DNA of 26,302 nt from Promethearchaeota archaeon (GTDB taxonomy: Archaea > Asgardarchaeota > Lokiarchaeia > Sigyniarchaeales > SOKP01). Below are positions 1 through 26,302 of this stretch, one piece after another; position 1 is the stretch's first letter, and each line of letters starts with the position of its first letter. The stretch covers positions 1-26,302 of the forward strand of contig JBHLOI010000042.1 in assembly GCA_048940645.1 (NCBI GenBank), read 5' to 3'. The notes under the pieces are model-generated. The model was not told the DNA's origin. It searched no databases and saw only the letters and a list, made by a program, of their open reading frames with translations. Position numbers and translations under genes: made by a program.

Positions 1-1691
1 CCAATATTAGAACCAAACTGATAATCAGCAATTTTAACTAATTTTCGAACCCATGATTTTGAATAATACTTCGATTTCGGTACATTTTCCTCAAAATTAA
101 AACTGTCTTTTAAATCCTTTACGAGGTTCTCTAGTGACTCCATTGAATCAGAAGTTGTAAGATTTTTGTAGACTTCTGTAAAGAAAAATTTGTTAGACAG
201 TTGTTTTTGTGCTCTTAAAACAATTTCCTTGTATCCTTTATCACTTACATGACATATAATCGGAATTTTTGTATTATACTTCTTAAGTAGTTCAACCAAC
301 ATTTGAGAAGCTAAATCAATCTCTTCATTATCCCAAAATCCAGTTACAGAGATATCATATGAATTTATAGGATAGATATTTTCTAGTTGTCTTGGTATAG
401 CTCCAAGAGGAGAAGTAAGAATAATTTCTTGAAAATCCGGGAAATCAGGAAATTTCCTTAAAACACTGTGAAATTTCTTATGAGATTTTGATGTTGAATA
501 TGGCTTTCTTGCAGAGCAAGGAAAAATTATAATTAATTTTGTCCACTGTTCAGGTGAAAAATTTTTTATTAACCTTTCTCTAAATTGATGAAAGTCTGGT
601 CTATAGTAAGAAGATGGACCAAAACATTTAACTGTTGAGTAAGAATCTGCTATTGGAGTCTCATACTTTATTAGATCAAAATATTGCCTATCTAATATTT
701 TTAAAATTGAAACGATTAGAACATCGTCAAATGATGTCTTTTCTACAAATGCTCGAAAATCTTCTGTCCTTAAATATTGTTTTATTTTATTCATATAGGT
801 TTTTGCTACTATTAGATTATGTAGACACAAATATTCATATATTTCATCTGAAGATTTCATGCTTTGGGAGTTCTTTAATTTAGTTTGACATGCGACACAT
901 GAACAAGGAAAATACTTTACTTTAGAAATTGGAAGTAAAAATTCTATTGTATCATAGAAATTCTCTGAAGTTAAATAGAGTAAATATGAACTATCAATAA
1001 GATCGATACCTAAGTAAATTAAAATTGGAAAATACTTAGGTATAACCCGTCCTGAAGCCATTAATACTAAATTATTATCAAAGTTTTGTTTAATAGTGAT
1101 AATTAAATCCAAAACATTTCTAAAATTAGTATTAGTAGTAAAAAAGTCAATTAAATTTAATAACTTAATATTTTTATTTTCTTTTATTAATGGACTATAT
1201 AGATCAAGGAATTGTGGATGTTCAAATATTTTAATACTTAACCCAAAATTAAGATTTGGAAATTGGGCTAAGAGTTGCTTTACTGATTTAAGATGATGTA
1301 AGATTTCATTTTTAGCAAAATTTTCATTAAGAATTGTGTTTGGGATATTGAAAGGGATTAGAAGAATAATATTATCCTCTGAAAAGATATCAACATTATT
1401 CTCTAGAATTTTTATAAATGTTTCTAGCGTACCTGTATGGGTGAAAATAAAAGTTGTATTTTTAAACTTATCGCGTAAAAAACCTATTTTTAAGAAAACT
1501 TCTTTTGATATTAAAAAAATTTCATGGTCTTCAAACTCTTCTAAGAAGTTAACGTCTTTCATTAGAAAATTTCGCATAGGGAGAATAACGTTAGGAGTCT
1601 TTACATATTTCTTAGGTTCCTTCGATAATTTGATTCTCCCGACCCTAGAATAACCTATACGTTTATTTAAGATTTCAAAAAAATAATTCAT
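1..1691 (-). CDS. arcS: Archaeosine synthase alpha subunit (ArcS/TgtA2-like), 3' end runs off the window
   Basis: Not in the ORF track (no stop in window). ATG at 1691 gives MNYFFEILNKRIGYSRVGRIKL...KTPNVILP (TGT-like start). The same frame near 521 encodes FPCSARKPYSTSKSHKKF and ILTSPLGAIPRQLENIYP..YDISVTGFW, motifs of the ArcS/DUF5591 region. Confidence 0.85.
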   Translation of the reverse strand, partial: MNYFFEILNKRIGYSRVGRIKLSKEPKKYVKTPNVILPMRNFLMKDVNFLEEFEDHEIFLISKEVFLKIGFLRDKFKNTTFIFTHTGTLETFIKILENNVDIFSEDNIILLIPFNIPNTILNENFAKNEILHHLKSVKQLLAQFPNLNFGLSIKIFEHPQFLDLYSPLIKENKNIKLLNLIDFFTTNTNFRNVLDLIITIKQNFDNNLVLMASGRVIPKYFPILIYLGIDLIDSSYLLYLTSENFYDTIEFLLPISKVKYFPCSCVACQTKLKNSQSMKSSDEIYEYLCLHNLIVAKTYMNKIKQYLRTEDFRAFVEKTSFDDVLIVSILKILDRQYFDLIKYETPIADSYSTVKCFGPSSYYRPDFHQFRERLIKNFSPEQWTKLIIIFPCSARKPYSTSKSHKKFHSVLRKFPDFPDFQEIILTSPLGAIPRQLENIYPINSYDISVTGFWDNEEIDLASQMLVELLKKYNTKIPIICHVSDKGYKEIVLRAQKQLSNKFFFTEVYKNLTTSDSMESLENLVKDLKDSFNFEENVPKSKYYSKSWVRKLVKIADYQFGSNI

Positions 1692-1788
1692 AATATACAA
1701 ATAAAAAAATGATTCTAAAGTAAATAAATTAATATTCTTTAAATTTTTTAAAAAATATCTGGAAAACTAATTTAAAATCATATGAATT

Positions 1789-3039
1789 TCAGAAAAGGAT
1801 AAAATTAGTATAAGGTTTCAACTCATCTAAAACAAAGCTCGTGAATGTATCTTCAATTTCTTCTGAGCTATATAAATCCTTGATAAAAAAGGCATAATCT
1901 TCAATCTTTTCCACTCTAACAATCGCAAATAATCCATATTGTTCGCCTATTCGAAATAAGTCAGTAATATTTTTGTGCATATCCAATCTAAGAGCAAGTT
2001 CATTATATTTTGATGGATCTTTTGGTTTAATACGAAGGAGATATTTGCCTTTAAAGCCTATTTTTTTTGGACAAAAATTTACCGTATAATTTAAGATAGC
2101 CCCTTGTTGTTCGAGCTTTTTAATTCTATTATGAATAGTTGATTGTGAAATATCGTCTTTGTTCAGAGACTTTAAAGTCATTCTATACTTCTCATTTAGC
2201 AGATCTTTGATTTCATATGTAGAAATTGGTCTTAATCCTTGGTCATCTTGTAATACTTTTAGAATAAGGTAATCTATCTCATCAATATAAAAATTTTGAC
2301 TAATCTTCTTCTCTAGTTGAATTCCTGTTTCTCTTATCTCTTGGGCAACTTTATCTATTATTTGCTCAACTCCTATTTCTTTTCTAAATTCAGTTATTAC
2401 TATTTTACCATTTGAGAAAATCAAAATTGTAGCATGCGGATCTTCTATCTTCATAATAAGGCCTGGAAATTTCAGTGGGTTATACTTGATATTCGCAGAA
2501 TTTTTAGCAATTTCTTTTAAATTGATGTTTTTTCCAAGATTAAATGAGATTTTTGAGTCTCTTAAGCTAATTCCATTTGTTTTAAACACCTTAATAGTTT
2601 CGATTATCTGATATTTCTTAAAATAAGATTTTGACATAATATTATCAATGTTATTCAATATCTGATAATATTCCTCGGGGGATCTAAAAATAAGTAATGC
2701 AAACAGAGAGAAATCTCCGAATATTCCATCTAACATTCTTAATTGGGGGATTTCTAAGAGTTCTTCGACTAATTCAGGTTCTTTAGGGTTAGTTTTTATT
2801 TCAATCATTACATATTTCAAATTATTTGGGCGAATATTTGGATTAATATTAATTGTAAAATTGGTAATTATTTTTTGATCCCTCAAATTATCAAGCTTGT
2901 TTTGATATGTTTGCCTAGAGAGTCCTATCGCACGTGAATTTTTTGATATAACAAATTTGGTTTTTCCTCTTAAATTCTTTATAAAGCTTTGGGCTTCCAT
3001 TCGATCTTTAATACTAATCATAATATTACAATTTTGCAT
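1789..3039 (-). CDS. Tandem Lrp/AsnC-family transcription regulator with an internal TBP-like repeat (Lrp-TBP-Lrp)
   Basis: aa ~15-155: wHTH (IGLSRQTYQNKLDNLRDQKIITNFTININP) plus AsnC/RAM domain (GIFGDFSL). aa ~157-241: TBP repeat (YNPLKFPGLIMKIEDPHATILIFSNGKIVIT). aa ~252-416: second Lrp unit (IDEIDYLILKVLQ...ISQSTIHNRIKKLEQQGAI...FRIGEQYGLFAIVRV). Confidence 0.85.
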   Translation of the reverse strand: MQNCNIMISIKDRMEAQSFIKNLRGKTKFVISKNSRAIGLSRQTYQNKLDNLRDQKIITNFTININPNIRPNNLKYVMIEIKTNPKEPELVEELLEIPQLRMLDGIFGDFSLFALLIFRSPEEYYQILNNIDNIMSKSYFKKYQIIETIKVFKTNGISLRDSKISFNLGKNINLKEIAKNSANIKYNPLKFPGLIMKIEDPHATILIFSNGKIVITEFRKEIGVEQIIDKVAQEIRETGIQLEKKISQNFYIDEIDYLILKVLQDDQGLRPISTYEIKDLLNEKYRMTLKSLNKDDISQSTIHNRIKKLEQQGAILNYTVNFCPKKIGFKGKYLLRIKPKDPSKYNELALRLDMHKNITDLFRIGEQYGLFAIVRVEKIEDYAFFIKDLYSSEEIEDTFTSFVLDELKPYTNFILF

Positions 3040-3158
3040 TTTCTTTGAATATTATTAATTAAATGTCAAATTAAATATATAAATACTTGCATTTAACCAA
3101 AAATATCTTTATTAGTTAATTAAAATTATTAAAAGTAAACTTTGAAAGTGAACATCAA

Positions 3159-4427
3159 ATGGTAAATTATAAAGTTGCTGATGAAACATTAACTGAAAAG
3201 GGAAAAGAAGCATTATATATTGCTGAAAGAAAAATGCCAGTAACAGCTAAAATCATTCGTGAAAGATTTTCAAAAGAAAAACCGTTGAAAGGTGTGGTCA
3301 TCGCAGGATGCCTACATATTACTAAAGAAACTGGAAATCTCGCACGCACACTTAAAGCAGGAGGGGCAGAGGTTTATTTATGTGGCAGCAATCCTCTATC
3401 AACCCAGGATGATGTAGCTGCAGCTTTAGTTGAAGAGGGAATAAATGTATTTGCTTGGCATGGAAATACAGATGAAGAGTTTTACTGGTGTATACGACAA
3501 TGTTTGAAAGCAAAACCAAATATTTTGATAGATGATGGAGCAGATATGATTGTAACAGCCCATGAAGAATTTCCTGAATTAATTGAAGATGGAACCATAA
3601 TTGCATGTCAGGAGGAAACTACAACGGGAGTAAAACGCTTTAGAGCTATGGAAAAAAAAGGTGTATTAAAAGTACCACTATTCCCAGTCAATGATGCGCG
3701 ATGCAAAAATCAATTTGATAATGAGCTAGGTACAGGACAAGGAGTTATTTCAGCAATATATGGAATGCATATATTATTTGCTGGAAAATTTTGTGTGATT
3801 GCTGGTTATGGGCACTGCTCATCAGGCATGGCACTAAGAGCTAGAGGACTAGGTGCTAATGTTATCGTCACTGAAATTGATCCAATAAAAGCACTCCAAG
3901 CCAAATTTGCTGGATATCAAGTTATGCCTATAGAAGATGCTCTACCAATAGCAGATATCATACTTACTGCTACAGGGTGTAAACATGTCATAGCTCCAAT
4001 TAAAGAAATGTTTGATAAACTTAAGGATGGTGTAATCCTTGGAAACCTTGGACACTTCGATATTGAAATTCCAACTAAACAATTATATGAATATGCAAAA
4101 GAAATAAAGCCAATACGAAAACATGTAGAAGAATTGACTCTACCAAGTGGTAAAAAGATCTATCTACTTGCTAAGGGTAGATTAGCTAATTTAGTACTTT
4201 CTGAAGGTCATCCAAGTGAAATTATGGATATGTCATTTAGTTTACAGTCTCTGATGTCTGAATATATCGTAAAAAATAAGGATTTTTTAAAAGCTGGAAT
4301 GGTAAATGTGCCCGTTGATATAGATAACAAAGTGGGACTACTTAAATTAAGCTCAATGGGTGTAAAGATTGATTCCTTAACAGAAGAACAATATAATTAT
4401 ATCCATGGATATGAAGAGGGTACTTAA
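3159..4427 (+). CDS. ahcY: S-adenosylhomocysteine hydrolase (adenosylhomocysteinase)
   Basis: Motifs GCLHITKET, GSNPLSTQDDVAAAL, DDGAD, EETTTG, GHFDIEI, GRLANL, GHPSEIMDMSF; archaeal-type C-terminus YEEGT; SD-like AAGTGA upstream. Confidence 0.95.
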   Translation: MVNYKVADETLTEKGKEALYIAERKMPVTAKIIRERFSKEKPLKGVVIAGCLHITKETGNLARTLKAGGAEVYLCGSNPLSTQDDVAAALVEEGINVFAWHGNTDEEFYWCIRQCLKAKPNILIDDGADMIVTAHEEFPELIEDGTIIACQEETTTGVKRFRAMEKKGVLKVPLFPVNDARCKNQFDNELGTGQGVISAIYGMHILFAGKFCVIAGYGHCSSGMALRARGLGANVIVTEIDPIKALQAKFAGYQVMPIEDALPIADIILTATGCKHVIAPIKEMFDKLKDGVILGNLGHFDIEIPTKQLYEYAKEIKPIRKHVEELTLPSGKKIYLLAKGRLANLVLSEGHPSEIMDMSFSLQSLMSEYIVKNKDFLKAGMVNVPVDIDNKVGLLKLSSMGVKIDSLTEEQYNYIHGYEEGT

Positions 4428-4432
4428 TTCCT

Positions 4433-4651
4433 TTAATTATATTTTATTTTTTTCCGACCTACTGTACGTTCAGACCAATATATTGGATCAAGTCTTTGTA
4501 TATTCCATTCTGTGCACCATTTTTTAATATAGCCTGGTGTTGTATCGAAAATTTCTGCGATTTTATATAAGGGCATTTTCCAAACTAATTCGCACAATTC
4601 CTCTCTAGCTGTGATGTCCTTCTTAAATAATTTCGTTTATTTTATTGTCAT
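4433..4651 (-). pseudogene. Short HTH-like ORF remnant (REELxELVW...IA..F......KWC..WNI.....YW) with an in-frame stop at codon 5
   Basis: Minus strand reads ATG ACA ATA AAA TAA then TKLFKKDITAREELCELVWKMPLYKIAEIFDTTPGYIKKWCTEWNIQRLDPIYWSERTVGRKKIKYN*. This resembles a small HTH domain of mobile-element proteins. Confidence 0.5.
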
Positions 4652-4826
4652 CACGTTTATTTTATTGAAAGCTCGCCTTAATAATATAATAATAGTAATA
4701 CTCACTTAAATAATTAAAACCTACAAAATTGGACATATATTATTTAATCTCTTTAGATTTAAATTAACCTTTTTCTTAAAATGACATTGAAAAGAAATCA
4801 AAAATTAAATTAAACTATAAATTTTT

Positions 4827-5336
4827 ATGTTAAATATGAAAGAAAATATAGAATTAAGATTAGAAGAATTATTGGAATTAACGAGATATGCTTTCCTCAG
4901 GTTGGATGGTGCGTGGTTCATGGCTTCGGTAGAAAGACTTGGTTTGGAGACTGCGACAGAATTAGATGTAAGAGCATGGGAGATGTTTTCTGAAAGGTTG
5001 GGAAAGAAAATCGCTTCAACAACAAATTTGAAAGGTGATTTCTCTCAAACACTGCCAAAACTAATGAAGATCCAACATAACCTTATGAATATGAATTCAG
5101 AAATAGAGGTTATTAATAAGAGCAAAATTGTTCACAGAGTTTTAGATTGTGAAGTTTGGAGAATGGTCCAGAAAGTATGGCCTCAGGATGCAATTCCTTG
5201 TCACAAAGTTACACTCGCAAGTATTAGGGGTTTGTTAAAGGGAGCTTTTCCAGAAAAAGAGTTTGTTTTAAAACATAAAAAGAAAATCCCTTTGGGAGAT
5301 CCTTGCTGTGAGATTGAAATTTCTGTTAAAAATTAA
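4827..5336 (+). CDS. DUF6125 / V4R-like (ATC-hydrolase-like) small-molecule-binding protein
   Basis: LDGAWFMASVERLGLETATELDVRAW signature plus the Cys pattern DC...PC...GDPCC. True start may be the ATG at 4836. Confidence 0.65.
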   Translation: MLNMKENIELRLEELLELTRYAFLRLDGAWFMASVERLGLETATELDVRAWEMFSERLGKKIASTTNLKGDFSQTLPKLMKIQHNLMNMNSEIEVINKSKIVHRVLDCEVWRMVQKVWPQDAIPCHKVTLASIRGLLKGAFPEKEFVLKHKKKIPLGDPCCEIEISVKN

Positions 5337-5400
5337 TGGTAACCTTTTATTTTTCAAGTTTCTTCTTATTTTTTAGAATTACTCTTTTATTTTCATTTAG

Positions 5401-6432
5401 CTATGGTTTTGGATTCAAAATTTCATTTGCAGTAATATTCCCATACACTTCCGTGGCAAGTTTTTTTATCCCCTCTAATCCAATTGGTTCATCGATAAGG
5501 CGATTTGATTCCCAAATTCTTAATTTTTTAAACTCATTTTTAATATCTGATGTAAATTTTAATTGATTAGCTCTTAACTTTTTACAATATTCGCATTTCT
5601 TTACTTCAGGGATTAACATATTTATATGAACAGCGTTAAGAGAAATATATCTTTTAGTTAAGTCTCGCGCTCTTTTTATTTCTTCAAAACTAGGTCTTTC
5701 AGCGATAGTGACCAATCGTAAGGATCCGACATTATGAATTAATTCGCTTATTCTTTCTCCACGCTTTTCAAGTTCTACAACCATGTTAAATATTTCTTTC
5801 CCTAGTTCTCTTCTTTTTTCATAGCTTCCATCATCAAAAGGCTTAATTATCTGCCTAAACATTTTAGAGAAATTTCTAATTGCGCTTTTAACTGAATTAT
5901 AAAAATTTAGAGAATATTTCAAGACTACTTTAACTTGATCTTCAGGAATTTCGAAAAGAGCCACCATATTTCCTGTGGGAGGAAAATCTGCTACGATGAT
6001 ATCAAATTGAATTTCTTGAGTATCAATATCTTCTGCATCTAGTAATTTTTGGAAAAACATCGCATTTTTTAAAGCTAGTGGGATAGAATCTGCTGTGAAT
6101 GTAGTATTAATAAACCTCTCAATTTGAGGTAAGTTTCCAATGATAGGCATTTGTTTTGTAAGAGTTTTCATTTTTTCCACTAATTCCTTTGTATATTTTT
6201 CAGCATAAAGATTTGGATCAGGTTCAATTGCCCATAGATTATCCGTAATAGGAGTTATCTTACTATTGATAGGAACTCCAAAAATATCAGTTAAATTATG
6301 AGCAATATCAAATGAAATTAATAGAATTTTTTTAGTTGGAAGTAATTCTGAAAGTCTTATGGCTGTTGCAGCACTAATTGAGCTTTTTCCAACCCCACCT
6401 TTACCTCCAAACACAACTATTTTATCAATCAT
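5401..6432 (-). CDS. ArsA/Get3(TRC40)-family ATPase, single ATPase domain
   Basis: Deviant Walker A GGKGGVGKSS, switch I SFDIAHNL, switch II DFPPTG, C-terminal CEYC (CxxC) and EPIGLEGI. Confidence 0.85.
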   Translation of the reverse strand: MIDKIVVFGGKGGVGKSSISAATAIRLSELLPTKKILLISFDIAHNLTDIFGVPINSKITPITDNLWAIEPDPNLYAEKYTKELVEKMKTLTKQMPIIGNLPQIERFINTTFTADSIPLALKNAMFFQKLLDAEDIDTQEIQFDIIVADFPPTGNMVALFEIPEDQVKVVLKYSLNFYNSVKSAIRNFSKMFRQIIKPFDDGSYEKRRELGKEIFNMVVELEKRGERISELIHNVGSLRLVTIAERPSFEEIKRARDLTKRYISLNAVHINMLIPEVKKCEYCKKLRANQLKFTSDIKNEFKKLRIWESNRLIDEPIGLEGIKKLATEVYGNITANEILNPKP

Positions 6433-7004
6433 TGTATTAGCTTGATAATCTTAAGATGAATTAAAACATAGAAGAGAATTAAGTTCTATTATAATAATAT
6501 AATTTTTTGAATTTTAATCATTTCAAATTATATTATAACTGTTAAGCAATCTCGACATATTTAGGGAAAAATATGATTTTACCATTAATAGAAGAAATTT
6601 CACTATTTTCTTTTTCAAAGTAAAAATAAAAGCGCCCTATATTAGTACTCAATTTGAATTTGATTTTCTTTTTATTTAAATTTGAAAACCTTCTTAATAG
6701 CATATTGTTCCAATAAAGACTCATCAATATCTATTAAATATTTTCTTTAAAAAATAAATATCCTATGGGGATGTTATGGCTACAAACAATTTTGTTCTCA
6801 TCTTTATTCAGCAAAAAATAAATGGAAAGAATTATTTATTTAAATTGATCATCTATTTATTGATGACTTAAAAGCATTTAAAATTAAAATACACAAATAA
6901 AACGAACTAGAAATCATATTTTCAATTTAAAATGTTTGAAATCATTTAAGATTATAATTATCTCATAAAAATAATGAATTAAATTTTAATTAAGTAATAC
7001 GGAA

Positions 7005-8229
7005 GTGATCAAGATTACTAATAATCAGGTAGATTTTACTACAAAGTATATTATTGAAACAAAATTTGAAATTAAGGGTGTGGTTGAAAAAAGCGATATA
7101 GTTGGCGCCATATTTGGTCAAAGGTAAATTTTAAAGCCATTTCGGCTAAATCGGCTAAACTGAGGGTCTCCTTTTAGATCTCGATTTAAGAGATCTTCAA
7201 AAATCAGGACGAATCGGAAGAATTGAAGTAGAAAACGAATCTAAGGAGGGGGTTTCTATTGGTATTATTAAAATTCCATCTTCTTTAACTAGAAAGGAGA
7301 CTGCATTATTGGCGGCAACTGTTGAAACTGTTACCCGTGTTGGACCTTGTGAAGCTAAAATCCGTCTAATTGATATTAGAGATGTACGGGAAAGAAAGCG
7401 CAAAAAAATCATTGAACGAGCAGCAGAATTATTAAAACAATGGGATCAAAAATCTCTTGAACCTAGTGAAATTGAAGAAAAAATAGATACAGATATTAAG
7501 CTTGGTGAAATTATAAAATGGGGTCCTGAAGGATTACCAGCAGGACCAGAAGTTGAAACTGATGATGATTTAATCATTGTCGAGGGACGAGCTGATGTTC
7601 TAAACCTACTTAGAATAGGGATAAAAAATACTGTAGCCGTCCAAGGAACCCATATTCCTAAATCAGTTATAGATTTAGCGAAAAAAAAGAAGAGCGTAAC
7701 TATATTCTCCGATGGAGATAGAGGCGGAGAATTAATTACAAAAGAGTTAATGCAGTTAATTAATGTAGACTTTATTGCTCGTGCTCCTGATGGATATGAA
7801 GTAGAAGAATTAACCAGGAAACAGATGATAAAGTCTCTCCAGAATAAGAGATCTTCAACAGAATCTTTAGAAAAATCAGGAGAAACATCTTCTGTTATAG
7901 AGAAAAAAGTTACAGAAACAAAGCTAAGTAAGCTACTAAAAAAACTTAAAGTAAAAAATCAATCAATCATAGCACAAGCATTAAAGACAATTCCATCAGG
8001 TCATAGTATCGGATTTAATAATAAACTTGAGAAATTATTTGATTTAACTGTAGGCGAATTATTTGAGGAGATATCAAAATACAACAAAACTGAATTTATA
8101 ATTATTGATGGAATTCTATCTAAACGTCTTCTAACACTGGTAATGAATATGAAAATCAAATTCATAGCATGTAAAAATAAAGAAGAAGAATTAACCATTC
8201 CAGAACAAATTATCGTTTATTATTTCTAA
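7005..8229 (+). CDS. dnaG: Archaeal DnaG (DnaG-type primase / exosome RNA-binding subunit); join(7005..7121,7159..8229), ~395 aa if spliced
   Basis: Exon 1 encodes ...TTKYIIETKFEIKGVVEKSDIVGAIFGQ. Exon 2, in another frame, continues TEGLLLDLDLRDLQKSGRIGRIEV and contains TOPRIM motifs IIVEGRADV and DGDRGG. The ORF-track start at 7309 omits the conserved N-terminal domain. Confidence 0.9.
7122..7158 (+). other. Candidate 37-nt bulge-helix-bulge/loop (tRNA-type) intron in dnaG mRNA
   Basis: Removal restores CAA|ACT (Q|T). GGUC(7116-7119) pairs with GGCU(7153-7156), each followed by AA^A. Inner pairs G7123-C7152, G7124-U7151, U7125-A7150; internal hairpin AGCC-AUUUC-GGCU. Confidence 0.7.
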
Positions 8230-8680
8230 TATTAAATTTTTTACTTTTTTTTGTGTTTTTTTCTGTTTTTTGAAATTCAACATTAATTGGAATCCCATTG
8301 ATTAATGTATCTGAGACTACACAGTGTTTCATAAATTTACTTCTACATCTTTCAATTAGCTCAGCTTGAGATAGATTCTTTAACAGATACATAATCTTAA
8401 CATCAACTTGTACTAACTTTAATCTCATTGTTGGAGGTTTATGATGTATCTTTCCATCTACTATAATTTCTAAATTTTCAATTTCTATACCATGTTTTAT
8501 TAAACAAAACATAAATGAACTTCCCAAGCACCCGCCTATTCCTATCAGCAAATATTCAACTGGACTTGGTCCTAAATTTGTTCCATGAAATGATTCAGGT
8601 TCATCTAGATCAATACTCTTGAAATTCCTAGCAGATACTTTAAAATGAAGATCTTTAAGATGATTTAATTTTACTTGCAT
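8210..8680 (-). CDS. OsmC/Ohr-family protein
   Basis: DEPESFHGTNLGPSPVEYLLIGIGGC and second Cys in KHCVVSDTL; overlaps the dnaG 3' end convergently by 20 nt. Confidence 0.85.
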   Translation of the reverse strand: MQVKLNHLKDLHFKVSARNFKSIDLDEPESFHGTNLGPSPVEYLLIGIGGCLGSSFMFCLIKHGIEIENLEIIVDGKIHHKPPTMRLKLVQVDVKIMYLLKNLSQAELIERCRSKFMKHCVVSDTLINGIPINVEFQKTEKNTKKSKKFNIRNNKR

Positions 8681-8771
8681 GATTATTAAGAGAGTTTAAA
8701 AAATATTTGATTTATATAAGTAACTTTTTTTCTTAGTTACAAAAAATCTTAGTTGTAAAAAATTTCTATTA

Positions 8772-9029
8772 TTAAGGGGACCCTATACCTAAAGCATCAT
8801 TTACAATCGTAAAAATTAATTGAATTACGTAAGACACAGCACCTAGAATTACCATTCCAATGGCACATATCTTAAAAACAAGAAAATAATCTTTTCTTCC
8901 AGGTTTATTTGCAATTTTTAATATACGCTTGGTGTTCCGAAAAAAAATTCCAAACCTTTCATATAAACTTGGTTTTTTCTTTTTATCGTATTTTTCGTAT
9001 TTATCATATTTTGGGTATTGTTTTGACAC
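8772..9029 (-). CDS. secE: Protein translocase subunit SecE/Sec61-gamma
   Basis: RILKIANKPGRKDY amphipathic segment followed by a C-terminal TM helix (CAIGMVILGAVSYVIQLIF); follows ftsY as usual in archaea; GTG start. Confidence 0.9.
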   Translation of the reverse strand: MSKQYPKYDKYEKYDKKKKPSLYERFGIFFRNTKRILKIANKPGRKDYFLVFKICAIGMVILGAVSYVIQLIFTIVNDALGIGSP

Positions 9030-9085
9030 AAATAAATTAAAACTAAATATTTAAAAAAGTTAACTAATATCAAGAACTATTTCGC

Positions 9086-9991
9086 TTAGCTTTCATTCAA
9101 CTCAAGAATGTTAGAAATGAAATAATTTTTATCAAAAGGTTTTAAATCATCATAATTTTGTCCTGTTCCTACAAATAGTATTGGCTTTTTTGTTTCGAAA
9201 GAAATTGATAAAGCAGCTCCTCCCTTAGCATCTGCATCAAGTTTGGTTAAAATGTTTGCATCTATTCCAACATTATTTTTAAATTCTTTAGCTTGAATTA
9301 AAGCATCATTACCAGCAAGGCTATCACCAACAAAAACAATTAAATCCGGTTTAGCAATTCTAACAATTTTTTGCAACTCTATTATTAAATTTTTATTACT
9401 AACTTGTCTACCGGCAGTATCAACTAATACTACATCAATATTTTTTGCTGTGGCATGTTGAATTGTATCGTATGCAACACTTGCAGGATCTGAATTATAG
9501 CTATGCTTAATTACTCTTATCCCAACCCTTTCCATATGATAGCTTAATTGCTCTATAGCAGCCGCTCGAAAAGTATCTGAAGCTGCAGCAACAGAACTAA
9601 TATTATTTTTTTTTAAATAATGTGCTATTTTTGCTATAGTAGTTGTTTTCCCTGTTCCATTGACTCCAAGAAAGACCATTATATAAGGTAATTTACTAGC
9701 TTTTTTTTTCTTTATTTCATCTAATAGACTTATTTCTTGATCAGGTGTTAAAATATCAGTAATTACTCCTTTTAAAATTTCAAATAAATACTTCTGTTTT
9801 GATGATAACCTCCCAATTTGTTCACCCCTTAAGGAATCTTTAATATTATTACATAGCACATCAGCAGTTTCAGCCGCAACATCATTACTTATTAGAAGTA
9901 AATTTAATTCATGCAAAGCTTTATCAAGCTTATCATCAGATAACGTTTTTTTTACAAAACTAGAAAATATATCCTTTAATTTTTCGAGCAT
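9086..9991 (-). CDS. ftsY: SRP receptor GTPase FtsY (SR-alpha NG domain)
   Basis: GVNGTGKTTT, DTFRAAAIEQL, DTAGR, TKLDADAKGG, GTGQ. Start moved to ATG 9991, which follows an AGGTGA SD. Confidence 0.95.
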   Translation of the reverse strand: MLEKLKDIFSSFVKKTLSDDKLDKALHELNLLLISNDVAAETADVLCNNIKDSLRGEQIGRLSSKQKYLFEILKGVITDILTPDQEISLLDEIKKKKASKLPYIMVFLGVNGTGKTTTIAKIAHYLKKNNISSVAAASDTFRAAAIEQLSYHMERVGIRVIKHSYNSDPASVAYDTIQHATAKNIDVVLVDTAGRQVSNKNLIIELQKIVRIAKPDLIVFVGDSLAGNDALIQAKEFKNNVGIDANILTKLDADAKGGAALSISFETKKPILFVGTGQNYDDLKPFDKNYFISNILELNES

Positions 9992-10044
9992 AAATAGATT
10001 CACCTGATTTGTTAATAAAAACTTTCTCAATAAAAGTAGGTTTC

Positions 10045-10467
10045 CTAAGTTGGTTTTTCTGAATAACTATTCTGAATTGATTGAGACATTCCTTGAATAG
10101 TCAAATTCAATTTTTGAACAACTTCAGAGATGGATTTTATTTGTTCGTTATGTTCTTGAATTAATTTCTCGATATATTCAATTGATTCATCAATGCTTTT
10201 CTCGATTACAGTATCTTTTCCGATAAATAATAAGAACTTTTCTGTATCTTGAATTGAGGCTTTAACTCCTACTACACCACCAATAGGAATTAAAATTTCA
10301 TCTTCCTCCTTGACTCCATCTTTTAAATTTTTGAGTGTATATTTTGTATTAAGATAATTTCCAAGTGAGGCATTTAATATTTCTAATTGCCCTTGATACA
10401 TATCATATTGTTCCCTAAGAATCCTTAGTTGATATAATTGGTTTTGAAGATTTTGATTTTTTTCCAT
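10045..10467 (-). CDS. pfdA: Prefoldin alpha subunit
   Basis: Coiled coils flanking EILIPIGG...LFIGKDTVIEKSIDESIEYI; conserved position after rpl18a; start set at ATG 10467. Confidence 0.9.
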   Translation of the reverse strand: MEKNQNLQNQLYQLRILREQYDMYQGQLEILNASLGNYLNTKYTLKNLKDGVKEEDEILIPIGGVVGVKASIQDTEKFLLFIGKDTVIEKSIDESIEYIEKLIQEHNEQIKSISEVVQKLNLTIQGMSQSIQNSYSEKPT

Positions 10468-10504
10468 TTTTATTAACCGCAAAAAAATAAATATAAAAGA
10501 TTTA

Positions 10505-10729
10505 TTACGATAATTCACGAATGAGGTAATCTTGAGCTTCTTCTGGAGATATTTCCTTTATCTCTTGAATCTTTATCTGTCTCCTGAGAATACCAATAGA
10601 CGTTATTTGACTTAAGGCTTTTTCTAAGGCGTCTTCTCTTTTTAATGCGCGTTCTTCTTTTCGAAATAAATATTTCTTATGATTCTTGTAATAAGTACCA
10701 ATAATGCGATAAATTTTTATCTCTGACAT
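10505..10729 (-). CDS. rpl18a: 50S ribosomal protein L18Ae/LX (eL20)
   Basis: KIYRIIG...FRKEERALKREDALEK..S..S....RRQIKIQEIKEISPEE; lies between eIF6 and pfdA. Confidence 0.9.
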   Translation of the reverse strand: MSEIKIYRIIGTYYKNHKKYLFRKEERALKREDALEKALSQITSIGILRRQIKIQEIKEISPEEAQDYLIRELS

Positions 10730-10882
10730 GATATTTCAAATCCTTGTATCAGCGAGCTTAAAGTTGATAATATTTTAAAAATATTAAATTTTTCTTTTTA
10801 ATTTTAAACTTCATGAAATTATACTCTTTCAATTAAATAAAAAAGTAGCTGAAAATTTCCAACAATATTTTAATAAATTGCC

Positions 10883-11563
10883 TTAAAGCCCTAAGATATC
10901 TGTCATTCGCATCATTTCGGGTCCAGTGCAAGCTAATCCAAAAATACCACTATTATCGTTCACAATAGCTCCTGAGGAGAGATATGGAATCCCTCTATTA
11001 ACAGTTGATACATCTATTTCATCAATCTTTAAAAATGAAGAAATATACTCTATTTCTTCGTCAGTAGTTAGTGGATGGACAACACAACCACAATTGTTTG
11101 CTAATCCAATAGATCCCGGTAAATAATTTTGCGCAAACTCAAAAATTTCGGTTTCTACATTCAAAATATTCTCAATTTCATGTTTGAAATCCTTTAATAA
11201 AGAACTAATAATAGCTCCCTTATCATTACATAAAATTAAATTTCCATAAGCATTATCTATAGATTTAATTACTCCGATTTGATAATTATTATTAATAGTT
11301 TTAATATAATCGGTCAAAGTATTGAGCTCATCATCTCTTATAATATTTGGTACAATAATTCCATACCTATTACTAGCAACATACACTCCTAAAAGAGTTG
11401 AGTTGTTAATAGATAACGGAAAAAAAGGTTCTTTAAATGTACTTTTTATTTTTTTTATTGCAAAGTTTAATAATGTAGATGGATAGAGACCAAATGAATT
11501 ATTAACAGTAAGATAGACTCCAACAGAGTTTTTTCCATAAAGTTGATACTTGAGAATTGACAT
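10883..11563 (-). CDS. eif6: Translation initiation factor 6 (aIF6/eIF6)
   Basis: VGVY, GNLILCNDKGA, VVHP, STVNRG, TGPEM pentein repeats. Confidence 0.95.
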   Translation of the reverse strand: MSILKYQLYGKNSVGVYLTVNNSFGLYPSTLLNFAIKKIKSTFKEPFFPLSINNSTLLGVYVASNRYGIIVPNIIRDDELNTLTDYIKTINNNYQIGVIKSIDNAYGNLILCNDKGAIISSLLKDFKHEIENILNVETEIFEFAQNYLPGSIGLANNCGCVVHPLTTDEEIEYISSFLKIDEIDVSTVNRGIPYLSSGAIVNDNSGIFGLACTGPEMMRMTDILGL

Positions 11564-11709
11564 TTATAAGAAATAAATAAAATACTGTTTGGTAAAATAA
11601 ACTTACAAACCATAAATATTTTTTCATAGAATTCCTAAAAGGCTTTTGCTTATAATATATTTTTTCTAATAAATAATCTTTATAAATATAGACAATCTAA
11701 TAATTAATC

Positions 11710-13956
11710 ATGATTAATTGGATACTCGCATTTTTTTACTTTCTTGACTCATACGGTATTTTAAGTCTAGAACAAATGTTGACTGTTAATTTGCCGCTAT
11801 TACTAATTTGTCGAGGATTATATATTTCCAGTTATGTTCTTAATTACATTAAAGGTTACAATAATGAACCTCCAAAAAGAGAACAATTATTCAATAAAAA
11901 TGAAAACCTCTATTTCAGTATAAAGCAATTAATTTTAATTTTATTAGGGATGCTATACTTTCCTATTGCCCTATTTATTTCATTTTATTCTCTAATGATG
12001 GCTGGAAATTACTTTAAAGCATTAAGTGAAAAGAAGAATATTACTTCATTAAAAATAACAGGGACTCTTATTAGCATATTAGTACCAATTATGGGTATTA
12101 TCTGGTATACTTTTATCAATCCGAATTATTATGCTTTAGCTGCAATAGGATTAAGTGTCTTTATGATTTTATATTATGGAAAAAAAATTTCATCTCTCTC
12201 TCTTTCTTTATTATTACAGAAATACAAAAATCGAAAGATAAATCAACTTCCAAAAGAATTACAATACGTAGGTCTAATTTTTCTTATTATTCTACCTATA
12301 TTTTTAATTGGAAGTACTGCTATATACCATGTTCCAGATAAAAAAACATATATGGTTCCTATGCGAGATGGAATAGATTTAGCTACAGATGTATATTTTG
12401 CTCCTGGATCTTTTGGTAGGCCAAAACCCGTTATTTTAGTAAGAACTCCATATGGGAAATCAGGGTGGGCAGATGATCTTTACCTCCCTTTTTATTTAAT
12501 TCAAGATTATCATGTAGTTATACAAGATTTAAGAGGAACTCATGATTCTGAAGGAGGGGATAAATCTTTACTTTTTATCGAATCTTATCATGATGGTGTT
12601 GATACTATAAATTGGATACTAGATCAATCATGGTCTAACGGAAGAATAGCCAGTGCAGGAGTTTCAGCACTCTGTATTAATCAATACTTTTATGCTGGAA
12701 TGGACCCTGAAGGACTGATGGCTCAACAACTTTGGTTTGGAACTCCTGAATTATTTGATCACGCTATTTATCAAGGTTCATACCATAAGTCATCAGTTGA
12801 GACATGGGTAAAAAGTACATCACCAAATAACTGGCAGTATCAACTTGAAACTATTTTTAAATACATGCCTAAAGATGAATTAATGTATAATTCCACTTCC
12901 TTATCTAATCTTATCGGACCAAATTACTCTAACATCTCAGTTTATGGAATTCATGTTGGAGGGTGGTATGATCATTTTCTTCAAGGAACTATAGATGGGT
13001 ACATAGGATATGATGATTACGGAAAACCAAGAGCTCAAGGACATCAAAAATTAATTATGGGCCCATGGACACACGGATCAATTTATGGTGGTAAACAGGG
13101 AGAATTAACATATCCAGATAATTCGAATGGTTTTGATTTGATATTAAATTGGGAACACAAAGTGTTTGATGAAGCTTTACTTGATAATCCAACAAGTTGG
13201 GATGGTGCAAGAGTTGCCTATTATTTAATGGGTCCAACAATAGAAACCTCAGATAAGTGGAATTATTGGCGTTATACATATGATTGGCCGCTTGATCACA
13301 TAAACGAGGAATGGTATTTCACAGCAGATGGAGGATTAAGTAATATATCAGCCGGTCTAACTAATAAAAATTTTTCTTACCTATTTGATCCTCGCCATCC
13401 TGTACCAAATCTTGGAGGACAAAACCAACCATTTGATTTAGCAGGACCAATGGACCAACGGAGTATTGAAAGTAGGAGTGATGTATTGTTATTCGAAACA
13501 TCTATTTTAAACGAACCAGTGATAACAGTTGGAAGGATTTGGGGGCATCTATTTGTATCTTCTAACTGTACTGATACAGATTTCACAATAAAGTTAACAG
13601 ATGTATACCCAGATAACCGTTCAATGTTAGTTACTGATGGTTCCTTAACAGTTAGGAGTCGATACAATTATACTAATGATGTTTTTATGTCAGGCAATAA
13701 GCTTGATGTGTATGAATTGATGGTAGATTGCTGGTCAAGTGCTTATTATTTTGCACCAGGACATAGAATACGCATAGCAATTTCAAGTTCAAACTTCCCT
13801 CGTTTTGCTATTAATCCAAATACAGGCGCTCCACTAGCTCAAAGTTATTTAAATTTCAATATTGCTAATAACACATTACTTGTAGGACCTAAATATAATT
13901 CAAGTATTATACTACCGAGATTAGTAAACGTGAGTACTACTCACACAATTTTTTAA
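11710..13956 (+). CDS. Membrane-anchored CocE/NonD-family (peptidase S15) alpha/beta hydrolase
   Basis: About 205 aa hydrophobic multi-TM N-terminus, then MVPMRDGIDLATDVY, RTPY, QDLRG..DSEG, nucleophile GVSAL, GWYD, GPWTH and PepX-like C-domain (GHRIRIAISSSNFPRF). Confidence 0.9.
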   Translation: MINWILAFFYFLDSYGILSLEQMLTVNLPLLLICRGLYISSYVLNYIKGYNNEPPKREQLFNKNENLYFSIKQLILILLGMLYFPIALFISFYSLMMAGNYFKALSEKKNITSLKITGTLISILVPIMGIIWYTFINPNYYALAAIGLSVFMILYYGKKISSLSLSLLLQKYKNRKINQLPKELQYVGLIFLIILPIFLIGSTAIYHVPDKKTYMVPMRDGIDLATDVYFAPGSFGRPKPVILVRTPYGKSGWADDLYLPFYLIQDYHVVIQDLRGTHDSEGGDKSLLFIESYHDGVDTINWILDQSWSNGRIASAGVSALCINQYFYAGMDPEGLMAQQLWFGTPELFDHAIYQGSYHKSSVETWVKSTSPNNWQYQLETIFKYMPKDELMYNSTSLSNLIGPNYSNISVYGIHVGGWYDHFLQGTIDGYIGYDDYGKPRAQGHQKLIMGPWTHGSIYGGKQGELTYPDNSNGFDLILNWEHKVFDEALLDNPTSWDGARVAYYLMGPTIETSDKWNYWRYTYDWPLDHINEEWYFTADGGLSNISAGLTNKNFSYLFDPRHPVPNLGGQNQPFDLAGPMDQRSIESRSDVLLFETSILNEPVITVGRIWGHLFVSSNCTDTDFTIKLTDVYPDNRSMLVTDGSLTVRSRYNYTNDVFMSGNKLDVYELMVDCWSSAYYFAPGHRIRIAISSSNFPRFAINPNTGAPLAQSYLNFNIANNTLLVGPKYNSSIILPRLVNVSTTHTIF

Positions 13957-14010
13957 TTTTTTAAAAACTATAAGAAAAAGCTTTCTAATTAATTTATAAA
14001 TCCAATAAAG

Positions 14011-14472
14011 TTACTTCTGGAGATAAACTACTACTAAACCATCAATATTTTTGGTAGCTCTTACTTTTAACTTTCTTGGAGGTTTTTGAATTCCGCGTGA
14101 CCATATTTGTTCATTGACTTCTTGTGAAATAATTAAAGATTCTGGTTTAAAATGGCGTTCCATAAATTCCTTGAGATATCTCACACTTTTGTTAGCCCAT
14201 TTTGTGCGTGGACCTTTTCTTGCTTTTGCTAAAGGTATTATATATATTCTTTCATCAATAATTTCTTCTTTGGGAGCTTCTTCTTCAATTTCTTCTACCG
14301 CTTCTTCAAAAACTTCACTAACTTCTTCTCCTTCAGCGATTTCGTCTAAGCTAAATTCTTCAATTTCTTCAATATCTTCTTCTAATACGTGATCTATTTC
14401 TTCCAATTCATCTTCTGAGAGTTCCTCTTCTAAATCATCTAAGCTAACTTCTTTACTTTTCTTTTTTGCCAT
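14011..14472 (-). CDS. rpl31e: 50S ribosomal protein L31e with a long acidic N-terminal extension
   Basis: ERIYIIPL...RTKWANKSVRYLKEFMERH...VNEQIWSRGIQKPPRKLKV; residues ~8-73 are strongly Glu/Asp-rich. Confidence 0.93.
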   Translation of the reverse strand: MAKKKSKEVSLDDLEEELSEDELEEIDHVLEEDIEEIEEFSLDEIAEGEEVSEVFEEAVEEIEEEAPKEEIIDERIYIIPLAKARKGPRTKWANKSVRYLKEFMERHFKPESLIISQEVNEQIWSRGIQKPPRKLKVRATKNIDGLVVVYLQK

Positions 14473-14474
14473 TT

Positions 14475-14636
14475 TTAATCTCTCTTTAAACGACTATTTC
14501 GCCATTCTCTTCTAGAATATGGACTATATCTTATACGACCCTTCGTTCTTCTTATTACCCAATTAGGGACAGACCTATTTTGTTTCGAATTTTTAGCCCT
14601 TCTTAATTTCGAGGGTAAGTCTTTATTTCTCGCCAT
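14475..14636 (-). CDS. rpl39e: 50S ribosomal protein L39e (53 aa, below the ORF-track cutoff)
   Basis: Manual translation MARNKDLPSKLRRAKNSKQNRSVPNWVIRRTKGRIRYSPYSRREWRNSRLKRD*; GGTGA SD upstream. Confidence 0.95.
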   Translation of the reverse strand: MARNKDLPSKLRRAKNSKQNRSVPNWVIRRTKGRIRYSPYSRREWRNSRLKRD

Positions 14637-14653
14637 AGTTCTTCACCAAACAT

Positions 14654-14992
14654 TTACTTTTTAATATTGAATTCTTTTTTTCCTCTGGAGGATATTTGTG
14701 TTAATAATTTTTTAAATGCACCATCTGACAATGGAGTAGCTCCCTTTAATCGCCCTGCTTGAAATAATTGAATTAATTGTATTTCTATTTGTTCAGCAAA
14801 TTGGGGTTTTACCATTCTTATATTTTCTAACCTTTGTCTTCCCTCTTGGCTCAAAATTAACCTCATCAATTGATATTTTTTATTTTCAAAATCTTTTTGT
14901 TGTTGTTCTACTAATTGTTGTTGAATTGCTTGTTGCTTTAACTCTTCTAATTTTCTTTTTCTAATGATTTCTAGTTCTTCTTCATCACTCAA
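14654..14992 (-). CDS. PDCD5-family dsDNA-binding protein
   Basis: DEELEIIRKRKLEEL...ILSQEGRQRLENIRMVKPQFAEQIEIQLIQL; conserved position after rps19e; TTG start. Confidence 0.9.
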   Translation of the reverse strand: MSDEEELEIIRKRKLEELKQQAIQQQLVEQQQKDFENKKYQLMRLILSQEGRQRLENIRMVKPQFAEQIEIQLIQLFQAGRLKGATPLSDGAFKKLLTQISSRGKKEFNIKK

Positions 14993-15030
14993 TTAGAATC
15001 CCCAAAGAAAACTGATTATAATTATAATTG

Positions 15031-15450
15031 CTATTTTCTCAAAATACCATGTGCAGTTCTTTCTAAAAGGCTAATTCCTTCGGGCGAGACAATTCTCCCC
15101 GTTTTTTCTTTCTTCATTAGTAAGTTAGCATCCTCTAATTGCTGCAAAGCTACTCTAATAATTTTTCCTGCTCCTCTTCCACTATGATTTAATCCAGAGC
15201 CTTTTCTATTTTTACCTCCATAATGTTTTCTAAGTCTATTAACTCCTATAGGTCCAAACTTTCTTACTTTTCGCAATATTGAAGCACAACGAATATACCA
15301 AAAATTTTCTGAATCTAAAGGGGCTAATTCCTTAAAAAAAGCCGTTTTCCAATATTGACTTCCTTCTGGAGGGTTAATTTCAGGGTATTCCTTTAATTTA
15401 TCTGCGATAGTTTTAATGAGTTTTGCCGGTTCAACGATGTATATAGACAT
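15031..15450 (-). CDS. rps19e: 30S ribosomal protein S19e
   Basis: KELAP...FWYIRCASILRK...PIGVNRLRKHYGG...GKIIRVALQQLE...GR. Confidence 0.95.
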   Translation of the reverse strand: MSIYIVEPAKLIKTIADKLKEYPEINPPEGSQYWKTAFFKELAPLDSENFWYIRCASILRKVRKFGPIGVNRLRKHYGGKNRKGSGLNHSGRGAGKIIRVALQQLEDANLLMKKEKTGRIVSPEGISLLERTAHGILRK

Positions 15451-15547
15451 GCTAATCTTTAATTCAATAGTTCTTTAATATATTATAATAGATGTAAAAA
15501 GATTAAATAAATTAAAAATTTTTTGGTATTTTAAGTATTTTGGGATA

Positions 15548-15838
15548 ATGGATTACCGAGAAGAATATAAAAGAGTATTATTATCAAGACCACATTGTAT
15601 TTTGGGAAAAAATGGTATTACCAATGATTTTATTACGCATGTAGCTAGTTTATTAAAAAGATATAAAATTATTAAAATTAAAGCATTGAGATCAGTAGCA
15701 ACTAAATCAAATATCACAGATTTATCAGAAAAAATTTCAAAATTAACGAATTCAAGTGTTTTAGATTTGCGCGGGAAACAGATTATATTATCGAAATTTC
15801 CGGTTAATAAAAAAGAATTGAAAAGTACTAATAAATGA
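15548..15838 (+). CDS. YhbY/CRM-domain RNA-binding protein
   Basis: PHCILGKNGITNDFI...LLKRYKIIKIK...VLDLRGKQIIL. Confidence 0.85.
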   Translation: MDYREEYKRVLLSRPHCILGKNGITNDFITHVASLLKRYKIIKIKALRSVATKSNITDLSEKISKLTNSSVLDLRGKQIILSKFPVNKKELKSTNK

Positions 15839-15845
15839 ATAAACT

Positions 15846-16178
15846 ATGCCTAAAAAGAAATTTAATAAAGGAATTATTAAACGAATTGCAAAAACAAGGA
15901 TCGACTTTCTATTTATGCGGGCTCATGAAATTTTTCCCAATCAAAAAGATTTAGCGAACCGATATATCTCTTTAGCAAGAAAATATGCTCAAAGGGCAAA
16001 AATTGAGATGCCTCCAATTTGGAAGAAAAGAATATGTCATAAATGTAAGAATTTTCTCTATCCAGGATTAAACTGTAGAGTAAGATTACATTCACTTGGA
16101 AACGCAACTCACGTGTCAATGACATGTTTGGATTGTAACAAAATTACACGCTATTATATTAAAACAAAAAAAATTTAA
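15846..16178 (+). CDS. rnp4: Ribonuclease P protein component 4 (Rpp21)
   Basis: IAKTRIDFLF...LANRYISLARK...KKRICHKC...PG.NCRVR...TCLDC (two CxxC). Confidence 0.92.
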   Translation: MPKKKFNKGIIKRIAKTRIDFLFMRAHEIFPNQKDLANRYISLARKYAQRAKIEMPPIWKKRICHKCKNFLYPGLNCRVRLHSLGNATHVSMTCLDCNKITRYYIKTKKI

Positions 16179-16218
16179 TTAAAAGAATTTAAAATTTACA
16201 TAGATTTATGTTAGGATT

Positions 16219-16893
16219 ATGGCTCTAACCTTAATTATAGTAGAGTGTGGATTAGAACTCATTCCTAAAGAAATTAGAGATCATCCTTCTGTAAAAAAAA
16301 ATATCAGAAGTAAGAATTACTCATCCCACCTTTTAGATAATGCCCTACACCACTCTGCCATGGTAAAATTAAATAATTTCGAAAAAAGAGGACGTCCTGA
16401 TATTCTTCATAATTGTCTACTTAATGCATTAGGCTCTCCACTAAATAAAAATAAGCAACTAAAAATTTATTTTCATACTGTAAATAATCGTATTTTTGAA
16501 TTAAATTCTGAAATAAGAATCACACGAAATTACAACAGATTTAAAGGCCTAATTGCAAAGCTCCTAATAGATGGTGAGATTCGATTCGATAATACCTATT
16601 TAATTAAAGAACTCAAAGAAAGCATCAGAGAATTAATAAAATTAATTAAAAAGAAAGAAGTATTACTGTTTTCGAGAAGAGGAGAGTTAATCGAACATCA
16701 TTTAGATATGTTCCAAAAAGATACTTCTAAAAATTATATTATTATAATAGGTGGTTTCCAAAAAGGCACTTTTTCAAAAAAAATTTTAGAACTTAGTAAT
16801 AGAATTATTTCTATTTCCCAATATTCTTTAGATGCTTGGATTGTTGTGGGTAAAATTATTAGTTTTTATGAAATAATTAACGATATCAAATAA
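16219..16893 (+). CDS. nep1: 16S rRNA pseudouridine N1-methyltransferase Nep1/Emg1
   Basis: LELIP, LLD..HHSAM, KRGRPDILH..LL....SPLNK, RITRNYNRFKGL, IGGFQKG (SPOUT fold). Confidence 0.92.
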   Translation: MALTLIIVECGLELIPKEIRDHPSVKKNIRSKNYSSHLLDNALHHSAMVKLNNFEKRGRPDILHNCLLNALGSPLNKNKQLKIYFHTVNNRIFELNSEIRITRNYNRFKGLIAKLLIDGEIRFDNTYLIKELKESIRELIKLIKKKEVLLFSRRGELIEHHLDMFQKDTSKNYIIIIGGFQKGTFSKKILELSNRIISISQYSLDAWIVVGKIISFYEIINDIK

Positions 16894-16947
16894 AATCCAA
16901 GAAAGCAGTAAAGTTATAAGAAATGTTTTATTTTTGATCATACCAAA

Positions 16948-17018
16948 GCGTCGTTAGTCTAGCGGTAGGATTCTGGCCTTCCAAGCCAGTGACCCGGGTT
17001 CGATCCCCGGACGACGCA
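16948..17018 (+). tRNA. tRNA-Gly(TCC), intronless, CCA not encoded
   Basis: Acceptor GCGTCGT/ACGACGC, anticodon arm CTGGC-CT TCC AA-GCCAG, T arm CCGGG-TTCGATC-CCCGG. Confidence 0.97.
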
Positions 17019-17270
17019 TCCTAATTCTATCTATGTTAAATAAAAATTTAAGGCAAACATTACGTGAAACGATGATTTCACGATATTACCATTCATACTA
17101 ATTAATTATCAAAATGAAATTTTCTTAATAATATCAACTATATAATTAATTCTACTTTTTTCTCGTTTTATTATTAGATCTATTAAAATTATTTCTAATT
17201 TTTAATAAAAAATGGGCATAAATTATTAAAAAAAAAGAAAAGAATTATATATACATATTTGTATGAATGT

Positions 17271-17360
17271 ATTGAAAAAGCGCCCTTAAGAATATATTTT
17301 TCCATTTCCATATTTAAATCACTTCAATAATTATATGAAAAGGGCGTTTTTTCCTTCAAT
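17271..17360. repeat. Imperfect inverted repeat (ATTGAAAAAGCGCCCTT ... AAGGGCGTTTTTTCCTTCAAT) upstream of the radical SAM gene
   Basis: CGCCCTT 17281-17287 is complementary to AAGGGCG 17340-17346, extended by A/T tracts and ATTGAA/TTCAAT. Confidence 0.55.
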
Positions 17361-17444
17361 CATGATTCTTTTTAAAATACTTCGTTTCAATAATCTTAAA
17401 TTATTAATTAAATTACTGAAAATACAAAATTATTACACATAATA

Positions 17445-18584
17445 ATGGTCAACTATAGATACAAAGAATTTAAATCCGTTTTAAACAAGTTAAAATATCC
17501 AGATTCATGGTTTTGGGCGCGCTATACATTAAATACATATTCTGGATGTGCTCACGCATGCATTTATTGTGATGCTCGCAGTCAGCGATATTATTTAGAA
17601 GACTTTGAAAATGAAGTTATTATAAAGACTAATTTTGATAAAAAGTTGGATCAGAGATTTAAAAGGGCTAGAACCCTCTTACGTGATATTATTGCTCCAG
17701 GTGGTGTGAATGATGCTTATCAACCAATTGAACAAAAGATTGAACATAGCCGAAAAGTTTTACAAGTCATTGCGAAGCATAGATTCCCTATAAATATTAT
17801 GACTAAATCAAATTTAGTTGGTAGAGATATTGATATTTTAAAAGAAATAGCCAAAGAGACTTGGAGTGCAGTAGGGTTCTCTATTTCTACAGTAAATGAA
17901 GAGTTAGCCAATTTCTTAGAACCACATTCATCAAACCCATCTGAGCGTTTAAAAACATTGCATACTATCAAACTAAAAGCTCCAGAAATTCAAGTAGGCA
18001 TATATTATATGCCCATTATTCCTTTTTTAGAGGATGACACCACAAGTCTAGAAGATGTTATTAGGCAGTCAAAAAAGGCTGGAGCAGAATTTGTATTATT
18101 CGCTCCAGGATTAACCTTGAGGGATGCTCAGGCTCAATTCTTTATCAAGAAATTAAAGAATAGTAAATATAATTATATTCTCAAACCACTTTTGGAGCTA
18201 TATAAAGGGCAAATATATCCTCCTGCAAATTATGTTCGAAAATTAAATCTAAAGTTATATAACTTATGCCAAGAATATAAACTATCTGTTCGTGTTAAGC
18301 GTTGGATTCCAAATGATTATAGAAAGTGGAATTATAAAATATCTGAACTACTACTAAATAAAGAGTATATTGACGCTATAACTTTAGGAAAATCAAATAA
18401 TAATATGAAATGGGCGGGACTAAACCTCAATAATCTTGATACGTCAATCATTGATGTCTATAAAAAAGATGAGTTATCTAATTTAAAAAATTTTTCAAAG
18501 GAAATCATTGAATTTGTAAAACCCTATTTAGAAAAGCTTAAATTGGCGCACGAAAAAACCACTTTAGAAAGATTTATTAATTAA
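17445..18584 (+). CDS. Radical SAM protein, SplB/Rv2578c-like DNA-repair photolyase family
   Basis: LNTYSGCAHACIYCDAR (CxxxCxxC), DAYQPIE, IMTKS.LV.RD.D.L, LEPHSSNPSERL, PIIPFLED. Confidence 0.85.
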   Translation: MVNYRYKEFKSVLNKLKYPDSWFWARYTLNTYSGCAHACIYCDARSQRYYLEDFENEVIIKTNFDKKLDQRFKRARTLLRDIIAPGGVNDAYQPIEQKIEHSRKVLQVIAKHRFPINIMTKSNLVGRDIDILKEIAKETWSAVGFSISTVNEELANFLEPHSSNPSERLKTLHTIKLKAPEIQVGIYYMPIIPFLEDDTTSLEDVIRQSKKAGAEFVLFAPGLTLRDAQAQFFIKKLKNSKYNYILKPLLELYKGQIYPPANYVRKLNLKLYNLCQEYKLSVRVKRWIPNDYRKWNYKISELLLNKEYIDAITLGKSNNNMKWAGLNLNNLDTSIIDVYKKDELSNLKNFSKEIIEFVKPYLEKLKLAHEKTTLERFIN

Positions 18585-18639
18585 TCCGATTTAATATTTC
18601 ATTTATTATTTTATTAAAATAAGAGATTATGAAATTTCG

Positions 18640-19383
18640 ATGATACAAAAAGCCGTTAAAGAAATAAGAAAGTTATTATTACAGAATAAATCTAATTTAA
18701 CAGAAGAACAAATGAATCGAATGTATAAAATAATAAACCCTGATAATGATAATTACGAAATATATGGCACCAGAGTTGCTAAAATTGATAAAATTGTTAA
18801 AGCAGTTTCAGATAAATTTAACTGCAATTACAGTGATGCCACTGAGATTTATAAAGAATTAATAAGATCTAACATCGAGGAAGAAAAATTTGCTGGATTC
18901 CTTTTTCTGAATCGATTTAAAAAATTTTTTACTCAAAATACAATTAAACTTTTTCATGATGAATTATTAGATAATTGCCATACATGGAGCGTTTTAGATA
19001 GTTCTTGTATAAGAGTTTTAGGTCCGTTTTTAGCTAAAAAAGGAAATGAAGAATTAGCTAAGCGAACCATTAATGAATGGGCTAATTCTAAAAATATATG
19101 GATAAAAAGGGGTTCTATGGTTCTTTTACTTAAAATTGTCATGGTAAAAAAAAAATTTGACAAGGAATTTGTATTCAATCTTGCCGAAAAAATGGTAGAA
19201 TTTTCTAATGAAAACTATATTGAGAAGGGTATTGGTTGGCTTCTTAAAACATGCTCAAAATATGAACCTGAATTAATCTATGAATATCTCATGAAAAATA
19301 AGTACAAATTTACTCGTTTAATCCTTAGATATGCTAGCGAAAAACTTCTGAAAGAAAAGCGGGCAGCAATATTAAAAAAATAG
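18640..19383 (+). CDS. DNA alkylation repair protein (AlkD-like HEAT-repeat glycosylase family)
   Basis: YG.RV, EEK, TWSVLD, WANSKNIWIKR, YIEKGIGWLLK, RYASEKL. Confidence 0.85.
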   Translation: MIQKAVKEIRKLLLQNKSNLTEEQMNRMYKIINPDNDNYEIYGTRVAKIDKIVKAVSDKFNCNYSDATEIYKELIRSNIEEEKFAGFLFLNRFKKFFTQNTIKLFHDELLDNCHTWSVLDSSCIRVLGPFLAKKGNEELAKRTINEWANSKNIWIKRGSMVLLLKIVMVKKKFDKEFVFNLAEKMVEFSNENYIEKGIGWLLKTCSKYEPELIYEYLMKNKYKFTRLILRYASEKLLKEKRAAILKK

Positions 19384-19472
19384 ATGTTCTAAAAAACTTT
19401 ATATGATATTTTGTACTTTTTAAATTACGAATTTTGGTATTTCAATTTATGATAACCAAAATTTTAAAAGAA

Positions 19473-19610
19473 GCCAAGGTGGCGTAGCCCGGAATCATGG
19501 GAGTTTTACCCTCCATTTTGGGTAGGAACGCACCAGACTGAAGATCTGGGTATCGCGAGAATTTTATCGCAATTTGCGATGAATCGCGAATTCAAATCTC
19601 GCCCTTGGCA
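19473..19610 (+). tRNA. tRNA-Phe(GAA) with two non-canonical introns (19493-19525 in the D-loop, ~19/20; 19560-19590 in the T arm, 53/54); mature 74 nt
   Basis: Acceptor GCCAAGG/CCTTGGC, D stem GCGT/ACGC, anticodon arm CCAGA-CT GAA GA-TCTGG, T arm GCGAG|TTCAAAT-CTCGC. Central helices GCCC/GGGT and CGCG/CGCG are each followed by 3-nt bulges. Confidence 0.92.
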
Positions 19611-19628
19611 CTCATTACTTCTTAAAAG

Positions 19629-20960
19629 TTAACTTAAATAATTTCTTAAATCGTTTACTAATCTATTACCATAAATATTCAATTCTTTCATTTTCTCACG
19701 CGTAAGTCCCGTATAATTTAGATTATAAGTTAGAGCCTCTTCAATTTTTTTGATAATTGCTTTTTTACTTACATCATATTCTTGTATTACACATAAATTT
19801 TTTAATATATCTCTGTATACATCAGAATAATGAACTTTCTTATCTGGATAGAGTTTAAAAATTTCATCATCTATCTTTTTCCTTTTATGAGGGTCACTTA
19901 TACTAATTAGCACCAAACCTAACATCTGTGCTCGGTATTTCCATTTCCTAGGTTGAATTTTATATAAAAATCTACATACATCCTTTTTAGTTTCTATTTC
20001 AATTTCATAAGTGTTTTTTCCTTGAACTGGATAAATTTTGCTAGTTTTTACATCATTAAGTTTGCACATCTCTTTAAAATCCTTCACAAGTGGTAAAGAT
20101 GCATTTTTAAATTTAACACGAATTCGACCAGTAGATTTATGAACATGTATAGAGCCATCAGTGTCAACTAATCCTCTTAAACCATCTTTTTGAAATTTTT
20201 TATTATCTTTAATCCATTTAGGCACACATACTTGGTTTACCTTTTTATCCCCTGACTTTAGTCCTTTATCAATTAACTTTTTAACAGTTGTTTTATTTGA
20301 AATTGTTAATTTAACGGCATTTGCCTTCTTTGGCTTGTAAATACTAGGCGTTTTATTAAATAATTTTTGCATTAAACTCTTAACATGTTTAGTATATTGA
20401 ATTTCTTCAGTTTCATTTAATGTAACTCTAAAACGGCTTTCATTTTTAGGGATACTTCCATCTCCAAGACCTAAGCATACCATTTCAGCTAATTCACTGC
20501 TATTTCTTAACTTTACAAAATTTATTGGTTTGTCTTTTCCATAACTTTTTTCTTCTATTTTCTCACTGTCAGGTTTGAGTTCCAGTATTATTTTGTTTCT
20601 GGTTTTGTAATTGGTCTGGAGTTTAGGTTGTCTAATTTTATTTTTAGGTGTGTAGTCAGGCTCAAGTGTATGCCGTTCGATTTTATTAATGGATTTGTAA
20701 TCTGGTTTGACCTTAGGGAGTTCAATTTTGTTTCTAGTTTTGTAATTAATCTGATGTTTAGGTGGTCTAATTTTATTTTTGGGTATGTAATCTGGCTCAA
20801 GTACGTGCTGTTCGATTTTATTGATGGGTTTGGATTCAGGTTTTGTCTTAGGAGGTTCAATTTTGTTAGTGAGAATATTGACCTTTCTAAATTTAGAATT
20901 TTGGATATTTTCTTTCACATCTTTTTTGGAGTTTTGAGAGTTAAATTTCTTTTTAATCAT
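19629..20960 (-). CDS. Free-standing two-motif LAGLIDADG (DOD) endonuclease-like protein with N-terminal 15-aa repeats
   Basis: LAEMVCLGLGDGSI and GLRGLVDTDGSI motifs, with VPKWI before the second motif; no intein splicing termini visible. Confidence 0.8.
   Translation of the reverse strand: MIKKKFNSQNSKKDVKENIQNSKFRKVNILTNKIEPPKTKPESKPINKIEQHVLEPDYIPKNKIRPPKHQINYKTRNKIELPKVKPDYKSINKIERHTLEPDYTPKNKIRQPKLQTNYKTRNKIILELKPDSEKIEEKSYGKDKPINFVKLRNSSELAEMVCLGLGDGSIPKNESRFRVTLNETEEIQYTKHVKSLMQKLFNKTPSIYKPKKANAVKLTISNKTTVKKLIDKGLKSGDKKVNQVCVPKWIKDNKKFQKDGLRGLVDTDGSIHVHKSTGRIRVKFKNASLPLVKDFKEMCKLNDVKTSKIYPVQGKNTYEIEIETKKDVCRFLYKIQPRKWKYRAQMLGLVLISISDPHKRKKIDDEIFKLYPDKKVHYSDVYRDILKNLCVIQEYDVSKKAIIKKIEEALTYNLNYTGLTREKMKELNIYGNRLVNDLRNYLS
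20570..20867 (-). repeat. In-frame 45-nt (15-aa, NKI-initiated) tandem repeat, six copies plus a partial, arranged as 2 x 135 nt
   Basis: NKIEPPKTKPESKPI / NKIEQHVLEPDYIPK / NKIRPPKHQINYKTR / NKIELPKVKPDYKSI / NKIERHTLEPDYTPK / NKIRQPKLQTNYKTR / NKIILELKPD. Confidence 0.85.
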
Positions 20961-21096
20961 TGTATATAATTTTCATATTATGCTTGTTCTTAAAAAGGAA
21001 AAGATGCCAGAAATTTATAAAGAAAAAATGCGGTTCTTTTGACACTTGAGATATATTGGTATTTCAATAATAAATTTTAAGAAAAAAATAATTAGT

Positions 21097-21726
21097 TTAA
21101 AAATTGATTGTTGAATTTTCACGCCTGTGATCATTCTGGATATACTCTTGAAAATCTTTATTATTCTCGTCTATAAAATCCCAAAACTCATCGTAAATAT
21201 CTTCAAGATTCATTTTTGATTTCTTACCAATATGTTTTTTAGTATTTTTTTTTAATAATGTACTTTTTATATCTACTGAATTTGCTTTATCTTCGATTAA
21301 CTTCTTTAGGCCATTATCCTTATACTTTCTTTCGATTATAATTTGATTTTCTTTTGGTTTATATGCAAGGTAATTTTCTTCAATGATTATATACTCAGAA
21401 AATTCTTTATCTTTACCATTACCGTCTTTCTGGTTTAATTTTTTGGATTTAATTAACTCAGAAGCATATTCAAAATCTACTTTTTGATATCCGCGTACCA
21501 TGAAATTTTTATCTACAAACGCTTGAAAATGATGTTCACATACTAAACCTTTTGGAATAGATATAGTTGTAAGCTGTTTCGTATAATTGATAACTGATTT
21601 AGGAAGTTTTAACTTTTTTTTTAATTTGCATACAGGACATTTAATCATAATTTGTATAAATTCAGTTGAGTCACTCTTTTGTGCTTGAATATTCTCTTCA
21701 ATAACTTCCACTTTACATCTCCTCAA
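21097..21726 (-). CDS. Hypothetical protein with an N-terminal CPxC...CxH putative Zn-binding domain (Lokiarchaeia-type family); start uncertain
   Basis: CPVCKLKK...TTISIPKGLVCEHHFQAFVDKNFMVRGYQKVDF; C-terminal LEDIYDEFWDFIDENN. Confidence 0.65.
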   Translation of the reverse strand: MRRCKVEVIEENIQAQKSDSTEFIQIMIKCPVCKLKKKLKLPKSVINYTKQLTTISIPKGLVCEHHFQAFVDKNFMVRGYQKVDFEYASELIKSKKLNQKDGNGKDKEFSEYIIIEENYLAYKPKENQIIIERKYKDNGLKKLIEDKANSVDIKSTLLKKNTKKHIGKKSKMNLEDIYDEFWDFIDENNKDFQEYIQNDHRRENSTINF

Positions 21727-21818
21727 TAAATATTTTAGATTGAGAAATAAAAACTCCTTTAATAAATAGAAAAATTTGAATGTTGCGAAATAAGACCAAA
21801 ATCCAAAATTTTATTTAA

Positions 21819-22364
21819 TCAGAAAGAAATAATATCTTCTAATTTTTTATTTAAATTCTTTTTAGTTAATTCAAAATAAAATTCTAATTTTGGTATTAAT
21901 TCTGATTCAATTGTAAGTTTATGCTTTCCTTCTGAAAATTTTTTAATTGCATCTTTATCTAGTTTTATATGTATATTTATACTATCTCCTAACGCAATCA
22001 ATCTTCCTGCTAATTTCCCACTTATGAAATCATCTATTCTGAATTTTTCACCTTTATGATATATTAAAAAGCGTTCTTTTAATTTTTCAATTTCAAAATC
22101 TTTTTTCGAAATATGGATAGGATTATCATCGAGATAAAGCTTTCCGTATTCAGATAAATCAAAATTATAGAGATCAAAATTTTCAGAATTAAATCCTCCG
22201 ATCTCAATTTTTTCCGGGATTTCAATTGGCATAAAAACATTTAATGCTCTTATAACAATAGAATCCACGATCCCATCACCACTAGAATCAACTATATATA
22301 CGCTTTCTTTAGGTGGAAAAATTTTTTTGATTAGTACTTTCAGAGCAGAAATATCATAAGACAT
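21819..22364 (-). CDS. Hypothetical protein
   Basis: 181-aa ORF with ATG start, co-oriented with its neighbours; contains DSSGDGIVDS; no recognised family. Confidence 0.6.
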   Translation of the reverse strand: MSYDISALKVLIKKIFPPKESVYIVDSSGDGIVDSIVIRALNVFMPIEIPEKIEIGGFNSENFDLYNFDLSEYGKLYLDDNPIHISKKDFEIEKLKERFLIYHKGEKFRIDDFISGKLAGRLIALGDSINIHIKLDKDAIKKFSEGKHKLTIESELIPKLEFYFELTKKNLNKKLEDIISF

Positions 22365-22451
22365 TAAAATTCAGACTATTAAAATATTAACTTCTTGTTT
22401 TTTAATAATTATTGTTTCAATAAAAAGTTTAAATTTAGATCAAGATTTAGA

Positions 22452-23501
22452 TTAAGGATTAACGATTATTTTAACACATTTTCGCTCTTTCATTAGATGA
22501 AAACCTGTTGTAATCAATTGTTCCAGCGGTATTGTTTTGGTTATTAATTTTTCAATTTCAAGAACTTTATTATTAATTAACTCAATAGCATCTAAAAAAT
22601 CCTCAGCATTTCCGATATATGAGCCCAAAATTTTTCTTTGATATCTTACAATATCGTTAGGTTTTATTTTAGCTTCAGCACGATAATCTTGTCCAAAACA
22701 TACTAATCTAGCGCCTGGGGCCCACATATTTAAACCCATTTCGAAAGTTTCAGAAAATCCAACTGCGTCGATAATAACATCAGCTCCATTTTTATTAGTG
22801 ATTCTCATAATTTCATTTTGGACATTTTGAGATTGAGGATTTATTACAAAATCGGCACCTAGATCCATAGCTTTTTCTCTACGCCAGTCATTTAATTCAA
22901 TGCAAATTAAATTCTTTATTGGATGTTTTCTAATTACAGATTCTATAATCAAACCCATAGGTCCAGACCCAATTATTACTACATTATCAGATTCTCTAAC
23001 CTCAGCTATATTATGACAGTGCACAGCGCAAGCTAATGGTTCTATTAAAGCAGCAGCATTCATGTCAATATTATCAGGAAGTTTAAAAGCTGCAGTCCTA
23101 GGTATAACACAATATTTTGCAAATCCACCATTCTGAAAAATACCAAAGGTCGTACCTAAAGCCATATAATCGCATAAATTTGAAAAACCTCTTCTACAAT
23201 TAATGCAATAACCACATCTTTCATTCGGATCAATTACCACATTATCACCAACTTCTAAATCTTTTACCTCTTTACCTCTTTCTCTGATTACACCCACAAA
23301 TTCATGTCCCATAATAATATTATCATTAGCAGGATGTCCACCTTCAATAATCTTTAAATCAGTACCACAGATACCACATGCTTTTATTTCAATAAGGATC
23401 TGATCACTTTTCGTAATTATTGGTACATTTATTTCTTCTAACTTGACTTCACCACCGCCATCCTTTTTTTCATGAAATATAGCTGCTAGCATCTTTTCCA
23501 T
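22452..23501 (-). CDS. Zn-dependent medium-chain dehydrogenase (sorbitol/threonine-dehydrogenase-like)
   Basis: CGICGTD, GHE, structural Zn site CGYCINC...NLC, IEPLAC, GSGPMG; GGGGTGA SD. Confidence 0.92.
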   Translation of the reverse strand: MEKMLAAIFHEKKDGGGEVKLEEINVPIITKSDQILIEIKACGICGTDLKIIEGGHPANDNIIMGHEFVGVIRERGKEVKDLEVGDNVVIDPNERCGYCINCRRGFSNLCDYMALGTTFGIFQNGGFAKYCVIPRTAAFKLPDNIDMNAAALIEPLACAVHCHNIAEVRESDNVVIIGSGPMGLIIESVIRKHPIKNLICIELNDWRREKAMDLGADFVINPQSQNVQNEIMRITNKNGADVIIDAVGFSETFEMGLNMWAPGARLVCFGQDYRAEAKIKPNDIVRYQRKILGSYIGNAEDFLDAIELINNKVLEIEKLITKTIPLEQLITTGFHLMKERKCVKIIVNP

Positions 23502-23664
23502 TTAATCACCCCTCTATTAATTTTAGTGTAATTGCCGAATATTTAATTTTAGAAAGTTTTTTAAAGTGGTTTAACAAATAGTAAATCACATTTGTTTTTA
23601 ATTTTTAAAACTAAAAAAACAATCTGTTTTAATAGATAAAAATTTTAAAAAAAAAGTTGATTAT

Positions 23665-25071
23665 ATGAATGAGGAAAAAACTCGAAAAATGTCTTTAGGT
23701 ACGAGACTTGCGTTTGCATGCGGTGAAGTTGGAGATAATATGGCATTAAACACTTTTTCTTTTCTAATTTTTACTTTTTATTTTGCTGTTGTGGGAATAC
23801 CTGCTCCCATAATGACATTTGGTTTTATTTTATGGGCGTTATGGAATGCTATTAATGACCCTTTAATCGGCTATCTTTCTGATAGAACCAAAAGCAGATG
23901 GGGACGTAGGATTCCATGGATGATAGGTGCTACTATACCACTTGGAATTTTAATGATACTACTATTTACACCACCGTCTACTTATAATGTTAATCAATCG
24001 GTTTTCATCTACTTTATAATAATCCTCATCCTTTTTGATATTGTCTATACCTCATTTAACTTGAATTATAACGCTCTTTTTTCTGAAATGTTTGTTGATA
24101 TGCGAGAACGTAGTTCAACTGGTAGGATACGTATCATTTTTGTTTTAGTTGCTACTGCCTTTGCTTTAGCATTCCCCACCTTTATCATCGATGATATCAC
24201 GAATCTTGCGAATTTATTTCCGAATATTGAAACCTTAAATCAATATCTAATTGTTGGAGTTGTCGCAGCAATTATCATACTGGTTTTTTACTTTCTAATA
24301 TTGAAATGGGGTGTCAAGGACCCCAAACATATTTCAAAAGATGCAGAAGCTGCCATGCCCTTCATAAAAACACTAAAATTTACACTAAAGCACAAATCCT
24401 TTCAATGGTTTTTACTTCCTGCTCTAGGTACCTGGTTAGTAATTAATATTCTACCAACATTAGCACCACTATTTTTTACTCATGCAGTGGGTATTTTAGA
24501 TACTGAATTAATTGGGATACTTTTATTGGTTAATCTTCTTGTTGCTGCTTTATCTACGCCATTATGGGAACTTATTAGAGTAAAAAAAGGAGCGAGAATG
24601 AGTGGGCTAATAGGAACTGCTGTATGGATAGTAACAGTATTATTTTTTGCTTTTTCAAATACTTTTCCAGTGGCATTAACTTTTATGATATTTATGGGAT
24701 TCGGTTTAGGGGGAGGGTTATATTTTTATGATCAGTGTATTGCAGAAATAATCGATGAGGATGAAATCACATATGGAGTGCGACGATCTGGTATTTACTA
24801 TGCTGTTCTTAACTTCCTTATTAGGTTATCAATGATTCTCAATTTCGTTATTATAGGATTGGTATTTACATCAACTGATTGGTATAACTATACCCCAAAT
24901 CCAGGAGTTGATGTTATTGTGGGTTTGAGAATACTTATGGGCATATATCCTGCAATAGTTTTAGTACTTTCCTTTATTGGTTTATACTTTTATCCAATTA
25001 AAGGGAAAAGATTGGCTGAAAATCGAAAAAAGCTAACTGAGTTGCATAAAAAGAAGCTAGGCTCCATATAA
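23665..25071 (+). CDS. MFS glycoside-pentoside-hexuronide (MelB-like) cation symporter
   Basis: WNAINDPLIGYLSDRTKSRWGRRIPW, about 12 TM segments, EIIDEDE...RRSGIYY, YPI near the C-terminus. Confidence 0.9.
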   Translation: MNEEKTRKMSLGTRLAFACGEVGDNMALNTFSFLIFTFYFAVVGIPAPIMTFGFILWALWNAINDPLIGYLSDRTKSRWGRRIPWMIGATIPLGILMILLFTPPSTYNVNQSVFIYFIIILILFDIVYTSFNLNYNALFSEMFVDMRERSSTGRIRIIFVLVATAFALAFPTFIIDDITNLANLFPNIETLNQYLIVGVVAAIIILVFYFLILKWGVKDPKHISKDAEAAMPFIKTLKFTLKHKSFQWFLLPALGTWLVINILPTLAPLFFTHAVGILDTELIGILLLVNLLVAALSTPLWELIRVKKGARMSGLIGTAVWIVTVLFFAFSNTFPVALTFMIFMGFGLGGGLYFYDQCIAEIIDEDEITYGVRRSGIYYAVLNFLIRLSMILNFVIIGLVFTSTDWYNYTPNPGVDVIVGLRILMGIYPAIVLVLSFIGLYFYPIKGKRLAENRKKLTELHKKKLGSI

Positions 25072-25344
25072 GAATTAAATTATAATTCTTTTTTTATATA
25101 TTTTCATTTTAAAGATATTTAATGATATTTACAAACATGGAAGTCTAGTATAACCCGTAGCTTTCGCATAAAAAAAAGATATATATAAATTAAAATTTGT
25201 AAACTTTAAAAATAGTGTTCTAAAATTAATAATTCCTGAAAACATGACTGATATATTAGGAAAACATCTGATAGAAATTAAATTAATAGCAAAATAAAAT
25301 ATAAATTCAACTTTCCTCGTTTTCCTATTATTTTAAATATATAT

Positions 25345-25387
25345 TTGACAATCATAAAATTTAAATATGTATGGTGATTATTGTCAA
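25345..25387. promoter_or_regulatory. Putative hsp20 promoter/operator: TTGACAAT-N27-ATTGTCAA flanking TTTAAATA
   Basis: Perfect 8-bp inverted arms at 25345-25352 and 25380-25387 around a TATA-like box at 25360-25367. Confidence 0.4.
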
Positions 25388-25458
25388 TTAAAGGTTTACA
25401 ATGCCATCGTTACCAAATTTCTAAAATCAAAATTAAATATAGTTATGAGGTGAAATAA

Positions 25459-26013
25459 ATGGTAGATGATAAAAAAATTGAAGTTAAAAAAGGAGAAAAG
25501 GAAGAAAAAGAAGAATCTGAGAAAAAAACTCACGAATTGGCAATAAGAAGAGAAAGTCCATTCTCGTTATTCCAGGAAATGGATAAAATGTTTGATAGCC
25601 TCTGGAGAGATGTTGATGATTGGTTTTGGCCTTTTGGAAGGCGAAGAAGATTTGCACCTGTCAAATGGGAAGAAGCGCCAATCTTTAGAACCCCACTATC
25701 TAATATCACTGAAAATGAAAATGAATTTGCTATATCCGCAGAACTACCTGGTTTGGACAAAGGAGACATTGAAATAACTTTTCGTGATGGTCTTTTAGAA
25801 ATTAAGGGTGAACAAAAGCAGGAACAAAAAGAAGAAAAAGAAGGATATGTTCGTAGGGAATATAGTTCCGCAAGTTATTATAGAGCATTTAATTTGCCAG
25901 AAAATATCGATGATGAAAAAATTGACGCTAACTTAGACAAAGGGATATTAACTGTTAAAGTTCCAAAGAAAGAGCCAAAGAAAAAAGAGAAAAAGAAAAT
26001 TGAGGTTAGATAA
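25459..26013 (+). CDS. hsp20: Small heat shock protein Hsp20/alpha-crystallin
   Basis: AELPGLDKGDIEI...LEIKGE...RRE....YYRAFNLPENID...ANLDKGILTVKVPK, C-terminal IEV motif; SD GAGGTGA. Confidence 0.95.
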   Translation: MVDDKKIEVKKGEKEEKEESEKKTHELAIRRESPFSLFQEMDKMFDSLWRDVDDWFWPFGRRRRFAPVKWEEAPIFRTPLSNITENENEFAISAELPGLDKGDIEITFRDGLLEIKGEQKQEQKEEKEGYVRREYSSASYYRAFNLPENIDDEKIDANLDKGILTVKVPKKEPKKKEKKKIEVR

Positions 26014-26040
26014 TTCTAACCTTAACTAATATTTTTTATT
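26003..26040 (+). terminator. Hairpin plus T-tract at the hsp20 3' end
   Basis: AGGTTAGA-TAAT-TCTAACCT (26003-26022, stop codon in the loop) followed by ATTTTTTATT. Confidence 0.45.
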
Positions 26041-26197
26041 CTTCTTGTATTGAACTTTTTTTATGAAATTAATGATTTTTACCATTTTTTTCTCCAAGAG
26101 AAGGTTTGATTATAGTTTCAATTGAGGTAAATCCATTATACATAACTCTTTAAAAAGATTATTTCTAAAGTAATAAATAAAAAAACTTGAAAAATAA

Positions 26198-26302
26198 TTA
26201 TAACTTAGAGCCACAATAGGCACAAAATGCTGCGTTTTCACTTTCAATTGGAGTACCACAATTTGAACAATAGCGACTTTTTTCTCGAGAAATGGGTTCT
26301 TT
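26198..26302 (-). CDS. 3' end of a gene with a C-terminal double zinc ribbon (5' part outside window)
   Basis: Manual translation ...KEPISREKSRYCSNCGTPIESENAAFCAYCGSKL*. Confidence 0.8.
   Translation of the reverse strand, partial: KEPISREKSRYCSNCGTPIESENAAFCAYCGSKL

Follow-up and report, generated by a model that had tools for sequence, protein, structure and literature searches.

Results

A tandem Lrp protein with an internal TBP repeat lies divergent to ahcY

We analyzed a 26,302-nucleotide stretch of Promethearchaeota archaeon DNA (contig JBHLOI010000042.1, assembly GCA_048940645.1), hereafter the window. The following genes and domains lie in its first part.

3 to 1700, minus strand: ArcS-like TGT and DUF5591 protein of the archaeosine pathway (PF17884, E 1e-45; PF01702, E 1e-11; synteny), cut by the window end
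1789 to 3039, minus strand: Lrp–TBP–Lrp coding sequence, 416 aa from the first ATG (410 aa from the probable start, Met-7)
1792 to 2298, minus strand: C-terminal Lrp/AsnC unit, aa 248–416, winged HTH (HTH_24/HTH_AsnC-type) and RAM domain (FL11, PF01037, NCBIfam Lrp)
2299 to 2571, minus strand: single TBP repeat, aa 157–247 (PF00352, 1pcz, AF2 and Foldseek)
2572 to 2988, minus strand: N-terminal Lrp/AsnC unit, aa 18–156, divergent winged HTH and RAM domain (FL11/PH1519 alignment, PF01037)
3159 to 4427, plus strand: ahcY, S-adenosyl-L-homocysteine hydrolase (PF05221, E 6e-61; PF00670, E 2e-44; synteny)

The frame at window positions 1789 to 3039 on the minus strand runs uninterrupted for 416 aa, and the version in databases is the 410-aa form. 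The true start is probably Met-7 (nucleotide 3021), since codons 1–6 lie over a conserved noncoding motif in which most orthologues have no ATG. Pfam matches to AsnC_trans_reg and HTH_24 were found on both sides of the TBP repeat, and each unit had the winged HTH followed by a RAM domain that defines Lrp/AsnC proteins. The N unit (aa 18–134) aligned with residues 11–127 of FL11/PH1519, spanning HTH and RAM (E 1.4e-5), and was 80–88% identical among orthologues. The C unit matched HTH_24 (27 bits), PF01037 (29.7 bits), FL11 (E 1e-10), and NCBIfam Lrp (E 3e-18). An earlier note on this DNA had described two complete Lrp units; this held for the C unit, and the N unit was also complete but divergent, its RAM match (PF01037, aa 79–134) reaching 23.5 bits, just below the Pfam cut-off of 25. 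Both HTHs were conserved among orthologues. Ordinary Lrp/AsnC proteins consist of one ~150-aa unit that dimerises and oligomerises, whereas here two units are joined in one chain. The full-length AF2 model was poor (pLDDT 63, pTM 0.37), with an unusable inter-domain geometry, including where the lobe lies with respect to the HTHs; a Foldseek search with it recovered separate TBP and Lrp folds as well as NirDL (4ch7), and an ESM Atlas search returned only generic Lrp or tandem-Lrp clusters (scores ≤0.78).

The insert has the fold and most DNA-facing residues of one TBP lobe

PF00352 matched aa 165–237 of the fusion (E 3.3e-20; 72.2 bits, with the cut-off at 22.9; profile positions 10–84 of 85). 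The lobe aligned to either repeat of Pyrococcus woesei TBP (1pcz, E 5e-25) and was 47% identical to repeat 1 of the canonical TBP of the same genome. An AF2 model of the lobe alone (pLDDT 82, pTM 0.75) displayed the complete S1-H1-S2-S3-S4-S5-H2 order (S1, aa 163–167; H1, 174–178; S2, 184–186; S3, 193–199; S4, 202–208; S5, 212–216; H2, 224–237). The first 44 Foldseek matches of this model were all TBPs (TMq 0.68–0.79, rmsd 1.8–2.2 Å), the best superposition on one TBP lobe giving a TM of 0.79 at 1.9 Å. The earlier note had placed a TBP repeat at aa 157–241 (nucleotides 2571–2317); these coordinates were correct, and the lobe matched TBP by both profile and fold.

Phe-191 and Phe-208 occupy the two intercalating-Phe positions, aligned with yeast F99/F116. 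Among the 33 lobe-bearing species loci, F191 was present in all and F208 in 30, and the three basic DNA-contact positions carried K/R in 29–32 species. Strand 1 of the window's lobe reads S-K-I-S-F, without the TBP Asn, and the T-G that follows strand 5 of TBP reads T216-E217; the earlier note had called both changes, and the retained Phe pair, correctly. Of the 33 species, 30 had T, S, or N in the T216 column and 25 had G in the G217 column. Most long-form orthologues retained the E-N of S1 in an “EN-I-x-I” strand 1; in the window's sub-clade, linker sequence substitutes for the native S1. Many orthologues also carried an extra acidic, helix-like segment (FEEELL...) directly before the lobe, and variable extra loops occurred within it. 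In a prediction with two lobe copies (aa 157–247, family alignment), the dimer scored ipSAE values of 0.04 and 0.02, which weigh neither for nor against pairing.

In TBP, the repeat-2 stirrup Y-E-P-E-V docks TFB/TFIIB, as known from mutagenesis. Repeat 2 of the genome's own TBP reads Y-E-P-E-V-F-P-G at this site, whereas the stirrup of the lobe, Y-N-P-x-[KR]-F-P-G, is of the repeat-1 type and has no docking signature (E-P-E-[LV] before F-P-G). The fusion contains only one repeat instead of the two tandem repeats of a TBP, and the same genome encodes a normal two-repeat TBP elsewhere. Because the lobe stirrup is of the repeat-1 type and lacks the repeat-2 signature, recruitment of TFB by a built-in TBP is improbable as judged from the sequence, contrary to the activator envisaged in the earlier note.

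The insert is a TBP repeat-1 derivative, optional within one family

Both fusion junctions were bridged by contigs from three studies. Misassembly or chimerism, which the earlier note had considered, is excluded by these contigs together with the same architecture at 33 species-level loci and in ~37 genomes. In the GTDB family of the window, ~37 of 125 genomes, from five genera, carried Lrp–TBP–Lrp, in a single copy each. The remaining family genomes had the same gene without the insert at the same locus, the insert being missing from ~70% of orthologues, and the alleles with and without the lobe shared this locus sometimes inside one genus. Since synteny was identical and each genome had one copy, the two forms are orthologous. 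The insert-bearing genes fell within one clade of the gene tree and were patchy on the neighbor-gene tree; some nested lineages had lost the insert again by secondary deletions that left a linker scar. The NCBI labels of these MAGs (Thor-, Hermod-, Hod-, and Odinarchaeota) were not used for taxonomy because near-identical TBP and neighbor genes conflict with them. Profile, lobe fold model, and recurrence in dozens of species confirm that the protein has one TBP repeat between two Lrp/AsnC units, as the earlier note had proposed, and that this architecture is real and conserved.

All 33 inserts scored higher against TBP repeat 1 (37–63% identity) than against repeat 2 (27–41%), and the split placing inserts and repeat 1 apart from repeat 2 received a support of 100, indicating that the insert is derived from repeat 1. 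Among the matches listed for 400 Asgard genomes, odd PF00352 match counts were concentrated in the family and order of the window. When the lobe was used as a query against protein representatives, the best 150 of 2796 matches all had at least two TBP repeats, because two matching stretches outscore one; this ranking does not bear on other single-lobe architectures.

The lobe is under relaxed but purifying selection

In 11 of 11 close pairs, the dN/dS of the lobe was below 1 (range 0.26–0.84). The lobe evolved ~3 times faster than the Lrp units (median dN/dS ~0.35 versus ~0.1), and the canonical TBP was 85–99% identical across the same genomes. The twelve DNA-facing positions of S3–S5 were conserved like the core (1.03 versus 1.06 bits) and above the rest of the lobe (1.67 bits); they were 67% identical to canonical repeat 1, compared with 46% elsewhere in the lobe. 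Helix H2, on the convex surface, was the least conserved part. No frame-disrupted or half-deleted inserts were found among the 33 species loci. These patterns show that selection on the lobe is relaxed yet still purifying, with a conserved DNA face. The decay of the insert that the earlier note had allowed for was borne out in that the lobe is optional, sometimes deleted, and under relaxed selection, but not in that purifying selection and the DNA face, including the Phe pair, persist. A conserved concave face of this kind would be explained just as well by packing within the molecule or by binding of another protein.

The regulator and ahcY share a conserved control region

The divergent adjacency of ahcY was found at every orthologous locus with a flank; ahcY was divergent to the regulator gene in 125 of 135 family genomes (36 of 36 high-quality ones), and the pairing also held for 34–36% identical relatives in the sister family. 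The arcS-like gene is the downstream same-strand neighbor of the regulator gene and, like the upstream ahcY, is common to forms with and without the insert; the downstream row reads arcS-like, radical-SAM, gar1, tfb. The region between regulator and ahcY contains the following elements.

3022 to 3158, no strand: divergent control region of the regulator and ahcY (conserved blocks, 43 loci)
3026 to 3040: fourth block, TGCAAAATTGTAAT, conserved only at the ~75% level; probable imperfect palindrome
3052 to 3066: conserved block
3076 to 3103: conserved block, GGTTAAATGCAAATATT then TTTATATAT
3076 to 3083: segment TTTATATA
3108 to 3128: conserved block, A/T palindrome

At most positions, the blocks 3108–3128, 3076–3103, and 3052–3066 were at least 90% conserved across the 43 loci. 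Where Lrp proteins control their own gene and a target, a divergent gene and an A/T-rich palindromic region are typical. We infer that the blocks are candidate back-to-back TATA boxes and a candidate Lrp operator; in archaea, Lrp sites usually lie directly next to BRE/TATA (PMC2995911). The nested lobe-less loci had all of the conserved blocks, and a comparison of control regions between loci with and without the lobe revealed no lobe-specific cis element.

Discussion

The fusion combines features of several known systems. Its lobe is homologous to a single lobe of archaeal TBP (P. woesei 1PCZ/1AIS, Sulfolobus acidocaldarius 1MP9, and the genome's own TBP), with which it shares both Phe residues and most S3–S5 contacts; unlike archaeal TBP, it is single, embedded in another protein, far faster evolving, and dispensable, and the window's version differs further in strand 1 (no Asn), at G217 (Glu), and at the TFB-docking site (no E-P-E-[LV]). 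Both Lrp units share the wHTH and RAM domains of Lrp/AsnC regulators (FL11/PH1519, 2CYY and 2E1C; Pyrococcus furiosus LrpA, 1I1G; Methanocaldococcus jannaschii Ptr2; LysM), and the gene, like those of such regulators, lies divergent to a metabolic gene across a conserved A/T-rich palindromic control region. The fusion differs from them in having two units in one chain, a divergent N unit, and a foreign domain in the inter-unit linker. Whereas Ptr2 recruits free TBP in trans, the fusion carries half a TBP in cis.

Single TBP-type repeats likewise occur in the monopartite TBP-domain proteins of Euryarchaeota and in halobacterial TbpA (Brindefalk et al. 2013, PMC3597702), and their existence outside two-repeat TBP argues that one lobe can function alone. 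Those proteins are stand-alone and at most 150 aa long, whereas the lobe described here is internal to a 410- to 416-aa protein and is a recent repeat-1 derivative inserted in a regulator; PMC3597702 gives no Lrp/AsnC context, with zero occurrences of Lrp or AsnC. The N-terminal TBP-like domain of RNase HIII provides a precedent for a single TBP-like lobe that binds a duplex (PMC4132731, PMC3597702), and we use this TBP-fold lobe, fused as a duplex nucleic-acid handle, as a working analogy. It differs from the present lobe in being bacterial, nuclease-fused, and very distant in sequence, with no recent common origin, and in binding RNA/DNA hybrids.

NirDL and AhbA–AhbB (4CH7) also have tandem Lrp-like units in one chain, and we asked whether the protein could be such an enzyme, a siroheme decarboxylase, and not a regulator. 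NirDL is a two-unit fusion like the present protein, 4ch7 was among the fold matches, weak NCBIfam matches to AhbA and AhbB were obtained (E 0.002–0.003), and a radical-SAM gene lies nearby. This identity is nevertheless very improbable, and we rejected it on the NCBIfam scores: AhbA and AhbB reached 17.5–17.8 bits against cut-offs of 125–140, a marginal similarity of ~18 bits to enzymes with neither regulatory role nor TBP insert, whereas the Lrp and LysM regulator families scored E 1e-16 to 1e-18. Both HTHs are conserved, and the radical-SAM gene follows the TGT/DUF5591 gene, an order that would fit the archaeosine pathway rather than haem.

Starting from the observed architecture, fold, repeat-1 origin, distribution, synteny, selection pattern, and conserved control region, we tentatively favor an Lrp protein that regulates the ahcY promoter region and has gained an accessory lobe contact, minor-groove binding or TATA-occluding, an explanation to which, taken whole, we give slightly less than an even chance. 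A single-chain, pseudo-dimeric regulator of two fused HTH–RAM units, the conserved divergent partner of ahcY, most likely binds the control region at 3022–3158 and would adjust the expression of ahcY and of its own gene to a small ligand, both the ahcY regulon and the ligand being putative. In one allele lineage, within one family of Lokiarchaeia type, the ~12-residue RAM1–HTH2 linker received a copy of the first repeat of the TBP encoded by the same cell. The inserted lobe, which retains the TBP fold and DNA-facing residues, would most likely provide an accessory, non-specific minor-groove contact on A/T-rich DNA, bending the DNA or covering an adjacent TATA box; it would not act as a TFB-recruiting TBP, and it would modulate the regulator while being dispensable to it. 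For the lobe, a role as an added contact with DNA is likelier than one as a private TATA-binding protein. Against an accessory contact stand the lost strand-1 Asn in the window's sub-clade, Glu at position 217, and a position 216 held only to T/S/N; the ~3-fold faster evolution of the lobe beside a canonical TBP that is 85–99% identical; and the deletion of the insert in nested lineages with the same motifs in the control region.

The earlier note had suggested that oligomerisation could assemble a TBP-like saddle. Lobes of neighboring Lrp protomers would then pair via S1 into a homodimeric TATA clamp, acting as a ligand-controlled occluder or a private TBP. The conserved Phe positions and DNA face, the oligomerisation of Lrp proteins (PMC2995911), two divergent TATA-like boxes in the conserved control region, and the canonical “EN-I-x-I” strand 1 of most long-form orthologues would suit such a structure. 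We nonetheless consider it unlikely, and the saddle was not supported: the insert is a descendant of repeat 1, all lobes lack the TFB-docking repeat-2 stirrup, making a private TBP unlikely, the native S1 has been swapped for linker sequence in the window's sub-clade, and an obligate symmetric interface would not be expected to be optional and under relaxed selection. That a saddle from the lobes of two protomers clamps one of the back-to-back TATA boxes of the ahcY/regulator region is, in particular, quite doubtful. If it were true, the hypothetical homodimeric ancestor of TBP would have a living example, and at one promoter a gene-specific factor would compete with the general factor or take its place.

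The lobe might instead work off DNA, as a half-TBP mimic that binds a partner of TBP repeat 1, either the regulator's own RAM activation surface, for which it would be an autoinhibitory pseudo-target, or a separate TBP-binding factor. Ptr2-type Lrp activators do work through direct RAM–TBP contacts (PMC2995911), the concave face is conserved though not strictly TBP-like, and the acidic FEEELL... segment could cover that face. However, the conserved residues are exactly the DNA-contact set, including K/R at three positions, and H2, on the convex surface that usually docks proteins, is the least conserved element; a role of this kind seems to us rather improbable. A functionless lobe, tolerated in a permissive linker and drifting until deleted, would explain its absence from ~70% of orthologues, the scar-leaving deletions, a dN/dS as high as 0.84 in one pair, identical control-region motifs with and without the lobe, and its variable loops. 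The dN/dS values below 1 in 11 of 11 pairs (median ~0.35), the fold residues and solvent-exposed hydrophobic DNA face conserved over 33 species, the lack of frame-disrupted or half-deleted inserts at those loci, and the spread of the allele across five genera argue against a mere passenger, which we regard as a minor possibility.

The general factor TBP is regarded as universal and as an indivisible unit of two lobes. In the present case, one lobe was copied recently from the cell's own TBP and built into a gene-specific, putatively ligand-sensing regulator, and this in the archaea most closely related to eukaryotes. The Lrp–TBP–Lrp fusion is apparently undescribed so far: as the earlier note had supposed, no description of the architecture was found in the searchable literature, whose coverage leaves out most subscription journals, and within the same coverage no archaeal Lrp protein was reported to regulate ahcY. 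Because natural alleles that have the lobe and others that lack it share one locus, they offer a ready comparison of what a single TBP lobe does on DNA. They bear on whether a homodimeric TBP can work, and with it on how TBP arose through duplication, as well as on how parts of the basal machinery are recruited into specific regulation. In addition, the strict conservation of a tandem Lrp gene beside ahcY points to an uncharacterised methyl-cycle regulator in Asgard archaea.

An Lrp/AsnC regulator carries a single TBP repeat

Regulator open reading frame
1789-3039, minus strand: Lrp-TBP-Lrp open frame of 416 codons

A Pfam search of the product of this frame detected one TBP repeat (the lobe; PF00352, aa 165-237, E 3.3e-20; score 72 bits, curated cut-off 22.9 bits), flanked on either side by Lrp/AsnC RAM and HTH matches; NCBIfam was concordant. 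Against solved structures, aa 164-244 aligned with either repeat of the P. woesei TBP 1pcz (E 5e-25), and residues 279-411, the C-terminal unit, aligned with FL11/PH1519. The N-terminal unit was complete and more divergent (aa 18-134 against FL11 residues 11-127, E 1.4e-5), sharing 28% identity with the C-terminal unit. An AlphaFold model of the lobe alone, built from a 26-row alignment, had a pLDDT of 82, a pTM of 0.75 and the full S1-H1-S2-S3-S4-S5-H2 order of strands and helices. When this model was compared with the PDB using Foldseek, the first 44 matches were all TBPs (TMq 0.68-0.79, rmsd ~1.9 Å over 78-84 residues); the model of the full-length protein was of too low quality for positioning the lobe. 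The lobe coordinates and residue calls of the earlier note, which had proposed an Lrp-TBP-Lrp fusion, are correct. Since an ordinary two-repeat TBP is encoded on another contig of the same genome, the fusion is not a substitute for TBP. Databases name the protein only "Lrp/AsnC ligand binding domain-containing protein" or "hypothetical protein".

Misassembly or a chimera was excluded, as Logan contigs from three separate studies span both domain junctions: an exact 484-nt contig covers 2226-2709, and contigs of the other studies, ~95% identical, cover 1698-2593 and 2489-2736. More than 600 homologues were found, with the same three-part Pfam architecture in about 90 of the best 120. The GTDB species representatives yielded 79 loci, 77 of them usable at full length; 33 of these 77 carried the insert. 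Of the 135 genomes in the window's GTDB family, 125 had the regulator gene, with or without the lobe, including all 36 of high quality; it was always in single copy and never in both forms in one genome. Individual GTDB genera contained both forms (window's own genus, ~10 of 36 genomes; a second genus, ~24 of 52). Closed sister-family genomes had only 34-36% identical tandem-Lrp relatives, lacking TBP and likewise divergent from the SAH hydrolase gene ahcY.

Three of these closed genomes (G135, G138 and G143) have 8-10 PF00352 matches each, that is, several TBP paralogues, and the odd number of PF00352 matches in many genomes hints that more single-lobe TBP genes exist in different settings. 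NCBI labels of Odin-, Hod-, Hermod- and Thorarchaeota (loci L085, L088, L051 and others) are attached to MAGs of one GTDB family whose TBPs are 92-99% identical to that of the window; these labels look unreliable for taxonomy.

Gene neighborhood and control region

The ahcY gene (79-88% identical among loci) was always divergent from the regulator gene at a distance of ~110-160 bp, and a TGT+DUF5591 (ArcS-like) gene, then radical-SAM, gar1 and tfb genes, lay downstream. Because this order was the same for regulators with and without the lobe, the two forms are positional orthologues. The loci of two homologues (L004, P0040; L005, P0121) and the left side of the window share the row arsA-like, ahcY, tandem Lrp, TGT/DUF5591, radical SAM, gar1 and tfb. 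Its radical SAM gene is possibly the RaSEA partner of ArcS; the position of a TFB gene four genes downstream of a regulator bearing a TBP lobe may be coincidence.

Conservation of the ahcY/regulator intergenic region (3022-3158) was unusually high: three blocks were at least 90% identical at most positions across 43 species loci.

Conserved blocks of the intergenic region
3108-3128: A/T palindrome, most positions at least 90% across 43 loci
3076-3103: GGTTAAATGCAAATATT then TTTATATAT, most positions at least 90% across 43 loci
3052-3066: ACATTTAATTAATAA, most positions at least 90% across 43 loci
3026-3040: fourth block, TGCAAAATTGTAAT, ~75% conserved, no position at 90%

The region contains two A/T palindromes, the TTTATATAT box and two imperfect palindromes with TGCAAA that resemble Lrp boxes. 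We infer that the blocks represent two back-to-back archaeal promoters, with a candidate Lrp operator between and over them. This reading fits archaeal Lrp behavior, in which sites abut BRE/TATA, repression occurs by blocking RNAP and activation by TBP contact (PMC2995911). Given the divergent adjacency, the conserved blocks and these habits, in this lineage the protein most likely serves as the regulator of ahcY (methyl cycle).

Since the first six codons (MQNCNI; 3021-3039) overlap the conserved non-coding motif TGCAAAATTGTAAT and most orthologues lack an ATG there, the true start is probably Met7 (nt 3021); databases carry this 410-aa form (P0002). The "TAA inside" reported for some genome matches has the same cause.

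Origin, gain and loss of the lobe

Compared with the TBP of its own genome, the window lobe shared 47% identity with repeat 1 and 35% with repeat 2; in all 33 species, repeat 1 gave the higher score for the lobe (37-63% identity, versus 27-41% for repeat 2). When 33 lobes and 53 distinct sequences of each repeat were placed in one tree, lobes and repeat 1 were split from repeat 2 with a support of 100; the lobes formed one group with a support of only 50.

A tree of the Lrp columns placed every lobe-bearing gene, 33 in all, in one clade (support 96) together with 10 genes that lack the lobe; all 34 genes outside this clade lacked it. The linker reads NGIELDD-NKIDPNFEID in the outer lobe-less forms and NGISLRKSK, lobe, GIKLDKKNIDPNFEID in the lobe-bearing forms. 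Because most nested lobe-less forms (L040-42, L048, L050, L051, L056, L057) keep the scar NGISLKKSExS, they are identified as secondary deletions. This tree needs a minimum of four changes of lobe state, only one forced by starred branches, whereas that of the downstream ArcS-like gene needs 11, at least eight forced by supported branches. This strong conflict (L006-L084) suggests that, among Asgard species within a single family, recombination has replaced alleles at this conserved locus. With 11 changes in the neighbor tree and both forms inside the same genera, the lobe-bearing allele has undergone either such exchange or many losses.

In most lobe-bearing orthologues the canonical E-N-I-x-I strand 1 is preceded by an additional acidic segment of ~25 aa; in the long forms (L009, L011-L036) this segment is helix-like (FEEELL..K.KK..E) and lies between RAM1 and the native strand. 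The window's sub-clade lacks both, and linker residues SKISF serve as strand 1. The segment could lie on the lobe's concave face in a DNA-mimic-like manner.

Selection on the lobe and its possible role

The top-residue frequency was 0.60 in the lobe versus 0.85-0.90 in the Lrp units, and dN/dS in 11 close pairs was 0.26-0.84 (median ~0.35) versus 0.06-0.27; for canonical TBP, identity among these genomes was 85-99%. Truncation or a broken frame was seen in none of the lobes at the 33 species loci. Judged from these sequences, the lobe is evolving faster than its host, yet under purifying selection. Entropy was 1.03 bits at the twelve DNA-facing positions of S3-S5, 1.06 in the buried core and 1.67 elsewhere, and the twelve positions were 67% identical to canonical repeat 1 versus 46% in the rest of the lobe. 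Of the residues matching the DNA-intercalating Phe of TBP, F191 was invariant and F208 was kept in 30 of 33 species; the R98/R105/K120-equivalent positions were K/R in 32, 29 and 32. Since exposed hydrophobic residues would not be preserved for folding alone, this half-saddle face, to judge by its conservation, must bind something. In eukaryotic TBP, mutagenesis has shown that the repeat-2 E-P-E-V stirrup docks TFIIB. The lobe's stirrup is of the repeat-1 type (N-P-x-[KR]) and lacks E-P-E-V, so that recruitment of TFB by the lobe is unlikely.

We tentatively favor, at a little short of even chances, an accessory minor-groove contact of the lobe with A/T-rich DNA, which would contribute DNA bending or mask a neighboring TATA box. 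RNase HIII offers an analogy, its single TBP-like lobe serving as a duplex handle (PMC4132731, PMC3597702). That lobes of two protomers rebuild a saddle, as the earlier note had envisaged through oligomerization, seems improbable. Archaeal Lrp activators contact TBP via their RAM domains, which suggests a TBP-mimicking protein-contact or autoinhibitory module; we nevertheless consider such a module unlikely, and give an equally low chance to the lobe being a tolerated passenger. An enzyme like NirDL is very improbable, with NCBIfam scores far under the cut-offs.

No description of an Lrp-TBP fusion was found in the searchable literature, and neither Lrp nor AsnC appears in a survey of the TBP-domain superfamily (PMC3597702). 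What is new in the fusion is its pairing of two well-known domains. Its importance is tempered by its occurrence in one family-level lineage only, where the lobe is optional, and raised by its being a natural experiment on the capabilities of half a TBP.

What the first reader, a model, noticed from the sequence alone, without database searches (positions are those of the whole stretch)
7005..7200. Candidate tRNA-type (BHB/BHL) intron in the mRNA of dnaG
Seen: the conserved archaeal DnaG motif GAIFGQ-TEGLL is split exactly between Q (CAA 7119-7121) and T (ACT 7159-7161). The 37-nt insert carries an in-frame TAA (7125-7127) and shifts the frame, while both flanks look undegraded. GGUC(7116-7119) pairs with GGCU(7153-7156) and each strand is followed by AAA. 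Cutting after the second bulge nucleotide, the rule for the archaeal splicing endonuclease EndA, removes exactly 7122-7158 and gives a ~395-aa DnaG. An inner helix is present but the outer helix is poor (relaxed motif), as in both tRNA-Phe introns in this window. Known: EndA-spliced archaeal mRNA introns are established for crenarchaeal cbf5, and archaeal DnaG is an exosome subunit with an RNA-binding N-terminal domain. Inference: DnaG production depends on the tRNA-splicing machinery, possibly linking tRNA processing to RNA decay, loosely like non-spliceosomal HAC1/XBP1 splicing. I do not know of a described dnaG intron.
Basis: partly seen in the sequence, partly recalled or inferred. Interest (0 to 1): 0.93.

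Follow-up and report, generated by a model that had tools for sequence, protein, structure and literature searches.

The report
tRNA-type mini-intron splitting Asgard dnaG
The only dnaG gene of this Loki-type Asgard archaeon is broken by a 37-base insert shaped like a tRNA intron, and 51 further related genome assemblies keep such an insert at the same codon with matching base changes, so the mRNA almost certainly has to be cut and rejoined by the tRNA-splicing enzymes, which the papers I could search confirm for only one other archaeal protein gene (cbf5).

Summary
Observation confirmed. Bases 7122-7158 interrupt the genome's only dnaG exactly between DnaG-profile positions 26 and 27. They carry stops in both exon frames, and their removal gives a 395-aa protein.

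Fifty-two assemblies of the same order carry a 29-43-nt insert at this Gln|Thr boundary, in all three phases and always with stops. Both exons stay under purifying selection.

The exon bases GGNC always pair with the intron's 3' GNCU. The Gly wobble base covaries (C-G, U-G, A-U, G-C, G-U). Each strand is followed by a 3-nt bulge, and a cut after the second bulge base gives the seam.

Two further sites in relatives obey the same rule: 16 nt upstream in 4 genomes and 13 nt downstream in another Asgard family. The genome encodes EndA alpha and beta-like subunits and RtcB.

The 3' bulge lacks a canonical closing helix, so the motif is relaxed. RNase HII, PFK and S27ae are also interrupted here, so a dnaG-specific regulatory link is not needed.

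No RNA data could be obtained. This scan had already noted the dnaG intron in other Asgard genomes. I found no paper describing it.

The parts
7005..7121 (+). dnaG exon 1 (GTG start, 39 codons, ends ...GAIFGQ)
   Evidence: Translation. NF003108 profile positions 1-26. In 51 intron-bearing relatives, codon position 3 varies about 4-5 times more than positions 1 and 2, with no stops.
7116..7119 (+). 5' strand of the central 4-bp helix H (GGUC: Gly codon plus the C of the Gln codon)
   Evidence: Pairs with 7153-7156. The helix is 100% paired in 46 distinct sequences, and the third pair shows five pair types. RNAalifold predicts it independently.
7120..7122 (+). 5' bulge AA|A; predicted cut between 7121 and 7122
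   Evidence: Direct reading. Across 52 loci the 5' bulge is AA|A 33 times, AG|A 9, AA|U 8 and AA|G 2.
7122..7158 (+). 37-nt intron, with TAA at 7125-7127 in the exon-1 frame and TAA at 7156-7158 in the exon-2 frame
   Evidence: All 52 homologous inserts have stops in both exon frames. There is no other copy in the genome.
7123..7125 (+). 5' strand of the inner helix h' (GGU), pairing with AUC at 7150-7152
   Evidence: 93.5% of cells are paired across relatives, with one compensatory U-A to C-G change.
7135..7147 (+). Intron hairpin AGCC-AUUUC-GGCU
   Evidence: 94.9% paired where alignable. A compensatory GCC/GGC to GUC/GAC change is seen in the upstream-site introns.
7150..7152 (+). 3' strand of the inner helix h' (AUC)
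7153..7156 (+). 3' strand of the central helix H (GGCU), the intron's 'guide' to the exon
   Evidence: The partner base tracks the Gly wobble base: C-G 28, U-G 9, A-U 8, G-C 5, G-U 2.
7157..7159 (+). 3' bulge AA|A; predicted cut between 7158 and 7159
   Evidence: AA|A in 49 of 52 loci. It is not closed by an adjacent outer helix, so the motif is relaxed.
7159..8229 (+). dnaG exon 2 (356 codons plus stop; Toprim domain)
   Evidence: The first possible start codon in this frame is TTG at 7309, which lies 50 conserved codons into the exon.
7142..7159 (+). Tandem 9-mer TCGGCTAAA x2: the hairpin's 3' strand repeats the guide strand
   Evidence: Direct reading. The single-sequence MFE fold uses the first copy instead of the productive second one.

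Best explanation
Bases 7122-7158 are a bulge-helix-bulge (BHB) intron of the relaxed HBh' kind inside the dnaG coding sequence.

Proposed mechanism (inferred, not shown):
- In the pre-mRNA, exon bases GGUC (7116-7119) pair with intron bases GGCU (7153-7156) to form the 4-bp central helix.
- Each strand is followed by a 3-nt AAA bulge. A 3-bp inner helix and a small hairpin close the intron side.
- The heterotetrameric (alpha-beta)2 splicing endonuclease EndA cuts after the second base of each bulge.
- RtcB joins the exons, giving ...UUUGGUCAA|ACUGAGGGU... and a 395-aa DnaG. The 37-nt intron is released, probably as a circle.
- Unspliced mRNA yields only a 40-aa peptide, so DnaG synthesis depends on splicing.

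Evolution: the intron is old in this Loki-type family and has been lost in some lineages. Relatives carry it at two other positions nearby.

What is shown: the insert, its conservation, the covarying helix, and the presence of the enzymes. What is inferred: cleavage, ligation and circularisation.
For: 1. The seam is exact. The DnaG profile matches positions 1-26 in exon 1 and 27-280 in exon 2. Intronless relatives read GGNCAA|ACNGARGG at that point.
2. It is the only dnaG in the genome.
3. Of 143 order genomes with dnaG, 52 assemblies carry an insert at the same Gln|Thr boundary: 51 in family f1 across 8 genera and 1 in family f3.
4. Insert lengths are 29-43 nt and fall in all three phases (mod 3: 30, 18 and 4 loci). 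All 52 have stops in both exon frames.
5. Both exons are under purifying selection in intron bearers. Mean pairwise difference at codon positions 1/2/3 is 0.12/0.10/0.48 for exon 1 and 0.20/0.11/0.53 for exon 2, with no stops.
6. The central helix is 100% paired in 46 distinct sequences. One of its pairs shows CG 28, AU 7, UG 6, GC 3 and GU 2. Sliding the partner strand by 1-3 columns drops pairing across the four tested helices from 94% to 25-52%.
7. RNAalifold predicts the same 4 pairs without prompting.
8. Two other dnaG sites obey the same rule. Four genomes have an insert 16 nt upstream (AGAU-AU|A ... AUCU/GUCU/GUUU-AA|N). Ten loci of family f19 have one 13 nt downstream (GCCU-AC|A ... 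GGGU-AA|U). At these sites the junction falls inside a codon.
9. The genome encodes a catalytic EndA alpha subunit with Tyr/His/Lys, whose best PDB match is A. pernix 3p1z_B. It also encodes a beta-like paralog without the catalytic His, and RtcB.
10. Asgard (alpha-beta)2 EndA carries the L1 loop linked to relaxed-BHB cleavage (PMC5829648).
Against: - No RNA evidence.
- The outer exon-exon helix is absent next to the 3' bulge. A UUY:GAR helix is possible only 2 nt further on, and it is dictated by the Phe and Glu codons, so it cannot be tested by covariation.
- The single-sequence MFE fold of this genome's segment does not give the BHB (z = -0.78). It pairs the exon with the first GGCU copy instead.
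- In this genome alone the helix has two G-U pairs, and four removal registers give the same mRNA.
- The relatives are not independent samples.
Confidence: 0.88

Rival explanations
1. Translational bypassing (ribosome hopping, as in phage T4 gene 60). The ribosome takes off at the Gln codon, skips the 37 nt, and lands before ACT.
For: A stop lies just after the take-off point (TAA at 7125-7127; UGA directly after CAA in several relatives). The gap is short and structured.
Against: - Take-off and landing triplets do not match. Take-off is CAA or CAG. The last intron triplet is UAA in 48 of 52 loci and UAG, UAU, UUA or CAA in one each.
- At the two other dnaG sites the junction falls inside a codon (AU|A..., C|UC), which codon-wise re-pairing cannot produce.
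- The symmetric 4-bp helix with 3-nt bulges at three different sites is not predicted by bypassing.
Confidence: 0.03
2. A broken or split gene. Either dnaG is a pseudogene, or the two pieces are made as separate polypeptides, with exon 2 initiated internally.
For: Gene callers in public data report only truncated products of 306-347 aa for the closest relatives. Taken alone, the frame is broken.
Against: - It is the only dnaG copy.
- Both exons are under strong purifying selection in 51 intron-bearing genomes.
- The exon-2 frame is closed by TAA immediately before ACT.
- The first start codon in that frame, TTG at 7309, lies 50 conserved codons downstream.
- The insert has been kept at one nucleotide-exact site across at least 9 genera.
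Confidence: 0.04
3. Removal by another route, such as a different RNA-processing enzyme or self-cleavage, or an assembly or sequencing artefact.
For: The 3' side of the motif is not canonical. No enzyme assay exists.
Against: - Fifty-two independent assemblies carry the insert.
- At 29-43 nt it is far too short for a group I or II intron, and Rfam finds nothing there.
- The geometry fits EndA's rule at three sites.
Confidence: 0.04

Closest known systems
cbf5 pre-mRNA intron of Crenarchaeota (Desulfurococcales, Sulfolobales; Watanabe 2002, Yoshinari 2006, Yokobori 2009 = PMC2738675)
   Same: - A short BHB-type intron inside an archaeal protein-coding sequence.
- The cleavage motif is often relaxed.
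- The host has a heterotetrameric EndA with broad specificity.
- The distribution is patchy, with gain and loss among relatives.
- Gene predictors mistake it for a frameshift.
   Different: - Different gene (dnaG) and different phylum (Asgard, Loki-type).
- Splicing here is inferred, not shown by RT-PCR.
- There are three alternative insertion sites within 30 nt of one conserved motif.
- The upstream-site intron looks like the same intron relocated and retuned.
- Several other genes of the same genome are interrupted in the same way.
Non-canonical archaeal tRNA introns (hBHBh' and relaxed HBh'/hBH motifs; Marck and Grosjean 2003), including the heavily interrupted Asgard tRNA genes (bioRxiv 10.64898/2026.10.13.758758)
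   Same: - A 4-bp central helix built half from exon and half from intron.
- 3-nt bulges, and a similar size range.
- The same enzymes, EndA and RtcB.
- This window also holds a tRNA-Phe with two such inserts.
   Different: - The host RNA is an mRNA with no tRNA body to help recognition.
- The exon half of the helix is constrained by codons (Gly GGN plus the C of the Gln codon).
- That preprint does not mention mRNA or dnaG.
HAC1/XBP1 unconventional mRNA splicing (Ire1 plus tRNA ligase/RtcB)
   Same: A non-spliceosomal cut-and-ligate mechanism removes a short frame-changing intron from an mRNA, with ligation by the tRNA ligase.
   Different: The endonuclease differs: Ire1 acts at twin stem-loops, not EndA at a BHB. 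HAC1/XBP1 splicing is a regulated stress switch. Nothing here indicates regulation.

Membership tests
Archaeal BHB intron (EndA substrate) | A 4-bp central helix separates the two splice sites | tested here: met
   7116-7119 pairs with 7153-7156. The helix is 100% paired in 46 distinct homologues, with five pair types at one position, and RNAalifold finds it unprompted.
Archaeal BHB intron (EndA substrate) | 3-nt bulges on opposite strands; a cut after the second bulge base reproduces the exon junction | tested here: met
   The AA|A bulges at 7120-7122 and 7157-7159 give exactly the seam at profile positions 26|27. There is no indel between the helix and either cut in any of the 52 loci. The same rule holds at two other dnaG sites. 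The cut rule itself comes from my knowledge of canonical 37/38 tRNA introns.
Archaeal BHB intron (EndA substrate) | Inner helix h' (intron-intron) closes the 5' bulge | tested here: met
   GGU at 7123-7125 pairs with AUC at 7150-7152. Across relatives 93.5% of cells are paired.
Archaeal BHB intron (EndA substrate) | Outer helix h (exon-exon) closes the 3' bulge (strict hBHBh') | tested here: not met
   No pair lies directly next to the 3' bulge (U7115 faces C7160). A UUY:GAR helix is possible only after 2 extra unpaired bases, and it is fixed by the Phe and Glu codons. The motif therefore qualifies only as a relaxed (HBh'-type) motif.
Archaeal BHB intron (EndA substrate) | The host encodes an EndA able to cut relaxed motifs, and an RtcB ligase | tested here: met
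   There are two EndA paralogs. The alpha subunit has Tyr/His/Lys, and its best PDB match is the A. pernix catalytic subunit 3p1z_B. The second paralog lacks the catalytic His. RtcB is present. The L1 loop of Asgard EndA is described in PMC5829648. I did not map the loop residue by residue.
Archaeal BHB intron (EndA substrate) | Spliced RNA and excised or circular intron observed; cleavage by EndA | not testable with these tools
Junction scans of metagenome contigs found no transcript.
Translational bypass element (T4 gene 60 type) | Matching take-off and landing codons; junction at a codon boundary | tested here: not met
   Take-off is CAA or CAG, and the triplet before exon 2 is UAA, UAG, UAU, UUA or CAA. 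At the other two sites the junction lies inside a codon.
Self-splicing group I / group II intron | A ribozyme core of hundreds of nucleotides | tested here: not met
   The inserts are 29-43 nt. Rfam finds no match in the window apart from one tRNA.

The most novel reading that the evidence does not exclude
The dnaG insert is one member of a mobile population of about 30-40-nt BHB mini-introns that live in many protein-coding mRNAs of Loki-type and other Asgard archaea.
- They would relocate between nearby sites by retuning a 4-nt 'guide' strand to a new exon partner.
- They would spread between species on short recombined DNA patches.
- They would persist where the exon sequence is codon-locked.

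If so, the closest prokaryotic relatives of eukaryotes routinely depend on protein-enzyme mRNA splicing for core genes (dnaG, RNase HII, PFK, S27ae).
Probability: 0.5. Interest if true: 0.92.

Novelty: new member of a known kind. Interest (0 to 1): 0.8.

Why it matters
In the papers I could search, EndA-dependent splicing of an archaeal coding sequence is confirmed only for crenarchaeal cbf5 (PMC2738675).

- This is a second gene, in the phylum closest to eukaryotes. It is kept across dozens of species with textbook covariation, and it sits beside similar inserts in other core genes of the same genome.
- A practical consequence is that gene callers truncate or miss these proteins. Public DnaG entries of the closest relatives are 306-347 aa, not about 395 aa. 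Asgard proteomes and completeness estimates are therefore biased.
- Conceptually it makes mRNA splicing before the spliceosome testable, and it shows how introns can be tolerated, moved and lost in an archaeon.

Tried and rejected
- Exact spliced-junction scan of JGI metagenome contigs: 0 hits.
- Degenerate junction scan: 4 hits, all long genomic contigs of intronless or upstream-site alleles and not transcripts.
- Protein search with exon 2: there is no near-identical full-length DnaG for this species. The closest entries are truncated gene calls.
- A full-length Logan protein (P0037) 99.7% identical to G042's exon 2 looked like a spliced product. Its contig is only 84% identical in exon 1, so it is a different, intronless allele or a recombinant.
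- Motif-only scan of the whole genome for BHB geometry plus ORF fusion: 4636 raw candidates, and 280 with A-rich bulges. This is far too noisy in an AT-rich genome, so I did not use it as a census. It did recover dnaG.
- BLAST of the insert against its own genome found no other copy, so it is not a repeat or a MITE.
- The single-sequence MFE fold does not give the BHB.
- Lower-scoring dnaG matches in five other Asgard families turned out to be contig ends or a break in a low-complexity linker, which holds an A(10) run in the one I read (G173). They are not further introns.
- Ten neighbouring same-strand ORFs in the window were scanned against Pfam for further breaks. Nine matched distinct families (SecE, an SRP54-type GTPase, prefoldin and others) and one matched none. 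None looked like a broken gene.

Full report
**1. What is in the sequence**

The + strand from GTG 7005 reads 39 codons ending ...SDIVGAIFGQ, with CAA at 7119-7121. It then reads AGG TAA.

From ACT at 7159, a second frame reads TEGLLLDLDLRDLQKSGRIGRI... for 356 codons, up to the stop at 8227-8229. The 37 bases between, 7122-7158, shift the frame. They carry TAA in the exon-1 frame (7125-7127) and TAA in the exon-2 frame (7156-7158).

NCBIfam NF003108 (archaeal DnaG) matches exon 1 at profile positions 1-26 and exon 2 at positions 27-280. The seam is therefore exact to the residue. Pfam finds the Toprim domain in exon 2.

This is the only dnaG in the 3.83-Mb assembly, which is 89.6% complete.

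The first start codon in the exon-2 frame is TTG at 7309, which lies 50 conserved codons into the exon. Exon 2 therefore cannot be made on its own from its conserved beginning.

**2. It is not an artefact or a dead gene**

A survey of 154 genomes of the same order found dnaG in 143. I fetched the loci and located the motif on both sides.

- Fifty-two assemblies carry an insert at exactly this Gln|Thr codon boundary. Fifty-one are in the window's family (f1), spread over 8 of its genera. One is in another family (f3).
- Families f2 and f4 lack it. Family f2 includes single-contig genomes of 4.4 Mb and 6.0 Mb.
- Insert lengths are 29, 30, 31, 32, 34, 35, 37, 38, 39, 40 and 43 nt, so all three phases occur (30, 18 and 4 loci).
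- Every one of the 52 has a stop in both exon frames.
- Intronless relatives read ...GGNCAA|ACNGARGG..., which is the predicted ligation product.
- In the intron bearers both exons evolve as coding sequence. Mean pairwise difference at codon positions 1/2/3 is 0.12/0.10/0.48 over the last 26 codons of exon 1, and 0.20/0.11/0.53 over the first 50 codons of exon 2. None has a stop.

Public protein names for the relatives place the organism among 'Promethearchaeota / Lokiarchaeia' MAGs.

**3. The RNA structure**

I aligned 46 distinct insert-bearing sequences with 24-nt flanks (A1) and counted pairs for the structure I propose.

- The central helix is exon GGNC with intron GNCU just before the last two intron bases. 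It is paired in 100% of cells.
- Its third pair joins the wobble base of the Gly codon to an intron base. That pair appears as C-G 28, A-U 7, U-G 6, G-C 3 and G-U 2.
- Over all 52 loci, every combination is a standard pair.
- The 3-bp inner helix (GAU or GGU with AUC) is 93.5% paired, and the intron hairpin is 94.9% paired.
- Sliding the 3' partners by 1-3 columns drops pairing across the four tested helices from 94% to 25-52%.
- RNAalifold, given no hint, predicts exactly these four central pairs.
- There is no gap between the helix and either splice site in any sequence.
- The bulges are AA|A, AG|A, AA|U or AA|G on the 5' side. On the 3' side AA|A occurs in 49 of 52 loci, the others being AG|A, AU|A and UA|A.

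[quoted passage not shown] The cut after the second bulge base follows from canonical 37/38 tRNA introns and rests on my own knowledge.

**4. Weak points of the structure**

- No exon-exon helix closes the 3' bulge directly. A Phe-UUY:Glu-GAR helix can form 2 nt further on in every sequence. It is dictated by conserved codons, so its pairing proves nothing. The motif is therefore a relaxed one.
- On its own, this genome's segment does not fold into the BHB (MFE -15.9 kcal/mol, z = -0.78). The program pairs UUUGGUC with the first of two GGCUAAA copies, because 7142-7159 is a tandem 9-mer. Using that first copy would give an unproductive 28-nt excision followed by a stop.
- Because both bulges are AAA here, four registers give the same mRNA in this genome alone.

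**5. Two more sites obey the same rule**

*Upstream site.* Four relatives (G042, G057, G089, G115) lack the Gln|Thr insert. They carry a 30-31-nt insert 16 nt upstream, inside the Ile codon of KSD-I-VGA.

- The helix there is AGAU with AUCU, GUCU or GUUU. G042, with CGAU, has one mismatch.
- The bulges are AU|A and AA|A or AA|U, and the cut restores D-I-V.
- The last 24 nt of that intron are 20/24 identical to the Gln|Thr intron of G134.
- By my reading of the printed sequences, three of the four differences keep pairs: GCC/GGC becomes GUC/GAC in the hairpin, and GAU/AUC becomes AAU/AUU in h'. The fourth retunes the guide strand from GGCU to GUCU.
- On the DnaG tree these four sit in four different places.

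*Downstream site.* Ten loci of another Asgard family (f19) carry a 28-nt insert 13 nt downstream. The motif is GCCU-AC|A ... GGGU-AA|U, and removal restores TEGL-L-GEDL.

At both extra sites the junction lies inside a codon.

**6. Enzymes**

- The genome encodes two EndA paralogs.
- One has the catalytic Tyr/His/Lys pattern. Its best match is the catalytic subunit of the Aeropyrum pernix heterotetramer (3p1z_B, E = 5e-34), and the alignment runs through the N-terminal ...KPR... segment.
- The other paralog lacks the catalytic His.
- RtcB is present.
- PMC5829648 reports that Asgard archaea have the (alpha-beta)2 enzyme with the L1 loop tied to relaxed-motif cleavage.

**7. Rival explanations**

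- *Translational bypassing* is disfavoured. Take-off (CAA or CAG) and landing (mostly UAA) triplets do not match, and two of the three sites split a codon.
- *Pseudogene or split gene* is disfavoured by single copy, purifying selection, and the lack of a start for exon 2.
- *Self-splicing introns* are excluded by size and by Rfam.
- *Assembly error* is excluded by 52 independent assemblies.
- *A repeat or MITE* is excluded, since there is no other copy in the genome.

**8.

Leads from this scan's earlier notes said other genes of this genome carry similar inserts. I checked three.

- The only RNase HII match has a 30-nt insert with TAA between GIDEAGR and GPVLGP.
- The only PFK match has two inserts with stops. 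The first fits GCGG-AG|U ... UCGU-AU|A by eye, and I could not fit the second.
- The S27ae match holds a TGA.

The window also holds a tRNA-Phe(GAA) with two inserts that ARAGORN and Rfam miss.

dnaG is therefore one of several interrupted genes. About 70 of 125 family members with a dnaG match lack an insert at either site (51 carry the Gln|Thr insert and 4 the upstream one). A dnaG-specific coupling of tRNA processing to RNA decay is neither needed nor supported.

**9. Evolution (partial)**

I built a DnaG tree of 87 rows from exon 2, leaving out the first 60 nt. The intronless f1 genomes outside genus g1 were not sampled.

- The Gln|Thr intron sits in the deepest f1 branches (g12, G003, g17).
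- Seventeen intronless g1 genomes fall in one clade of 18, whose other member is G042 with the upstream-site intron.
- This fits an old intron with later loss.

A Logan contig is 99.4% identical to G042's gene downstream of the upstream site, but only 84% identical in exon 1, and it has no intron. This hints that introns come and go on short recombined patches.

**10. Novelty**

Full-text searches found no paper on a dnaG intron or on mRNA introns in Asgard archaea. Yokobori 2009 states that pre-mRNA splicing was confirmed for no archaeal gene other than cbf5.

This scan had already noted the same dnaG intron in several other Asgard genomes, and some of those notes cite a spliced RNA contig that I could not check.

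Verdict: a real feature and a new member of the cbf5-type class. It is well supported by comparison and still lacks RNA proof.

Noticed in passing
L043 (G042), L050 (G057), L069 (G089), L083 (G115): 16 nt upstream of the Gln|Thr site: A second dnaG intron site inside the Ile codon of KSD-I-VGA. The inserts are 30-31 nt and obey the same helix-and-bulge rule. The intron body is about 83% identical to the Gln|Thr intron, and the differences either keep pairs or retune the guide strand. It looks like the same intron relocated. The four carriers sit in four different places on the DnaG tree.
   Followed up: partly
L096-L103, L105, L106 (family f19, genus g54): A third dnaG intron site 13 nt downstream. 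A 28-nt hairpin insert (GCCU-AC|A ... GGGU-AA|U) splits the second Leu codon of TEGLLGEDL in another Asgard family.
   Followed up: partly
L092 (Logan contig from ERR6430838) compared with L043: An intronless dnaG allele is 99.4% identical to G042 downstream of the upstream intron site, but only 84% identical in exon 1. This looks like a short recombination patch that carries or removes the intron, or else a chimeric assembly.
   Followed up: partly
window 19473-19611 (+): A tRNA-Phe(GAA) gene carries two inserts, one in the D-arm region and one between the T-stem and T-loop. ARAGORN and Rfam miss it. ARAGORN calls tRNA-Phe once two segments are deleted. The exact boundaries were not fixed.
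   Followed up: partly
G000:C86:1097-1726 (L093 1121-1150); G000:C37:3362-4333 (L094); G000:C88:49914-50015 (L119): The only RNase HII, PFK and S27ae matches of this genome are also interrupted by short stop-bearing inserts inside conserved motifs. The RNase HII insert is 30 nt between GIDEAGR and GPVLGP. PFK has two inserts of 31 and 30 nt.
   Followed up: partly
window 7135-7159: The intron hairpin's 3' strand (UCGGCU) repeats the guide strand (UCGGCU) three bases later, and the hairpin's 5' strand (AGCC) mimics the exon strand (GGYC). The upstream-site introns show the same likeness (GACU and GUCU). This allows alternative pairings, and I have no explanation for why it is kept.
   Followed up: no
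G023: contigs C40 and C91 (L022, L038): One assembly holds both an intronless and an intron-bearing dnaG on different contigs. It is probably a mixed bin (6% contamination) rather than two paralogs.
   Followed up: no
proteins P0002-P0006, P0044: Public gene calls for the closest relatives are N-terminally truncated DnaG of 306-347 aa that start at an internal TTG or ATG. Annotation pipelines silently drop exon 1.
   Followed up: no
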